Assembly (NCBI GenBank): GCA_002189035.1
Contig: NEEC01000021.1
Coordinates: 744,001 to 808,000, forward strand
DNA: 64,000 nt
Source of the DNA: Utricularia gibba
Lineage: Eukaryota; Plantae; Magnoliophyta
Reading direction: 5' to 3'
This document shows, one piece after another, positions 1-64,000 of this stretch. Position 1 is the stretch's first letter; every line of letters begins with the position of its first letter. The position numbers and the translations under genes were made by a program. The notes under the pieces were generated by a model that worked only from the letters and a program-made list of their open reading frames with translations, did not search any database and had not been told where the DNA came from.

Positions 1-1726
1 CTCATAGACATGAGATTAAAAAAAACTCGTGTGATTTTGGGTTATTAAATCTACCGACTAAACACCATATAATTATAATTTTGCTTTTAAAGTCATGTAA
101 TCCTATTAACCAATCATTGTTTTAAATTATGAATATTAATAATAAGGGTAGGATTAGATTTGAATGAATCATAATTTGTACACATTTGTACAAAAAATAA
201 AAAAAATAGGCGTTAAATTATTTTGATAATGAGATTAGTATATATATAGATATTCTTTTCCAAAAATGGATATTTTAAAAGTTGTATAATATAGTATTGA
301 TATCGATATATCTGATTTTTAAATAGTTCATAAACAAATATAGTACATTATATATGATTGATAGTGCACCATGCTCTTTAGCATGTTAATAAAATAATTA
401 GTCTGAGCATATTGTAAAGTATTGATATTCCGAAAAATTTCGAGAATAAAATCGATATCCAATATTTCAACCAATTCGTATTCGAATATTTCAAAAGTGA
501 TTTTAGTATTCATGATATCTTTTCTTTCAAATAATTCAATATTCGACATAATATCCGTAAACATTGAATATTGAGGTGAAGTGTAGATCAACATTAGTTG
601 GATTAGAAGACAAGTACTTATCTATAGCATGCTTATGAAATAAAAAATGTATGATTTGTTTTTGTGTGGGCCATGTAATCACAACATTAAAAAATGTATG
701 ATTCGTTTATGAAATAAATGAAATTAAAAATTCGGAAATTTAATAAGTCTGGAGATGACATTTAAAAGGAGGGAGGGAGGGTGTCGTACTCGTGGACTGG
801 TTAGTTCCTTTGCATTTGCATTTGAATTTGCATTTGCGTGGTGTTTGCATTTAAAATGGGCAGCGCTTAAATGACTGACAGCTGTACGCGTCCGTTAGCT
901 GTTCCACGCCCGCTTCATTAAGACATGAGACCGGGTCGCCTCCAGACATTTATTCCCCAGACATGGCTTTTTGGGAATTTTAAGATATGATTATTTATTT
1001 TAAATGCACGATTATTGTTATTACTGATTTGTGACAAATCATTACCCCTAATGTCCAAGTGTATGTGCACGGTTCAGCATGCCAACATGGCAAGTTGAAC
1101 TGCAATTATTGGGTGTGCTTTTTATTGGAAATGATTAAAGTTTGTTCACTAAAAGTTCGTTTGATATGAATGTAATTTATATGTTTACGTATAATGTAAT
1201 TGAGTATATATACATAATCAATTGTATATAATATTTGATATTCAAAAATAGAAGTCTTAATATTCAATTTCTATACATATATCTAACTTTCCTCTATTTA
1301 TATATATTCAATTGTATATAATTACTTCAAAAAATAAGTATTTAAATAATATAATTATGCAATATTAATATACGTATACTAGTTAATCAAACAATAATAT
1401 AATCCAAAAATGTTTTCATTATAAAATATAACATATCTAAATTCATTTTTTTAACAAACACATTCTAAATCTAAAATTCTGAAATACATTTTATCTTAAA
1501 CCATATTATCAAAATATTAAATAATCTACCAAACACTATTTTTAGAATTTGATGTGCAAAATTAAATAATTTAAAAAATACTTAAATTTAAAATTTATTA
1601 TAATAATTTTGTATGATAAATAAATATTAAGTTTGTTTATTATGTAGAATATTGTGACATCAATTGTAAAAACGCCAATTTACAGAAACTTGTAATTTGA
1701 AAGATTTAAAGATGCTTATTTTTAAA

Positions 1727-1790
1727 AAAGCCCAATAATGAAGCCCAAATGAATTGATCCATTTCTTGACATCATATGGGGCCCAATGTT
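1727..1790 (+). promoter_or_regulatory. Site II (TGGGCY/RGCCCA) motif cluster upstream of PAT1
   Basis: AAGCCCAAT, AAGCCCAAA and GGGCCCA within about 60 bp. A telo-box-like AAACCCTAG follows at about 2843. This pairing is typical of plant housekeeping promoters. Confidence 0.35.
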
Positions 1791-2434
1791 GTTCTCATCG
1801 ATGCTGCCATGAACAAAACTCATCTAAGCCCATGTTTTCGAGCATGTGACTTTATATTTATAAACTTGTTTAAGCCTCTTTTTTATTTAAATATAAATAA
1901 TTCAAAAAAGTTATTGACAAAATTATCATATGAAATCCCGCCATATTTATATGTTTTTTGTGATTGATTTTCTTATTATTTTGTGTTTGTTTCGAAATAT
2001 AATACATTAACAATTTTTATTTGAACTTTATATTGATAATAATATATTCTTATTATAGGTCAAGAAAAAATAAAATTATTAAAATATTATAGAATAAAAT
2101 TACAAATAATCGAAATTAATGCGACAATTTATTTTCAAATATGTTATTTTGTAGAATTAAATTACAAATAAACCTTAAAACACATGATATAATGTGAAAG
2201 AGGTCATATGAAATTATGATAGTAATAACTATTATAAAAATTAATTGTAATACATTAATAATTTTCACAATCTTCTTTATAAAAAATAAATGTATTTTTA
2301 TTATTACTCTGATAGTGAAATATTTTTTATATTTTTCAAGTTACCAATTTGCTCGTTTTTTTTTTCTTTACAAACAAATAAACTTAATCTGAACTTTATG
2401 ATTCATTTCCTAAAAAACTCCCCTGTAATATTTG

Positions 2435-2444
2435 ATATATATAT

Positions 2445-2481
<37 letters not shown>

Positions 2482-2504
2482 TTATTTATTTATTTATTTA
2501 TTTA
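2435..2504. repeat. Compound microsatellite (AT)n-(TTTA)n
   Basis: About 16 AT units at 2448-2479, followed directly by about 6 TTTA units. Confidence 0.9.
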
Positions 2505-3071
2505 TCTATCATGTTGATTTATGTGGACCACATGAGAATTGTAAATTGCAATAAGGTACAATATTTGTTAGGATTTACAGAAGTGTCGCATCCAGCCGAA
2601 ACCCTACTAATCCAAATCAATTCTTCTCTGAAAACAGGCACCTCCAGTTTGTGTAATTTACACGCACATCTTCGCCATTTTTTTGGTTTGATGCTCGGTT
2701 TCAGGGATAGAGAAGATTTAAGCGTTTGTGCATACAAGTTGTTTGTGAATGCTTTAGGCGAGCCTTCGTTTGGTGTATTCTTCTCTGATTGTGGATTCGT
2801 GTTGGGGTTTCAGTAGATAGATAGATCACTAGTCATCGGAAAAAACCCTAGGAGTTGGTGGGATTTTTCTGAGCTGTGAGACTTCCAGTGTTTGGAAGCA
2901 CCGTTGATGATTTTGACTTCTTATTCTGCTTTTTTTGGCCAGTTGTTTATTCTAAAAGAGTCTACTTGGTTCGCAAAGAGTTTTCTTTTGAGATAGAATT
3001 TTTACCTTATTCATAGTTTAGGATTCAAAGTTTCTCCGGGTTTTGTTCACCGGAGTATAGGATTATTTGAA

Positions 3072-6000
3072 ATGGATGGATTTGGTGGTGGCAGTAGAAT
3101 CCTGGATTCGTCTGAACTTCAGGGTCTGGAACCGCATGGTGCGACCTCTAGCGGTATGTTTGTTCATGTGATTCGCGTTTTTGTTCATTGACATTGCGAA
3201 TATACAGTTGTAAAGATTTCTGATTTTTCAGATGCACGTATCGTTATTTTAGGCTTTTATTCCTTTGTTGTTTTTTATCCTTTATTTTGCGTTGGGCGGC
3301 AGTTTGGTTCATTATAGTATACTTTGTGGTTTACCTAGCGCTGATGTTTTCTTTGACACATAGTGCAACATGTAATGATGTTTGATTGTCTATTTCTTAT
3401 TTGCTTTTCATTCGAGTAGAAGCCTATACCAAGATTCTTCATGGAATACGTGATAGGCGCTACTTCAGCAATTTTAAACACTTTCTTTTGGTTTTGTAGG
3501 GAATGCCGTATTTGATGCTTCACAGTACGCATTCTTTGGGGTGATGCAGTAGAGGAAGTTGAACTTGGTGGATTAGAAGATGAAGAAGATAGTAATGGTC
3601 ATATTGAGTATGATGAAGAAGAATTTCACATGGAGAAGGAAGAGGTTGCTATAGAAGCTTTGCACTCCGTTATTGATAACTCCATTTGCTCCTTCCTTTT
3701 CCCTATTTTTCCTTCATCAGTTTGTGTTAAATAAACATTTGCATCTTCATGTGTGTATCCTTTTATGTGTGGTGTGTCACATTCTTTTCCATTGCAGCAG
3801 CATATGATATCTGAATTATGTGAAAGTATTTGAAGGATAAAATTGTATAATGGAAGCCTGTATTTTCGCAGCAATGATCCAATGGAGAAAACAGCAATGA
3901 AGTCCCTAAGCAAATTTTTTCCTTTCTTTCTTCTTTGACGCCTTGTGCGTGTATTTTCCTGTGACATGGTTGTGTTTGTCGCCTGTCTTTTTTTTGGAGA
4001 TATGTGGCCTTGTTTCCTGCTATCTCTTTCCTTAATACAAATAACATTTGTGTCGTTCATGCAGGTCGCAAATTTGGAATCTCTTTCTGAAATGGATGAT
4101 CTTTCAAGTACGTTTTCAAAGGTGAGGGCATGCATTCTGGCACAAACTGTTTGTCACTAGATATTTTTTTCAAGCAATCTTATACTTGCTGAAAAGTCTG
4201 AACTCTGCCTTGGGGTGTGTGAAATATAGAATACATACACGGATACACGTACTTGAATTGAAGATCATGTTGGGTTTTCAAGCATGGCGATGGCTTGATT
4301 TGCTTTTGTGGTTTTGGGTTTCCGAGCACATGCTTGATGGGCATATGACCATCTCACGATTTTCCTCTTATTTAAATCTAGATGAACAACATGGGTGGCA
4401 GGTCCGCCAATCCCGATTTTGGAAGTGCATGGGAATCTAGACAAGGTGATTACGTACATCAGATTGACATTCAGTTTCTTAAACATATAGCAGCCTTCTT
4501 AACATCATCGTTGCTTTTTTTCGTGTTATCTCTTTTTTTAACGGAGGCTGATCGTCGTCACTTGCTTTTTTGTGTGCACAAGTTTTTAAACATATGCCAT
4601 TTCTTGATAGTACTATTTTACAGCAGGTTCATCTGCTTTTGAGTCAGCACAGGATGCAGATTTGAATAATTGGATTGAGAGGCGCCCATTTGATCCTGAA
4701 TACATAAGTGAGAGCAGAAAGAATTCATCAGAATCATATCCCTTCGTATCCCAATATACAGAATCAAATGCTCTTCATAGGACTTCTTCCTACCCGAGCA
4801 ACAGCAGCTTTTCAATCAGCAAAAAATGCTCCATCATCGCATGAATGAGTCTGCCCTCGCTCCCAGATCGTCTTTTACTTCTTATCCGCCTCCTGGTGGG
4901 ATTTCTATGCAAGTTTCACCAAGTCAGCAACCTGTTCCTTTGCACAATATGCCTCCTTTCAGTTATGAACAGAGCAGCCTACCACATGGCTCACAGTCTG
5001 CTAGAAATTTTCCTGAGTTACCTCACGGTTTTCCTGTTAATAATCACACCCCAAACCAGGCTGCCCACTACCGTGGAAATCCTTCTGTGAGCAATTATAT
5101 GCCTCAAAATATCCCCAGCAGAATGGTTTACTGCATCCGCAGATAAGGCTTCCCCAGCACTTGCAGCTAGCAAGATCACCACACCGTCAGCCAGCATTTG
5201 GTCCAGTCTCAGGGATGCAGTCCTCATTTGGTCCTGTCTTTTCTCCATCTCCGAATTTTGACATCCGTGGGTTGCGTGAAGTGAGAGATCCGAGAACTAA
5301 GCAACTCCCACATTTTCCTTTTCATGTAGCTGACCCTGGTTTTGCTAGGGGTGATTCTGGAAGGATTAGATTTAGATCCAAGTATATGTCAGCTGATGAG
5401 ATAGAAAACATTCTCCGAATGCAGCTTATGGCTACCCATAGCAGTGATCCATATGTTGAAGACTATTACCACCAAGCCTGTTTAGCAAGGAAAACTGCTG
5501 GGGCTAATTTGAAACATCACTTCTGTCCAACTGCCCTAAGAGATGGTACTTCCAAGCCTCGTGCTGTCGATGAGCCTCATGCTTTTCTCCAGGTAGAAGC
5601 ACTTGGACGGGTTTCCTTTGCTTCTATACGCAGGCCTCGCCCTCTTCTTGAAGTTGACTCTCCAAATTCTTCAAGTAATAATGCTGAATCTAAACTCCCT
5701 CAGAAGCCATTGGAACAGGAGCCTCTACTTGCAGCGCGTGTTACTATTGAGGATGGTATTTCCTTCCTGCTTGATGTTGATGATATTGACCGATATTTAC
5801 AATTTAATCAGCTCCCAGATGGTGGATCCCAGCTGAGACAGAGGAGACAGTTGCTGCTGGAAGAGCTAGCATCATCTCTTCATCTTGCTGACCCATTAGT
5901 GAAAAATGGTCAGCAAGTGAACTTGTCTGCTAATGATGATCTCGTGTTCATGAGGATAGTGTCACTTCCCAAGGGTCGGAAACTCCTTTTGAAGTTCCTT

Positions 6001-6594
6001 CAACTTATCTTGCCAGGAGAGCTCACTCGAGTAGTTTGCATGGCCATATTCCGCAATTTGAGGTTCTTATTTGGCACTCTTCCTGCGGATCCTGGGGCAT
6101 CAATGATAATAAAAAGGATAGCAGAAACTGTGGCTTCTTGTATTCAGAAGATGGATCTCAAGGCCCTTGCTAGCTGTCTTGCATCCGTGTTATGTACCAC
6201 AGAGCATCCTCCTCTTCGACCAATCAGTAGTCCCTCCGGAGACGAAGCTTCAGTCATTCTTAAATCTGTGCTCGAACAGGCAACTGGACTTCTCACTGAT
6301 CCGCAGTCTGCGGGCAGTATCCCTGCCCATATCCGCTCCTTTTGGCAGGCTTCTTTTGATGCATTCTTCGTTCTCCTCACAAGGTACTGCTCCAACAAGT
6401 ATGAATCAGTTGTGCAAACCTTCCTTGTCCACGGAACAATGGATTCAAGCACCATGGTATCCGATGTCGCAAAGGCCATAAGCAAGGAAATGCCATTAGA
6501 GCTGCTGCGTGCAAGCCTTCCACATACAAGTGAGCTGCAAAGAAAAATACTCCTGGAATTCAGTCAGCGATCAATGCATCTCCCCGGTCACTGA
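3072..6594 (+). CDS. PAT1: mRNA decapping activator PAT1 homolog; 5 coding exons; one apparent -1 frameshift at 5113-5116
   Basis: Exons about 3072-3153, 3500-3644, 4065-4121, 4382-4444 and 4627-6594, with GT-AG borders. Motifs FDASQYAFFG..VEEVELGGLE, DDLSSTFSK and FRSKYMSADEIENILRMQLMATHSSDPYVEDYYHQACLA..KHHFCP, and EMPLELLRASLPH, all match plant PAT1. Confidence 0.93.
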
Positions 6595-8175
6595 CCAAAC
6601 TGGATGCATCAGATCACTGCAACACAGTGGCAGATCACCTCATAGTCCTGAAAGAGAAGCAAGAAAGGGGCCATCATTCATCTTCATTCTCTCTGTTTTC
6701 CCTCTCCCATTCTTTAGATTTTGGTCATAGCATGGGCCTGAGCAGGTGGTGGAGGAGTTTTTGATATACACATCTTCTGTCATGTTTCCCTTGATGTTGT
6801 GTGCCGGTGGCGCTCACCGGATAGATGTACAGTAGAGGATGAAGTTACCATCTGTGTAAACTGATGAGCCTTCCACTCTCACCAAAGGGGTTTTTGCGTG
6901 GCTTCTTCGCTGTCCTCCTGATGGTATCATCACTCTCCTTCTGACATCCCTTTCAATAGCTCTTGTGTTTCCTCTTTGTTGCTATGTTTTTCAATAAAGG
7001 TACATCTTTTTTATTCATGGCGGTTCAGCGTTGTTACCTTATTTTATGGAAAAAAAATAGAATGGGAGCTTTTTTATGAAATCATTTTCTTCTCTTTGAT
7101 AAGAAAAAATAGATATGTCACCAGATAAATTCGGATGAACAAAATTTACAATCAAAATAAACAATTTTAAAATGTTAAATTAAAATATTTATTTGTATTT
7201 TTTTAATATCAAAGTTAACTCGATTCAATCTCATAATCATAATTTAATTTAAAATTATAAATAAATGTAAAAATTAATTGGTTTAACTGGATTTGAATAT
7301 AAAAAAATGAGAAAATTGTAATAAAAAATAACAGAAATATTTTGATTTTCAAATTTCAAAATTGTAAAAAAAATATTTCAATTTATCAAAAACATGCAAT
7401 AAAGATCAAAATAGTTTTTAAAATTTTAAAAAGTAAATTGATTCAAAACTGTGAACTAACTTTGATTTCTCAAATAATAAAATTTTATGTTAAGGATTTT
7501 CATATTCCCATATGAAGTTCTGTGAATTTAAATCATTTGTGAAAATTATGTTGTATTTATATTTCGTGATTTTTGGGAATTCAATGAACGTAATACCATT
7601 AGAAAAAGATGAATAAAAACTTTTTACAACAATGGATTATTATAACATCTTCAAGTTTGAAGGTAAAATGTTTACAAAAAACATAAGTTAAAAGATATAC
7701 GATATAATTTTGAAAATTGAAATTGAAATTATTTATAATATCAATAACTTAGAGCAGACCCATCAAACTTAAATCAAATTCAGAATTCAATATATTATTT
7801 AACTCCCGGTACCTACCACCAAGTGGTAGTATTTTCTCCCCTTTAAGGAACGCGGAAAGTTCTGGAGGTTACCTTTGCTTTGGACCCCGCGCGCAGGCTT
7901 GACAGTCCCATGCACAGCGCCGCTAACGTGAGCGGCGGCCTCGGACACAGCTAAGCTGTAAGCGTGGACGTTCAGGGATGGGCCCCAGAGAGAACAGCTC
8001 TGCGCCAATAAATAACCCCACTGCAATGCAATGGGCCCTGGGCCCCCACTCCTCCGCCCAAATCAAATCAAAACCCAGCCCATCTCCAACATTTTCATTT
8101 CGCTTTTTTCGGCTGTGCAGTACCGCAGCGAATCCTCGATATTTTCGGAAACACTCGCCGGCGTCGTTTCCTCAG

Positions 8176-9240
8176 ATGGCGTCAGCCTGTGTGAACAACG
8201 TTGGAGTCGTGGCGCAGGAGGCCTTTCTGGACCGTCAGACGGTGAGTAGTGGCGGCATGTGGCGGATGCCGCCGGCGGAGGAGGTGGTGAATACTACGAG
8301 GCCGCTCGTGGATCTGCGAAAAGATGCGGATCCGGATCCCGATCCGGATGGGGCAGGGATAGAGTTTGAATTTCGTCTTGAAGATTCGGTGTCGTCTATG
8401 CTGCCAGCGGATGAGCTTTTCTCCGACGGGAAACTTGTTCCTCGGCAACTCTCCTCCACCACACGCCCAGCAGCGGAGGTCGTCTCTGCGGTGCCGGACG
8501 TCAGACCGGAGAAGGCTCAGACGCACGGCGGTGATTCAAGGTCAAACTACCGAAAGGCGCCGAGAAGCGTGTGTAGGTGGAAAGAGCTTCTACGATTGAA
8601 GAAACTGAGCATCGCGAAGGAGGATTCGGCGTCGTGTAGTCAAAACGTCGCCGCGAGAGCCTTGGTTCAGCCTTTTCGTTACCGGAGCACCAAATCCGCC
8701 ATGGATTCATATCTCACCCTCCCTCTGTTACAACAGCAGGTCGACCACAACGAACCACTCTCCACCTCCTCCGGACCCTCCCTCGAAGACCGCCCCCGCC
8801 TCTCCGTCGACACCGAAAAACCTATCCGCGCCACCACCAAAGTCCGGCTAGCGAAACCGAGAGCGGTTACGGCCGCCGCCGCAGCGAGTCGTGGTAACCG
8901 TCGTGTACCAGTGGAATGTTCATCGGTGCAAGGCGTCGGTGTCTCCGTCGACAGTCCGCGGATGAATCCATCGGGGAAAATCGTTTTCTACGGATTGGAG
9001 AGAAGTTCGAGCAGTCCGAGCACCTTCAACGGCGGTCCGAGATACAAGCACCGTGGAATGGAGCGTTCGTACTCCCATTCTGCCAATCTTAGAATCGCTC
9101 CCTTCCTGAACGTCCCTGTTCGCTCCCTGCGAGGAGGAAACGCCGCCGCCTCATCCAAATCCTCCGTCTTCGGAATCCAAATATTCTCAGCCTCATCGTC
9201 CTCATCGCAACACAAGAATCCGGTCAAATGCCCTCGCTGA
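8176..9240 (+). CDS. Uncharacterised single-exon Ser/Arg-rich protein (MAKR-related / SR repetitive matrix-like plant family), 354 aa
   Basis: ATG at 8176 gives MASACVNNVG. Family-type blocks are FEFRLEDSVSSMLPADELFSDGKLVP, RWKELL and DSPRMNPSGKIVFYGLERSSSSPSTFNGGPR..GMERSYS. Site II motifs lie upstream (7977-8085). Confidence 0.75.
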   Translation: MASACVNNVGVVAQEAFLDRQTVSSGGMWRMPPAEEVVNTTRPLVDLRKDADPDPDPDGAGIEFEFRLEDSVSSMLPADELFSDGKLVPRQLSSTTRPAAEVVSAVPDVRPEKAQTHGGDSRSNYRKAPRSVCRWKELLRLKKLSIAKEDSASCSQNVAARALVQPFRYRSTKSAMDSYLTLPLLQQQVDHNEPLSTSSGPSLEDRPRLSVDTEKPIRATTKVRLAKPRAVTAAAAASRGNRRVPVECSSVQGVGVSVDSPRMNPSGKIVFYGLERSSSSPSTFNGGPRYKHRGMERSYSHSANLRIAPFLNVPVRSLRGGNAAASSKSSVFGIQIFSASSSSSQHKNPVKCPR

Positions 9241-12200
9241 AATCCCTGAACAGCAACAAGATCTGGGAATTCCTCGGCAGGCAGCTGTTACATTCAAATT
9301 CAGAAAAGATTCTTCGTCCCGATCTCAGACGGGGGAGTGTGCAGCACGCGCTGTGGGCTGAGCGTGGGGGTAGTTTCGTCTGTGTACAATAACGAACGGC
9401 ACCTGCAAAATCAGCACGCATTAAAAATGCTGCCGTTGCCACGATCCGCGAATCGCGGCTCTCACGTTGTCAACCAGTGCGTGGCACCCACTCGCGCCGT
9501 GCCTAGTGGGCCCCCCTCCCCTGCGACCGCTCGCTTTAATCATCACTTCATGTCGACTGAACCTCCGGCATATCGCACGAATTCCCAGAGTAGAAAACCC
9601 TAAAAACATTTTTCCCCAATTCCACATTGATTAGACGTGTTGTGGATCTTTATGATCCTTTGTCTTGGTAGGATTAAAAAATTCGAAAATTCCATCAAAA
9701 TAATGTATTTATCGAATAAAAAAATTAAAATGTTAATGAAAAAATATATATTTCTTTTTTACTATCAACTTGGGATTCTATTCTATAAAATTCTACTCAC
9801 ATTCAAGCCATCCACATTTGTGCAGCCAGATCATAATAAAAGGTTCGGTCAAGGTGCAATGGACCAATTGATGTCGGGTGGCACGAAGTAAACATGATAT
9901 CGTGCCATTTTATGTGCTTGCATTCCAATTAGTTGGGCCTCCGTGGCCCAAGATATATCATGGGCCCAATGGTCGAGAAACAGTCATTTTCAGCGTTCTT
10001 TCAATGTGTGCCGAAAAATACTTACCGTCTTTTTGGAACAATTTGTAGTTTTATAAATACACTTGAAAATTAATTTTTGTCATTAAATACAAATGATTAT
10101 ATTTAATAAAGTAAAACATCTATAACCACTTATTATTCTTATTCTAAATTAATTATAGATATTCAATTTTTATTTTCTTATAAGCATTTTCAATAATTGC
10201 TATCAGCAAAACCAACATACACTTAATATCATTGCTGCTTTGTATTGGAAAACCCTAAACACAAAATACTTCAAATTGAAGTAATTACCAACATTTGGTG
10301 ATGATAGATGGTGAAAATTGGTACTTCATTACCCTTGTTTTTACATTTATAAGGAAATTTGAAACCCTAACTACTTCATGTGTTGGTTTTGTAATTCTAA
10401 TGAAACTTGTTTAAATATTATAGAATCATATACACTTGATTTTCAAATTTTGAATTCATGATATTTTTTCCCTGGATCGCCACCAAATTCGATGTACCAT
10501 GTTATAAGAAACATAGATGATTATTAGCATTTCTCGTGTAGAAGATACCATGGAGTGGATATAAAGCAATTTAGACTTCATACATGAATCACTTCCTTGT
10601 CACTTAATGTCCACTGTTATAGTGATCATGGGCTCCTTTCATCTCTCAACACTTAAAATTTCTCTTATCATTTCTATGTAATTCTAGTCTTGATCCACAT
10701 ATTCATGTAATGTGTTTTTCCGCATTCGCATTGTGATATTTTGTAATGAAATATGGGATGATCAAATTGACACATATATAATTTTTTCTTATATGTTTGT
10801 TCCAAAAAAGTGATATTTGTTAGTGTTAGTTTGAAAAACTTGTTATAAATCTAAAAGTATTGCATTATTCCTTTTCATTAACAAGTTTTTATTTCATCTA
10901 GGAAGAGTTGAGCTCTTGAAGCAAGCCATTATGGGTTCCAAATAAAAGTCATGAAATTCAGAGATCCTATGGATCAGATGAGTCTGACAAGAAAATGTAT
11001 ATATGAGCATTGACTTATGGGAAACTTGGCAACAATACATTTGGCTTGATGTATGTGCACAAAGGAGGCATTGTATATGGAATTGTGATCCATTGAAACT
11101 TTTTTCAATTCAATACCTCAAGATGATGAACTTGTCTACAATTTCCTCTGGAAATTGATTCTTGGTTGCAATCCTTGAACCGATCACTTGATTCAAGTAT
11201 TGGTAGATGATGAATAGTTTGAAGGCTTGGAGAAAACCATAATGGAAAGATGACAGCAAAAAATTTAAATTTTGAACTTACTAAGTAACTACTGTCTAAG
11301 AAGTTTTTGATGGATAAATAAATAGATTTTTTTATATAACACTATAGTATTTTTTTGCAATACACTTTACATAAAAAATGAGTCCAAAACATTTAAATTT
11401 TTGAATAATAACCACATTCAATTTCAAGTAACAATCATAGTACTTTTTCAAAAATCAACTTAAGAAGTAATAGTCTAAGGTTTTTCCTATTCTATTTAAT
11501 CTACCATAATCCAAACAAGAATTGATGCTTTTTACAATTGAGAAAAATAAGCATTTTTCTTAAACTTGTGCATTTCTCAAGTATTTTCAAGATTTTTCTA
11601 AACTCAAATCTTCCACATTTCAACATATTTCCATCTTTTAATGTGGTGAACCCATTTTAAATTCAGTTCGGAAATGATCAATTGTATTGAACGGATGATT
11701 CATAAATCACGTCTTGATGTCAAATTTGGTTCTGGTTTCATTTCGGCACCAAAATTAAAACCTTGAACTGAACCGAAATCGAAATTGAACCATTCAATTA
11801 TAACTGTAGTTTCATACATTAAAATTAGTTTAAATAACATTTTTATTTATTAATTATTCTAATTCCTATGTGCATACTGTATTTATAATTTTCTATAAAT
11901 AATTTAAGTTAGCATATTTTTTAAATATAAATAAATATTGAAATATATATTCATATTAGTTTATATGAATTACATTGTAATAAATTAGTATAATATTTAA
12001 TTAATGTATATTCATATTATTTTGAAATATGTTTTCAGATACGTACATGTTATCTATACCCAAAAAATGAAAATCCTATTGAGTTAATTATGTCAAGAAA
12101 TTTTTTTATAGGAATACATATTTTATATGAGGTAAAAAATATTTTTTTTTTATGGGCATAACAAATATTATATAATACTGAATAAGAATTATGATTGAGA

Positions 12201-13903
12201 TCTTCTTTTTGTACCTCATTCATTGCATTTTCTTTTTCTCCCCAACATCTTGTGCTTTTACTTTTTGATTTCAGCACATTTATTATAATATATATTATTA
12301 ATTTTCTTTAATAAAAAAACACTAAAAAGACAAAGCGAATTAATAAATAATAGTTATTGTAAAAAAGATTAATTGTCATTTGTTGGGATGTGGAGTGTGG
12401 AATGGTGTGCGTTTATTCGCGTGATTAAATGTTTATTCTGAAATATTTTAATTATAATTAATATTATTAATATCCGTTGAATTATTATGCTGAGAATTTA
12501 ATCACCGATATCATTATTGAAATATTTAAAAATTACATTTATTGAATTACCAATAATTCGAATTTCACCTACCTTTTACTGCTTTAGCAGTCAAACGCCT
12601 ACGGATGAGGTGGCGCGATGTGATTGGCTGGTCAACGCGTCGCCAAATTCCGAAATTGGTCCTATGATTATGGATGAATCGGGGTTGGGAATTATGAAAT
12701 GATTATTTTGGGTGAATTAATTGCTTTTTGTCAAGAACATCTAATAATCTGTCAGTACAAAAGCTGTGTTGTGTCGCTTCTTTTGCTTTGCGAAACCAGT
12801 TTCAAATCCAGACAATTATTGGGCTTGCTTTTTTGTAATGTATTTGTTGTGTTCTGGGAATGAAATTTATGTGTATGCCTTTTTTTTGTTGTGGGTATGC
12901 ACTCCAACAGCAATTGCGTTTCATTCTAACTGCTGAACGAGCAATTTGTCTGTAGAGGGAGAAAGGAGTTGAGGAAGGGAAATCGGCAGGTGGGGTTTGT
13001 TGTTTTTTTCATTTCCTGATTTGTTGCTGGAGGATGAGCCATTTTCGTAACTGTTTGTTGGAGGGTAGAAAAGAAATCATTTTGTGGAGGGGTTTGAATC
13101 TGTTGGAGGAGATAAGCATGCCCAGTTTGATGAATTGAATCTGCTGTGATTGGGGAAACCCTCTTGACTCAGTGTTGTATAGTTTGCTGAAACTTCACTT
13201 GCCTTTTTTATAATCTGTTCAAGTTTTTCACGTTTGGTGATGATTGAGTGGAGTTTCTGCTCTGTTTTCTGCACTTCCCTTTTGTTTTTCTTGTTTCGTT
13301 TTGTCTAGCAGTTCTCTGTGTGGGCCATTCTCTTTGATTTCAAGCGCACACCTTTTTTGAAGCTGATGCTGGTCCATGCAGGGGAATACCTGTGGTTTTT
13401 GGTTTGGTCATCTGGGTTTTGGTATTTTTTCACTTATTTCCATTTTGATTGGTTGGCATGTATTAAATACCACTGTTCTTACTTTTTTTCTGTTCTGGGT
13501 TCTTATTTATTACCTGCAATCTCTGTGAAGGTGGAAATTTTTATAGAATAATGGAACTGTGTTGGGTAAGAAGACGCAGGAACTTCGTAGCCTGAGGATG
13601 AAATTTCATTAATGGAAATGCTTACCTTTTTTATCTGATTGTTTTTCGTTTTCATCTCTTTGGTTATTAAGTTACTCTTATTATTCCATGGATTCTGTGC
13701 GGCATGCTACTGTTTGCTTTCGTGTGGGTGTTTCGTTTCCTCTGCTTTTACTCCTTTTCTGTCATTGGTTCACTTTAGCTTTCCTGTGGGCTTACAATGT
13801 TAAAAAGCTACGGATGAACACCAGAAGTATGTCACTGAGCTTTCGTTTATCATCTTATTTTCATGTGTCAAAACTAGGATTGTGACACTGCTTCAAAAGT
13901 GTC

Positions 13904-16345
13904 ATGGGTGGTTATGAGGATCAGATTGCAGTTTCAGGCGATTGGACGCCATCTAATGGAAGCCCGAGATCGATCTTCTCATCAATGAGGAATGATAACG
14001 TGGTAGCAGGATCACTTGAACCAGCTGTGGAAGTTAAAAACCAGCCCCTTTTTGAAGGGAGGACAGACTCTGGAAACACTGATGAAAATGAAGCCAGCAT
14101 CAAGGATGATGGAGAAATCGAGTGGAATACATTTTCAGAATCTAGAGCAAGCTCACGAGGGAATCTTGTTGAGAGAATGGCAGCCAGAGCTGGTAAAAAT
14201 GCTCCAAGATTGAATACAAGTATCAGACCACCCGATATTCCTGACATCTCTGATGGTCAGCAAACTTTTCTGATGACAATTCCTCCTGGTCTTAGCCCAA
14301 CAACTTTTCTGGAGTCCCCAGTTTTCCTTCATAACTCACAGGTGACTAACAATTTTTTTTTCATGGAAGAGAATTGTGTGGTTTTTTCTAAATACTATGA
14401 CTGCATTTGCCTGTAGGTTATGCCATCTCCCACAACTGGAAAGTTTTTCTATGCAGCATCTGGAAACAGTAGTAACTTAGCTCCGGTAACAGATAAATGC
14501 CAGACAAATTCGTTCCAGGATAGCTCATCCTTCACTTTCAAACCTGTTGCAGAATCTGGACCTCTATCTTACCGTAATCCAGCTAATAAAGTAAGTATTT
14601 GATGCCTAGAGCTAACTGAATCTTGGATGCATAATATAGTAATGAAGATAAGTATTTTTCTCGTAATGTGGAGACAGTGTCTCTGTTATATATGATGCTT
14701 GGAAATCCAGTGTAGCATGTCTAGAACTGATTGTCTCTGGGATTGCTGTTTATGTTTGTTTTTATGATGCTATCAAAATTAGATCTGTAGCTCTGATCTG
14801 AGATTGATTCTTGTTCATGCCGGTGACTCCAATTATCAGGAACCTATTAACGTCGAGGATTATTCAAAATCACATGGTGAAAAAACCAGCAAAAACGGCA
14901 CTTCTGAGATTTGTCACTCGAGTAGTGTTCCTGAAAGTTCTCCATCTCTTGAAGATGCAAATGAGAATGCGGATCAGTACTCTGGTGATCCTAGTGAAAG
15001 TCCTTGTGATGATGGATATTGTTGGAGAAAATATGGACAGAAGCAAGTCAGAGGAAGTGAGCATCCTAGGAGTTATTACAAATGCACACATGAAAACTGC
15101 CCTGTCAAGAAGAAAGTGGAACGCTCTCAGGAAGGAGACATTGCAGAGCTTGTCAATGGCGCCCATAACCATTCAAAGCCTCAGCCTGATCGCAGGGACA
15201 TGAATCAATACAACTCGAATAGCAACCGTGATTTTGTTTGGTCATCTGCACAGAAGCCAAATGCTACTGCTTCTGCATTAGCATGGTGTCAAGAATCAGG
15301 GTCCTCAGTCCCCATCCCACAAGAATACAGCACTGGCGGCGGCTCTCAACCTCAGGCTCAGTTTGAACTGGGAGATGGGGTGGATGTTTCATCCACTTTC
15401 TCGAATGATGATGAGGAAGAGCCTGTGATGCAAGGAGGTGCATCTTTAGTTTATGATGGTGAAGGAGATGAATCAGAATCAAAGAGAAGGTATGCAGCTT
15501 TTTTGTGGGTAACTTGGTAGAAATCATAGGAAGATAACACTTGAAACATTTATCTGCAGGAGGCATGAAACTCCATACATCCCAGAGTTGAGTGTAGTCA
15601 ACAGGGCTGCCATCAGGGAGCCGAGAGTTGTCGTCCAAACAATGAGTGATGTTGACATCCTTGATGATGGCTATCGTTGGCGCAAGTATGGCCAGAAAGT
15701 GGTGAAGGGAAATCCAAATCCAAGGTTCAAAAATCCACCTCTCTTTCCTTGCATTATTCTTCTCCTTTTGTGGAATCTGAACTGGCTGACCCTGTTGCAG
15801 GAGCTACTACAAGTGCACCAGCCCCGGGTGCAATGTCAGGAAGCATGTGGAGCGGGCTTCTCATGATCTCAAGTCCGTGATAACTACCTATGAAGGTAAG
15901 CACAACCATGATGTGCCTGCAGCAAGAAACAGCAGCCATGTCAACTCCGGGGCTCCAACAACCAGCAACCGCCTCCTCCGATGGCCGTTTCCAGTCACCT
16001 AAACCGCCCAGAGCTCATGCAAATGCTTGCCAACACGAGTTTCCGGCGACCGGAAATAGGTCCATATGGACTCTCAGGAAGGCCACAGATGAACGCCGGT
16101 CCAATGTACGGTTTCGGAGGATCCAACCAGCCACTGAATCTCAGTGCACTACCCGGTCTGGGGAAGCTCCCCCACTCCACCCTTACTCGGGAAGCCTCCC
16201 TCGGCCACTGAATAGCTACATGCTACCAAAAGTGGAGCCCAAATTGGAGCCTGTGACAACAGACTCTTCCGGCATGCTTCCCAGTGATGGCTCTTCACTG
16301 TATCAGCAGCTCATGAGCCAGTTGCCGCTTGGACCACAGATGTGA
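13904..16345 (+). CDS. WRKY2-like: Group I WRKY transcription factor with two WRKY domains, WRKY2/34-like; two apparent -1 frameshifts in the last exon
   Basis: N-terminus [22 protein letters not shown] and a [19 protein letters not shown] cluster. WRKYGQK occurs at about 15024 and 15678, each followed by a C2H2 finger. The WRKY2-type C-terminus [26 protein letters not shown] ends at 16345. Confidence 0.9.
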
Positions 16346-17576
16346 GTTTCTGGTAAATGGGAAGCAGCAAGCAAACAAGCAGTCTGAAGCTCTAGTACTG
16401 AACAATGACTGGACTTCACCGGGGAGCAGCCTTTTGTCTCTTTTGAGCTTCAACAAAGATAGTTCGTTTTCACTGCTTTTTTTATTCAGTAATGTACAGA
16501 AAACATCACCAGACCATTGGAATTTGGTAGTTTCAATGAAGATTTCATTGCTGAAATGCAGTCTCCCAGTCGTTACTTTTCTGTCCAAACCACAATAACC
16601 CTCTTGTGAATGTTAAACTATAAGATATTTAGTTGGTAGTTTTAAATAAATTCGAAATTATACGAGTTTTTTTAGCTCCATATAGATGGATTTATATAAA
16701 ACCATATACATTCATTACTTCAATTAAAACTATTTAATCTCATTTTTAATCTCAATAACTAAATACTACTTAAAAAATTAATTTCAATCCATCAACTTTA
16801 TTTAAATTCAAATAAATTAGATACATTTTATTACATTTCCATTAACCAAACACTAGCTAAGTTCTATGGCAAAAGCTCAATTCATAACACATCAAATGTT
16901 CTTTTGGGACATGTTTAGAAGGTTTGCCTGTATTTCAAAACATTCGTATATTAATAATTAAATATATTTAATATATATGTTTTTAATATAAATATGATTT
17001 TTCAAAAACTGTGAAATTTTTTAATCAATTAAATTTTGATTTAGTTTTTTTTATATGTTATAAATATATCTGTCAAATATAATATAATTTTAAATATGTG
17101 TTCGTAACAGTTATGTATTGGACACATTATTAAATTTAACTATATGATACTTATTTATTTGACCATGAATATTTCAAAATACATCATTAATTAAACTATA
17201 TTATAAAACATTAACTTATAATTTTAGTATTTTAGATTTTAAAATATAATAGTTTTTTTTATTTTTCCAAATGGGCTCAATCGTTAAAGGTTTGGGCCAC
17301 CATCACATTAATTGCCTGGAGCTTGTGATCCAAACAATCGATCTTACTGCGCGTTTTCTTTTTCTGCTGTAGTTTAATTTGTGTAATCCGCGGGGGGGAT
17401 TCTCCTCCGTCACATACCGGCGAATTCGGTCGTCTACTTCTGCGTTTTTTATTGATCCATATAGATCCGTCGCTGATGACCGCATTTAGACGATGAGTGG
17501 AGTGGTGTTCCGGCTCTGTTTCCATTTTCATGTGCTGTTTGGATCCAAGTGACTGTTTTCTGAGGCTTCGTATCGT

Positions 17577-20500
17577 ATGGCGGATAAGCAAGTTGTTAAA
17601 CGAGCTAAGTATAAGTCCACTGTGAAGGATCCTGGGGTTCCCGGCGTTATCAAGATGGTAATTTGTTTGCTGTTCTGTGCATTCTGGTTTTTCTCTTTTG
17701 GGCTCTTGGTGTTGTTTCATTCTCTAAAGCTTTTGGAGGAATTTCTGTTGTAATGTGCTATCATTGATCTGAACGTTATCATCCTGGAGATTAGGGTTAT
17801 GAAAATGTATTTTATTGATTGACTGTGCTGTTGCGGTACTCGTTGTATAATTACTAATATGCAAGGACATGATTTTTTTTAATTAAATTATTTATTCTGT
17901 CATCTCCAGGACATAGAAAAATTTGTTTTCGTGCCTAATGACCCCAAGTCATCCATGAAGCTAAATGTGGAGTTTAGGCTGATCAAAGGTGCTTTTTTTT
18001 TATTCAGCTTTATTGCCTATTTCAGTGTTCAATGTTGATGTACTACCATCTAGTGCAATTGAAACATGTTTTTCCACTAAAAAGAACAGTATCAAGGATT
18101 ATATTTAGTTTTCATACTGAATTGTGGTTGGGCTATAATTAATTTAGCTATTTGTGCATGCTTGCTAATCACAGGGCACAAATTCACCAAGGAAGGTTCC
18201 AGTAAACAGGCTATGCTTAATCTTTCACTGGAGCAGGCCCGTGCTCAATCTAAGTTGCAAATTTTTCAGATTGAAGCTTTGACGTAGATTTTCATGCTTT
18301 CATATTCGATGCTTTCTGAGTTATTAGCTGCATTCGTCTTATTTCAGGGTGGAAATTTCATTTTTGAATTCAGTAGTTTCCCTGACCGTGATGTTTGCAA
18401 AGAATTTGTGGGTGAGTTCTTACAAGAAGCACGTGTTCTATATATATGCTTGTTATGTGGCTTTGAGATTCCGTTGAGAAAATGTAGTTTTTTGGACATT
18501 ACGGGTCTCAAGCATTTGTTTGGCGAGTCACTATGACAAGCTCATATTCTGCATAGTGAACTGTGTACATTTTGAGTTTCAAGGCAATAGATAAAGTTCG
18601 CCATTAAGCTAGATGGTCAGTTATAACATGGTGCTGTATCAAGTGCAATGTAGATATTGAAAATGATCAGCGGGTTATCATTTTATTTATCTTTAGAAAT
18701 GTTAATTCATTTACTACCACGTGCTTGACAATTTTAGAATTTAGACTTTCAGTTAGCCTGAACAATGTTAGATACATCGTTTACTTGCATTTATGAGTTC
18801 GAAGACACTGCTTTAAAAAAATCAATACTATGTTCTATGTGTAAAATTGCATGCAGCGAATGCTCTTGGTTTTCATGCTGAAGCTGGAAAATCTGTCGCG
18901 GGGACGACTGATGTGTCAACTGCCAATGAGCAACTTAGCAGAGCCGAGTTGGAACATAGAATTAAGCTGCTGCAAGAAAACAGGTATTTGCACGAATGCC
19001 TTGAAGTTTTTGTAGGGTATGATTGGGGAAGTACTCGTTGCAGCAGCTGCTGCTGCTCGAATTTCTCTTGAATTGGAACGTAGAGTAAACTTCTGTTGCC
19101 ACTGTTTTATGTTTTGCATCTTCAATGTTTGCCACTACGGTGGATGTATTAAATAAGTGAAATTGGCAGTGACTTACAGGTGCTTCACAAGCAATTCGTT
19201 TATGGTGGTATACTTACTGAAGCTGAATTTTGGGCAACACGACAGGTTGGCAATCTTCTTGTTATTAATTTCACTTAAAAAAATTATTTAATGACGTAGA
19301 TTAGCCAAACATTATAGCATAGTCTGTTGAATAATTTCATTTGGAGACTTCCTAATGTGATGTTTTTTTTTCTGGCTTCATTGTTGGCTAGGATTCTTAA
19401 GATATTCTATGCGTAGTCTTCTTTATATAATTTTTAATATTGATTTTCGTGTCTACTTATTCTAAAGTGTCTGTACCGTGATACAGAAATTGTTGGAACA
19501 GAATAATAACAACAGGCAGAAACAGAGGCTAGCGTTGAAAAATGACATGTGGATTGTGAAGCCGCTATCTGATGGTCAGGTGAGCTCCCTTTCTTTCTGC
19601 ACCTCAACTAATAATATGAATAGCGAATGCTTCTCATGCAATATCAGCTACATCTTTAAGTGCCAGATCATTGCATCAAATTTTTTTTAGGCGAAATAGC
19701 CAATAAATCTGCTAAATTTTAGCTGTCCCCCTATATCTTTCTTTTATTTTAGTTCACAGGGTTGATTTTAATGGGATTCTCATATTTTTGTTTCAGTCAA
19801 ACAGAGTAACCTTTAACCTAACACCTGAAATCATTCATCAGGTATGCATCTATTCTTTCCTGTTCTTTCTGGCACTCTCTATTTGCCCTTTTTTCCTGAT
19901 TTATTATATCTTGCTAGATAAAAACGCATTTAATGTGGTCAGCAATCAAAACACCCTGTTTCCTTATTTTTGTTTATTTCATTGTGTTGCCGATGCGTAT
20001 ATGAATATTTTAACCTTTATGACAGATATTTGCTGAAAAACCAGCAGTTCGTGAAGCGTATCTGAAATTTGTTCCAGACAAGGTAGCCATTTTGTAATAT
20101 CGGGACATTTTTGTAGTGCTTCACAGTCTCCTTGCATATATTTATCATGGTCATACTCTGAAATATGAGCTGAGTGGCCTTGATTAGAAAATGAGCCAAT
20201 AAGTTGAATGCATGAAATGCTTAAACTTCACTAGCTAACGGAATGCAACATTGATTATATTTCGATGTTGGAAGTGTTAGAGGAACTTTGATGTTCTACT
20301 ACAGATGACTGAAAAGGAGTTCTGGACCAAATATTCTAGAGCTGAGTATCTCCACAGTACGAAAAATATAGTTGCTGCGGCTGCTGAGGCAGCTGAAGAT
20401 GAGGAGCTTGCTGTCTTTCTCAAACGGGATGATATGCTTGCAGTTGAAGCACGAAGGAAGGTAACTTGATTTGAATTTCTTGCCTATTTTTTTTGTATCA

Positions 20501-23096
20501 AATTTTTTGTATTATGGCCTCATATAGAACCACTGCTTTCCGCAGATAAGGCGGGTTGATCCAACTGTGGACCTGGAATCCGACAAGGGTGATGACTACA
20601 CACATCTCCAGGTATGTGTGGAGTGTAGCCCATGTTCAGCAATAGCTCTCTTCTCTATTTTTCCAGGGCTGGTTTTCCCTCTCTTTTGATATCTTTTTCC
20701 TAATATAAAAAAATAAATCTTAACTCATTTGCGTTTTTTTTTGTTTTGTTCAAAGAAGCATATTTATGTTTTCGTTCACGGGGTGCATTGTCGTTCCTTA
20801 ATTTTGAATGGAGCGTGTTGACTTTTTTATTTATTTAAAGATTTTAATCCCTTAATTTGAATTGCATTTCCTAATGTATTACCTAGGATCATGGACTACC
20901 CGACAATGAGATCAAGGATGACTTGGACTCACAATATGAGCCCTATCGGAGATCCTTCTCACAAGACTTGAACCAGCATTCGGCAGTTGTCCTCCAAGGA
21001 AGAATTGTGGGTAAGTATTGTAGAACTAATGATTTTAAATACATAGCAGTGAGCTGATGAACTAATGCAACTGATGTTTTCTTTTTGTTCCATTGTTGTG
21101 GAAGATGTTGAGCTAGGTGATACACGGGCTGTTGCTGAAGCCTTTGCTAAAACCAAACATGGTCAGAATAGCACCTTCACCATTATTGGCCATGCAGATT
21201 GCAGTTATTTGTCAAGGGAGCAGCTTCATTTCAGCTGAATTCTTTTGCAGCTGAGTTGTCCAATGATACATCTAGTAAGGATTTGAGGATGGAATCCTCT
21301 GACCCAATCTTTCGAAGAGCTGAGATGGAGGATCTTCAGGGACCTCGAGATCCTGAAGCTGCTCCTCTTTTAATCAAGGTTTGGCCATTAAAATTGTTAC
21401 ATTTTAAAAATCATACTACTCACTTTGTTTTTTTCATGACTTCTATTCATGAACAGGATCCTCGTGACTATTTTGATGCTCAACAAGCCAACGCACTAAA
21501 AGCACTGGGAGATGCAGTTGCAGGTGCCAAACCATTAAAAACCAGGGTGAGTCCGGATGAGGCTTATGGTTTCCTCAGGGATCTTGCAGCGGATATCAGA
21601 GTTAATGGCTTGATTGAACCAATTATGGGTCGGGAGGTGGCTTTTAAGGTATTTACTTCTACATTTAATTTTCTCTTTATTACAGAGTTACTCAACTATT
21701 GACATTTTCCATGAGAGCCTCTCTGTTTCCTGTAGGTCCTAACAAGTTTAACACATAATATATCTAGTGCCAAGTTTCATCTTGGACATGATCCACGAGA
21801 GAGTGTCCTCGACAGATTGCCGAAAGTTACTAAAGAAGAACTCTTGCAAGTATGTTTGTGCCATACCGCAACTAAAATTTTTCATATATGACTTAATATT
21901 CTTTGGTGGTCTTTTCTTGCAGCACTCGGCATCTCTTCAGGAACTACTTATTCATTTCTGGTCATCATATCCTATTACAACAAATCACCTTTATACAAAG
22001 GTTTTTTTTTTCCACACTCAGTGTTGAGCATATTTAGTGTCCATTCTTTTCATCCTGGTGAATCTCTCATCTTTATCCTAAAAAAAGCGTAAGGCCAGAA
22101 TTCATAGAAATGTCGCAGGCTTATCTATTTCTTGTGTAGCAGCTCGCCTTGCTTGTTATCTTCTATGGGATTGTTCATGGTTTTGCTGTTTTTAGGAAAA
22201 GTTGCTTCCTTTTGATTGTGATTGAAGTTCATGCACTTATTTGTTAAAAGTTTGAAATCTATATGAATTTCAAGGTGAAGGCAGAAGGCAATGCATATGA
22301 GTGGTAGAAAAACAAACCCATATGCCGTTCACTCCTAGTGCTCTTAGGAGGTTATTCGATAAAAGAAATGCAATAGCTTCACATCTTTTTCCTTGGACAG
22401 GGTTCCAGTCTCTTAAACTCATTTAGTGTTGTTCCAAAACCGGCTTGTGCGTTCAATTTTCAACACATGCATTCTTCTTCCTTGTTCCTAGTAGTCTCTG
22501 TGCCCCCCTCCGTAACTAGGATTTGAACCTTGTTATTGTAGTGTCTGCCCGGGCTAGATTTGTAGTAGAGAAAACTTCGTCAGTCTGAGTCCACTTTGTA
22601 GCGACAGTAACCTAAGGTCAGAGTTTATGAGCTCTTTTCTGATTGAATGATGCTCCTAAAGGGATGGTATTTGAGTGTGCTGGTTTTCCAAACACTTGCA
22701 TCAATATTCTAATCTTCTCCTCCATTTACTCTTCGTTATCAGGTTACTCGATTAAAAGATGCAATGTCACAGTTATACCCCAAGTTACAGGTAAGCTCCC
22801 ATCACTTATCATCAGCCATGGCTGCCATATTTTGATCCTTCCCACCTTCCTGCACCTCCAGGAGATCAAGGAATCTGTGCAGTCTGATTTCCGGCATCAA
22901 GTCTCCCTTCTTATCCAGCCCATGCTTCAGGTTTGCTCCAAGTCTGCATCATCTTGATGCCCTCGTTGCCATTTCCATTTATGGTGCAATTCTGTTGCTG
23001 CAGGCTCTGGATGCTGCATTTGCACACTACGATGCAGACACACAGAGGAGATCAGCTGGCCAAAACGGGGAGAAGCATCACCATCAACTCCGGTGA
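17577..23096 (+). CDS. TFB1: TFIIH subunit 1 (p62/TFB1), PH-like and BSD domains, many short exons
   Basis: Starts MADKQVVKRAKYKSTVKDPGVPG, then FVPNDPKS, HKFTKEG..LNLS, LHKQFV..ILTEAEFWATR, VTFNLTPEIIHQ, MTEKEFWTKY and DPRDYFDAQQ. Last exon is ALDAAFAHY. Splice phases were consistent wherever checked. Confidence 0.9.
22500..22610 (-). mobile_element. Possible degenerate tRNA-derived SINE fragment in a TFB1 intron
   Basis: Minus-strand B-box GGTTCAAATCC at 22519-22529 and an A-box-like TCGCTACAAAGTGG at 22591-22604. No tail or target-site duplication recognised. Confidence 0.2.
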
Positions 23097-23875
23097 TGCA
23101 GCAGTGCCTGCCTTATGAAGAAATTTTGCTCCATGGCTTGATCACCTAAAATGCGAGTGAGTGATACGTCAACATCATATTTCTTAATGGCTTGCACTAT
23201 TGTTAATGCAATCCATGAAGCCTGTTTTTTATGGCAATCGTGCAAACAGTTTTTCAATTTTTTAAAAGATGAATTAGTTTATGATATCGTAAATCAGTTT
23301 TAATTTTAAATTCAACAGAATTTCATGCCAAGGTTTTTTGCATTTTCATCTAAAGTTCAATGACTCTAAATCTTTTATTAGAGTTATATCGTATTCATAT
23401 CTCGTCATTTAGGAAGTTTGATGAGAAAAAAACTATCAAAGTAGGAATGAAAATTGTGAATATTATTTATAATGATATGTCGTTATAATGATGTTAGAGT
23501 TCTATTAGTTTTGATAATATAAAGAGGTTAAATGTATAATTTCATAAATTTAAGAATAAATTATTTAAAAAAATTAAATTGAAAGACATATAAAATAATT
23601 TTAAGGATTGAATTATTTATATTGATTATAATTTGTAATGACATCAACAAACTTCACCTTTTAATATTTTATGTAATGACAATATTGATATTCATAAAAT
23701 TAAGATTTAGTCACAAGAATCAACTTTAACATTATACAAAAATAATAATTAATATTTTTATCAAATTATATAAAAAATTAATATTTGAAACAGTCAAAGT
23801 CAATTTTACTATATACAAAACGATAAGAATTAATTATATATAATTTTTAAATACCATGTGCAGTATTGATACGAG

Positions 23876-25853
23876 TTATAGGGTTCCTTCATCAGCCAGA
23901 GACCCTCCCCTGAATCTGATGTTTGAAAAGGGGTTAAAATGGGACCTCACCCAACCCCAAACAGACTTGTTGAAGCCATGGAACTGTACTTCCACAGACC
24001 TCCTGCTGCCTTTTCTGAAGAACTCCACGTTCTTGATCACTTCATAGTCTGTGTTTTCACCCTCTTCGATCAATGGAAGAGAAGCAGAGCCACCAGACTC
24101 CAGATTCTGTATCCAGTTGCGCACAAGAAAGTTCACAACCTGGACAAAAGCGCAAAATGCAGACAACATGCTTTAGTTCAGAGAAGTATATGCAGCATCC
24201 CGAGGTGATCTTCCATTCCTCCAGTCACCGGGATATTTGAGAGCTGATCGGAGCGAGGTGGAAGAAAGGAGGGTAAAAAGGAGGAAGGTGATCACCTCAG
24301 GAACTTCGTCGTGTGGGCAGTGACCTGCTGGGCTGATCTCGTAGTACAAAGCATCTGGTACTTGCTGCCTTGCTTGCAAACCCCAGATGGGTGTAACCCA
24401 AGGATCTTCCTTTCCGTACATAAGACAAACAGGTTTACTGTTCTCTCGACACCTAAGAGGACAGGCGAGGTCAATGCTGACAAAGAGGTGCTGCAATTCT
24501 AACATTCTCAGGAACCAGGATGAACATGAGGAGGTGTGTCTGCTTTATTACATACCTGGACAAGGTTTGGTTGAAGGTTAATCTTCCCTGAGGGGCAAAC
24601 ATGATTGAAGCAAAGGATGCAGCTGCAGCTGGATGCTGTGTAGTCTCCACGATTCGGGTGAACACCTTGTCGACATTCAGTGAGTGGTCTGTGTAAACTT
24701 GTCCCAGAATTCCAGCAATTGTCTTTGGATCACTTATTTTCTGCCATCTACAATGCAAGCAAGCGTTTATCAAAAGACTCATATTAAACAAAAGAATGAG
24801 GTGACTGAGTTTTCCATCAGATGGCACTCACAAAATGGCAACCAGTTTTCTAATTCTTGGGGGCAGAGGGAATGTTCCAGTCCATGGGAAGAGTCTTGAA
24901 AGTCTTGGAGATCTCTCTGGGTTTGGAAGAAAGCCCCAAAATGGAGTTGCATTGAGCAAAATGACACCTTTTACTAACTCGGGATTCATTGCAGCGAGGT
25001 AGAGTGCCATGAAGCCACCGAGGGAATTTCCAACTACATATGTTGGCTCCTTAATCACCTGGAATTTTCCATGTCTCCTCATCAGAGAACTGCATACTCC
25101 AAAATCCAGAAAAAGAGAGTGTAAAAAACTGAGGTGTATGCATACCTCTTCAATGAAATGTTGTACTTGCTCATGCCACAAATCAACTGAAAAAACTAAT
25201 TCTTCAGCCCATGCCTCACTTTGATCTCCAAATCCCCAGAAGTTAGCTTCTCCATCTAACCTGTCCTTGTTTTCATCCTCAGGTTGCAAAGTAGGATCTT
25301 CACGTGGCAGTGACAAGCCTTGACCAACAAAATCAAGAGCCCAAGTTCTATGGCCTCGACCAAGATCTTTCAACTGCTTTTCATAATGAAACGATCCAAC
25401 TCCAAATCCAGGAAGAAATAGAACAGATGGGGAATCTGCATTTTGAGAACCTGCTGTTTCATAATGGACACTCAGCTTTGGCTTCCATTCCCAGTAGTGA
25501 CTGGTAATGGTAGCCACATCATCTCCCCTTTCTTCATCAGGTAAGCTAGGAATCAACACCTTTGGTTTAGATTGAGCACCAGATATGGCATTGCTTCCAT
25601 TACCTTCTGCATCTAGAGTGTAGGAAGCACAAGCTCCACTTGAATCAACTTGCTCATAGCTTTTATGGCAGCAAACCAGTGGAGGAAGTATGTGTTCCTT
25701 CGATCTTGAAGCCTGGGAGACTGATTTGGTTCTACGAAAGAGGTGCTTCGCCCCTGTCCGAGGATGCTGAGAATAATGGGAACTCAAGTCCTTCTGATCC
25801 CGACAGCTCGGAGCATAATTCATGTGTGCAGAATGGCAAGATAGAAGTTCCAT
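23876..25853 (-). CDS. PPH: Pheophytinase (pheophytin pheophorbide hydrolase), alpha/beta hydrolase
   Basis: WEWKPKLSVHYE..VLFLPGFGVGSFHYEKQL..WALDFVGQGLSLP, the nucleophile motif YVVGNSLGG, HPAAAASFASIMFAPQG, LMYGKEDPWV and YYEISPAGHCPHDEVPEV. ATG at 25853 (MELLSCH) lies just after a 5'UTR intron acceptor. Confidence 0.92.
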
Positions 25854-27184
25854 CCTGATCTTTAAGGTTGCAAGAAAGGAAAAACTCAGCAAGCTAATGA
25901 TTCAAGCTCGAGGAAACATATTACAAGCGACAGCCCAATATGTTAAAAGCGAAAATTGAGAAGAAGCATTCTAGCAACAAACCAACCCCAGAACGAGGAG
26001 ATCAAGATATCGAAGCAGCACTACTTATTAGGAAAAAGCAGTTGGTAAGGTGATCACCAGAAGGGGAAAAATCAAAACTTTGTGTCGGTATCAATCTTCT
26101 GATACCGTATGAGCTGAGTGCACGCCTTGTTCTCGCAAATTTGTGGAGCCAATTCTTCGAGGGACCACGCACAGTTTGAAAACAAAAATCCGTCAAAACA
26201 ATCTCACCGACCCCAGGTGCAATGGCGGCCTACAGGGTAAAATCTTGGGTTTACATTTACAAGTTAAAGCGGGGGATTTACATCAAATCCAAGGACTGGA
26301 GAAAAGGAGACAGCATTCCATTAGACCGAAGCTCTGGGCCTCTCTGATCATTGAAACTGGAGAAGCTGCTTCCTGGAAGTTCACCTCAATCCTAGAGAAC
26401 ACCTGATCAACAAAATCGTCATGTTAACATCATTAAAAGAGGCATCGCAGCTCGAGGGTGAGAACAGAGGACTATATTTCGATTCCCAATAATAGATGTA
26501 AGTAGTAGTATTGAAATTAAGTATCCTATGGATGGAATTAATACACATAAATTTAGGTACATAAAAAACGTAAATCATATTAAAAAAATATTATATTCAA
26601 ATAATTATTAGTAATCGTTATTTAATTTTTAAATCTTAATGTGAAATTATTTGTTATAATATACAAATTCAAATTGAATTGATTTTTTATCCGGTTAAAA
26701 CTTGTTTTTATGTATAATTGTAATTAATATTCAAATCATAAATTGATCTAATTTGTGTCCCTAATCTTAATGCATCTTTTTGTTTTTTGTTTTTTTATTA
26801 TTAGTTAAAACTTAAATCAGTAAGAAGATCATCTTGGATACTCAATTTGTATAGTGAAATATTAAGTTCAAATTAAACATATGATGAATCGGTGAGTACA
26901 CTGAATCTCAAATATATAAGAAATGTAAATTACATTAAAAAAATTAAACATAATGAATTATTAGTAATCTATAATTTATTATATATTTAATTATTAAATT
27001 TTAATTAGTGTTGGTAGTTGGAGTGGAGAATGCAAAAGTAGAGTTTCTCCGAAGAGAAATGGAATATTCCGTAACGGAATCCATCCATCAGTATTTATAG
27101 CTGGTGAAAATTTTTTTATTATCTATGAAATTATTGTAATGAAAAATTGAATTTTATTTTTATTTTTTTTTATCAATATTTTTA

Positions 27185-27280
27185 GCTTCTAGAGACTTCG
27201 AAGCGGGTGCCTGCATTTCGCCAACGGACCAACACTACAGAAGAATCTAGAAGCCCTACTTCACTCCCTATATAAACCTT
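27185..27280 (+). promoter_or_regulatory. HSP90 core promoter: imperfect heat-shock elements and TATA box
   Basis: CTTCTAGAGACTTCGAAG at about 27187 and GAAGAATCTAGAAG at about 27240 resemble nGAAn/nTTCn arrays. CCTATATAAA is at about 27267, about 110 bp before the ATG. Confidence 0.55.
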
Positions 27281-27376
27281 CCTAAACATCGCTAACGTTG
27301 CTTAGCTTCACGTCGTCCTCTCTTCAAGATCTCATATTCGGCAAAATCGTGCAGCGTACTTGTTCCGGCGGCGGAT

Positions 27377-29915
27377 ATGGCGGACACCGAGACGTTTGCG
27401 TTTCAGGCTGAAATCAACCAGCTCCTGAGTCTCATCATCAACACTTTCTACAGTAACAAGGAGATCTTTCTACGTGAATTGATCAGCAATTCTTCCGACG
27501 TACGCCTCTAAGCTCTCTTTTAATCTGTTCATTTTGTGCAGATCTGAGTGTTCTGTGTTGCTGCTATGTCCGTGTGCGATTACGAACCCTTGTGATGGAA
27601 ATGGATGTAGATTAGTAGATTTTTCTGTTGAATCACGCTGTGTGGAAGGCTGCGGTTTATCTCTTTCGGGAAGACTGTTTTGTAAATATGAGTGGTAATT
27701 GTTGTTGTGAAAAGCGTATGGACGATTTGCATTTGAAAATGCTGATCTGCGTAGTTTTGTGTCATCCGCTAGCTACAGAATGAATTTTGATGTGTTTGTT
27801 CTTACATATTTGGGATTATGTAACGGTTGCCTTATTTGAAATATTCCAGGCTTTGGACAAGATTCGTTTTGAGAGCTTGACTGATAAGAGCAAGCTCGAT
27901 GCTCAACCAGAGCTTTTTATCCATATTGTACCGGATAAGGCAAATAACACCCTTTCAATCATTGATAGCGGCATCGGAATGACCAAGGCTGGTGAGTTTC
28001 ATGGCCTTTATTCGCCTACATTTAGTTTTATATCCCTATTGGTCTACTAACTTGCTTGTTGTTGCTCTCTACAGATCTTGTAAACAATCTTGGTACAATT
28101 GCAAGGTCTGGGACAAAGGAATTCATGGAAGCCCTGTCAGCTGGTGCTGATGTGAGCATGATTGGACAGTTCGGAGTTGGTTTCTACTCTGCTTACTTGG
28201 TTGCTGAGAAGGTGATTGTGACTACCAAGCATAATGATGATGAACAATATGTCTGGGAGTCTCAAGCTGGTGGATCATTCACGGTCACCAGAGACACTTC
28301 CGGCGAGAATATTGGAAGGGGGACCAAGATCACACTTCATCTAAAGGAGGACCAGCTTGAATATCTGGAGGAGCGCCGTCTGAAGGACCTTGTCAAGAAG
28401 CACTCTGAATTCATCAGCTACCCCATTTCTCTGTGGGTGGAGAAGACCACCGAGAAAGAAATCTCCGATGATGAGGATGAGGAGGATAAGAAAGAAGACG
28501 AGGAAGGAAAAATTGAGGAAGTAGACGAAGAAAAGGAGAAGGCTGACAAGAAAAAGAAAAAGATCAAGGAGGTTTCCCACGAGTGGAACTTGGTGAACAA
28601 GCAGAAACCCATTTGGATGAGGAAACCTGAGGAGATCACTAAGGAAGAATACGCTGCTTTCTACAAAAGCCTAACGAATGATTGGGAAGAGCACTTGGCA
28701 GTCAAGCATTTTTCAGTCGAGGGACAGCTCGAGTTCAAGGCCATCCTCTTTGTTCCCAAAAGGGCACCATTTGATCTCTTCGACACCAGGAAGAAACCCA
28801 ACAACATTAAGCTCTACGTCCGTCGTGTGTTCATCATGGACAACTGTGAGGAGCTGATGCCCGAGTATCTGGGATTTGTCAAGGGAATCGTCGACTCCGA
28901 GGACCTGCCTCTGAACATCTCCCGTGAGATGCTGCAGCAGAACAAAATCTTGAAAGTCATCCGCAAGAATCTGGTCAAGAAATGCATTGAGCTCTTCTTC
29001 GAGATTGCCGAGAACAAGGAGGATTACAACAAGTTCTACGAAGCCTTCTCCAAGAACCTCAAACTGGGCATCCATGAAGACAGCCAGAACAAGTCCAAGC
29101 TCGCTGAGCTTCTGAGGTACCATTCCACCAAGAGCGGCGACGAGATGACCAGCTTAAAGGACTACGTCACCAGGATGAAGGACGGCCAGAGCGACATTTA
29201 CTACATCACCGGCGAGAGCAAGAAGGCCGTCGAGAACTCCCCGTTCCTGGAAAAGCTGAAGAAGAAGGGCTACGAAGTCCTCTTCATGGTTGACGCCATA
29301 GACGAGTACGCGGTGGGACAGCTCAAGGAATTCGAAGGCAAGAAGCTCGTCTCCGCCACCAAGGAGGGCCTGAAGCTAGACGAGAGCGAGGACGAGAAGA
29401 AGAAGAAGGAAGACCTGAAGCAGAAGTTCGAGGGCCTCTGCAATGTCATCAAAGACGTCCTCGGCGACAAGGTGGAGAAGGTGGTAGTCTCCGACCGCGT
29501 CGTCGACTCCCCCTGCTGTCTGGTAACCGGCGAGTACGGATGGTCCGCCAACATGGAGAGGATCATGAAGGCGCAGGCTCTCAGAGACTCGAGCATGGCC
29601 GGCTACATGTCCAGCAAGAAGACTATGGAGATCAACCCCGAGAACCCCATCATGGAGGAGCTGAGGAAGAGGGCGGATACCGACAAGAACGACAAATCCG
29701 TCAAGGACTTGGTCATGCTCCTCTTCGAGACCGCCCTCCTCACCTCCGGCTTCAGCCTCGAGGACCCCAACACATTCGGCAACAGGATCCACAGGATGCT
29801 GAAGCTTGGCCTCAGCATCGATGAGGACGACGCCGGCGAAGCCGACGGTGATGGTGACATGCCCCCTCTGGAAGACGTTGATGCCGAGGGGAGCAAGATG
29901 GAGGAAGTCGACTAA
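27377..29915 (+). CDS. HSP90: Cytosolic HSP90 (HSP81-2/3/4 type, two introns)
   Basis: Begins [41 protein letters not shown]. Exon 2 is [23 protein letters not shown]. The long exon 3 has GQFGVGFY and ends MEEVD*. Confidence 0.98.
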
Positions 29916-30225
29916 ATGGTAACAACAGAGAGCTAGTCATGTTTTTCCCCACTACTATCTTATTGCTTCTTCATTCTGAACTTGGTAGTTTACTCGTCGT
30001 GCTCTGTTAGCCTTTTTGATTTGGCGGCTGGTTTTGTTTTCTAGTAGCATATTATTTCGGATTCAATAAAGAGTTCGAAGTTTCAAAAAATGGGGTCTGC
30101 ACTCTGAACAAACCAACTCCATCAAACAACACACACAAAAGAAAAGAAAGAAAAGAGAGAATGTGCAGCACAACACAGCACACAAGTGATGTTTGTTGTT
30201 ACAAGTATATGTTTCTTCGGTTGGA

Positions 30226-31597
30226 TTACGAATCCTCGACTCGGGAGTGGAACACGAAGCTCGGGAACGTTGTGGTGATATCCCTGATGGGTTTTCCCTG
30301 TCAGAAGAAAGGAAACACCATGCAATGAAGGAAGGAAGCAGGTTGCTAACCTGAGATACTGGAGAGTCATGTTCTTCAAGAGGGATGGATGCTGAAGGAC
30401 AAGTGTTCTCCACTCTTCCTTGTCGATTTTGCCGTCGTGCTTCGTGTCTGCTTCCTCGAATGTCTGCAATCGGCACCATGCAATGAATATGATCAGGTTA
30501 AAGTACAATCAAGAAGTCTTCTTGGACATGGAATTCAGAGTCTTCACAGTTCAGTTGTGAGAATGGGGTGATGGAGATGACCTTGTCGATGATGCTTTCG
30601 ATGACTTGGTCTGACAAGTTCATGCCCGACTCTGCTAGAGTGGCCACCACCATCTGCTTCACCTGTTCCAATGTTGGTGATGATGATGAAAACACCAAGG
30701 ATTCAGGGGATCTGGGTATAGTTTTCTACCTCCTGCCTCTCGATAAAGCCTTGTTGCTTGAGATCATAGAGCTGAAAGGAGACTGCAGAGAGTAGACATG
30801 GGAAGATATCATTTTTTTTCTTGGAAGAAATGGAGTATGCAAACAAACAAGAAAACTGTCTGCTTACACTCGATCTTATCATCAATGGGAGCATTTGGGT
30901 GGAACACTGAAAGCGCACGGGCAAACTCCTCAAAGCCTAGGATGCCATTATGCCTTGTGTCAAACAAGTCGAACACCTGGTTCCCAAGAACAAATTAGGA
31001 ACAGGAACGCAGCTGGGAAAAGCAAATGGGAGAAGTTTTTCTGTGTGGTCTAGGAAGGAATTCCCATGAGCGCCTACCCTATCTGCAAACAGACTCTCTT
31101 TCTTGTTCGTCTTGAACAATGCAAGCTGAAATTCTTCCTGCAAACAGTGCAAGGCATTCAACATGGTGAGTGTGCACTTGTAAAGACACAGAGGTGCTTT
31201 TGTGTACAAAACCTTGTTAATCAGGCCATCGTCGATCACGGCGCTGCTTATCTTCTTAAACAGCTCGTAGAGCGCTTCTATCTCACTTACACTAACTGCA
31301 AAAGAAATAGTGTGTAAGATGATGCCAAATCCATCACCATTGGTAATAAACACATCACACCATGCTAGAAAGAAATGAAACATTGATGAAGAAGGTTTTT
31401 ATATGCTGGAAAAAGTAATGGTGATGTTTCACTTCAAGAACCAAATGAAAGGCACAAGAACAGAGCAGTATTGACATACAAACAGTCTCACGAGCAAGCA
31501 CTTCGGGGTCATCAAGACCCCTCGATTGCTTATCTAGTTCAAAGCACCGAAACACTGAAGAACACAAATGGTTAATCCCTTCTAAGCACGGCAACAT
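30226..31597 (-). CDS. CBL3: Calcineurin B-like calcium sensor, CBL2/CBL3 (tonoplast) type
   Basis: Begins [25 protein letters not shown], then [53 protein letters not shown] and [18 protein letters not shown]; ends [12 protein letters not shown] long 5'UTR intron lies upstream. CBL2 versus CBL3 cannot be resolved by eye. Confidence 0.92.
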
Positions 31598-33486
31598 GGT
31601 GCTTCATGTATGATATTCACCTCCATACCTGCGGAGAGACAATGGAAGATGATTTCTAACCAGTCACAAAAGAATAAACACATCAGAAAGAGAGAAGAGT
31701 TTAAGACCCTTGGAGTCATTCTTCAACTATGGTGATGGAACTCAATCAAAGTGAACACTTTTTACTGTTGCAAGGTCAATTTATCCCAACCTGAAAACCA
31801 CAGAAACAGATAATATACTTGCTGACACAACAACTTCAAGTTTCCAACAATTCAGAAAACCACCCTGTGGGAAAAAAGTATGTTCTGTTCACTTGAACTG
31901 CTTCCAATTTGCAATCAATCTTAACTAAATGAAAAAAAAATGAAACTTTTCCGAGTTTGGAAAGAAACAAAGATGCCACCCACTTCTGTGGTGATACACA
32001 ACTAAAAGATAAAGAAATCTAATACTACAACTATAAAACCAAACAGCAGATAAAGTTCTCTGATTTGATTCACAAAATAATCAGAAATCAAAGAATCTTG
32101 GAGTATATGCCAGTGACCCACAGTAGAACTAACTCATCTCGACTTCAACTCAATCTCTGAAAACACAAGTCGAAAGTCTGACACAGAGGGACCCGATTCC
32201 AACTAAAATAATGTGTCAACTTAACTGGATACAGAAACCCAGAAATCCGCGTACAGATCTACCAGAAAAGGAAGGAGAAGGCAAGCTAATGATTATGGAA
32301 TTTGGGTAGTACCATTCGCCTTCAATCAGCAATAGAAGGGAAAATTACAAGCACTGTCGCAGTAACGGGAAGAAAGATTCATTCTTTTTCTTACCTACAC
32401 AAAATTGGAAAAGAAAACGAATAATACATAAATTGTTTTTTATTAGATATATATATATTAAACAAACAAAGGACAACTATTTTGACCTGAAAGATTTGCA
32501 GCGGCGTCTATAATTTTCCGTCCACCGCTCCGCCGTCGACCTGAGGATCTCCGCTGATGCTTGATACTCTCCAGTTTATTGCAAGTCCGGCCGATCGCGT
32601 CTCGCGGTAAGGTTCATAGACTTTAAGCCTTTAAGGATGTCTTGATTTGTAAAAGCGTATGTTAGGGGAAATCAAACTTTTGTAGATGTTTTACACATTA
32701 CACCGCGGTTCTTTATGCCAAAAATTCTTCATTTGAATGGTCCTTGAAATACTTTCTTCAGAAATACATATATATGTTTTTTATACTATATAACTGAAGT
32801 TAAAATATATAATAAAAAATTAAATATAAATAATTGTTATTGATATATAATTTATTTTATTTTAATTTTCTAATATATAATTATTTGTTCTAATGCTGAA
32901 ATGCCTCCTTCTAGAAGATCAAGGTTCTTATTGAATTGATGATGTAACATAGGAGATGAGCACAATGTGCTATGAGATTCAGTTGAAGATTGATCCAATG
33001 CACTCAGGTCTTGATGAAGTGGTCATGATATTTTATAAACAAGTAAATGATATTTATCTCATATCATTAATTATTTAAAATATTAAATAAATAAACTTCC
33101 TTATTTTTATTAATTTAAATCATCAAATTATATATTTTTTTTAATAATTTTGATAATAAACATTCGATTCATTTGAAACGGTTGACATTTCTTCCAATTT
33201 CAGATAATTCATAGTATAATATATAACACGAGCTTCATAATTAATGTGACTTTTTTAAAAGAATAATATTTTAGGAATAATTTATTTAGCAACATCCCAA
33301 AGAGATGGGAACAACCTGAAATTGAGTAAAGGGCATCATACCATTTCTTGTACGCAAACCAGGTGGTGGTCCTTACAGACAACAGAAAACAAAACCACAA
33401 TGATATCCTTGCACGTTTGGAAGACAACCAGACAAGCTACAATTCATTTCCCTCATTAAAACAGCAGCATATGGATATATTCTTGG

Positions 33487-35305
33487 TTATTTCATGTACT
33501 TCTGGAGAAATTTTCTGTGGAAATCGTTTCTGATGGTGTCGTTGATGAAGCGCTTGGGAGTTTTTGTCTCCCCACGAGCCTGGTTCTTGAAGACAACATC
33601 ATCGTCCCACCTACAGGAGTTAAGGAGGGAAGTGTCGGGAAGAATTGAAAACAACGTTAACATTTTCACATTTAAGGAAGCGAAAAGCCATATCATGTTA
33701 CCTTCTCTTCACACTAAAGGAAGATGGATTGTTCATCAAGGGGTTACCATGGAGCAACTGCTCTTCCTTTGATCGCAGCTCCTCTTCTTGCCTTTGTCGT
33801 TCCTGCCAATGTTGGATACTCGTAATTTTAAGATTGACCACTGGCATAACAATAGCCCATATCACTAACTGCCTATCCAACAAGGAAGTTCAGACAACGT
33901 TTTCATTTTTCATATTTTACTCTCTGCTAAAACTGATTATCCCACTTGCACACCAGGCAAATAAAAATTATCCCTTATAAACACCAGGAAACTAAAAATT
34001 ATCCCTTATCTGTTAAACAATATTTCTATCATATTCGTAGAACGGAAGCTAGGAACTTTTATGGGTTTACAAATTGACCTCCATGCTAAAGGTCAGGGAA
34101 TACGATAAAAAAAAATATATTCACGGTGTGTTGGGTTTGAAAACTATTTTTTGAAGTTTTACGGTCGTGAATGAGAAGGCAACTTTAGGGTGACAATGAC
34201 ACAAATCTCAGAAGCTTTGCAGGGTATAATCAGACGTAAATGCAACAAATGGAAGCTACATCATATTCGGAAAAAATGATCTAGGAAACCAGCATAATGA
34301 ACCAGTGCATGACCATGAAGCGCTTACCTCTCGTTCTTTTTGTTCCGCCTTTTCCTTTTTCAAGCGTTCAAGCTCAGCTAAAAGTGCTTCTTCATCATCA
34401 CCATCATCATCGTCGTCATCATCATCATCACTGACACAAAAGCAATGAAATCAGTAAAAGTATCAATTTAAACTAGCAACCATGAAATAAATTTACTTAG
34501 TCTTATCAATAATCTAGTGAAAAGAAGGAAAATCATGAGTGTTTGTGACCATACTCATCAACACAAAAGCCTTTTTTTTGTGAAAACCAACCAAAACATA
34601 AGCAGTGACTGGGAAAAAGGGTACAGACCTGTCAAAAACTTGAGCATCCCCATCAGCATCATCAACATCTACATTGCGTACAACAATTCGCTCTTGGATT
34701 TCTCCCTTGCCTCCTGAATATAAATGCCAAAAATTAGAGTAACAGGTCTAAAAAAATAGCAGATCCATGCCACTCAAACAAAATATAAAGCAAAGATAAT
34801 TGCAGAGCCATCATTTACCTTCCAAAAGAAGTTGCCCCCCTCCCTTACGTCGCTCTCTGTCCTCTACACAACGCAAGCCACACCACAGATCAGTGAAAAT
34901 ACAAAACAATAAAATATCAGAAATTCGGTTCATTTCCATAAATAACCTACCCTTAGATGAGAAATGCCTCCTCTCACGGTCCTCCAATTCCTCTCTGAGA
35001 TTCCTCCTATGCACCTCATCTTGAGTATCTTGTCCATCCTTCCTGTGCGTAACCAAGCTCAATTGTCAAAAAAAAAAAAGAAAAAAGAAAAAACGTAAAC
35101 GAAACCACAAAAGCATAAAAACAGTTCAGCCTAAAAGCCAAGTCCGAAATCTACGAAAAAGAGGAAAATTCTACCGGGGTTTTAAGGTGGTATGAGAAGC
35201 GATATCCCTGGATGAATACTTCTGCGACTGACCAAATATACGAGCGCCGCCTTGCTCGTTTCCACCCTTCGCCGGTGCCCAGGTCGGCCTAGCTGCGGTC
35301 GTCAT
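33487..35305 (-). CDS. CWC15: Spliceosome-associated protein CWC15 homolog
   Basis: Begins [35 protein letters not shown] poly-Asp tract is encoded by (GAT)n at about 34393-34430. Ends [37 protein letters not shown]. Confidence 0.95.
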
Positions 35306-35953
35306 ATCGGAACCTTAAAAATCTCTTGGGCTGCGACTGAATCGTCTCTGCAACAAAGCGAAAAGCCTGTATCAACAACAGAAACAGATCAAGGAGAAAT
35401 CTAATTAACAACATACAATTGAGGAACAGATTAGGGCAGGTTACCCTCCTGAATTGATGTTTGGGAAAGAGGAGAAAGTAGTCTCCATTTTTACCAAAGA
35501 AATATCTAAAACGACGTCGTTACTTGTCACCTATATCAATTTTTTTTTTATTTTTGTAAACAAAAAACTATATATAGTTAATAATTACAAAAGTTAAATA
35601 ATGTCTATATCGTAATTCGTATGTCAGAAACTGCACTCACTTTCTATGATATTATGCGTTTAGCACACTTCATTATCCAACATTCTTACTAAGTTTTCTT
35701 GTGTCACAATTGTTACTTGTTCATAGTTTGATTATAATATGGAATGTCACAAATTACATTATTATTATACGATATTATCTATTATCTAATACATAAATAA
35801 AAACACTTTATTCATAACAAATATAAGTGGTTTAAAATAGGGAAAAGGCATTTCCCTACATCCCACATCGGCAACTAGCCTTATTATTCCGACACCACAC
35901 ACACAGGATTACAGTAGGAAACAAGGAAGTGGACAGCAGTTGCTCGGGTCGAA

Positions 35954-36341
35954 TCAGTTCTCGGGTTCGGCTCGGGGTCCGTAAGCAGTCCGGCAGCAGG
36001 CGCGGCACTGCGGAACCTGCGGTATCAAGACTTGGCGATACCCACAGCATTCCAGGCATCGAGCTCGCCCCATTCCGATGCAGTACCTGTACGGGTAGGT
36101 AGTGCATACGCCCGCCTGATCAAGTCCGTACGCCGGCCCGGATTCCTCTACCCCAACCGTAGCTGCGCAATGGAATGCCGCAGGAGTCATCAGGCAATCG
36201 AGTTCTGCGCATGCTTTAAAACACAGGAAAGAATAAAGAAGACGGCGAGAGCTTCTTACCGGCATCAGTGGATTGGGCGGCGATCAGGAGCGCAGCGACG
36301 AAGAAGAAGAAGAAGAGGATCTTGGAAGAAGAAGACGCCAT
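35954..36341 (-). CDS. Secreted 8-Cys peptide, array copy CRP1, 96 aa
   Basis: Exon 1 36341-36260 encodes MASSSSKILFFFFFVAALLIAAQSTDA. A 97-nt phase-1 GT-AG intron has branch-like CTGAT and acceptor TTGCGCAG. Exon 2 36162-35954 gives ATVGVEESGPAYGLDQAGVCTTYPYRYCIGMGRARCLECCGYRQVLIPQVPQCRACCRTAYGPRAEPEN*. TATA (GTATAAATAG) at about 36415-36424. Confidence 0.85.
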
Positions 36342-37937
36342 GGCTGCTGCTATTGTTGTTGTTCTTGCTCTTCAGAGAAGATTTGCAGTGGTGCATTGGG
36401 CATGCCAGCCTCCGCTATTTATACACAAAACTACCGGCGTTATCGGAATAATCTAAAAGCATGTGTTAACACAATTTCCTGAAGCTTGCAAGTTCAGACA
36501 GGATTTGGAGTACATGAATAGTCACACGTTTTTTTGTTTGACTTTTCTTCATTGGAAAAGTCCATGAAAATCTGCTATACAAAATGGGAAAAAAAGAATA
36601 AATAATTTATTTAGGTGAGTCTTTTAAATTATCTAGAAAACTAAAAAGAAAAGAAGTTATTTTTTGTATTTTCAAACCATTTTTAAGTTTACAAATATTT
36701 ATTTTCTTTATGAAAATAAAAAAAATGATTAGAGAGATAATATGTTAATTTATTTGATAAAGATATTCAATATTTTCTAATGTAATTATCCAAATCATGT
36801 TTGGGGTGACTCTGAAAACGATATTGTTATCAAATAAAGTGGAGCAAATTTAATGAATATTTCAATTTATTTTTATTTAAAAAAACCATCCAAAAATTTT
36901 TTATTATCAAATATGAGGGTTAGTATTTAATTAAATAAAATATTCAATATAATAAAATTTAATATCAAATTAAATCATTTACAATTAATTTTTAACATGT
37001 GTTATGCAGGAGTTTATCCCCACACCATTTTATCCAAAAAATTTATTAAATCTCCCTTCCCAAACTAGGGACATGTATCCTATTTTAACTAAAAGAGGTG
37101 TGCGTTGAAAAGTCGGTCTCACTCCATTGGCCACCACGTGCGACAATTATACGTAATAATTGAATTTAATGTAATGATAAAATTATAAAAATAATATATA
37201 CCTAAGTCGGTCGACTTCAAATTGCGTGCCAAATTGAACTAGTCCTCCATCTATTCCATCCTTATCTGGAGTCAATTATATTCCCTAAAGTAAGTAGATA
37301 TACCTAGTGTTAGAAATATGAACAAGAAAAAATGTTTAAAATGGAAAAATCTCGTATTAACACTTGATTTTATGTACATATAATTTATTTTTGATAAAAA
37401 AACAATTATTGAAGATCAGCCTAAATTCAAATAAACTTAAAGATGACAGAAAACATTAATATTATGTCATGAAGTGATTTTTCAATTAAAAATATTGGGT
37501 TACGGTATTAGATTTTTTATTTTTATTTTTATTTTTTTTTCTAGATTGTGGTCTATTTTTGCATAACCTAGACATTGTATATATATAGTCTACCAGCAAT
37601 CGGAGGCTTAGTGACCTTTTTTGCCCATTAAAAAATCAGTTTATACTTTATACAAGAACATTTAAAATATATATTTTATCAAATGGATGAATCGATCCGA
37701 TGAACCAGTTCATCTAAAATGGTCACAAAATTGGTCCGGGTTATGCATCCGATTTGAAAACATAGTCCGTAATACGTAATAAAAATATTTCATTCATAAT
37801 AATAATAATAAGTGGTTTTAAATAGGGAAAAGGCATTTCCCTACATCCCACATCGGCAACTAGCCTTATTATTCCGACACTACACATAAAGGATTACAGC
37901 AGCAAACATGAAGGGGATAGCAGTTTCTCGGGTCGAA

Positions 37938-38331
37938 TCAGTTCGCGGGTTCGGCTTGGGGTCCGTAAGCAGCCCGGCAGCAGGCGCGGCACTGTGGAAT
38001 CGCCGGTATCAAGACTTGGCGATACCCACAGCATTCCAGGCATCGAGCTCGCCCCATTGCGATGCAGTCGCTGTACGGGTATGTAGTGCATACGCCGCCC
38101 GCCTGATCAAGTCCGTACGCCGGCCCGGATTCCTCTACCATAACCGTAGCTGCGCAATGGCATACCGCAGGAGTCATCAGACAATCGAGGTGTTCGCATG
38201 CTTCATAACACAGGAAAGAATGAAGAAGACGGCGAGAGGTTCTTACCAGCATCAGTGGATTGGGTGGCGATCAGGAGCGCAGCAACGAAGAAGAAGAAGA
38301 GGATCTTGGAAGAAGAAGAAGAAGACACCAT
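37938..38331 (-). CDS. Secreted 8-Cys peptide, array copy CRP2, 98 aa
   Basis: Exon 1 38331-38247 encodes MVSSSSSSKILFFFFVAALLIATQSTDA; intron 97 nt. Exon 2 38149-37938 gives ATVMVEESGPAYGLDQAGGVCTTYPYSDCIAMGRARCLECCGYRQVLIPAIPQCRACCRAAYGPQAEPAN*. Confidence 0.85.
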
Positions 38332-39236
38332 GGCTGCTGCTGCTGCTGCTGCTGTTGTTCTTGCTGTTCAGAGAAGATTTGCAGGGATGCATTGGGCATG
38401 CCAACCTCCGCTATTTATACACAACACTAGCGGCGTTCTCGGAATAATCTAAAGCACGTGTTGACACAATTTCCCGGAGCTTGCAAGTTCAAGACGATTT
38501 GCAGTACATGAATTGTCACACGTTTTTTTTTTTTTGGTGACTTTTCTTCATTGGAAAAGTCCATAAAAATCTGCTCTACAAAATGGGAAAAAAAGAATAC
38601 TAATTTATTTAGGTGAGTTTTTTAAATTATCTAGAAAACTTAAAAGAAAAGAAGTTATTTTTTGTGTTTTCAAACCTAATATTTTTTTTCAATTTAAAAA
38701 TATTTATTTTCTTTATGCAAATAAAAAATGATTAAAGGGACATATATTACTTTATTTTATAAAATATTCAATATTTTCTAATTTAATTATCCAAAGTCAT
38801 GTTTGGGGTGACTCTGAAAAATATATTGTTATAAAAATATATTTTTATAAAATATATTGTTATAAAATATTCAATTTATTTTTATTTTTAAAAAAACCAT
38901 CTTAAAAAATTTTATTATCAAATACTAGTGATTTTGGTATTTAATTAAATAAAGTATTCAATATAATAAAATTTAATATCAAATTAAATCATTTACAATT
39001 AATTTTTATACATTTCATTTTTAACATGTGTTATGCGAAGGAATTTATCCCTCTACCATTTTATCTAAAAGACTTATTAAATCTACCTTTCCAAACGAGG
39101 GAAATGTGTCCTATTTTATCTAAAAAAGTTGTGCATTGAAAACTAGGCCCCACCCCATTGACCACCACGTGCGACAATTAAATGTAATAATTTACTTTAA
39201 TATGAGGATAAAATTATAAAAAAAATAATATATAAC

Positions 39237-39772
39237 TAATGGGGTACAAATATGATATGGTTAATCGTCTATTGAAAAGAAGACAAAAGGTGTTCTGACA
39301 GCGTTAGTCGACAAATCAATATCCGTCATATATTTGATAATAGCAATCATTTTGCACAGTCTGAAAATATGACTGAATTACGACAGAGCAGCCAACGGTT
39401 GTCTGAAAAGTAGGATCACAGTACAAACGCAGAAAACAACAGACATTTACAAAATTAGTAATTCGATCAAATCAACCTATTTTATAAGTATGAGAAATTC
39501 AAAAGATAAGGGGGTTTGACCCTAAGCACTCCTCCAACTTGTATTTTCTCCCCACTCCCATCTAGTAAATATATTTTCCGACGAGTTCCGATAGCTTCGT
39601 AGTTTTTCCGTTCTCCGACGGTTTACATGTTAAAACCCCTCTCTTCTTTCATTTTTGGTTAACATGATCGCACTATTCAAAATATCAAAGCCTTAATCGA
39701 ATATGGCACGCTCGTCCACATCCATAACCCGAAAACCGACCCTCTTTCTAACATCAATTTTCAACCACAACA
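39237..39772 (+). mobile_element. Solo LTR (about 536 bp) inserted upstream of CRP2
   Basis: Absent from the paralogous site upstream of CRP1, where ATACC occurs once (37198-37202). Here the insert is flanked by ATAAC/ATACC, a 5-bp target-site duplication with one mismatch. It starts TAATGG, ends AACA and is homologous to 47470-47997. Confidence 0.65.
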
Positions 39773-40863
39773 ATACCAAAGTCGGTCGACTTCAAATTGC
39801 AGAACTAGTCCATCTATTTTATTTCCTGAAGCGAGGAAATTTTTACTCGTGTTAGATATATGAATAGAAAAATATGATAAAAATGGAAAATTCTCATAAT
39901 AACACTTGATTTTTTATAAATATAAATATATATATAAAAAAAGTAACAACGAGAGATTGATTTTTCGATAGAGGAGAGCAATCTATGAGGGGCGAACATC
40001 TTCTTGAATCTCTGGATTTTTTAGGATTGGATGCTATTCTATAATATTCGACGTTTATAGTAAATCTTGTTCTGTAAGCATTCATAGTTTTAAGAAATAT
40101 TCAAATACTGCAAAAAATTGCACCTATATCCTAATCTATAATAGTGTTTTGGAAAATTTTTAGAATTTATTTTTACTTTTCTGAAAATAAAAATAATTTT
40201 ATTATAGAATATTATTAATTGTAAAAATAATTTTAAAATTTTACTACAAAAAATATTTTTGAAAAAGTAAAAAATAATCTAATTTTACATCTTATTTCTA
40301 TGTTTCACAATTATTTTTGAAAAATAGAAATGTATTTTACATCTTATGTTTTAAACACACCGGTTAACCGTCCAGTGGAAGAAAAAAAACGGGTTGGGTG
40401 ACATGTAAAAATATCAAATCAATCTTATTATTTTTCTTATTTGACTTTGATTTTTTTTTTCATTTTATTTTATTATGGTTATTTTATGTTTATTATTTTT
40501 TATGTTAAAGTTATTTTAACTTTTATTCTTTCATTACGTTCATATATTGGTTTTATTAAAAAATCAATTTATACTTTATACGAGAACATTCAAAATACAT
40601 ATTTTTTTTAACAAACCAATTCATCCAGAATGATCACAAAATTGTTTCGAGTTATGCATCCAATTTGAAAACATAGCTGTTAATACGTAAATAAACATAT
40701 TTTATTCACAATAATAATAACAAGTGGTTTTAAATAGGGGAAATTGCGCTTTCCCTACATCCCACATCGGCAAGAAGCCTTATTATTCCGACACCACACA
40801 GTGACACAGACGCACATTTCGAGTAGGAAACTAGGAAGCAGACGACCAGTTGCTTGGGTCGAA

Positions 40864-41251
40864 TCAGTTCGCGGGTACGGCTCGGGGTCCGTAAGCGGCC
40901 CGGCAGCAGGAGCGGCACTGAGAAACCTGAGTTATCAAGACTTGTCGATTGTTACAGCAGGGCAGGCATCCAGCTCGCCCGCTCGCGATGCAGGAGCTGT
41001 ACGGGGATTCAGTGCATACGCCGCCCGCCTGATCAAGTCCGTACGCCGGCCCGGATTCCTCTACCCCAACCGTAGCTGCCCAATGGCATACCGCAGGCGT
41101 CATCAGACAATCGGGTTGTGAGCATGCTTTATAACGCAGGAAAGAATGAAGAAGGCGGCGAGAGGTTCTTACTGGCATCAGTGGATTGGGCGGCGATCAG
41201 GAGCGCAGCAACGAAGAAGAAGAAGAGGATCTTGGAAGAAGAAGACGCCAT
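40864..41251 (-). CDS. Secreted 8-Cys peptide, array copy CRP3, 96 aa
   Basis: Exon 1 41251-41173 encodes MASSSSKILFFFFVAALLIAAQSTDA; intron 97 nt. Exon 2 41075-40864 gives TTVGVEESGPAYGLDQAGGVCTESPYSSCIASGRAGCLPCCNNRQVLITQVSQCRSCCRAAYGPRAVPAN*. Confidence 0.85.
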
Positions 41252-41750
41252 GGCTGTTGCTGCTGCTGCTGTTGTTCTTGCTGTTCAGAGAAGATGTGCA
41301 GGGATGCATTGGACATGCCAGCTTCCTCTACTTATACACGAAACTAGCGGCGTTCTCGGAATAATCTAAAGCACGTGTTGACGCAATTTCCTGGAGCTTG
41401 CAAGTTCAGAGAAGACTTGGAGTACATGAATTGTCACACGTTTTTTTTTTTTTTTTTTTGTCTTTACTTCATTGGAAAAGTCCATAAGTTATACAAAATG
41501 GGAAAAAAAGAATAATATATTTATCAGATTTTTTTTAAAAAAAGAAGAAGAATAATGTGCTTATTGTTTTTTGAATTTGCAAGGCTAATATATTTTTTTA
41601 AGTTTAGAAAATTTATTTTCTTTTGCAACTTAATGAAAAAACTGACAACCTCGAAAAATGATTAAAGGGGTAATGTGTTGATCCGTTGGATAAAATATTC
41701 AACATTTTGCAGTCAAACCAACTAAAGTTTTATTCCAGATGACTTTTTTT

Positions 41751-42108
41751 GTGTTTGATAGGATAATATAATTAATAATATATTTGAGTTATTTATATTT
41801 AAACAAATATATATTGTGTAGTTAAGATTAAAGTTTGTTTAGTATATAGATTTTAAACATATATGTTTTAACTAATACTGTGTTTGATAGATGTGTTTAA
41901 AACAAATACTTTATAAATTGAGTTGTTTAACAAAAACCACCTAGAATTCCAGTTTTGCAAAAGCTAATTCGAAATGTTTTAAAGTAATTTTGTAAAATAT
42001 TCATGTATTGTTAAATTATTTTATCAAACATACATTGTAATCAATACATATATGTTTAAACATTTAAACCAAACTTACTAAACATTCTCTTATATTGTTA
42101 TCAAATAC
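41751..42108. mobile_element. Degenerate MITE-like element
   Basis: Imperfect terminal inverted repeats GTGTTTGATAGGATAATA and TATTGTTATCAAATAC around an AT-rich core. Confidence 0.4.
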
Positions 42109-42318
42109 CAATGAACCAAAATTGAGTGTTTCTACTTTCTAAAAATTTCGTTAACATCGATTCAATACATTTATATTTTTTAAAAAAATCTCAAAAAATT
42201 TTTATTATCAAATAAAATTAATTTGAATTTATTACAAAAATATTATACATAATAAAATTCAATATTAAATTAAATCGTTAACGGTTACTTATTATACATC
42301 ACATATCATCATTTACAT

Positions 42319-42827
42319 TAGTGTTTTAAAAACCTTGATTCGATCCATGGTTCGACCGAGTCAAATCCCAATCCATGTTTTAATGGATTGGATCCAACTC
42401 TACTTTTTACTTTTAATTTTTTAATTTTTTATTATTTACTTTATGAGAATGATTATAAATAAATATAAAATATATTATAAATATTTGATAATAAATCTTA
42501 ATAATTATATTTTTATATATGTATTTGTATTGAGAATAGAAAATAACCATTTATGTTTAAATTATACATTATTTGAATGAGATATGAAACAATAAATATG
42601 ATTTTGATAAAACTTTTTAATGTAATTGTATAATTATTGAGATACATATTTTTATTTTTTTAATATTTTGATATACTAAACTATGGTTTTATAATTATAT
42701 TCTAATGTTTTAATAAGTATAATTTAAAATTAATGAACCCGATTCAATTCATTTTAAAAAGTATTCAACTCAAAATCAATACAAAAGAACAATTGTTCAA
42801 TGGGTTCAACCCATTTTTAAAACAATT
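42319..42827. mobile_element. Possible non-autonomous hAT-like element
   Basis: TAGTGTTTTAAAAACC at the left and CCATTTTTAAAACAAT at the right, with subterminal AACCC/GGTTC-rich motifs. Target-site duplication not clear. Confidence 0.25.
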
Positions 42828-43269
42828 GTTCACATACAAAAGAATTATTGTACGGTATGCAAAGATGATTGATGGGCATTGCACAATGCTTATTACGTGT
42901 ATGTATATATGGATACTTTAAGAAAGATTCCATAACATCCAATCATTTTAGGAGATATGGAAAGCACATAAAGAACAAAAGATTTAGGGACTAAAGATAT
43001 TTAATACGTCAAAATTTGAGTACTAAATGAGGATTAAGCATATCATTTGTATTAAATATTAATTACTGATTGTGCTTATTTTAATAATAATGAAAATGAA
43101 TGCGGTTCACTGCCCATAGAAATACTTTATTTTAACTTTTAATAATAAGGAAAACGGCATTTTCCCAACATCCCACATCGGCAACTCGCCTTATTATTCC
43201 GACGCCACAGAGTTGACACAGACGCACATTTGGAGCAGGAAACAACAAGGAGCAGTTTCTCGGGTCGAA

Positions 43270-43646
43270 TCAGCTCTCGTCTTCGGGTCCGGGTCCGGGT
43301 GGGGGTCTGCATCTGCGTCGTCTGTATTTGGTGGTGCAGCATGAATGGCACCTGGGATACTGATATATTGAGACGTTTTGTCGGTCGTTACAGCAGTCCA
43401 AGCATCCAGCGCGCTCCCCCTCGCCATGCACGACCTGTACGGGTCTTCCTCGCATGCAAACATATCAAGTCCGGCCGCCGGACCGGATCCCTCTATCCCA
43501 GCCCTACCTGCGCAAGGAGTCAGATAATTCTACAGAAAGAATGAAGACGGCGAGGGCTTCTCACCGGCATCGTCGGATTGGGCGCGGAGGAGGACAGCGG
43601 CGACGGCGACGAGGAAGAAGAGGAGGGTTTGGGAAGAAGAAGCCAT
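43270..43646 (-). pseudogene. Secreted Cys-rich peptide, array copy CRP4; frameshifted as assembled
   Basis: Exon 1 43646-43565 encodes MASSSQTLLFFLVAVAAVLLRAQSDDA; 57-nt GT-AG intron. Exon 2 from 43507 reads GRAGIEGSGPAAGLDMFACEEDPYRSCMARG, then shifts frame at the 5-C run 43416-43420 into ERAGCLDCCNDRQNVSIYQYPRCHSCCTTKYRRRRCRPPPGPGPEDES*. May be intact if the run is a sequencing error. Confidence 0.7.
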
Positions 43647-45053
43647 GTCTTGGATTTGAATGGAAGCTGTTATGTGGTTTTATACAGATACAAGAGAACA
43701 CAGATAAGGCAAATGGAATGAATGTAGTACGGTGGTTTTCATTGTAGAGACGGAAGTTTCCATGTTTCTGCTAGTTTCCATCGCCAAGGCTGGTGTTGAT
43801 CTTGCTGTTCAGACAAGATTTGCAGGGATGAATTGGATTGGATATGGAAACCTTGTTATTTATACAAACTAGCGGTGTTTCGGGAATAATCTAAGGCACG
43901 TGATAAACAACTTCATGTAACTTGAAAGTTGTGACTTGTGAGCACCTTTCTCTTTTTATTTTTATTTCTTTGAATAGTCCATCAAAATCCAAAAAAATGA
44001 GGAAAAAGGAAATGCGTTCAAACATGATATTATCTTAAATATATATTTATATAACCTATTTTTATATCAAATATATTTTGAAAATAAATGAAATAAAATA
44101 TATCATTAATTAAACTAATTTATTATAGGTATCCATAGTGAAATTCAATATTTACAAATCAAATCAACTAAAATTATATTTGAAAAAATTTCTACGTCTA
44201 GAAAATGATTTTGAAATAATTTTGTTATCAAATGCTAATTAATTTTATTCCCAAAGAAACAATGAAGTGAATGAACATATATCTTTTATAAGAGGCTATA
44301 GATAATCAAATTATCATTATTTATTAAAATCAACATGATTTTGATTATGAGCATCACATGGCAAGCACTAGACGTGGGTGGTCCGATTTGGTGCATTACG
44401 AGTTGAATCCACAGAGTCACCATAATAAATTACAACTCAGATGTATATGGATTAATATGTTAGACTCATACCAGTTAACAAGTGATTCGAATCATTACAT
44501 AATTTATATATGTTGATATAAATTGAGGCTAATTTATAATTCTTGGATCCAACTATTTGATAAAAAATACACTTTTTCTTGTCGATGTACTATGAACCTG
44601 CCCCATACCCATAATGTACAATGGGTATGACTCGTATTAGCACTATTTCACAATTATGATTCAATAGAAATTCATAGTTTTTGAGTTTGATTCATTAATA
44701 AAAATTAAATTTAGATACTTATTTTTATTTTGAATTGAACTTGATTAAATTTATTACAAAAGTTGTTTAACCGCAAATTATTAGTAAACCGTAAACATGA
44801 GTTCATCTCGATTTTTAAGAGCTAGTTAGTCAATTATTGAATGATTATATATTAATTTTATATTATTTTCATGTACGGACAGTCGATCACTTAATTTTTT
44901 TGTACTGGCAGGCTGGAATGGTGAATAAGCCATGTTCTCATATCGAAAACATCCAGAGCACAGTGGTGCCAGGTATCGCCTGGCACCTTATTCGTCCATA
45001 CGCAAGACAGCAGCGGTGACAACGGAGGCCGGCAGCTGGAGCTGCCCGGCGAT

Positions 45054-45463
45054 TCAGTTCTCCGGTTCCGATGCGCGTTGGCGAGGACAGCAGACCGCAC
45101 ACTGGACCCTTAACAAGCAGCAATACCCGCAACGCGTGCCCATTGCGATGCAGTATTGGTATCGACTGCAGTAGCTTGCCCTCGCCTGGTCAAGCTTGTT
45201 CCCGGAACCCGATTCCTCTACCCCCACACTCGCTGCGGAAGCCATCAGACACGATTGAATCAATACCCAGTTCGCATTTCATACAATTTGACAGCACAAT
45301 GTGTTTAGGATAATCAACCACTGCTATAACAATGTGGTTCTAACCACACAGAAAAAGGGAAAAAGAGTAAGGGTTTCTTACAGGCATGAGTGGATTGAGC
45401 GGAGAGGAGGAGTGCAGCAACGAATACGCAGAGGAGGAGGATTTTGGAGGAAGCAGAAGCCAT
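45054..45463 (-). CDS. Secreted 8-Cys peptide, array copy CRP5 (divergent, short loops), 86 aa
   Basis: Exon 1 45463-45382 encodes MASASSKILLLCVFVAALLLSAQSTHA; 149-nt intron. Exon 2 45232-45054 gives SSVGVEESGSGNKLDQARASYCSRYQYCIAMGTRCGYCCLLRVQCAVCCPRQRASEPEN*. TATA-like CTATATATAC at about 45520-45529. Confidence 0.82.
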
Positions 45464-45603
45464 GGCTGCTGAATGTTCGCCTTCAGAGAAGATGATGGGC
45501 ATGGATGAGCTGCACTGTGTGTATATATAGAAGCAGAGATGGGCGATTTACTGAATGATTTTTTTGAATCTCAATTATACAAAAAAATATAGATTACAAT
45601 AAA

Positions 45604-46530
45604 AAATAATACTAAAATGGTGTCCTATTTTATCTAAAACAGGTGTGCATTGAAATATGGGCCCCACTCATTGACCCATGACATGTGACAATTAATATAT
45701 GCAATAATTTACATAAAGATGACGATAAATTTTAAAAAAATGATGCATAACTAAATCCATTACAATAAAACATAGATTACAATAAAAAATATTAAATCCA
45801 ATCAATTAATTGTGATCTATAATTTTTTATATTTTTGATTATACCAATTTAATTTTTGGATGTGTTATTGTGTACTTCAAGAGATTTGAACCACGTATTA
45901 ATTAATTAGTGGCGCTAATAAGTTCAGAACACCAGTAGTTATCTCTTTTCTTCTGACTTTTCTTCAATGGAAAAGTCTATCAACAGCGACAAATAATACT
46001 AAAATGGTGTCCTATTTTATCTAAAACAGGTGTGCATTGAAATATGGGCCCCACTCATTGACCCATGACATGTGACAATTAATATATGCAATAATTTACA
46101 TAAAGATGACGATAAATTTTAAAAAAATGATGCATAACTAAATCCATTACAATAAAACATAGATTACAATAAAAAATATTAAATCCAATCAATTAATTGT
46201 GATCTATAATTTTTTATATTTTTGATTATACCAATTTAATTTTTGGATGTGTTATTGTGTACTTCAAGAGATTTGAACCACGTATTAATTAATTAGTGGC
46301 GCTAATAAGTTCAGAACACCAGTAGTTATCTCTTTTCTTCTGACTTTTCTTCAATGGAAAAGTCTATCAACAGCGACAAATAATACTAAAATGGTGTCCT
46401 ATTTTATCTAAAACAGGTGTGCATTGAAATATGGGCCCCACTCATTGACCCATGACATGTGACAATTAATATATGCAATAATTTACATAAAGATGACGAT
46501 AAATTTTAAAAAATGATGCATAACTAAATC
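45604..46530. repeat. Near-perfect tandem repeat, 387-bp unit, about 2.4 copies, in the CRP5 upstream region
   Basis: AAATAATACTAAAATGGTGTCC recurs at 45604, 45991 and 46378. The units are essentially identical; I noticed only a one-A difference near 46510. Confidence 0.95.
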
Positions 46531-47469
46531 GATCAAACTCAAATTGAACTAATACTCCATCTATTCATTATATATATGTATATATATCAAACATAAATAT
46601 CTATATTCTTGTTGTACAATATTATTTTTTGGATATTTCATTTTACGGTATTATGTTTTTTCATTTTAATAAAAATATCTTATACAAAATCAATAGTATT
46701 TTCTCTATTTAAATACATCATCTGCTCGTTTGTAATCAGTATGAGTTACGACATAATACTTTTTATCTTACATTCACTCTCACTAGGTAATAATCTGTTT
46801 TATAATCTTTTTTATTAAACTAATTTCATTTATTTGGTTATTCTAACTAAATCTATGAAACATAAAATTGTAAAAGTATTTTTGTAAAATCCTATTAAAT
46901 ACATTAAATTAATAATAATTACTTATCTAAATGAAAATAATTTAAATATATTTTGGATATAAATGTGTGATCACAATGAAAAACACATGGAATATAGATG
47001 TGGCAATAATTTATTACACAATGGATATTACTAAAAATTAAAAAGTCTACAAAAATATCATTACATATACATACTCTTAACTATTGGAAATCAAATAAAT
47101 ACAAAACGATTCAAGTAATTTGAATATTCATTATCAAAATTATTGAATAAGATACAATTTATAATATACAAACGAGAGAAATTAATATATTTGATAATTA
47201 AAATTGATTCGAGTGCATAGATTTTCTATTCAATGATTTAAAGTTTATATTCGAAATTAAATATATTCATGATTTAAAATTTTAACAATTATTATTAACC
47301 AACTCAATTTCATTTATTCATTCAAAGACAGCATTTTCATTCATCCGGTATAATTGGCACGATGCGATTCGAGACTCAAATTTTCACGTGAACTTGATTT
47401 ATGAAAGACAATGAGACCTTGTTTGATATGAAAGTATAAGATGAGTTTAATAAAATTATGTTATTTGGT

Positions 47470-47997
47470 TGATGGAATACAAATTGGATATAATCAACTG
47501 ATCTCTAAAAAGCTGTCAAAAGAAATTTTGAAGGGATAATGACGTTCAATAGACTGATATTTGTCAAAAATCTAACAGATATCGCCGCATGGCACAGTTT
47601 GAAAAGTGGCTGAATTACGGTATGACAGACGACTAATATCTGAAAAACAAGATCGCATAGCAGGGGGACAAGGCAACCAATGTTTGCAGACACCAAGATT
47701 CGGTTAGGTCGTAATCTTCTATAAGTAAAAGAAACCATAACAGAGAGTTGGTTGGATTAAATAGATTTTTTCAATCTGTATTCTCTTCTTTACGACCTCC
47801 ATTTAGTGAAACTTTTTTCCGGTGAGCTCCGGCAGTTCCGTAGTTTTTTCACTTTCCGGCGGTTTCCACGTAAAAAATCTTTGTTCATTCTTATTTCAAT
47901 CGAACCAATCATGAAGAATGTGACTAAGTGTGACATTTCCAATCGCATCTATCATCTTAAATCGAACTCCCACCAGATACCGATTTCACCCATAACA
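47470..47997 (+). mobile_element. Second, diverged solo LTR of the same family as 39237-39772
   Basis: Starts TGATGG..TACAAAT and ends TTTCACCCATAACA. Shares internal blocks CACAGT.TGAAAA..CTGAATTACG and TTTTCCG..GAG.TCCG..AG.T.CGTAGTTTTT with the first copy. Flanks TTGGT/TTTGA match only 3 of 5. Confidence 0.55.
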
Positions 47998-48089
47998 TTT
48001 GATATGTAGATATAATTATATCAATTATATGAGTATAATAATGATTATACCCATAAAGTGGAATAGTTAAATAGTAAAAGAAAAATAGT

Positions 48090-48250
48090 ATGTTTGGTAG
48101 GTAGAATAAATTATAATTAGGATAATTTATTCTATGAATATGAGATAAAATAATAAAAGAAAATGAATTAAAATAAAATTATACTGTCATATATCCCTTT
48201 TTATATATCTTATATTATGTATGGTATAATTTATTCATGTATCAAACACA
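48090..48250. mobile_element. Degenerate Tourist-like MITE
   Basis: Imperfect inverted ends TATGTTTGGTAGGTAGAATAA and TTATTCATGTATCAAACACA. Confidence 0.4.
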
Positions 48251-48463
48251 TTCATATAATATATTTATATATATGTATTTGTATACTCAAGGGGAGGTAT
48301 GATTATTGTTATACCTATATACTTAGATTTATTTAAATCCAAATAATTTAAAACTATCAATATTTAAATCCACCAACTAAACAAAACATAAAAAGCTCTC
48401 TAAAGTGGTAAAAAAGAGGGAGGCAGCATGTTGGTTTATTTGAAGTAAGAGAGGAGCGGAGGG

Positions 48464-48796
48464 CTAGTTGAGGCGGCAGCATCCTTGGCAGGTTCTGGCG
48501 TCTTAAGGCGGGGAGATGGAGCCGCAGCAGGCGACGAACCGGAGGTAGCTGTTGCCGCTCCTGCACCTGCTCCTGAACCCACGGCAGTCGCCGGACTGCG
48601 CCGGCTGGTAGTGGCTGCCATCGGATGATGAGCCCCCGGCGGCTTCTGCTGCTGAAACAAAACCAGAGAGAAATGCTTTGCATCTGTTCATCAAAGTGGT
48701 AGAACCAGAAAGAGGGGTCTTACCGGAAATGACGAGCAGGAAGAAGAAGAAGAAGAAGAAGAAGAAAGCCATCAGTGTTCTTGAAGAAGAAGCCAT
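48464..48796 (-). pseudogene. Most divergent array member CRP6, with an in-frame premature stop
   Basis: Exon 1 48796-48724 encodes MASSSRTLMAFFFFFFFFFLLVIS; 72-nt phase-1 intron. Exon 2 reads AAEAAGGSSSDGSHYQPAQSGDCRGFRSRCRSGNSYLRFVACCGSISPP*DARTCQGCCRLN*. The second CxxCC lies in frame beyond TAA (48503-48505). Confidence 0.7.
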
Positions 48797-49788
48797 ATCG
48801 AATGTGAGTAAATTGGGAGATGCTTCTTCTTCTGTTTATAGATAGGTGGCAGTCACACACATGTGTTATAATACACAATTATACATTGAAAAATAAAGTT
48901 AATATAATTAAGTATATAAGAAATTATAAATTATAATTAATCGATTGTACCTAATTTTTTCTATTTTGATTCATATTTTTTATATATTTAACTGTTTATC
49001 ATATCATGACATTCTGAATTTCAACAACACACCTGTTTTGACCTTTCCAGTTGAGAGAAAGTTGCACGTGTTATGTCCGTACATTTTCTAATTATGGAAA
49101 CCAGATATTCTACCATTGCACAACACATATATTTGCTCATTTTCGAAAAATTAAAATTTTATGGATTCCGAATTTTCATTCTTTTCTAATAAATTCTCCT
49201 TCAATACTAATATTCTATCTAATTTTCAATTCTTCAACCCACTTTTTTCTCAAATTCATTCATTTCTTTTTCTCATAATATGTCATTTTTTTATGAAAGT
49301 TCGATTGTATGATAAATATTTAATACCAGAAAATGACTTTATTTTAGACTTCAACGACGACGCAAAATGGCCAGAACAATCATGATTTAGGACTTCCATT
49401 TTGATGTGAAGGTCATTTTTGGTTTTCATATTATGCAAGTACAATGGCACGAATTTTTATCTAAGAATATAATAGAATTTATATTTTATTAATTTTGTAA
49501 ATCTAAACTTTTATTGAATTTTTTTATAAGAACCACCCTTTTTTATATATACAAAATAATAATAATACAATTTACTTTATTATTTAATTTTCATAAAAAT
49601 AAATCATCTTTACCAAATTTGTGCTTCAGCCTTTTTAAGGAAACGATCTTGACTTACCATTTTTGGATTGCTGGAATTAATTTTGGATATTAAAAACAAT
49701 TTACTGCACTATGGAAACCATATATTTTTCCATAAATTTTCCCTGCTATATCTCATCCCCATCCACGCTTCCGTACGGACGGCGATCG

Positions 49789-50323
49789 ATGATGGGCCAC
49801 GCGGTTGCTGTAAGAACACCCGTCTTCTTCTTCTTCTTCGTCTTCTTTAATTTTTTTCTGAAACAGAAAAGGTGAAATCTTTTCGGCGCAGAGCTGCGTT
49901 CTGGAGGTGAACATCCATTGCCAGGGTTGCAAGATGAAGATTCTGGAAGTTCTCAGCTCCATCAGCGGCGTCTACGACGTGGATATCAATTCGGAAGAGG
50001 GCCTGGTCCGGATCGACGGCATGGTCCGACCGGAGATGATGGTAGCCGCCTTGGCCCGGACCGGGTACCACGCCCAACTCAAATGGCTCAACCTCCGCCA
50101 CCCCAACCTCAGCCGGAGAAGCCACTACGGCTACGATCCGTATCCCGGTACGCGATATCGGAGAGACGGCGGTGCGACGGCCGATGCGAACTATTACGAC
50201 GGCGTGGGTACCTACTATCCGGAGGGCTCCTATTTTCGGACACGGCACGTGCCGTCGTGTCCGCCGAGAGACCCTGATCCGTACGATGATGAGTATGCTG
50301 TGGATTTATGCACCATTATGTAA
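49789..50323 (+). CDS. Heavy-metal-associated isoprenylated plant protein (HIPP)
   Basis: Exon 1 49789-49809 (MMGHAVA), intron 49810-49891, then SCVLEVNIHCQGCKMKILEVLSSISGVYDVDI (HMA domain, CxxC), a Tyr/Gly-rich linker and the CaaX end CTIM*. Confidence 0.85.
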
Positions 50324-50501
50324 AAGAATAATAGAAAAATTGCACTGATATTTATTAATTTTTAACTAAATAACATAATTAATCCTCATAAACAACTCCA
50401 ATATTTTAAAATTATTTATAATTGATCTCCACTATTTGAAAATTGCAAAAACGTGTCTATCAATTATATTATTTAAGTAAACGATAGAGATTTTTAAAAT
50501 C

Positions 50502-50685
50502 TGTTTGGTGAAATTCCAAAAAATAATTCTAAAAATATGATTTTTTATATTTAGGAATCACTTCAATTTCTCAAAAAATTTAAATACTTCATTGTTTCAA
50601 TTTCATATTGAATAGAATCAACATGTGTTTTATTCGAAAATCAATTCTAAAAATACTTTTATTAAAATAGAAATTGCACCAAACA
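50502..50685. mobile_element. MITE-like element
   Basis: Inverted ends TGTTTGGTGAAATT and AATTGCACCAAACA match at 13 of 14 positions. Confidence 0.55.
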
Positions 50686-50693
50686 AACATTTA

Positions 50694-51117
50694 GGATGTG
50701 TTTAGTTGACAGTAATATGATGAGATGGTTTTATATTAATGAGGATTAGATAAAGTAAAATGGGGTGGAATATCATTTTTTATTCTGTTTGATTAGTTAA
50801 TATGGGATTATGTTATACTATATTCATTTAATTGTATTAAAATATACGAGATTAAAAAAGATAATTTACTAAAATACCTTTTTGGAATTGAAGTCTTTTT
50901 TTCTAAAAATAGATATAGATGTAAGATAAATTTAATTTGGTAAAATCATATTATGGAATTAAGTAAACTAAGGGGTGTGGTTAATTTATATAATTCCATC
51001 AACAAGGGTTTATCAAATACATGTATAATCTCGGGATATATAAATTCGCAAATCAAACACAGTAATATTTAATACCTATTAATTAATACTCCCTTATACC
51101 TCCAACTAAACACTACC
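50694..51117. mobile_element. Tourist-like (PIF/Harbinger) MITE
   Basis: Inverted ends GGATGTGTTTAGTTG and CAACTAAACACTACC, with TTA on both flanks (50691-50693 and 51118-51120). Confidence 0.7.
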
Positions 51118-51277
51118 TTAGTTTTAAGATTTCGTATCCAATCTTTCAAACAATTGATCATTACATATTATGATACTTTATACGATATACATAGAGAATA
51201 CCGAACATTCCATTTATACGGAGATGACTTGAAATCAGGAAGAGATTTCTAGTTTAAAGCCAACATGCTCACAAACA

Positions 51278-52524
51278 TCACTTATCATCATCATCCTTAA
51301 CCTGATTGAAGAAAGGATCTTTGAGAAGATCGGCAGCCGAAGGACGATCCAAAGGGGGCGCGAGGCACTTATCAATGAAGGCCTTCACCTCAGGGTCCTT
51401 GACCTTGCCGATGGACTGAGGCTTTACACCGGCGGTTACCTTTCTGTATATCTTGACCACATTGTCGCATTCTCTGTATGGGAGCTCGCTCGTCACCATC
51501 TCCAGCACGCACATTCCATAGGAGTATATGTCTACTAGTTCTGTGTATTTCTCCTCATACAGCTCAGGAGCCATGAACTCTGGTGTTCCCAACAGAGAGT
51601 GAGCCAAGCGGTTCTTTCCAACTATTGCTGCCAACCCAAGTCACCAATCTTCACCTGTAAACATTGATTTCTTGTTTTTATTTTCTATGATGCAGCCCCA
51701 AAGAGCATGAATGAACATATAATAGATGTCAGTAGTTGCTTCTTCATCCATCAATCTTCTCCTATAAACATCGATTTCATGTGTTTTTTCTTTCTATGAT
51801 GAAACTCCAAAGAGCAAGAATGAAGGATTATAGTAGCAGAAATTTCATTAAACACATCATATAGTAGATATAGTAGTAGAAATTTTATCAATTTCTTGTG
51901 CTTTTTTTTTTCTGTGATGCAACTCCAAACAGCAAGAATGAAGGATCATATAGTAGAGTTCAGCAGTTTCCTTTATGCATCACAGTTGAGTATTGGAAAG
52001 AAAGAAAGAAGCAATCATGCAGAAACATGTAAGTGCTGTTACCTGGCCAATGTTGCCATTAACAAAGATGTTGCTACAGTTCAGATCTCTGTGAATGACA
52101 CAGGGTTCGTGAGTATGCAAGTAGTTCAAGCCCTTCAGAATCTGCCAAGACCACTTCTTCAGGGCCTTTAGTGAAACCTGTGTATGCTTCTTCCTGTACT
52201 CCCTCAAATTCCCAGAGTTGCAAAAATCAGTGATGAAGTTCAGATGGTTTCTTTCTTGATCCCTCCAAACTGAGTACAAAGCAACTATGCTTTTATGTTT
52301 CAGAGTCCCTAGCAAACGAACCTCCGAGTACAAACGGTTAATCATGGCTTCATCATCAGAGAAGTTTCTTAACTTGACTTGATTCCATGCCACCTCAATC
52401 CCCTCCTCTTCATCAAAAGCCCTGTAAACTCTCTTCACAGCTCCAGCACCCAACAGATCATCATATCGCCCATATCTCCCGGTTGGATCAATTTCAACGA
52501 ATGGCTCCTTAACTTGATCCCCAT
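51278..52524 (-). CDS. WNK11: WNK11-like kinase (kinase domain only), one intron; apparent -1 frameshifts at 51635-51637 and probably at the start
   Basis: [62 protein letters not shown]|VKIGDLG(fs)[23 protein letters not shown]; ends [12 protein letters not shown]. The exact start is uncertain. Confidence 0.88.
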
Positions 52525-53280
52525 CCCAAAAACACAATGACCCAAGAAAAGGCTTTTATGGCGTCAGAAGCTCAAAATGGCTACACAACACAAATTAACA
52601 AACCAAAAGCCCTCCACGCTAATCAATCATCATGAAGCCAAATCGCCCACTAAAAATAACAAAAAATAACGGCAGGTATTTCATCGAGCATGTTGCAGGC
52701 ACTAACAATGGAATTACCATTCTACAACGGGGATCTCCAAATAGAGCAGGGGACGAGGAGACATGGAGGGGATAGGAGAACGAGAATACCCATGATGTAT
52801 ATATATTCGGTTATAGTTGTATCACTTTGGACTCGATCATATGCCCATCTTAATCAGAAAAGTTGACGAAGTTGCCTGTTTTTATTTGCAAGATATTTGA
52901 TCTACTACTAGACTTAAATACCAGTCGGCATTGTTGAACCTCTCGAGCTCCACTTCTTCACTCCTATTCCTGCCTACCCTCTTAACCTTACCTCCTGTTT
53001 GTTCCTACAATCTCACTCGGGTGGAGTTTTTATATGGGCTAGTCATCACACACACCCTGTTCCAGGAGGAGGGAATCTGCTCTTACTTTGCATGAAGATA
53101 GATTTCCAAATGGAAAGCTTCAGTTTCAAGTTGTACAGAATACAAGAAAAGAGTTAACAACCAGCAAGAAACATGCCTCCACCGCATCCATTTACATGAC
53201 CAACAAGAAAGAATCAGAAGCTGGAATAGTTACAATACCAGATACTCATACGCTCAAAAGAGGGCGGTGGTACGCGCTGC

Positions 53281-56200
53281 TTACAAAATGCATCCTACAA
53301 CAAGAGCTGTGATCACAGCAGCAGCGGCGGCGGCAGTGGCCACCCTTGTTCTTGGTTGTGATGTTCCTGAGCCCGTTGGTGGTGGCCCTTGTGTCTGTGG
53401 TCGTGGGCTTACCGGTGGCAAAGGCGGCTCGACGACATCGCTTTCGGTAAGAATCGGGCTCGGAGCTTCTGCTGGTGGCAGCCCTGGTCTCGCCAAACTC
53501 ATAAGAGAACCAGGCAGGATGGGGTTCATGTAAACAGGTCTGTCTCTGTATCCCAGGCACCTGTTCCCTGATGCAAAACCAACACATTGTCATGGTTTCA
53601 CTTGTGGGTATTTGATATCTCAAAATGTATATATGCATCAGCTCAATGAAAACAATTTACAGGAGAAGACTTACTTCGGAATCTAGAAGCAGTTGCAGGG
53701 TAGTCGGTAATGAATCCGCTGATATTCATGATAGAGTAGTAAGAGTTCAGCTCAACATATGCATCAGAGAAGAAATCCCATGGCTGAGAAATGAACTCAT
53801 TTTGGAAGAGACGAACATATACAGAAAGATTAAAAGACTGGAGCAGTAGAACAACTCTTGTTTGAGTTTCAAGGAATTGATGATCAACAGGAAGCACAGA
53901 TCTTTTTGTCACCACTACCGCATTGGCTACGTTTCGTATTTGCTGAACCGATGAGTTCAGAGCACCACTGATATCCTCATCAACCAAGTAAACAAGCTCA
54001 TAGTTGCTGCTTCTTCTGAAGCTTGAAAGCACTGAACTATCACTAGATTGAACCAACACCCTCTTTGTTGTCTGGCTATTGTATCCAGATTGGTTCAGAG
54101 CACCCAATACTGCACTAATTACATCTAAACCTTGAGCTCGAGCAAGGTAAGCAACATTCTGTAAGAATAAAACGTTCCATAAAAAAAGAAGAAGCTTGTA
54201 GAGAATCCACTGTAATTAGCATTTGGCATACCTCGACACCAATCAGAACTCCAGAAACAGAAGATGCATTGTTTGCAAAAGCCAGAAAGTCGGAAAGCAG
54301 CATAAAATTGCCCTGATTCTCTGCCCTTGGATTACGATAGAGGTTGTACCGCTGAGCATATGGATTGTAAAGAGCAGCTGCCAGGAAAAAGAGAAAAAAC
54401 AACAGTTTTCAACATCTTGTATGTAAAGAGAGAAAAAATAGTTAATCTTCTTGAAGTGCAGCAATGTTTTAGCTTCTAAATATCAAACTTTTGCTTACGT
54501 CTCAACGTCTGAATTTGGCTCCATGTGAGGTTGTAGGTGAACACTCCACCCTGTATGCCAATGTCCGGGTTGTCTGTTGCCTGGTTAATGAAAGGTGATT
54601 GAGCAACATTTGTCCTGTCCCTGAGATTGATAGATCCTAAGCAAAAGAGTATCCCATCATTAGTGATTTGCACCGGGCAGTCTAGTATATCTGCACCATC
54701 GGAAACAGCTTCCTGGTAGGCGAGATCCGTACAACCAGGATACGTCCCACTTGCTCCCTCATTCGTGATAATTGAAACATTTGCTGCATATATCAACACA
54801 GGCAAAAGATGGAACATGTCAAGTGTTAACAGTTAACATATTGCACTTCATGAGGCCTTAAAAAAGTAATCATGGCATTCGTCTTTACCTTGAATGATAC
54901 TATTTCTCCCCATGTGAGAGTAGCAATCTGCAATAAGCCAACATATTACAAAAGGTAGAAAACCATGACAAATTGATTACTATCAGGTGGAATACTTTGC
55001 TTTGTTGAACCTGCTGGTTACCTATTGTTGCTGATGGTGTTATTGGAAAGTCTGAAAGCACCCCATCAACAGAAAATATGCCGTTGTCGAAGAAAGATAG
55101 ATACTCAGCAACAGGATCATAGTTGTAGTCATAAGCTAAGACTGCATCATTTGCAAAGTTTGAGGCATAAACTTCCAAACCAGCTCTATGAGCTTCAACC
55201 ACAAGAGATGTGTGATTAAGCAAATACAGATTGTCATCCACAGGCCATATGTAATTCTTTGGAACAAGAATGCCAGAAGCAAATGTGGTGATGAATGTAA
55301 GATTACTCAAAATTGAGCCATAAGTTTGGTTAGTTGTAGGCTCCACATCTTCAGGCCCCAGAAACTGGAAAACAAGTCTTGTACTCCTACTAACACGTGA
55401 TGCAATACTTCTTAGAAAGCCAACCTCTGGAGAAGAGATGTGACTGAAAGATACACGTCTGGACGTGGAGATTACATAGTTCCTCATACTCAGATTATGC
55501 CGGCTGTAAAATGCATCATGCTGCACAAGCAAATGGTACATGAATGATCAGAAAAAGACACAATCACTTGTAAAAATTTTCACTGTACAATATGTTGGAA
55601 AGATCCTAAATTCCATACCTGCACATTCAACCATAATCCAGGTGGCAGTGAAGTGGCAACAACGTCTTGCACAGTAAGAATTTGCAAACTGAGACCGTCA
55701 AAATATGGGGACCGTGAAAAAGCTCGCTGGATCACTGCAAAAGAAACAAAAGAACAGTTATCGCTACATAAGGCTGTAACTTTTACACCGGAAAAACTAA
55801 AATCATGAGATAAGGAACACTGAGCCTCCCCGGAGGGAAGAGATTCAGGGCTACTTGAAATACAAATGCATTCTACTGAGATTCCTTTACGTGGCGTGGG
55901 GAAAATCTTGGTTAACTTAGTTAACTCACTATCAAAATTTTAAAAGTTTCGAGTATCCAGGTGGTACATTCTGAATGCTTACAATCACTATCCTAGAGAA
56001 GCACACCATGCGAGCAATGGATGACCTCAAAAGGATGGGTTTTGTACAGATGAAAGCTCCTAATTCACTTAAAAACACAAAGGGATTGGTGCCAGAAGTG
56101 ATAATAAAACGATGAAAACTTACAGGAGACATTACTGAGCTGAAGGAGAGTAAAGTCGCTGGATAACCATCCCTGAACTGGGACTCCGCTGATAACATAG

Positions 56201-56717
56201 GAGTTGTTATTTACCCCATAGACTTCATTGACGTTGGTCACATTTTGAAGACTTATATCGGGCAAACAGACTCCTGCTCCATCTCTCGTAAGTTGGACAT
56301 CACACCAGACAACCACATCAGGTAAACCAGTTCCTACAGCCACCTGATAGGCATAGTTACTAGAATCGGGAAATAACCCTGAAAATCCACCCTTGCTACA
56401 ACTATAGGGGCATCTCCTGCGAATAAATGAGGCACCATTGAGAGATCAAAGATACAGAAATGATATATCACCAAACCCACATAGGAAAAAATTATGATTA
56501 CACATTTTCTTCTAAAATCAGCACGACAACAGAAAAAAAACCAGCCAGAGACGAAGGGGTGGGTGTCACTGCAGCATATCCAAGCAAGGAAAACAACAGA
56601 TCTATTCTCACCACTAAGTGTTTGCCATCTAGTTCTCCCAGAGGTAGATCGTTGAGCAGCAACCAAACCCGGAGATAAGCAAAGCAATAAAACTAACAGC
56701 AACCCCAAGAATGACAT
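53281..56717 (-). CDS. GDPDL: GPI-anchored glycerophosphodiester phosphodiesterase-like protein (SHV3/GDPDL family, two GDPD domains); apparent -1 frameshift at 56390-56392
   Basis: Signal peptide [22 protein letters not shown], then [45 protein letters not shown] and [31 protein letters not shown] Pro-rich stalk and a hydrophobic C-terminus follow. Confidence 0.92.
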
Positions 56718-58332
56718 CTCCAGCTTCCTTCTCCGCTTTCCTCAAGACCCCAACTTTAACGGATAAATGCGAAAATAAAGGGGAACAGCGAAGGCCCAGA
56801 TGTAAAAGAAGAAGAAGAAGAACTCCCGTTCAGCTCAGGTAGCTACAAAGATACTTTTCGCTTCATTACAGGTTGGCACTTGGCTGGAGCCATTGCGACG
56901 GCGTTCAACACGGAAGGGAAAATGCAAATTGTAGATGCGGTGGAGTTGTTGGGGGTGGGGATCTTCGATGGAACTAGCAATATGAATGCTCAAAATCCAG
57001 CTCTAATCACGTTTATACCAAGTCCTTAGTGTGGTGTTGAAGGTGAAACCTACAACTGTAATGAATGTGAATGCGACCATCATTAAACGAATACATACAA
57101 TAAATGAGAAATAATTGCAGACAGTTGTATCTCCTGCCGTTCCATGGCCCACCACCAACCCACATTCGAGGTCGCCTCGCCTCGCCCCTCCGCTCCTCAC
57201 GCCATTGTTTCAATCAAGAAACCTCAGAACTTCCTTTCTGATCATATTATACACACAAAAATGAAAAGTTTGCTGTGGGAATGTCTCTCCTATTATAACA
57301 ATAAATCTTACATTGGTTTTAAAAATTAAAATAATCAAATATATAATAAATTATAAATTAATAGTAATCAATTGAATCTTATTTTTTTGTAATATAATGT
57401 ATATTTTTTTATATAATTAGATTTCAATTTTACTCACACTATCCATCTAATTCTTAATGTCTTTCTCATCATATTACACAACGAAAATCAAAATTTTTCT
57501 ACGGGGAGGACTCTAGTATTAAAACAATCAATTTTACATACTGATTTAAAATGAAATAATTAAAATATATATAAAATAACAAATCATTAATAATCAATTA
57601 AATTTAATTTTTTTAATATAATTTATATTTATTATGTATTTAAATTTTACATATGCTTGTCCAACCCATTTAATCCTTAATTTCAATATGATATCAAATC
57701 ATTTACCTTATAACATAGTTTGAATGATCAAGATAAGTTTCATATTTGTCTGAATTTTGATTATAAAAAAATACAAAAAACATGATAATACATTGATCTT
57801 AAGTGATAAAAATTAAATCTATCTATGATGTAAACATCACTTACAATTACAAAAAAATAAGTATTAATCAGATCAAAGATGAATTCAAATTAAAATCGAA
57901 TATTAGAACAAATAATATTATATTTGATTGAAAAATGAAATAATTAAGTATATAATAAATTACAAATAAATAATTTTAACATCTAATCCAAACACTCCAC
58001 CGAACCTTAGAACCCCAATCTGATGGGATGATCCAGCACTTCTAGAATAAGTCCCCATTTCTATGTCCATCTCCAGATCAGCACTACTGTGGCCCGAAAA
58101 CTTATGATCGGACCCTTGGCTCCGGCAGGAAGCTGCCATCTCTGGTCTCCTTGCTGCCTGTAATGAAAGCATCACTGTCTTTGTTGTCGGGATGGCCTAT
58201 TCCCAGATCCCATTTGCCCATGTAGAACTCGCTCGCACGCACACACAAAAGGAGTAATGTCCGGCTTTACTCAACTGCCCGACTACTCACACTCGTATAC
58301 CGAAACCTTAAACCTTAAATCCTAAACTCTAA

Positions 58333-58547
58333 CGTCGTGTTTGGTAACTATACTGGTATAGATTATACCGGTATAAATTTCTCTGGATTGAAGGGATAAA
58401 AATAAGGAGGGGTGTTGATTAGGATAATTTTATGCTTTGTAAAGAGTAAAAAAATATCTCAAAAAAAATTACTCTCGATTATCAAACATATTATTATTAT
58501 CCGAAATAATGGAATATCTCATGTTATCCTTATTACCAAACACAGCC
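58333..58547. mobile_element. Tourist-like MITE
   Basis: Inverted ends CGTCGTGTTTGGTAA and TTACCAAACACAGCC, with TAA on both flanks (58330-58332 and 58548-58550). Confidence 0.7.
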
Positions 58548-60568
58548 TAAATGACTATATTTCCATAGTAGCATCATCACATAATGTGTACATATTTCTC
58601 CAGTAGTGTTAGATCAGCAATTTGTGAATCATATTTCATCCATGTCAGAAATGTTGCGACATCTCACATTCTATGAATATTCTCACTAAACGGATCATAT
58701 TGTTTCGAAGCTCATTTAGAATTGGTCGTGATGATATATAAAAATTTGGTCATATCATGAAGTCTAGGTTTAACCTTATATGATATTATTTATTTTATAT
58801 CTTTAATATTTACAATGTTATTTTATTTTTTATATAATATTAAAATATACTTCTATTTAATTACATCTCATTCCTATCTTTAATTAATATATAATATCAT
58901 CATTATCATAACTCTATAAAACCTTACTTTTTTTATTTAGCCACTTAACCTTGTGATTCTATGAGGCTTACATTATCATCATGCATCCCTATTTAATTTT
59001 AATATCAAATATTATGATTCATGCTTATTTTTTATAATTTTATTTATTTTGAGAATTCAATTTTTACAATTTTAAGTTATTTTCTTTTTAAAACATATTT
59101 CATACCAAATTATGACATCTTTATTTAATAATATCACTTCATCCATTCATAATTAATATAAACTATCATTACCAACTAGATAGCTTTCAGAATATTGAAG
59201 TGTCCTATATTTTACATAATTATTTCTTACATAATATATTCTTTTCAATTTTATAATAAATTCAACAAACTGAGTTTGGACATATATGATATTCAAAACT
59301 ACCACATTTAAACCTCTCAGATTCAATCAATTCTATCATGATTGAGTTCTATGCAAGACTATATTATATCTATGTGTGTGATAAAAACTGAAATCTGTAA
59401 TTTTTTTTATCATAATATGTGAAAAATAAATAAAAAATGATTAGATTTGTAAACAGTCTTGACCATGTCTTTTCTTAGGTCTCCACTTGACCAAATTCCC
59501 ACACACTATATAAAATTCAAACCTACCTCATTTCAACCTTTGACGCTATGGTCTCACGATCTAATTCTATTTTTCATTTTAATGGTTGTTTTTATTTATT
59601 ATATCCCATTAATAATCGAATATTATTATATTATTTGTACTTATTTAATAATTATTATATTCTTAAATGTACAATTATAATAATATTATCAAATTTCAAA
59701 CCAAAAAAATCGACTAAACCAAACCATAATTTCCGCTTCACTCTATTTTCTTGTTGAACATTCGATTAAAATATATATTCATTTAATTTCAATATTTATT
59801 TATATTTTTAAGACAACAAAATCTCATTGAATATTGTTATTTTCTCCACACTTTTTTTTGGATGTGAGCGCGCGTGTGAGGCGAGTGATTCACAGTATTA
59901 AAACACGTGACGAGCGATGCGACATGTCTCATGGAAAGAGAAATACACGTGATAATAAAATGATTGCATCTTGCGAATTTAAAAGTAAATATGTAATAAA
60001 AGAATTCTTTTAATTTATTAATTATTATACTCTATAAAATGTATTCTAAAGTATTGGTATATGGTTGATTTTCCATTTATTGTAATATTATTTTCTTAAA
60101 AAAATTTCATCTAAATTTTGGATTTTCGTTTTATTCCAAAAGAATATTATTAAAATTTGGTAAATCCAAATTTTAAGCATTGCTATAAATGCAAAGGGTT
60201 TGACTTTTTCCTTTTTTTTTTACCGAAATTAAAGAAGAAAAAATGCCCAGAAAACGATGACCGGAGACATGGGCTTTGAATAGCCCTAAATCCTGGCACG
60301 GGTGTTGTCGGGAGTCAGCGTCCACGTCCATTTCAATTTCACCTTCTCAATTATTACCGCCCACGCGGTGAAAACTCCTTTTACTTCGAGTTACTGCTTC
60401 AAGTAACCGTCGCCCTGATCGAAACCCTAATTACGCTGGATACGACGTCGCACCACGCCAACCCCCAGCGAGCGCTTCGATTTTTCGGGTTGCTCCCAAA
60501 TCTGCGGGATGCTGCTGGAGCTTGCGTGATCCTGGGCTGTGTAGGGGGAGCTTGGGGGAGGAGGGAAG

Positions 60569-62372
60569 ATGTCGGACCTCGATAGGCAGATTGAGCAGTT
60601 GAAGAGATGCGAACCGCTCAAGGAATCGGAAGTTAAAGCCTTGTGTCTCAAGGCGATGGAAATCCTGGTTGAGGAGAGCAATGTTCAGCGGGTTGATGCT
60701 CCGGTTACTGTGAGTAAAACATGGAGAGTGAAGCTCGTTTGTGTGTACTTTTGTTTTTGTTGCTTCGGTTGGATTCGGTCGTTCCGAGAACCTTGTTTTG
60801 TTTGATTCATGAAGGAAGAATGATTCAGTATCATATTGATTTGGTTGGACTATCGGCGTGTGTGCCCTAATGCAGGATGTTTTTCACTTGATTGTGTGTA
60901 ATTTGGTGCAGATATGTGGAGATATACATGGGCAGTTCTATGACATGAAAGAACTTTTTAGTGTAGGGGGAAGCTGCCCACAAACCAATTATCTGTTTCT
61001 TGGGGATTTTGTTGACCGGGGATTTTACTCAGTAGAGACATTTCTGCTGCTTCTTGCCCTCAAGGTTTGCATTTGTCTTGAGTTTGAGTAATAGTTATTC
61101 ATTGAATCTTTTAATGAAAAGTATGCTTATTGGCTTATATATTCGGAATAAAATGTTGGAACTTTGGGAATGCTTAATCACACAGATTTTCATACATATG
61201 ACGTACACATGGATTTGCTTGCAGGTAAGATATCCTGATAGAATTACACTCATTAGAGGAAACCATGAGAGCCGGCAAATAACGCAGGTTTTTTTGAAAG
61301 GCTTCTTTCAGGTTTTGATATTAAATTTTGGTTAAGAAAAAAAATTCATCAACTACCTTGTCTTCCAGGTATACGGTTTCTATGATGAGTGCCTTCGGAA
61401 GTATGGCTCTATGAATGTCTGGAGATACTGTACTGAAGTTTTTGATTACTTGAGGTGATTTCCGGAGTTTTTTTTTGTAAAAATCTCATTTATGTTGGCT
61501 GTGCTAGAATTCTAGAAGTGAAAGATTTAGAGATGATTGATACTTTGGTGTCACCAGTGCTTGATATGATAAATAGCCTCATTTCTGTGATTTCTGCTAC
61601 AATTTTTGGATTACTCTTGCAGCTTATCGGCTCTCATTGAGAATAAGATTTTTTGTGTACATGGTGGTCTATCCCCTGCAATTGCAACATTAGACCAGGT
61701 ATTATAACTATACATTGAGAATTCTCTGTCTTAATTTTATTCATTTTGGTAGTTAACTGTCCTCTGGACTTCAGATTCGCATAATAGACAGAAAGCAAGA
61801 GGTTCCTCATGAAGGTGGTATGTGTGATCTCCTATGGTCAGATCCAGAAGACATCGTTGATGGCTGGGGTCTGAGTCCACGCGGAGCAGGATTTCTTTTT
61901 GGAGGCAGCGTAGTGTCCACATTTAATCACTCAAATAACATTGATTACATATGTCGTGCGCATCAGCTGGTTATGGAAGGCTATAAATGGATGTTCAATG
62001 AAAAGATAGTTACGGTCTGGTCAGCTCCAAATTACTGTTATAGGCAAGAAGAAGACCTTCATCTTTTTCAAAATCACCTTGATTATTTTAATGACCTTCA
62101 GCTGTACTCCAGATGTGGAAATGTAGCTGCCATCCTTGAGCTCAATGAAAACCTCGAGAAGCAATTCCGTGTGTTTGAAGCTGCTCCACAGGTAACCTTT
62201 TTGTGCTCAGTTCTTGTCCCATGCCCTCCCCATATGTTAAATGTTGACAGATTAAGCTGCCACAACCAGATCAAGATATTCACTAGTATTCTGTATATGC
62301 TGATTTATATTTTAAACACAGGAAGCCAGAGGCCCCCAATCCAAAAAGCCACCTCCTGACTACTTCTTGTAA
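60569..62372 (+). CDS. PPX: Ser/Thr protein phosphatase PP4 (PPX) catalytic subunit
   Basis: Begins [47 protein letters not shown], then [27 protein letters not shown] and [11 protein letters not shown]; ends KKPPPDYFL*. Confidence 0.96.
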
Positions 62373-63782
62373 GACTTACACCGGCATGATGTGAAACATT
62401 GGTGCACAATGGAACAGATTGCGACTTCTGCTCTTTTCAAGGAGTTTCGGAAACCTGAGGTTTGGAACGGGATCCCCTTGCAGGAATGGGAGTTCTGAAC
62501 ATAAGCCCCTCTGGTTTCTTCAACCAATAGTTTGCCTATACATACGCATATGGTCTTTTTTCATCTGAGAAGTTTAGGATGGTGAGTAGCAGTTTGCGTG
62601 AGAGATAGAGACATATTAAATCAGCCATTGTTTTTGTGTTTTGAGAATCAAGTCTTCTTAGCCTTACCTGAAAGCGTTTTGATTATAAAAACGTGCTGTT
62701 GGGTTCCAACTCTTTGCTGCAGACACCCAAGGAACAAAGAGGAAGAATGGGGGACAAAATCATTTATTTTGGAACGCATGATAAAGGTGCTTTTTTCAAT
62801 AGTTTATAGCTTGAAGAAACATTAGAGGAGGATTTATTAATAAGTATACATGATTTTTATGTTAAAAATAGTAAATATTTAGAAATATATTTTTTTTAAT
62901 TTAATAATTTCTAAAAATATAGTTGTATCTTATTAAAATTACTGTCTAAAATTAATTTTTGAAAATAATAATAAAATATAAATAAATAGTATGTTTTGTT
63001 AATAGGATTATATGTATTTAAAACTAAGATTATACATATATGATATTTATGTAATGCCCCATTTGAGAAAGGTTGACATAATTACTTTACACAAATATCA
63101 CATTGATTATAGATGAAAAAAAGAATAAAGTACATGCTTATACAAAAGTTACACGAAATTTTTTTTTAAGTACTAAAATTAAATATGTTTGATTTGAAAT
63201 AATTTCAAAATAGATGATTAGTTGTAAATTTCTTGGTTAAAGATGGATATAATATAAAATCATGAAGATTAAATATTCAAAAGGAATAATATTGTATAAA
63301 TAAAAAGTAGATCATGATGATTTAATTAATAGATTTAAATAAATCTAAAATTATAGGAATTTTTTAATTATATATATATAAATTTATTTAAAATTAGATC
63401 CCTTTTTTACTTAAAATCAATTAATCTTATTTCGAATTTTAATAACTAAATACTATTTAAAAAATTATTTCTAATATATCAATTTTATTTTAATATAACT
63501 AAATTAGACCTATTTTATTCTATTCACATAAACCAAATATTAATTAATTATGTTTTTGTGTAACACAATCATGTACCTGAAACAAAAAGAAAACAGTGAA
63601 TAACCCACAGGCAACTAACTAATCATGCTTCTTACCCCAGGACATTTTGAGTGGATCCGAGAGAATTATATCTTCACTTTGATCTTTCGTGTTAATGAGG
63701 AAGACCCTTTTCTTTGCTCGACGCATTTTTGCATTTTGATCCGAACCCAGAGGAAAGCTTATACTTTAAACGCAATCTATTC

Positions 63783-64000
63783 ATGAAAACTTCCAATTTC
63801 CTTTCCTCAATTCTTCTAATTTGGGTTGTTTCAAGTGTCTTTGTGGCATCCCATGAAGAGGGGTCGATCGTTGTGGAGATATCTAACAAGGGACTTGATT
63901 CTCTCAAGGGTTTACTCATACAAAAGGCGGAGTCTTCACTGATTCCTATTCAGTTGCCTCAGATTGAGAAAACTGTGCATATTCCACTTCTGGGGAATGT
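63783..64000 (+). CDS. LBP/BPI-related lipid-binding protein, 5' end (runs off the window)
   Basis: MKTSNFLSSILLIWVVSSVFVASHEEGSIVVEISNKGLDSLKGLLIQKAESSLIPIQLPQIEKTVHIPLLGN: a signal peptide plus the ISxKGLD..LPxIEK.V.IP start of plant LBP/BPI proteins. Confidence 0.8.
   Translation, partial: MKTSNFLSSILLIWVVSSVFVASHEEGSIVVEISNKGLDSLKGLLIQKAESSLIPIQLPQIEKTVHIPLLGN

Follow-up and report, generated by a model that had tools for sequence, protein, structure and literature searches.

Within the window, a stretch of 64,000 nucleotides from Utricularia gibba (contig NEEC01000021.1, positions 744,001 to 808,000), six two-exon loci for small cysteine-rich peptides (CRP1 to CRP6) are found on the minus strand, all between positions 35954 and 48796. 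The array is flanked on one side by CWC15 (Pfam PF04889, E 1.2e-12) and on the other by an HMA-domain gene (PF00403, E 3.2e-11). Exon 1 of every locus (6/6) encodes a MAS...-type hydrophobic signal peptide and is followed by a canonical GT..AG phase-1 intron of 97, 97, 97, 57, 149 and 72 nt in CRP1 to CRP6, respectively. The first-pass annotation had described six same-strand two-exon genes between CWC15 and a HIPP gene, each with a signal peptide and a phase-1 intron; the gene models with their canonical splice sites bear out the loci, the strand, the introns and the flanks (an HMA-domain gene by PF00403), but only four of the six genes are intact.

CRP1 (35954..36341) is intact, with exon 1 at 36341-36260, a 97-nt phase-1 intron at 36259-36163 and exon 2, including the stop codon, at 36162-35954. 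As its gene model and translation show, the precursor has 96 aa with eight cysteines spaced C-x7-C-x7-CxxCC-x12-CxxCC, and it terminates in EPEN. CRP2 (37938..38331; exon 1 38331-38247, exon 2 38149-37938) and CRP3 (40864..41251; exon 1 41251-41173, 79 nt, exon 2 41075-40864) are also intact, each with a 97-nt intron, and encode precursors of 98 and 96 aa that have the same cysteine framework as CRP1 and end in EPAN and VPAN, respectively; exon 2 of CRP2 is 94% identical to that of CRP1. CRP5 (45054..45463; exon 1 45463-45382, intron 149 nt, exon 2 45232-45054) is intact and divergent, with a precursor of 86 aa, the framework C-x5-C-x6-CxxCC-x5-CxxCC and the terminus EPEN. Both spacings are as previously described. 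A block at 36352..36495 (minus strand; repeat families D5 and D13) covers the CRP1 promoter and 5′ UTR, including the TATA box (TATAAAT at 36423-36417), and CRP2 and CRP3 are preceded by homologous blocks, the upstream 300 nt being 85-92% identical among CRP1-3; the CRP4 copy (43789-43836) is more distant from the ATG by about 140 nt. Past the stop codon, a 3′ UTR block of CRP1 at 35834..35903 (minus strand; repeat family D8), which includes a poly(A)-like hexamer (AATAAT) 66 nt past the stop, is common to CRP1-4, with the other copies at 37819-37888, 40733-40802 and 43144-43213.

The two remaining loci are broken. In CRP4 (43270..43646; exon 1 43646-43565, intron 57 nt, exon 2 from 43507), reading from the conserved acceptor by three-frame translation and DNA alignment revealed a +2-nt insertion near 43416, between Cys2 and Cys3, which places the N-terminal half (Cys1-Cys2) out of frame with the CxxCC...CxxCC half. 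The family HMM matched CRP4 at positions 3-34 in one frame and at positions 33-63 in another. A further in-frame insertion of 27 nt bears a ninth cysteine, which would also be present in the repaired frame, and the old frame terminates in EDES at 43270. CRP6 (48464..48796; exon 1 48796-48724, intron 72 nt, exon 2 from 48651) has an in-frame TAA at 48505-48503, with four cysteines ahead of it and the last CxxCC beyond, and a second stop at 48466-48464; one cysteine is replaced by F (FVACC), and exon 2 did not score above shuffles against the CRP profile (925 of 3000 decoys scored at least as high). Since the TAA precedes the last CxxCC, the RLN end of CRP6 would be reached only by read-through; the earlier statement that five of the six peptides end in Asn holds for four, CRP1, 2, 3 and 5. 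Because CRP4 is frameshifted and CRP6 is interrupted, the array consists of four intact genes (CRP1, 2, 3 and 5), one frameshifted copy (CRP4) and one degenerate, stop-interrupted locus that is a doubtful relative (CRP6).

All of the genes have promoters of the TATA type, and the phase-1 intron falls exactly at the predicted signal-peptide cleavage site. Exon 2 encodes an acidic, well-conserved pro-segment, in which the previously noted V.VEESG..LDQA pattern is read in the translations of the intact CRPs, then a cationic eight-cysteine domain and a short tail of 10-12 aa ending in [EV]PxN. The net charge of the pro-segment is -3 in CRP1-3 and -1 in CRP5, and that of the Cys domain is +2 to +4. 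All cysteine columns (8/8) are invariant, whereas half of the loop columns (15/30) differ among CRP1-3 (P = 0.01); in the pro-segment, 1 of 18 columns varies. Among CRP1-3, omega is about 1.1-1.3 (1.06-1.27) at a dS of about 0.10-0.14, and the exon, intron and promoter identities are alike. Relaxed constraint would give the same near-1 value. Between CRP5 and CRP1-3, omega is 0.27-0.43, and the exons are the only alignable remainder. The intact copies keep their splice sites, stop position and EPxN end and, judged by these sequence patterns, behave as real coding genes.

The words of the CRP1 CDS were all present (1.00) in the source DNA run, and at most 0.58 of them were present in 15 RNA-labelled runs from five studies, for which the index guessed the run type ('RNA?') and the fraction measures word content rather than read-level junctions. 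The expectation for a CRP1 transcript without the 97-nt intron is 0.645 of the CDS words, and the observed maximum is slightly lower. For the 9.7-kb stretch spanning CRP1-5, the RNA runs contained 0.08-0.17 of the words. Judged by the word content of the runs guessed to be RNA, the CRP genes are transcribed. This transcript signal bears on the reading that the array is decaying, namely that its orphan ORFs were duplicated recently, are under relaxed constraint and serve no function at present, as two broken copies out of six, an omega of about 1 among CRP1-3 and an exon divergence equal to that of introns and promoters might suggest. We consider this improbable, since, besides the transcript signal, the omega of 0.27-0.43 for CRP5 with conservation confined to exons, the absence of change in the eight Cys columns as against change in half of the loop columns, and the conserved splice sites, stop position and EPxN end argue against it.

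Database searches with the CRPs came back empty. Pfam at E up to 10 gave chance matches only, a PDB profile search gave no match, a word-indexed search of 5.8 billion protein clusters found no relative, and a HMMER profile search of 1.84 billion representative proteins found no homologue. The protein libraries were without the organism's own proteome and small peptide genes frequently go unannotated, so the lack of a homologue is weaker than it appears. The Pfam models of defensin, thionin, LTP, snakin, hevein and RALF were not matched at E up to 10, and the Cys spacing differs from these frameworks. The first-pass annotation was thus right that this is not a common plant framework, and its local expansion of secreted cysteine-rich peptides without detectable relatives agrees with the Pfam, PDB, cluster and representative-protein searches. 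AF2 modelled the structures with low confidence (pLDDT 63 and 58) and with both CxxCC motifs helical, and fold searches with these models gave no structural match (best Z 3.2). One weak match in shape, to a cluster of four-helix copper-storage proteins (TM 0.40), would, together with the CxxCC motifs and the neighbouring HMA-domain gene, fit a Cys domain that binds metal ions in a metallothionein-like or copper-storage-like manner, with no disulfides. This is highly improbable: a TM of 0.40 from a low-confidence model is beneath any meaningful threshold, adjacency to an HMA gene is not evidence, the clear signal peptide leads into the oxidising secretory pathway, and an even number of cysteines is conserved.

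In gene structure, the CRPs resemble the DEFL, NCR, SCR and LCR families, which also have a signal-peptide exon, a phase-1 intron and two exons, as well as tandem expansion, invariant cysteines with hypervariable loops and frequent pseudogenes; the CRPs differ from them in having another Cys framework, no CS-alpha/beta signature and no Pfam match. The alpha-hairpinin motif is C1-X3-C2-Xn-C3-X3-C4, with four cysteines and X not Cys (PMC7191063). Like alpha-hairpinins, the CRPs are cationic and have the outer cysteines of each CxxCC at C-x3-C spacing, the inner loop of CRP1-3 has 12 residues compared to 13 in EcAMP1, and both CRP motifs lie in AF2 helices (pLDDT 58-63). In contrast, the CRPs have a Cys inside each X3 and eight cysteines instead of four, and the inner loop of CRP5 has only 5 residues. 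Alpha-hairpinin identity was rejected on the motif (Cys in X3, eight Cys) and on the fold searches, which gave no match (best Z 3.2).

The nearest resemblance had been placed in the C-terminal Cys domain of class II glycine-rich proteins (AtGRP3/TLRP type), from which the CRPs were proposed to be a glycine-free offshoot. Like the CRPs, these proteins (AtGRP3, AtGRP3S, NtTLRP, CpGRP1) are secreted and have an acidic segment at the N-terminus that ends in DQ, a C-terminal pair of C-x(2-3)-CC motifs and a tail of about 13 residues after the Cys module, the GRP3 proteins reading C-x3-CC-x6-C-x2-CC plus a 13-residue tail. AtGRP3 also has its phase-1 intron right after the signal-peptide exon, which is 79 nt long, and the split Ala codon is followed by 'TV', as in CRP3. 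In an Aristolochia GRP3-like gene, the intron lies 12 codons further on, and thus intron position is not fixed among GRP3-type genes; many small secreted-peptide genes have a phase-1 intron following the signal peptide. In contrast to the CRPs, class II GRPs are defined by [GG(X)3GG]n repeats (PMC5852109), and no glycine repeats were found between the signal peptide and the Cys domain of the CRP precursors. The first CRP motif is C-x2-CC rather than C-x3-CC, there are two extra cysteines, and from the GRP3 signature C-x3-CC-Y..G-C-x-R-CC-SYAGEAVQ both CCY..G and SYAGEAVQ are missing. Another mark of GRP3 is that its Cys-rich domain binds the WAK1 ectodomain (PMC4777284).

All retrieved GRP3 proteins contain PF07172, to which the first-pass annotation had pointed, but at E up to 10 this model matched neither exon 1 nor exon 2, nor even the spliced CRP1 precursor. 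With an HMM of 24 GRP3 C-domains, the CRP ORFs ranked no higher than random window ORFs. Compared to composition-matched shuffles, GRP3 HMMs gave p 0.35-0.69 for the mature CRP protein, 0.04-0.10 (CRP1-3) and 0.85 (CRP5) for the Cys domain, and about 0.5 for the pro-segment. The CRP alignment was aligned with GRP3 by hhalign at 11.6% probability over 7 columns, and BLASTP of full CRP precursors against GRP3-type proteins gave E 2.0 and 2.4. As a positive control, BLASTP of GRP3S against a gymnosperm (Abies) beta-ginkgotide-like precursor gave E 7e-07. Taken together, the likeness to AtGRP3/TLRP comes down to Cys spacing and a phase-1 intron whose placement AtGRP3 shares but the Aristolochia GRP3-like gene does not; the profile and pairwise tests are all non-significant, and the proposed glycine-free offshoot of the class II GRP fold is not supported by the hhalign, HMM and BLASTP results set against the control.

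Beta-ginkgotides, reported from gymnosperms only, have the spacing C-x2-CC-x6-C-x2-CC in beta-gB1, the disulfide connectivity I-IV, II-VI, III-V and the conserved loop-2 residues Tyr10, Leu11, Asp12, Glu13 and Gly15 (Y-L-D-E-x-G), and beta-gB1 has no regular secondary structure (PMC5522442). They share with the CRPs a twice-occurring CxxCC motif, the lack of a glycine-rich tract and a short secreted precursor in which a signal peptide and a pro-peptide precede the Cys core and a C-terminal tail follows it (11 aa on average, compared to 10-12 aa in the CRPs), and the 2-residue loops 1 and 3 are the same in all four intact CRPs. The CRPs have eight cysteines instead of six, with an extra N-terminal C-x5/7-C pair ahead of the core, and their low-confidence models are helical, unlike beta-gB1. 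Their loop 2 has 12 or 5 residues rather than 6 and reads GYRQVLIPQVPQ or LLRVQ, in which the conserved beta-ginkgotide residues are missing. The similarity to the beta-ginkgotide core that had been noted is one of C-x2-CC...C-x2-CC spacing, with no significant similarity in sequence (CRP5 against the Abies precursor, BLASTP E 0.53, hhalign 4.6%). The CRPs could still be highly diverged descendants of a class II GRP or beta-ginkgotide of the PF07172 type that dropped its glycine repeats and acquired two further cysteines on the N-terminal side, and they might act as wall-bound WAK ligands like GRP3. The last six cysteines match beta-gB1 in their C-x2-CC-xn-C-x2-CC order, GRP3 has C-x3-CC-x6-C-x2-CC with a tail of comparable length, the 79-nt exon 1 of AtGRP3 and its Ala codon split before TV are as in CRP3, hhalign aligns the entire 6C core in register with the Abies precursor, and glycine-free gymnosperm members exist that are demonstrably related to GRP3 (E 7e-07 in the control). 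However, we regard such descent as unlikely, given hhalign probabilities of just 11.6% and 4.6%, GRP3 HMM scores at shuffle level, BLASTP E values of 0.53-2.4 compared to 7e-07 in the positive control, no PF07172 match even for the spliced precursor, the absence of the non-Cys residues that each of the two families conserves, the displaced Aristolochia intron, and the frequency of phase-1 introns after the signal peptide among small secreted-peptide genes.

We favor, as the probable explanation, a young tandem array of small secreted disulfide-rich peptide genes without described relatives, most likely for defense. The CRP precursor would enter the ER, where the 27-residue signal peptide would be removed and the eight cysteines would form four disulfides; trimming of the pro-segment, and perhaps also of the tail, would then yield a peptide of about 39-51 residues outside the cell, whose hypervariable inter-cysteine loops may bind an external target. 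By analogy with the general properties of plant cysteine-rich peptides, the most likely role would be host defense (antimicrobial or anti-feeding), with receptor-ligand signaling second. As signaling ligands, the CRPs would be read by receptor kinases in developmental or reproductive recognition; tandem expansion, conserved cysteines with hypervariable loops and an omega of at least 1 are features of ligand families too, such as SCR/SP11 and the LUREs, and the conserved pro-segment suggests regulated processing. This is a possible role, though on the unlikely side, since the CRP1 words in many RNA-labelled runs from five studies would speak for expression that is broad and not confined to reproduction, and a cationic Cys domain with an acidic pro-segment is more typical of antimicrobial peptides. 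With defense as the preferred reading, the CRPs can be regarded as an orphan family that is new among plant cysteine-rich peptides and probably defensive, and the array adds modestly to a type of plant gene that is already well known.

The first-pass annotation had placed six two-exon genes for predicted secreted Cys-rich peptides (CRP1-CRP6; minus strand, 35954-48796) on one strand between a CWC15 gene and a HIPP gene. This layout stands: one flank of the cluster is a CWC15 gene whose first exon lies at 35305-35174 (Pfam PF04889, E 1.2e-12), and the other is an HMA-domain gene, which runs from 49907 onward (PF00403, E 3.2e-11). Intactness holds for four of the six loci (CRP1, CRP2, CRP3 and CRP5) and fails for CRP4, which is frameshifted, and for CRP6, which is interrupted by a TAA. 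In each of the six loci, exon 1 is 72-85 nt long, codes for a MAS...-type hydrophobic signal peptide and breaks off after the first base of a codon, where the donor reads GTAAGA or GTGAGA. The introns of CRP1-CRP6 measure 97, 97, 97, 57, 149 and 72 nt, respectively, and end in CAG. The spliced precursors of CRP1, CRP2, CRP3 and CRP5 have 96, 98, 96 and 86 residues. Their signal peptides terminate in ...STDA or ...STHA, their acidic pro-segment reads (T/S)V.VEESG....LDQA, and their C-terminal tails are EPEN, EPAN, VPAN and EPEN, respectively. The eight-Cys domain is C-x7-C-x7-CxxCC-x12-CxxCC in CRP1-3 and C-x5-C-x6-CxxCC-x5-CxxCC in CRP5, and it carries a charge of +2 to +4 versus -3 for the pro-segment (-1 in CRP5). 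TATA boxes are found 66-88 nt 5' of the ATG in CRP1, CRP2 and CRP5, with a mutated TATAAGT at the equivalent position in CRP3. The stops of CRP1-5 are followed after 62-77 nt by an AATAAT or AATAAG hexamer, within a 3' block that is conserved among CRP1-4. Just upstream of CRP5, a 387-nt tandem repeat occupies 45604-46677; the copies at 45604-45903 and 45991-46290 are identical, a third copy has 65% identity, and the repeat also doubles a short ORF (45692-45805 and 46079-46192).

Among CRP1-3, exon 2 (86-94% identity), the intron (87-91%) and the 300-nt promoter (85-92%) are about equally similar, and these genes are a recent duplication of ~2-kb units. Their pairwise omega values range from 1.06 to 1.27, with a dS of 0.10-0.14. 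The changes are unevenly placed: between Cys1 and Cys8, 15 of 30 non-Cys columns vary and none of the eight Cys columns does (P = 0.01 under random placement, 4e-04 when CRP5 is added), and only one of 18 pro-segment columns is variable. Compared with CRP1-3, the older paralogue CRP5 has unalignable introns and promoters (45-54% identity), exon 1 identity of 79-82% and an omega of 0.27-0.43. The pattern is that of a coding gene in which a predicted disulfide framework is kept fixed and the loops change fast. Decay without function, with which the lesions of CRP4 and CRP6 might be reconciled, is a minor alternative to set beside this pattern. Plus-strand ORFs antisense to the CRPs (125-179 aa), at 37908-38447 (179 aa), 36032-36451 and 40744-41121, were rejected as genes; since their length is not conserved between copies and they span the minus-strand intron, they look like antisense artefacts of GC-rich coding sequence.

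In the assembled sequence, two extra nucleotides near 43416, within a GC-rich run that lies between Cys2 and Cys3, break the frame of CRP4; this insertion is either a true mutation or a mistake in the assembly. Translation from the conserved acceptor gives the pro-segment and Cys1-Cys2, after which the frame is lost, and the match of the family HMM is split over two frames, with positions 3-34 (E 1.8e-05) in the one and 33-63 (E 3.8e-06) in the other. The old frame remains open as far as the conserved stop and includes a 27-nt insert that adds a ninth Cys. An alternative acceptor, TGCGAG/G, restores the frame of the CxxCC half; it was rejected as the main model because it loses Cys1-2, its polypyrimidine tract is poor and it differs from the conserved site. 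Upstream of CRP4, a promoter and 5' UTR block (43789-43836) is 92% identical to that of CRP2 and lies ~140 nt farther from the ATG than in CRP1-3, and a separate TATAAAA is located 38 nt upstream of the ATG (within 43647-43836). The displaced block and the separate TATAAAA suggest that sequence was inserted here and that a new promoter may have arisen. In CRP6, the assembled sequence is interrupted by an in-frame TAA (48505-48503) that follows ...FVACCGSISPP and precedes DARTCQGCCRLN, and Phe replaces one Cys of the first CxxCC. A second intron that would remove the TAA was rejected, as there is no GT between the CC and the stop. When CRP6 exon 2 (with X at the stop) was scored against the family profile, 925 of 3000 shuffled decoys scored at least as high. 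All that CRP6 has in common with the other CRPs is its layout and the beginning of exon 1.

Transcription was assessed by 31-mer index. The coding stretch of CRP1, 388 nt long with its intron, has a share of 1.00 in the presumed source DNA run and of at most 0.58 in 15 RNA-labelled runs (five studies, four organism labels); the ceiling for a CRP1 transcript without the 97-nt intron is 231 of 358 words (0.645). For the 9.7-kb stretch covering CRP1-5, the RNA runs hold 0.08-0.17, which is about the exonic share. These shares in RNA-labelled runs indirectly indicate that the CRP genes are transcribed.

Searches for relatives of the CRPs were negative. Pfam gave no match for either exon or for the spliced CRP1 precursor, a word-indexed search with CRP1 exon 2 against 5.8 billion clusters gave no candidate, and a PDB sequence search found no CRP relative. 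When 1.84 billion representatives were searched with a HMMER profile, the sole match (P0001) was rejected as a repetitive junk ORF in which 23 positions are matched five times, and the bacterial hypothetical proteins returned by an ESM Atlas feature search (best score 0.68) were also rejected. AlphaFold2 models of CRP1 exon 2 (pLDDT 63) and of the CRP5 core (pLDDT 58) were weak; in them, both CxxCC motifs are placed in helices. Foldseek found no match in the PDB and AFDB clusters, the Atlas shape search returned only fragments of large helical proteins (TM at most 0.50), and a wide VIA-align search gave no meaningful fold match (best Z 3.2). The Euplotes pheromones Er-22 (Z 3.0) and Er-11 (Z 2.4), which are small disulfide-stapled three-helix bundles, serve as an analogy only. 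Our search of the literature on CXXCC peptides and on Utricularia Cys-rich peptides found nothing relevant. Hence the CRPs have no detectable homologues in protein libraries that lack this genome's own proteome and, since its annotation is missing from them, unannotated relatives could exist. Elsewhere in the window, a single-exon serine-rich protein of ~354 aa (8176-9237, plus strand) is itself absent from these libraries. Its best relative there, with only 46% identity, belongs to Genlisea aurea, and other Lamiales come next, which suggests a fast-evolving Lentibulariaceae genome.

The peptides had also been proposed to be a glycine-free, four-disulfide offshoot of the Cys fold of class II glycine-rich proteins (GRPs) such as AtGRP3, with similarity to the beta-ginkgotides. 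Class II GRPs are defined by glycine repeats (PMC5852109), which the CRPs, unlike them, do not have. Retrieved database GRP3 proteins, which were used in all GRP3 comparisons, end in C-x3-CC-Y..(Y)G-C-x-R-CC-SYAGEAVQTQPGH. The beta-ginkgotide beta-gB1, YETGCKRCCYLDEYGCIRCC, has the pattern C-x2-CC-x6-C-x2-CC, the connectivity I-IV, II-VI, III-V and no regular secondary structure, and beta-ginkgotides are reported absent from angiosperms (PMC5522442). The last six Cys of the CRPs have beta-ginkgotide spacing in loops 1 and 3. In AtGRP3, just as in CRP3, exon 1 measures 79 nt and the phase-1 intron interrupts an Ala codon that precedes TV; in a GRP3-like gene of Aristolochia, the intron lies 12 codons further on than in AtGRP3. 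The annotated product of a GRP3-like gene of Aristolochia californica (L002, 1501-2055) lacks some of the glycine-rich repeat that its genomic DNA encodes in frame, and this gap inside the repeat may be an intron created by the annotation.

None of the statistical tests supported kinship. With a GRP3 C-domain HMM, the CRP ORFs scored no higher than random ORFs of the window, and hhalign of the CRP and GRP3 alignments gave 11.6% over 7 columns. Against shuffles, the CRPs gave p 0.35-0.69 with the GRP3 mature-protein HMM, 0.04-0.85 with the Cys-domain HMM and about 0.5 with the pro-segment HMM. BLASTP of the full precursors against GRP3S from Cardamine (P0010) gave E 2.0 for CRP1 and 2.4 for CRP5, and CRP5 against an Abies beta-ginkgotide-like precursor gave E 0.53, with 8/18 identities, nearly all Cys. 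As a positive control, GRP3S matched the same Abies precursor at 37% identity across 75 residues (E 7e-07). Within the known lineage, homology can therefore be detected across seed plants, and the CRPs are not detectably within it; the proposed GRP3-fold ancestry is not borne out. We regard common descent with the GRP3 and beta-ginkgotide lineage as improbable, a lead rather than a finding, and a GRP3-like role in the wall or in WAK binding is tied to it. The fuller proposal, that the CRPs are the first angiosperm eight-Cys derivatives of the beta-ginkgotide/GRP3 CxxCC...CxxCC hyperdisulfide module, with an extra disulfide-closed N-terminal loop, expanded in a carnivorous lineage as diversifying secreted effectors, for example in trap fluid, is likewise improbable. 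GRP3S and the Abies lasiocarpa precursor (PMC5522442 Table S6) have in common a MASKA..L signal peptide and CCY..GC..CC; judged by sequence, there is a clear relationship between the beta-ginkgotide-like precursors of gymnosperms and the class II protein GRP3S of angiosperms. By this match, a scaffold published as absent in angiosperms has angiosperm homologues with a glycine-rich insert.

We propose that the CRP precursor would enter the ER and lose its signal peptide, that its eight Cys would form four disulfides, and that the acidic pro-segment, possibly also the tail, would be cut off. A cationic peptide of about 39-51 residues would then be secreted, and its variable loops would contact an external target. 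One candidate topology is an N-terminal C-C loop joined to a beta-ginkgotide-type six-Cys core; the other is a ladder of the hairpinin-like type C-x3-C / C-x3-C, in which the two additional Cys would fasten the N-terminal arm. Host defence ranks first among the possible roles, with about even chances, receptor-ligand signalling is a rather unlikely second, and metal binding is a minor possibility.

Genes for small Cys-rich peptides number in the hundreds in plants and are poorly annotated, and tandem duplicates in Lentibulariaceae have been linked to the carnivorous lifestyle. The CRPs are a new Cys framework, of a pattern not described for angiosperm peptides, inside the well-known class of plant Cys-rich peptides that have expanded in tandem. 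Since orphan clusters of such peptides are common, the biological stakes are moderate. Each new Cys framework is a potential antimicrobial or signalling scaffold, and this family shows the classic signature of conserved Cys and hypervariable loops in a compact genome that is probably of the Lentibulariaceae. If the peptides are made, they would provide a compact four-disulfide scaffold and a test of whether the CxxCC...CxxCC module had a single (GRP3/beta-ginkgotide) or a repeated origin.
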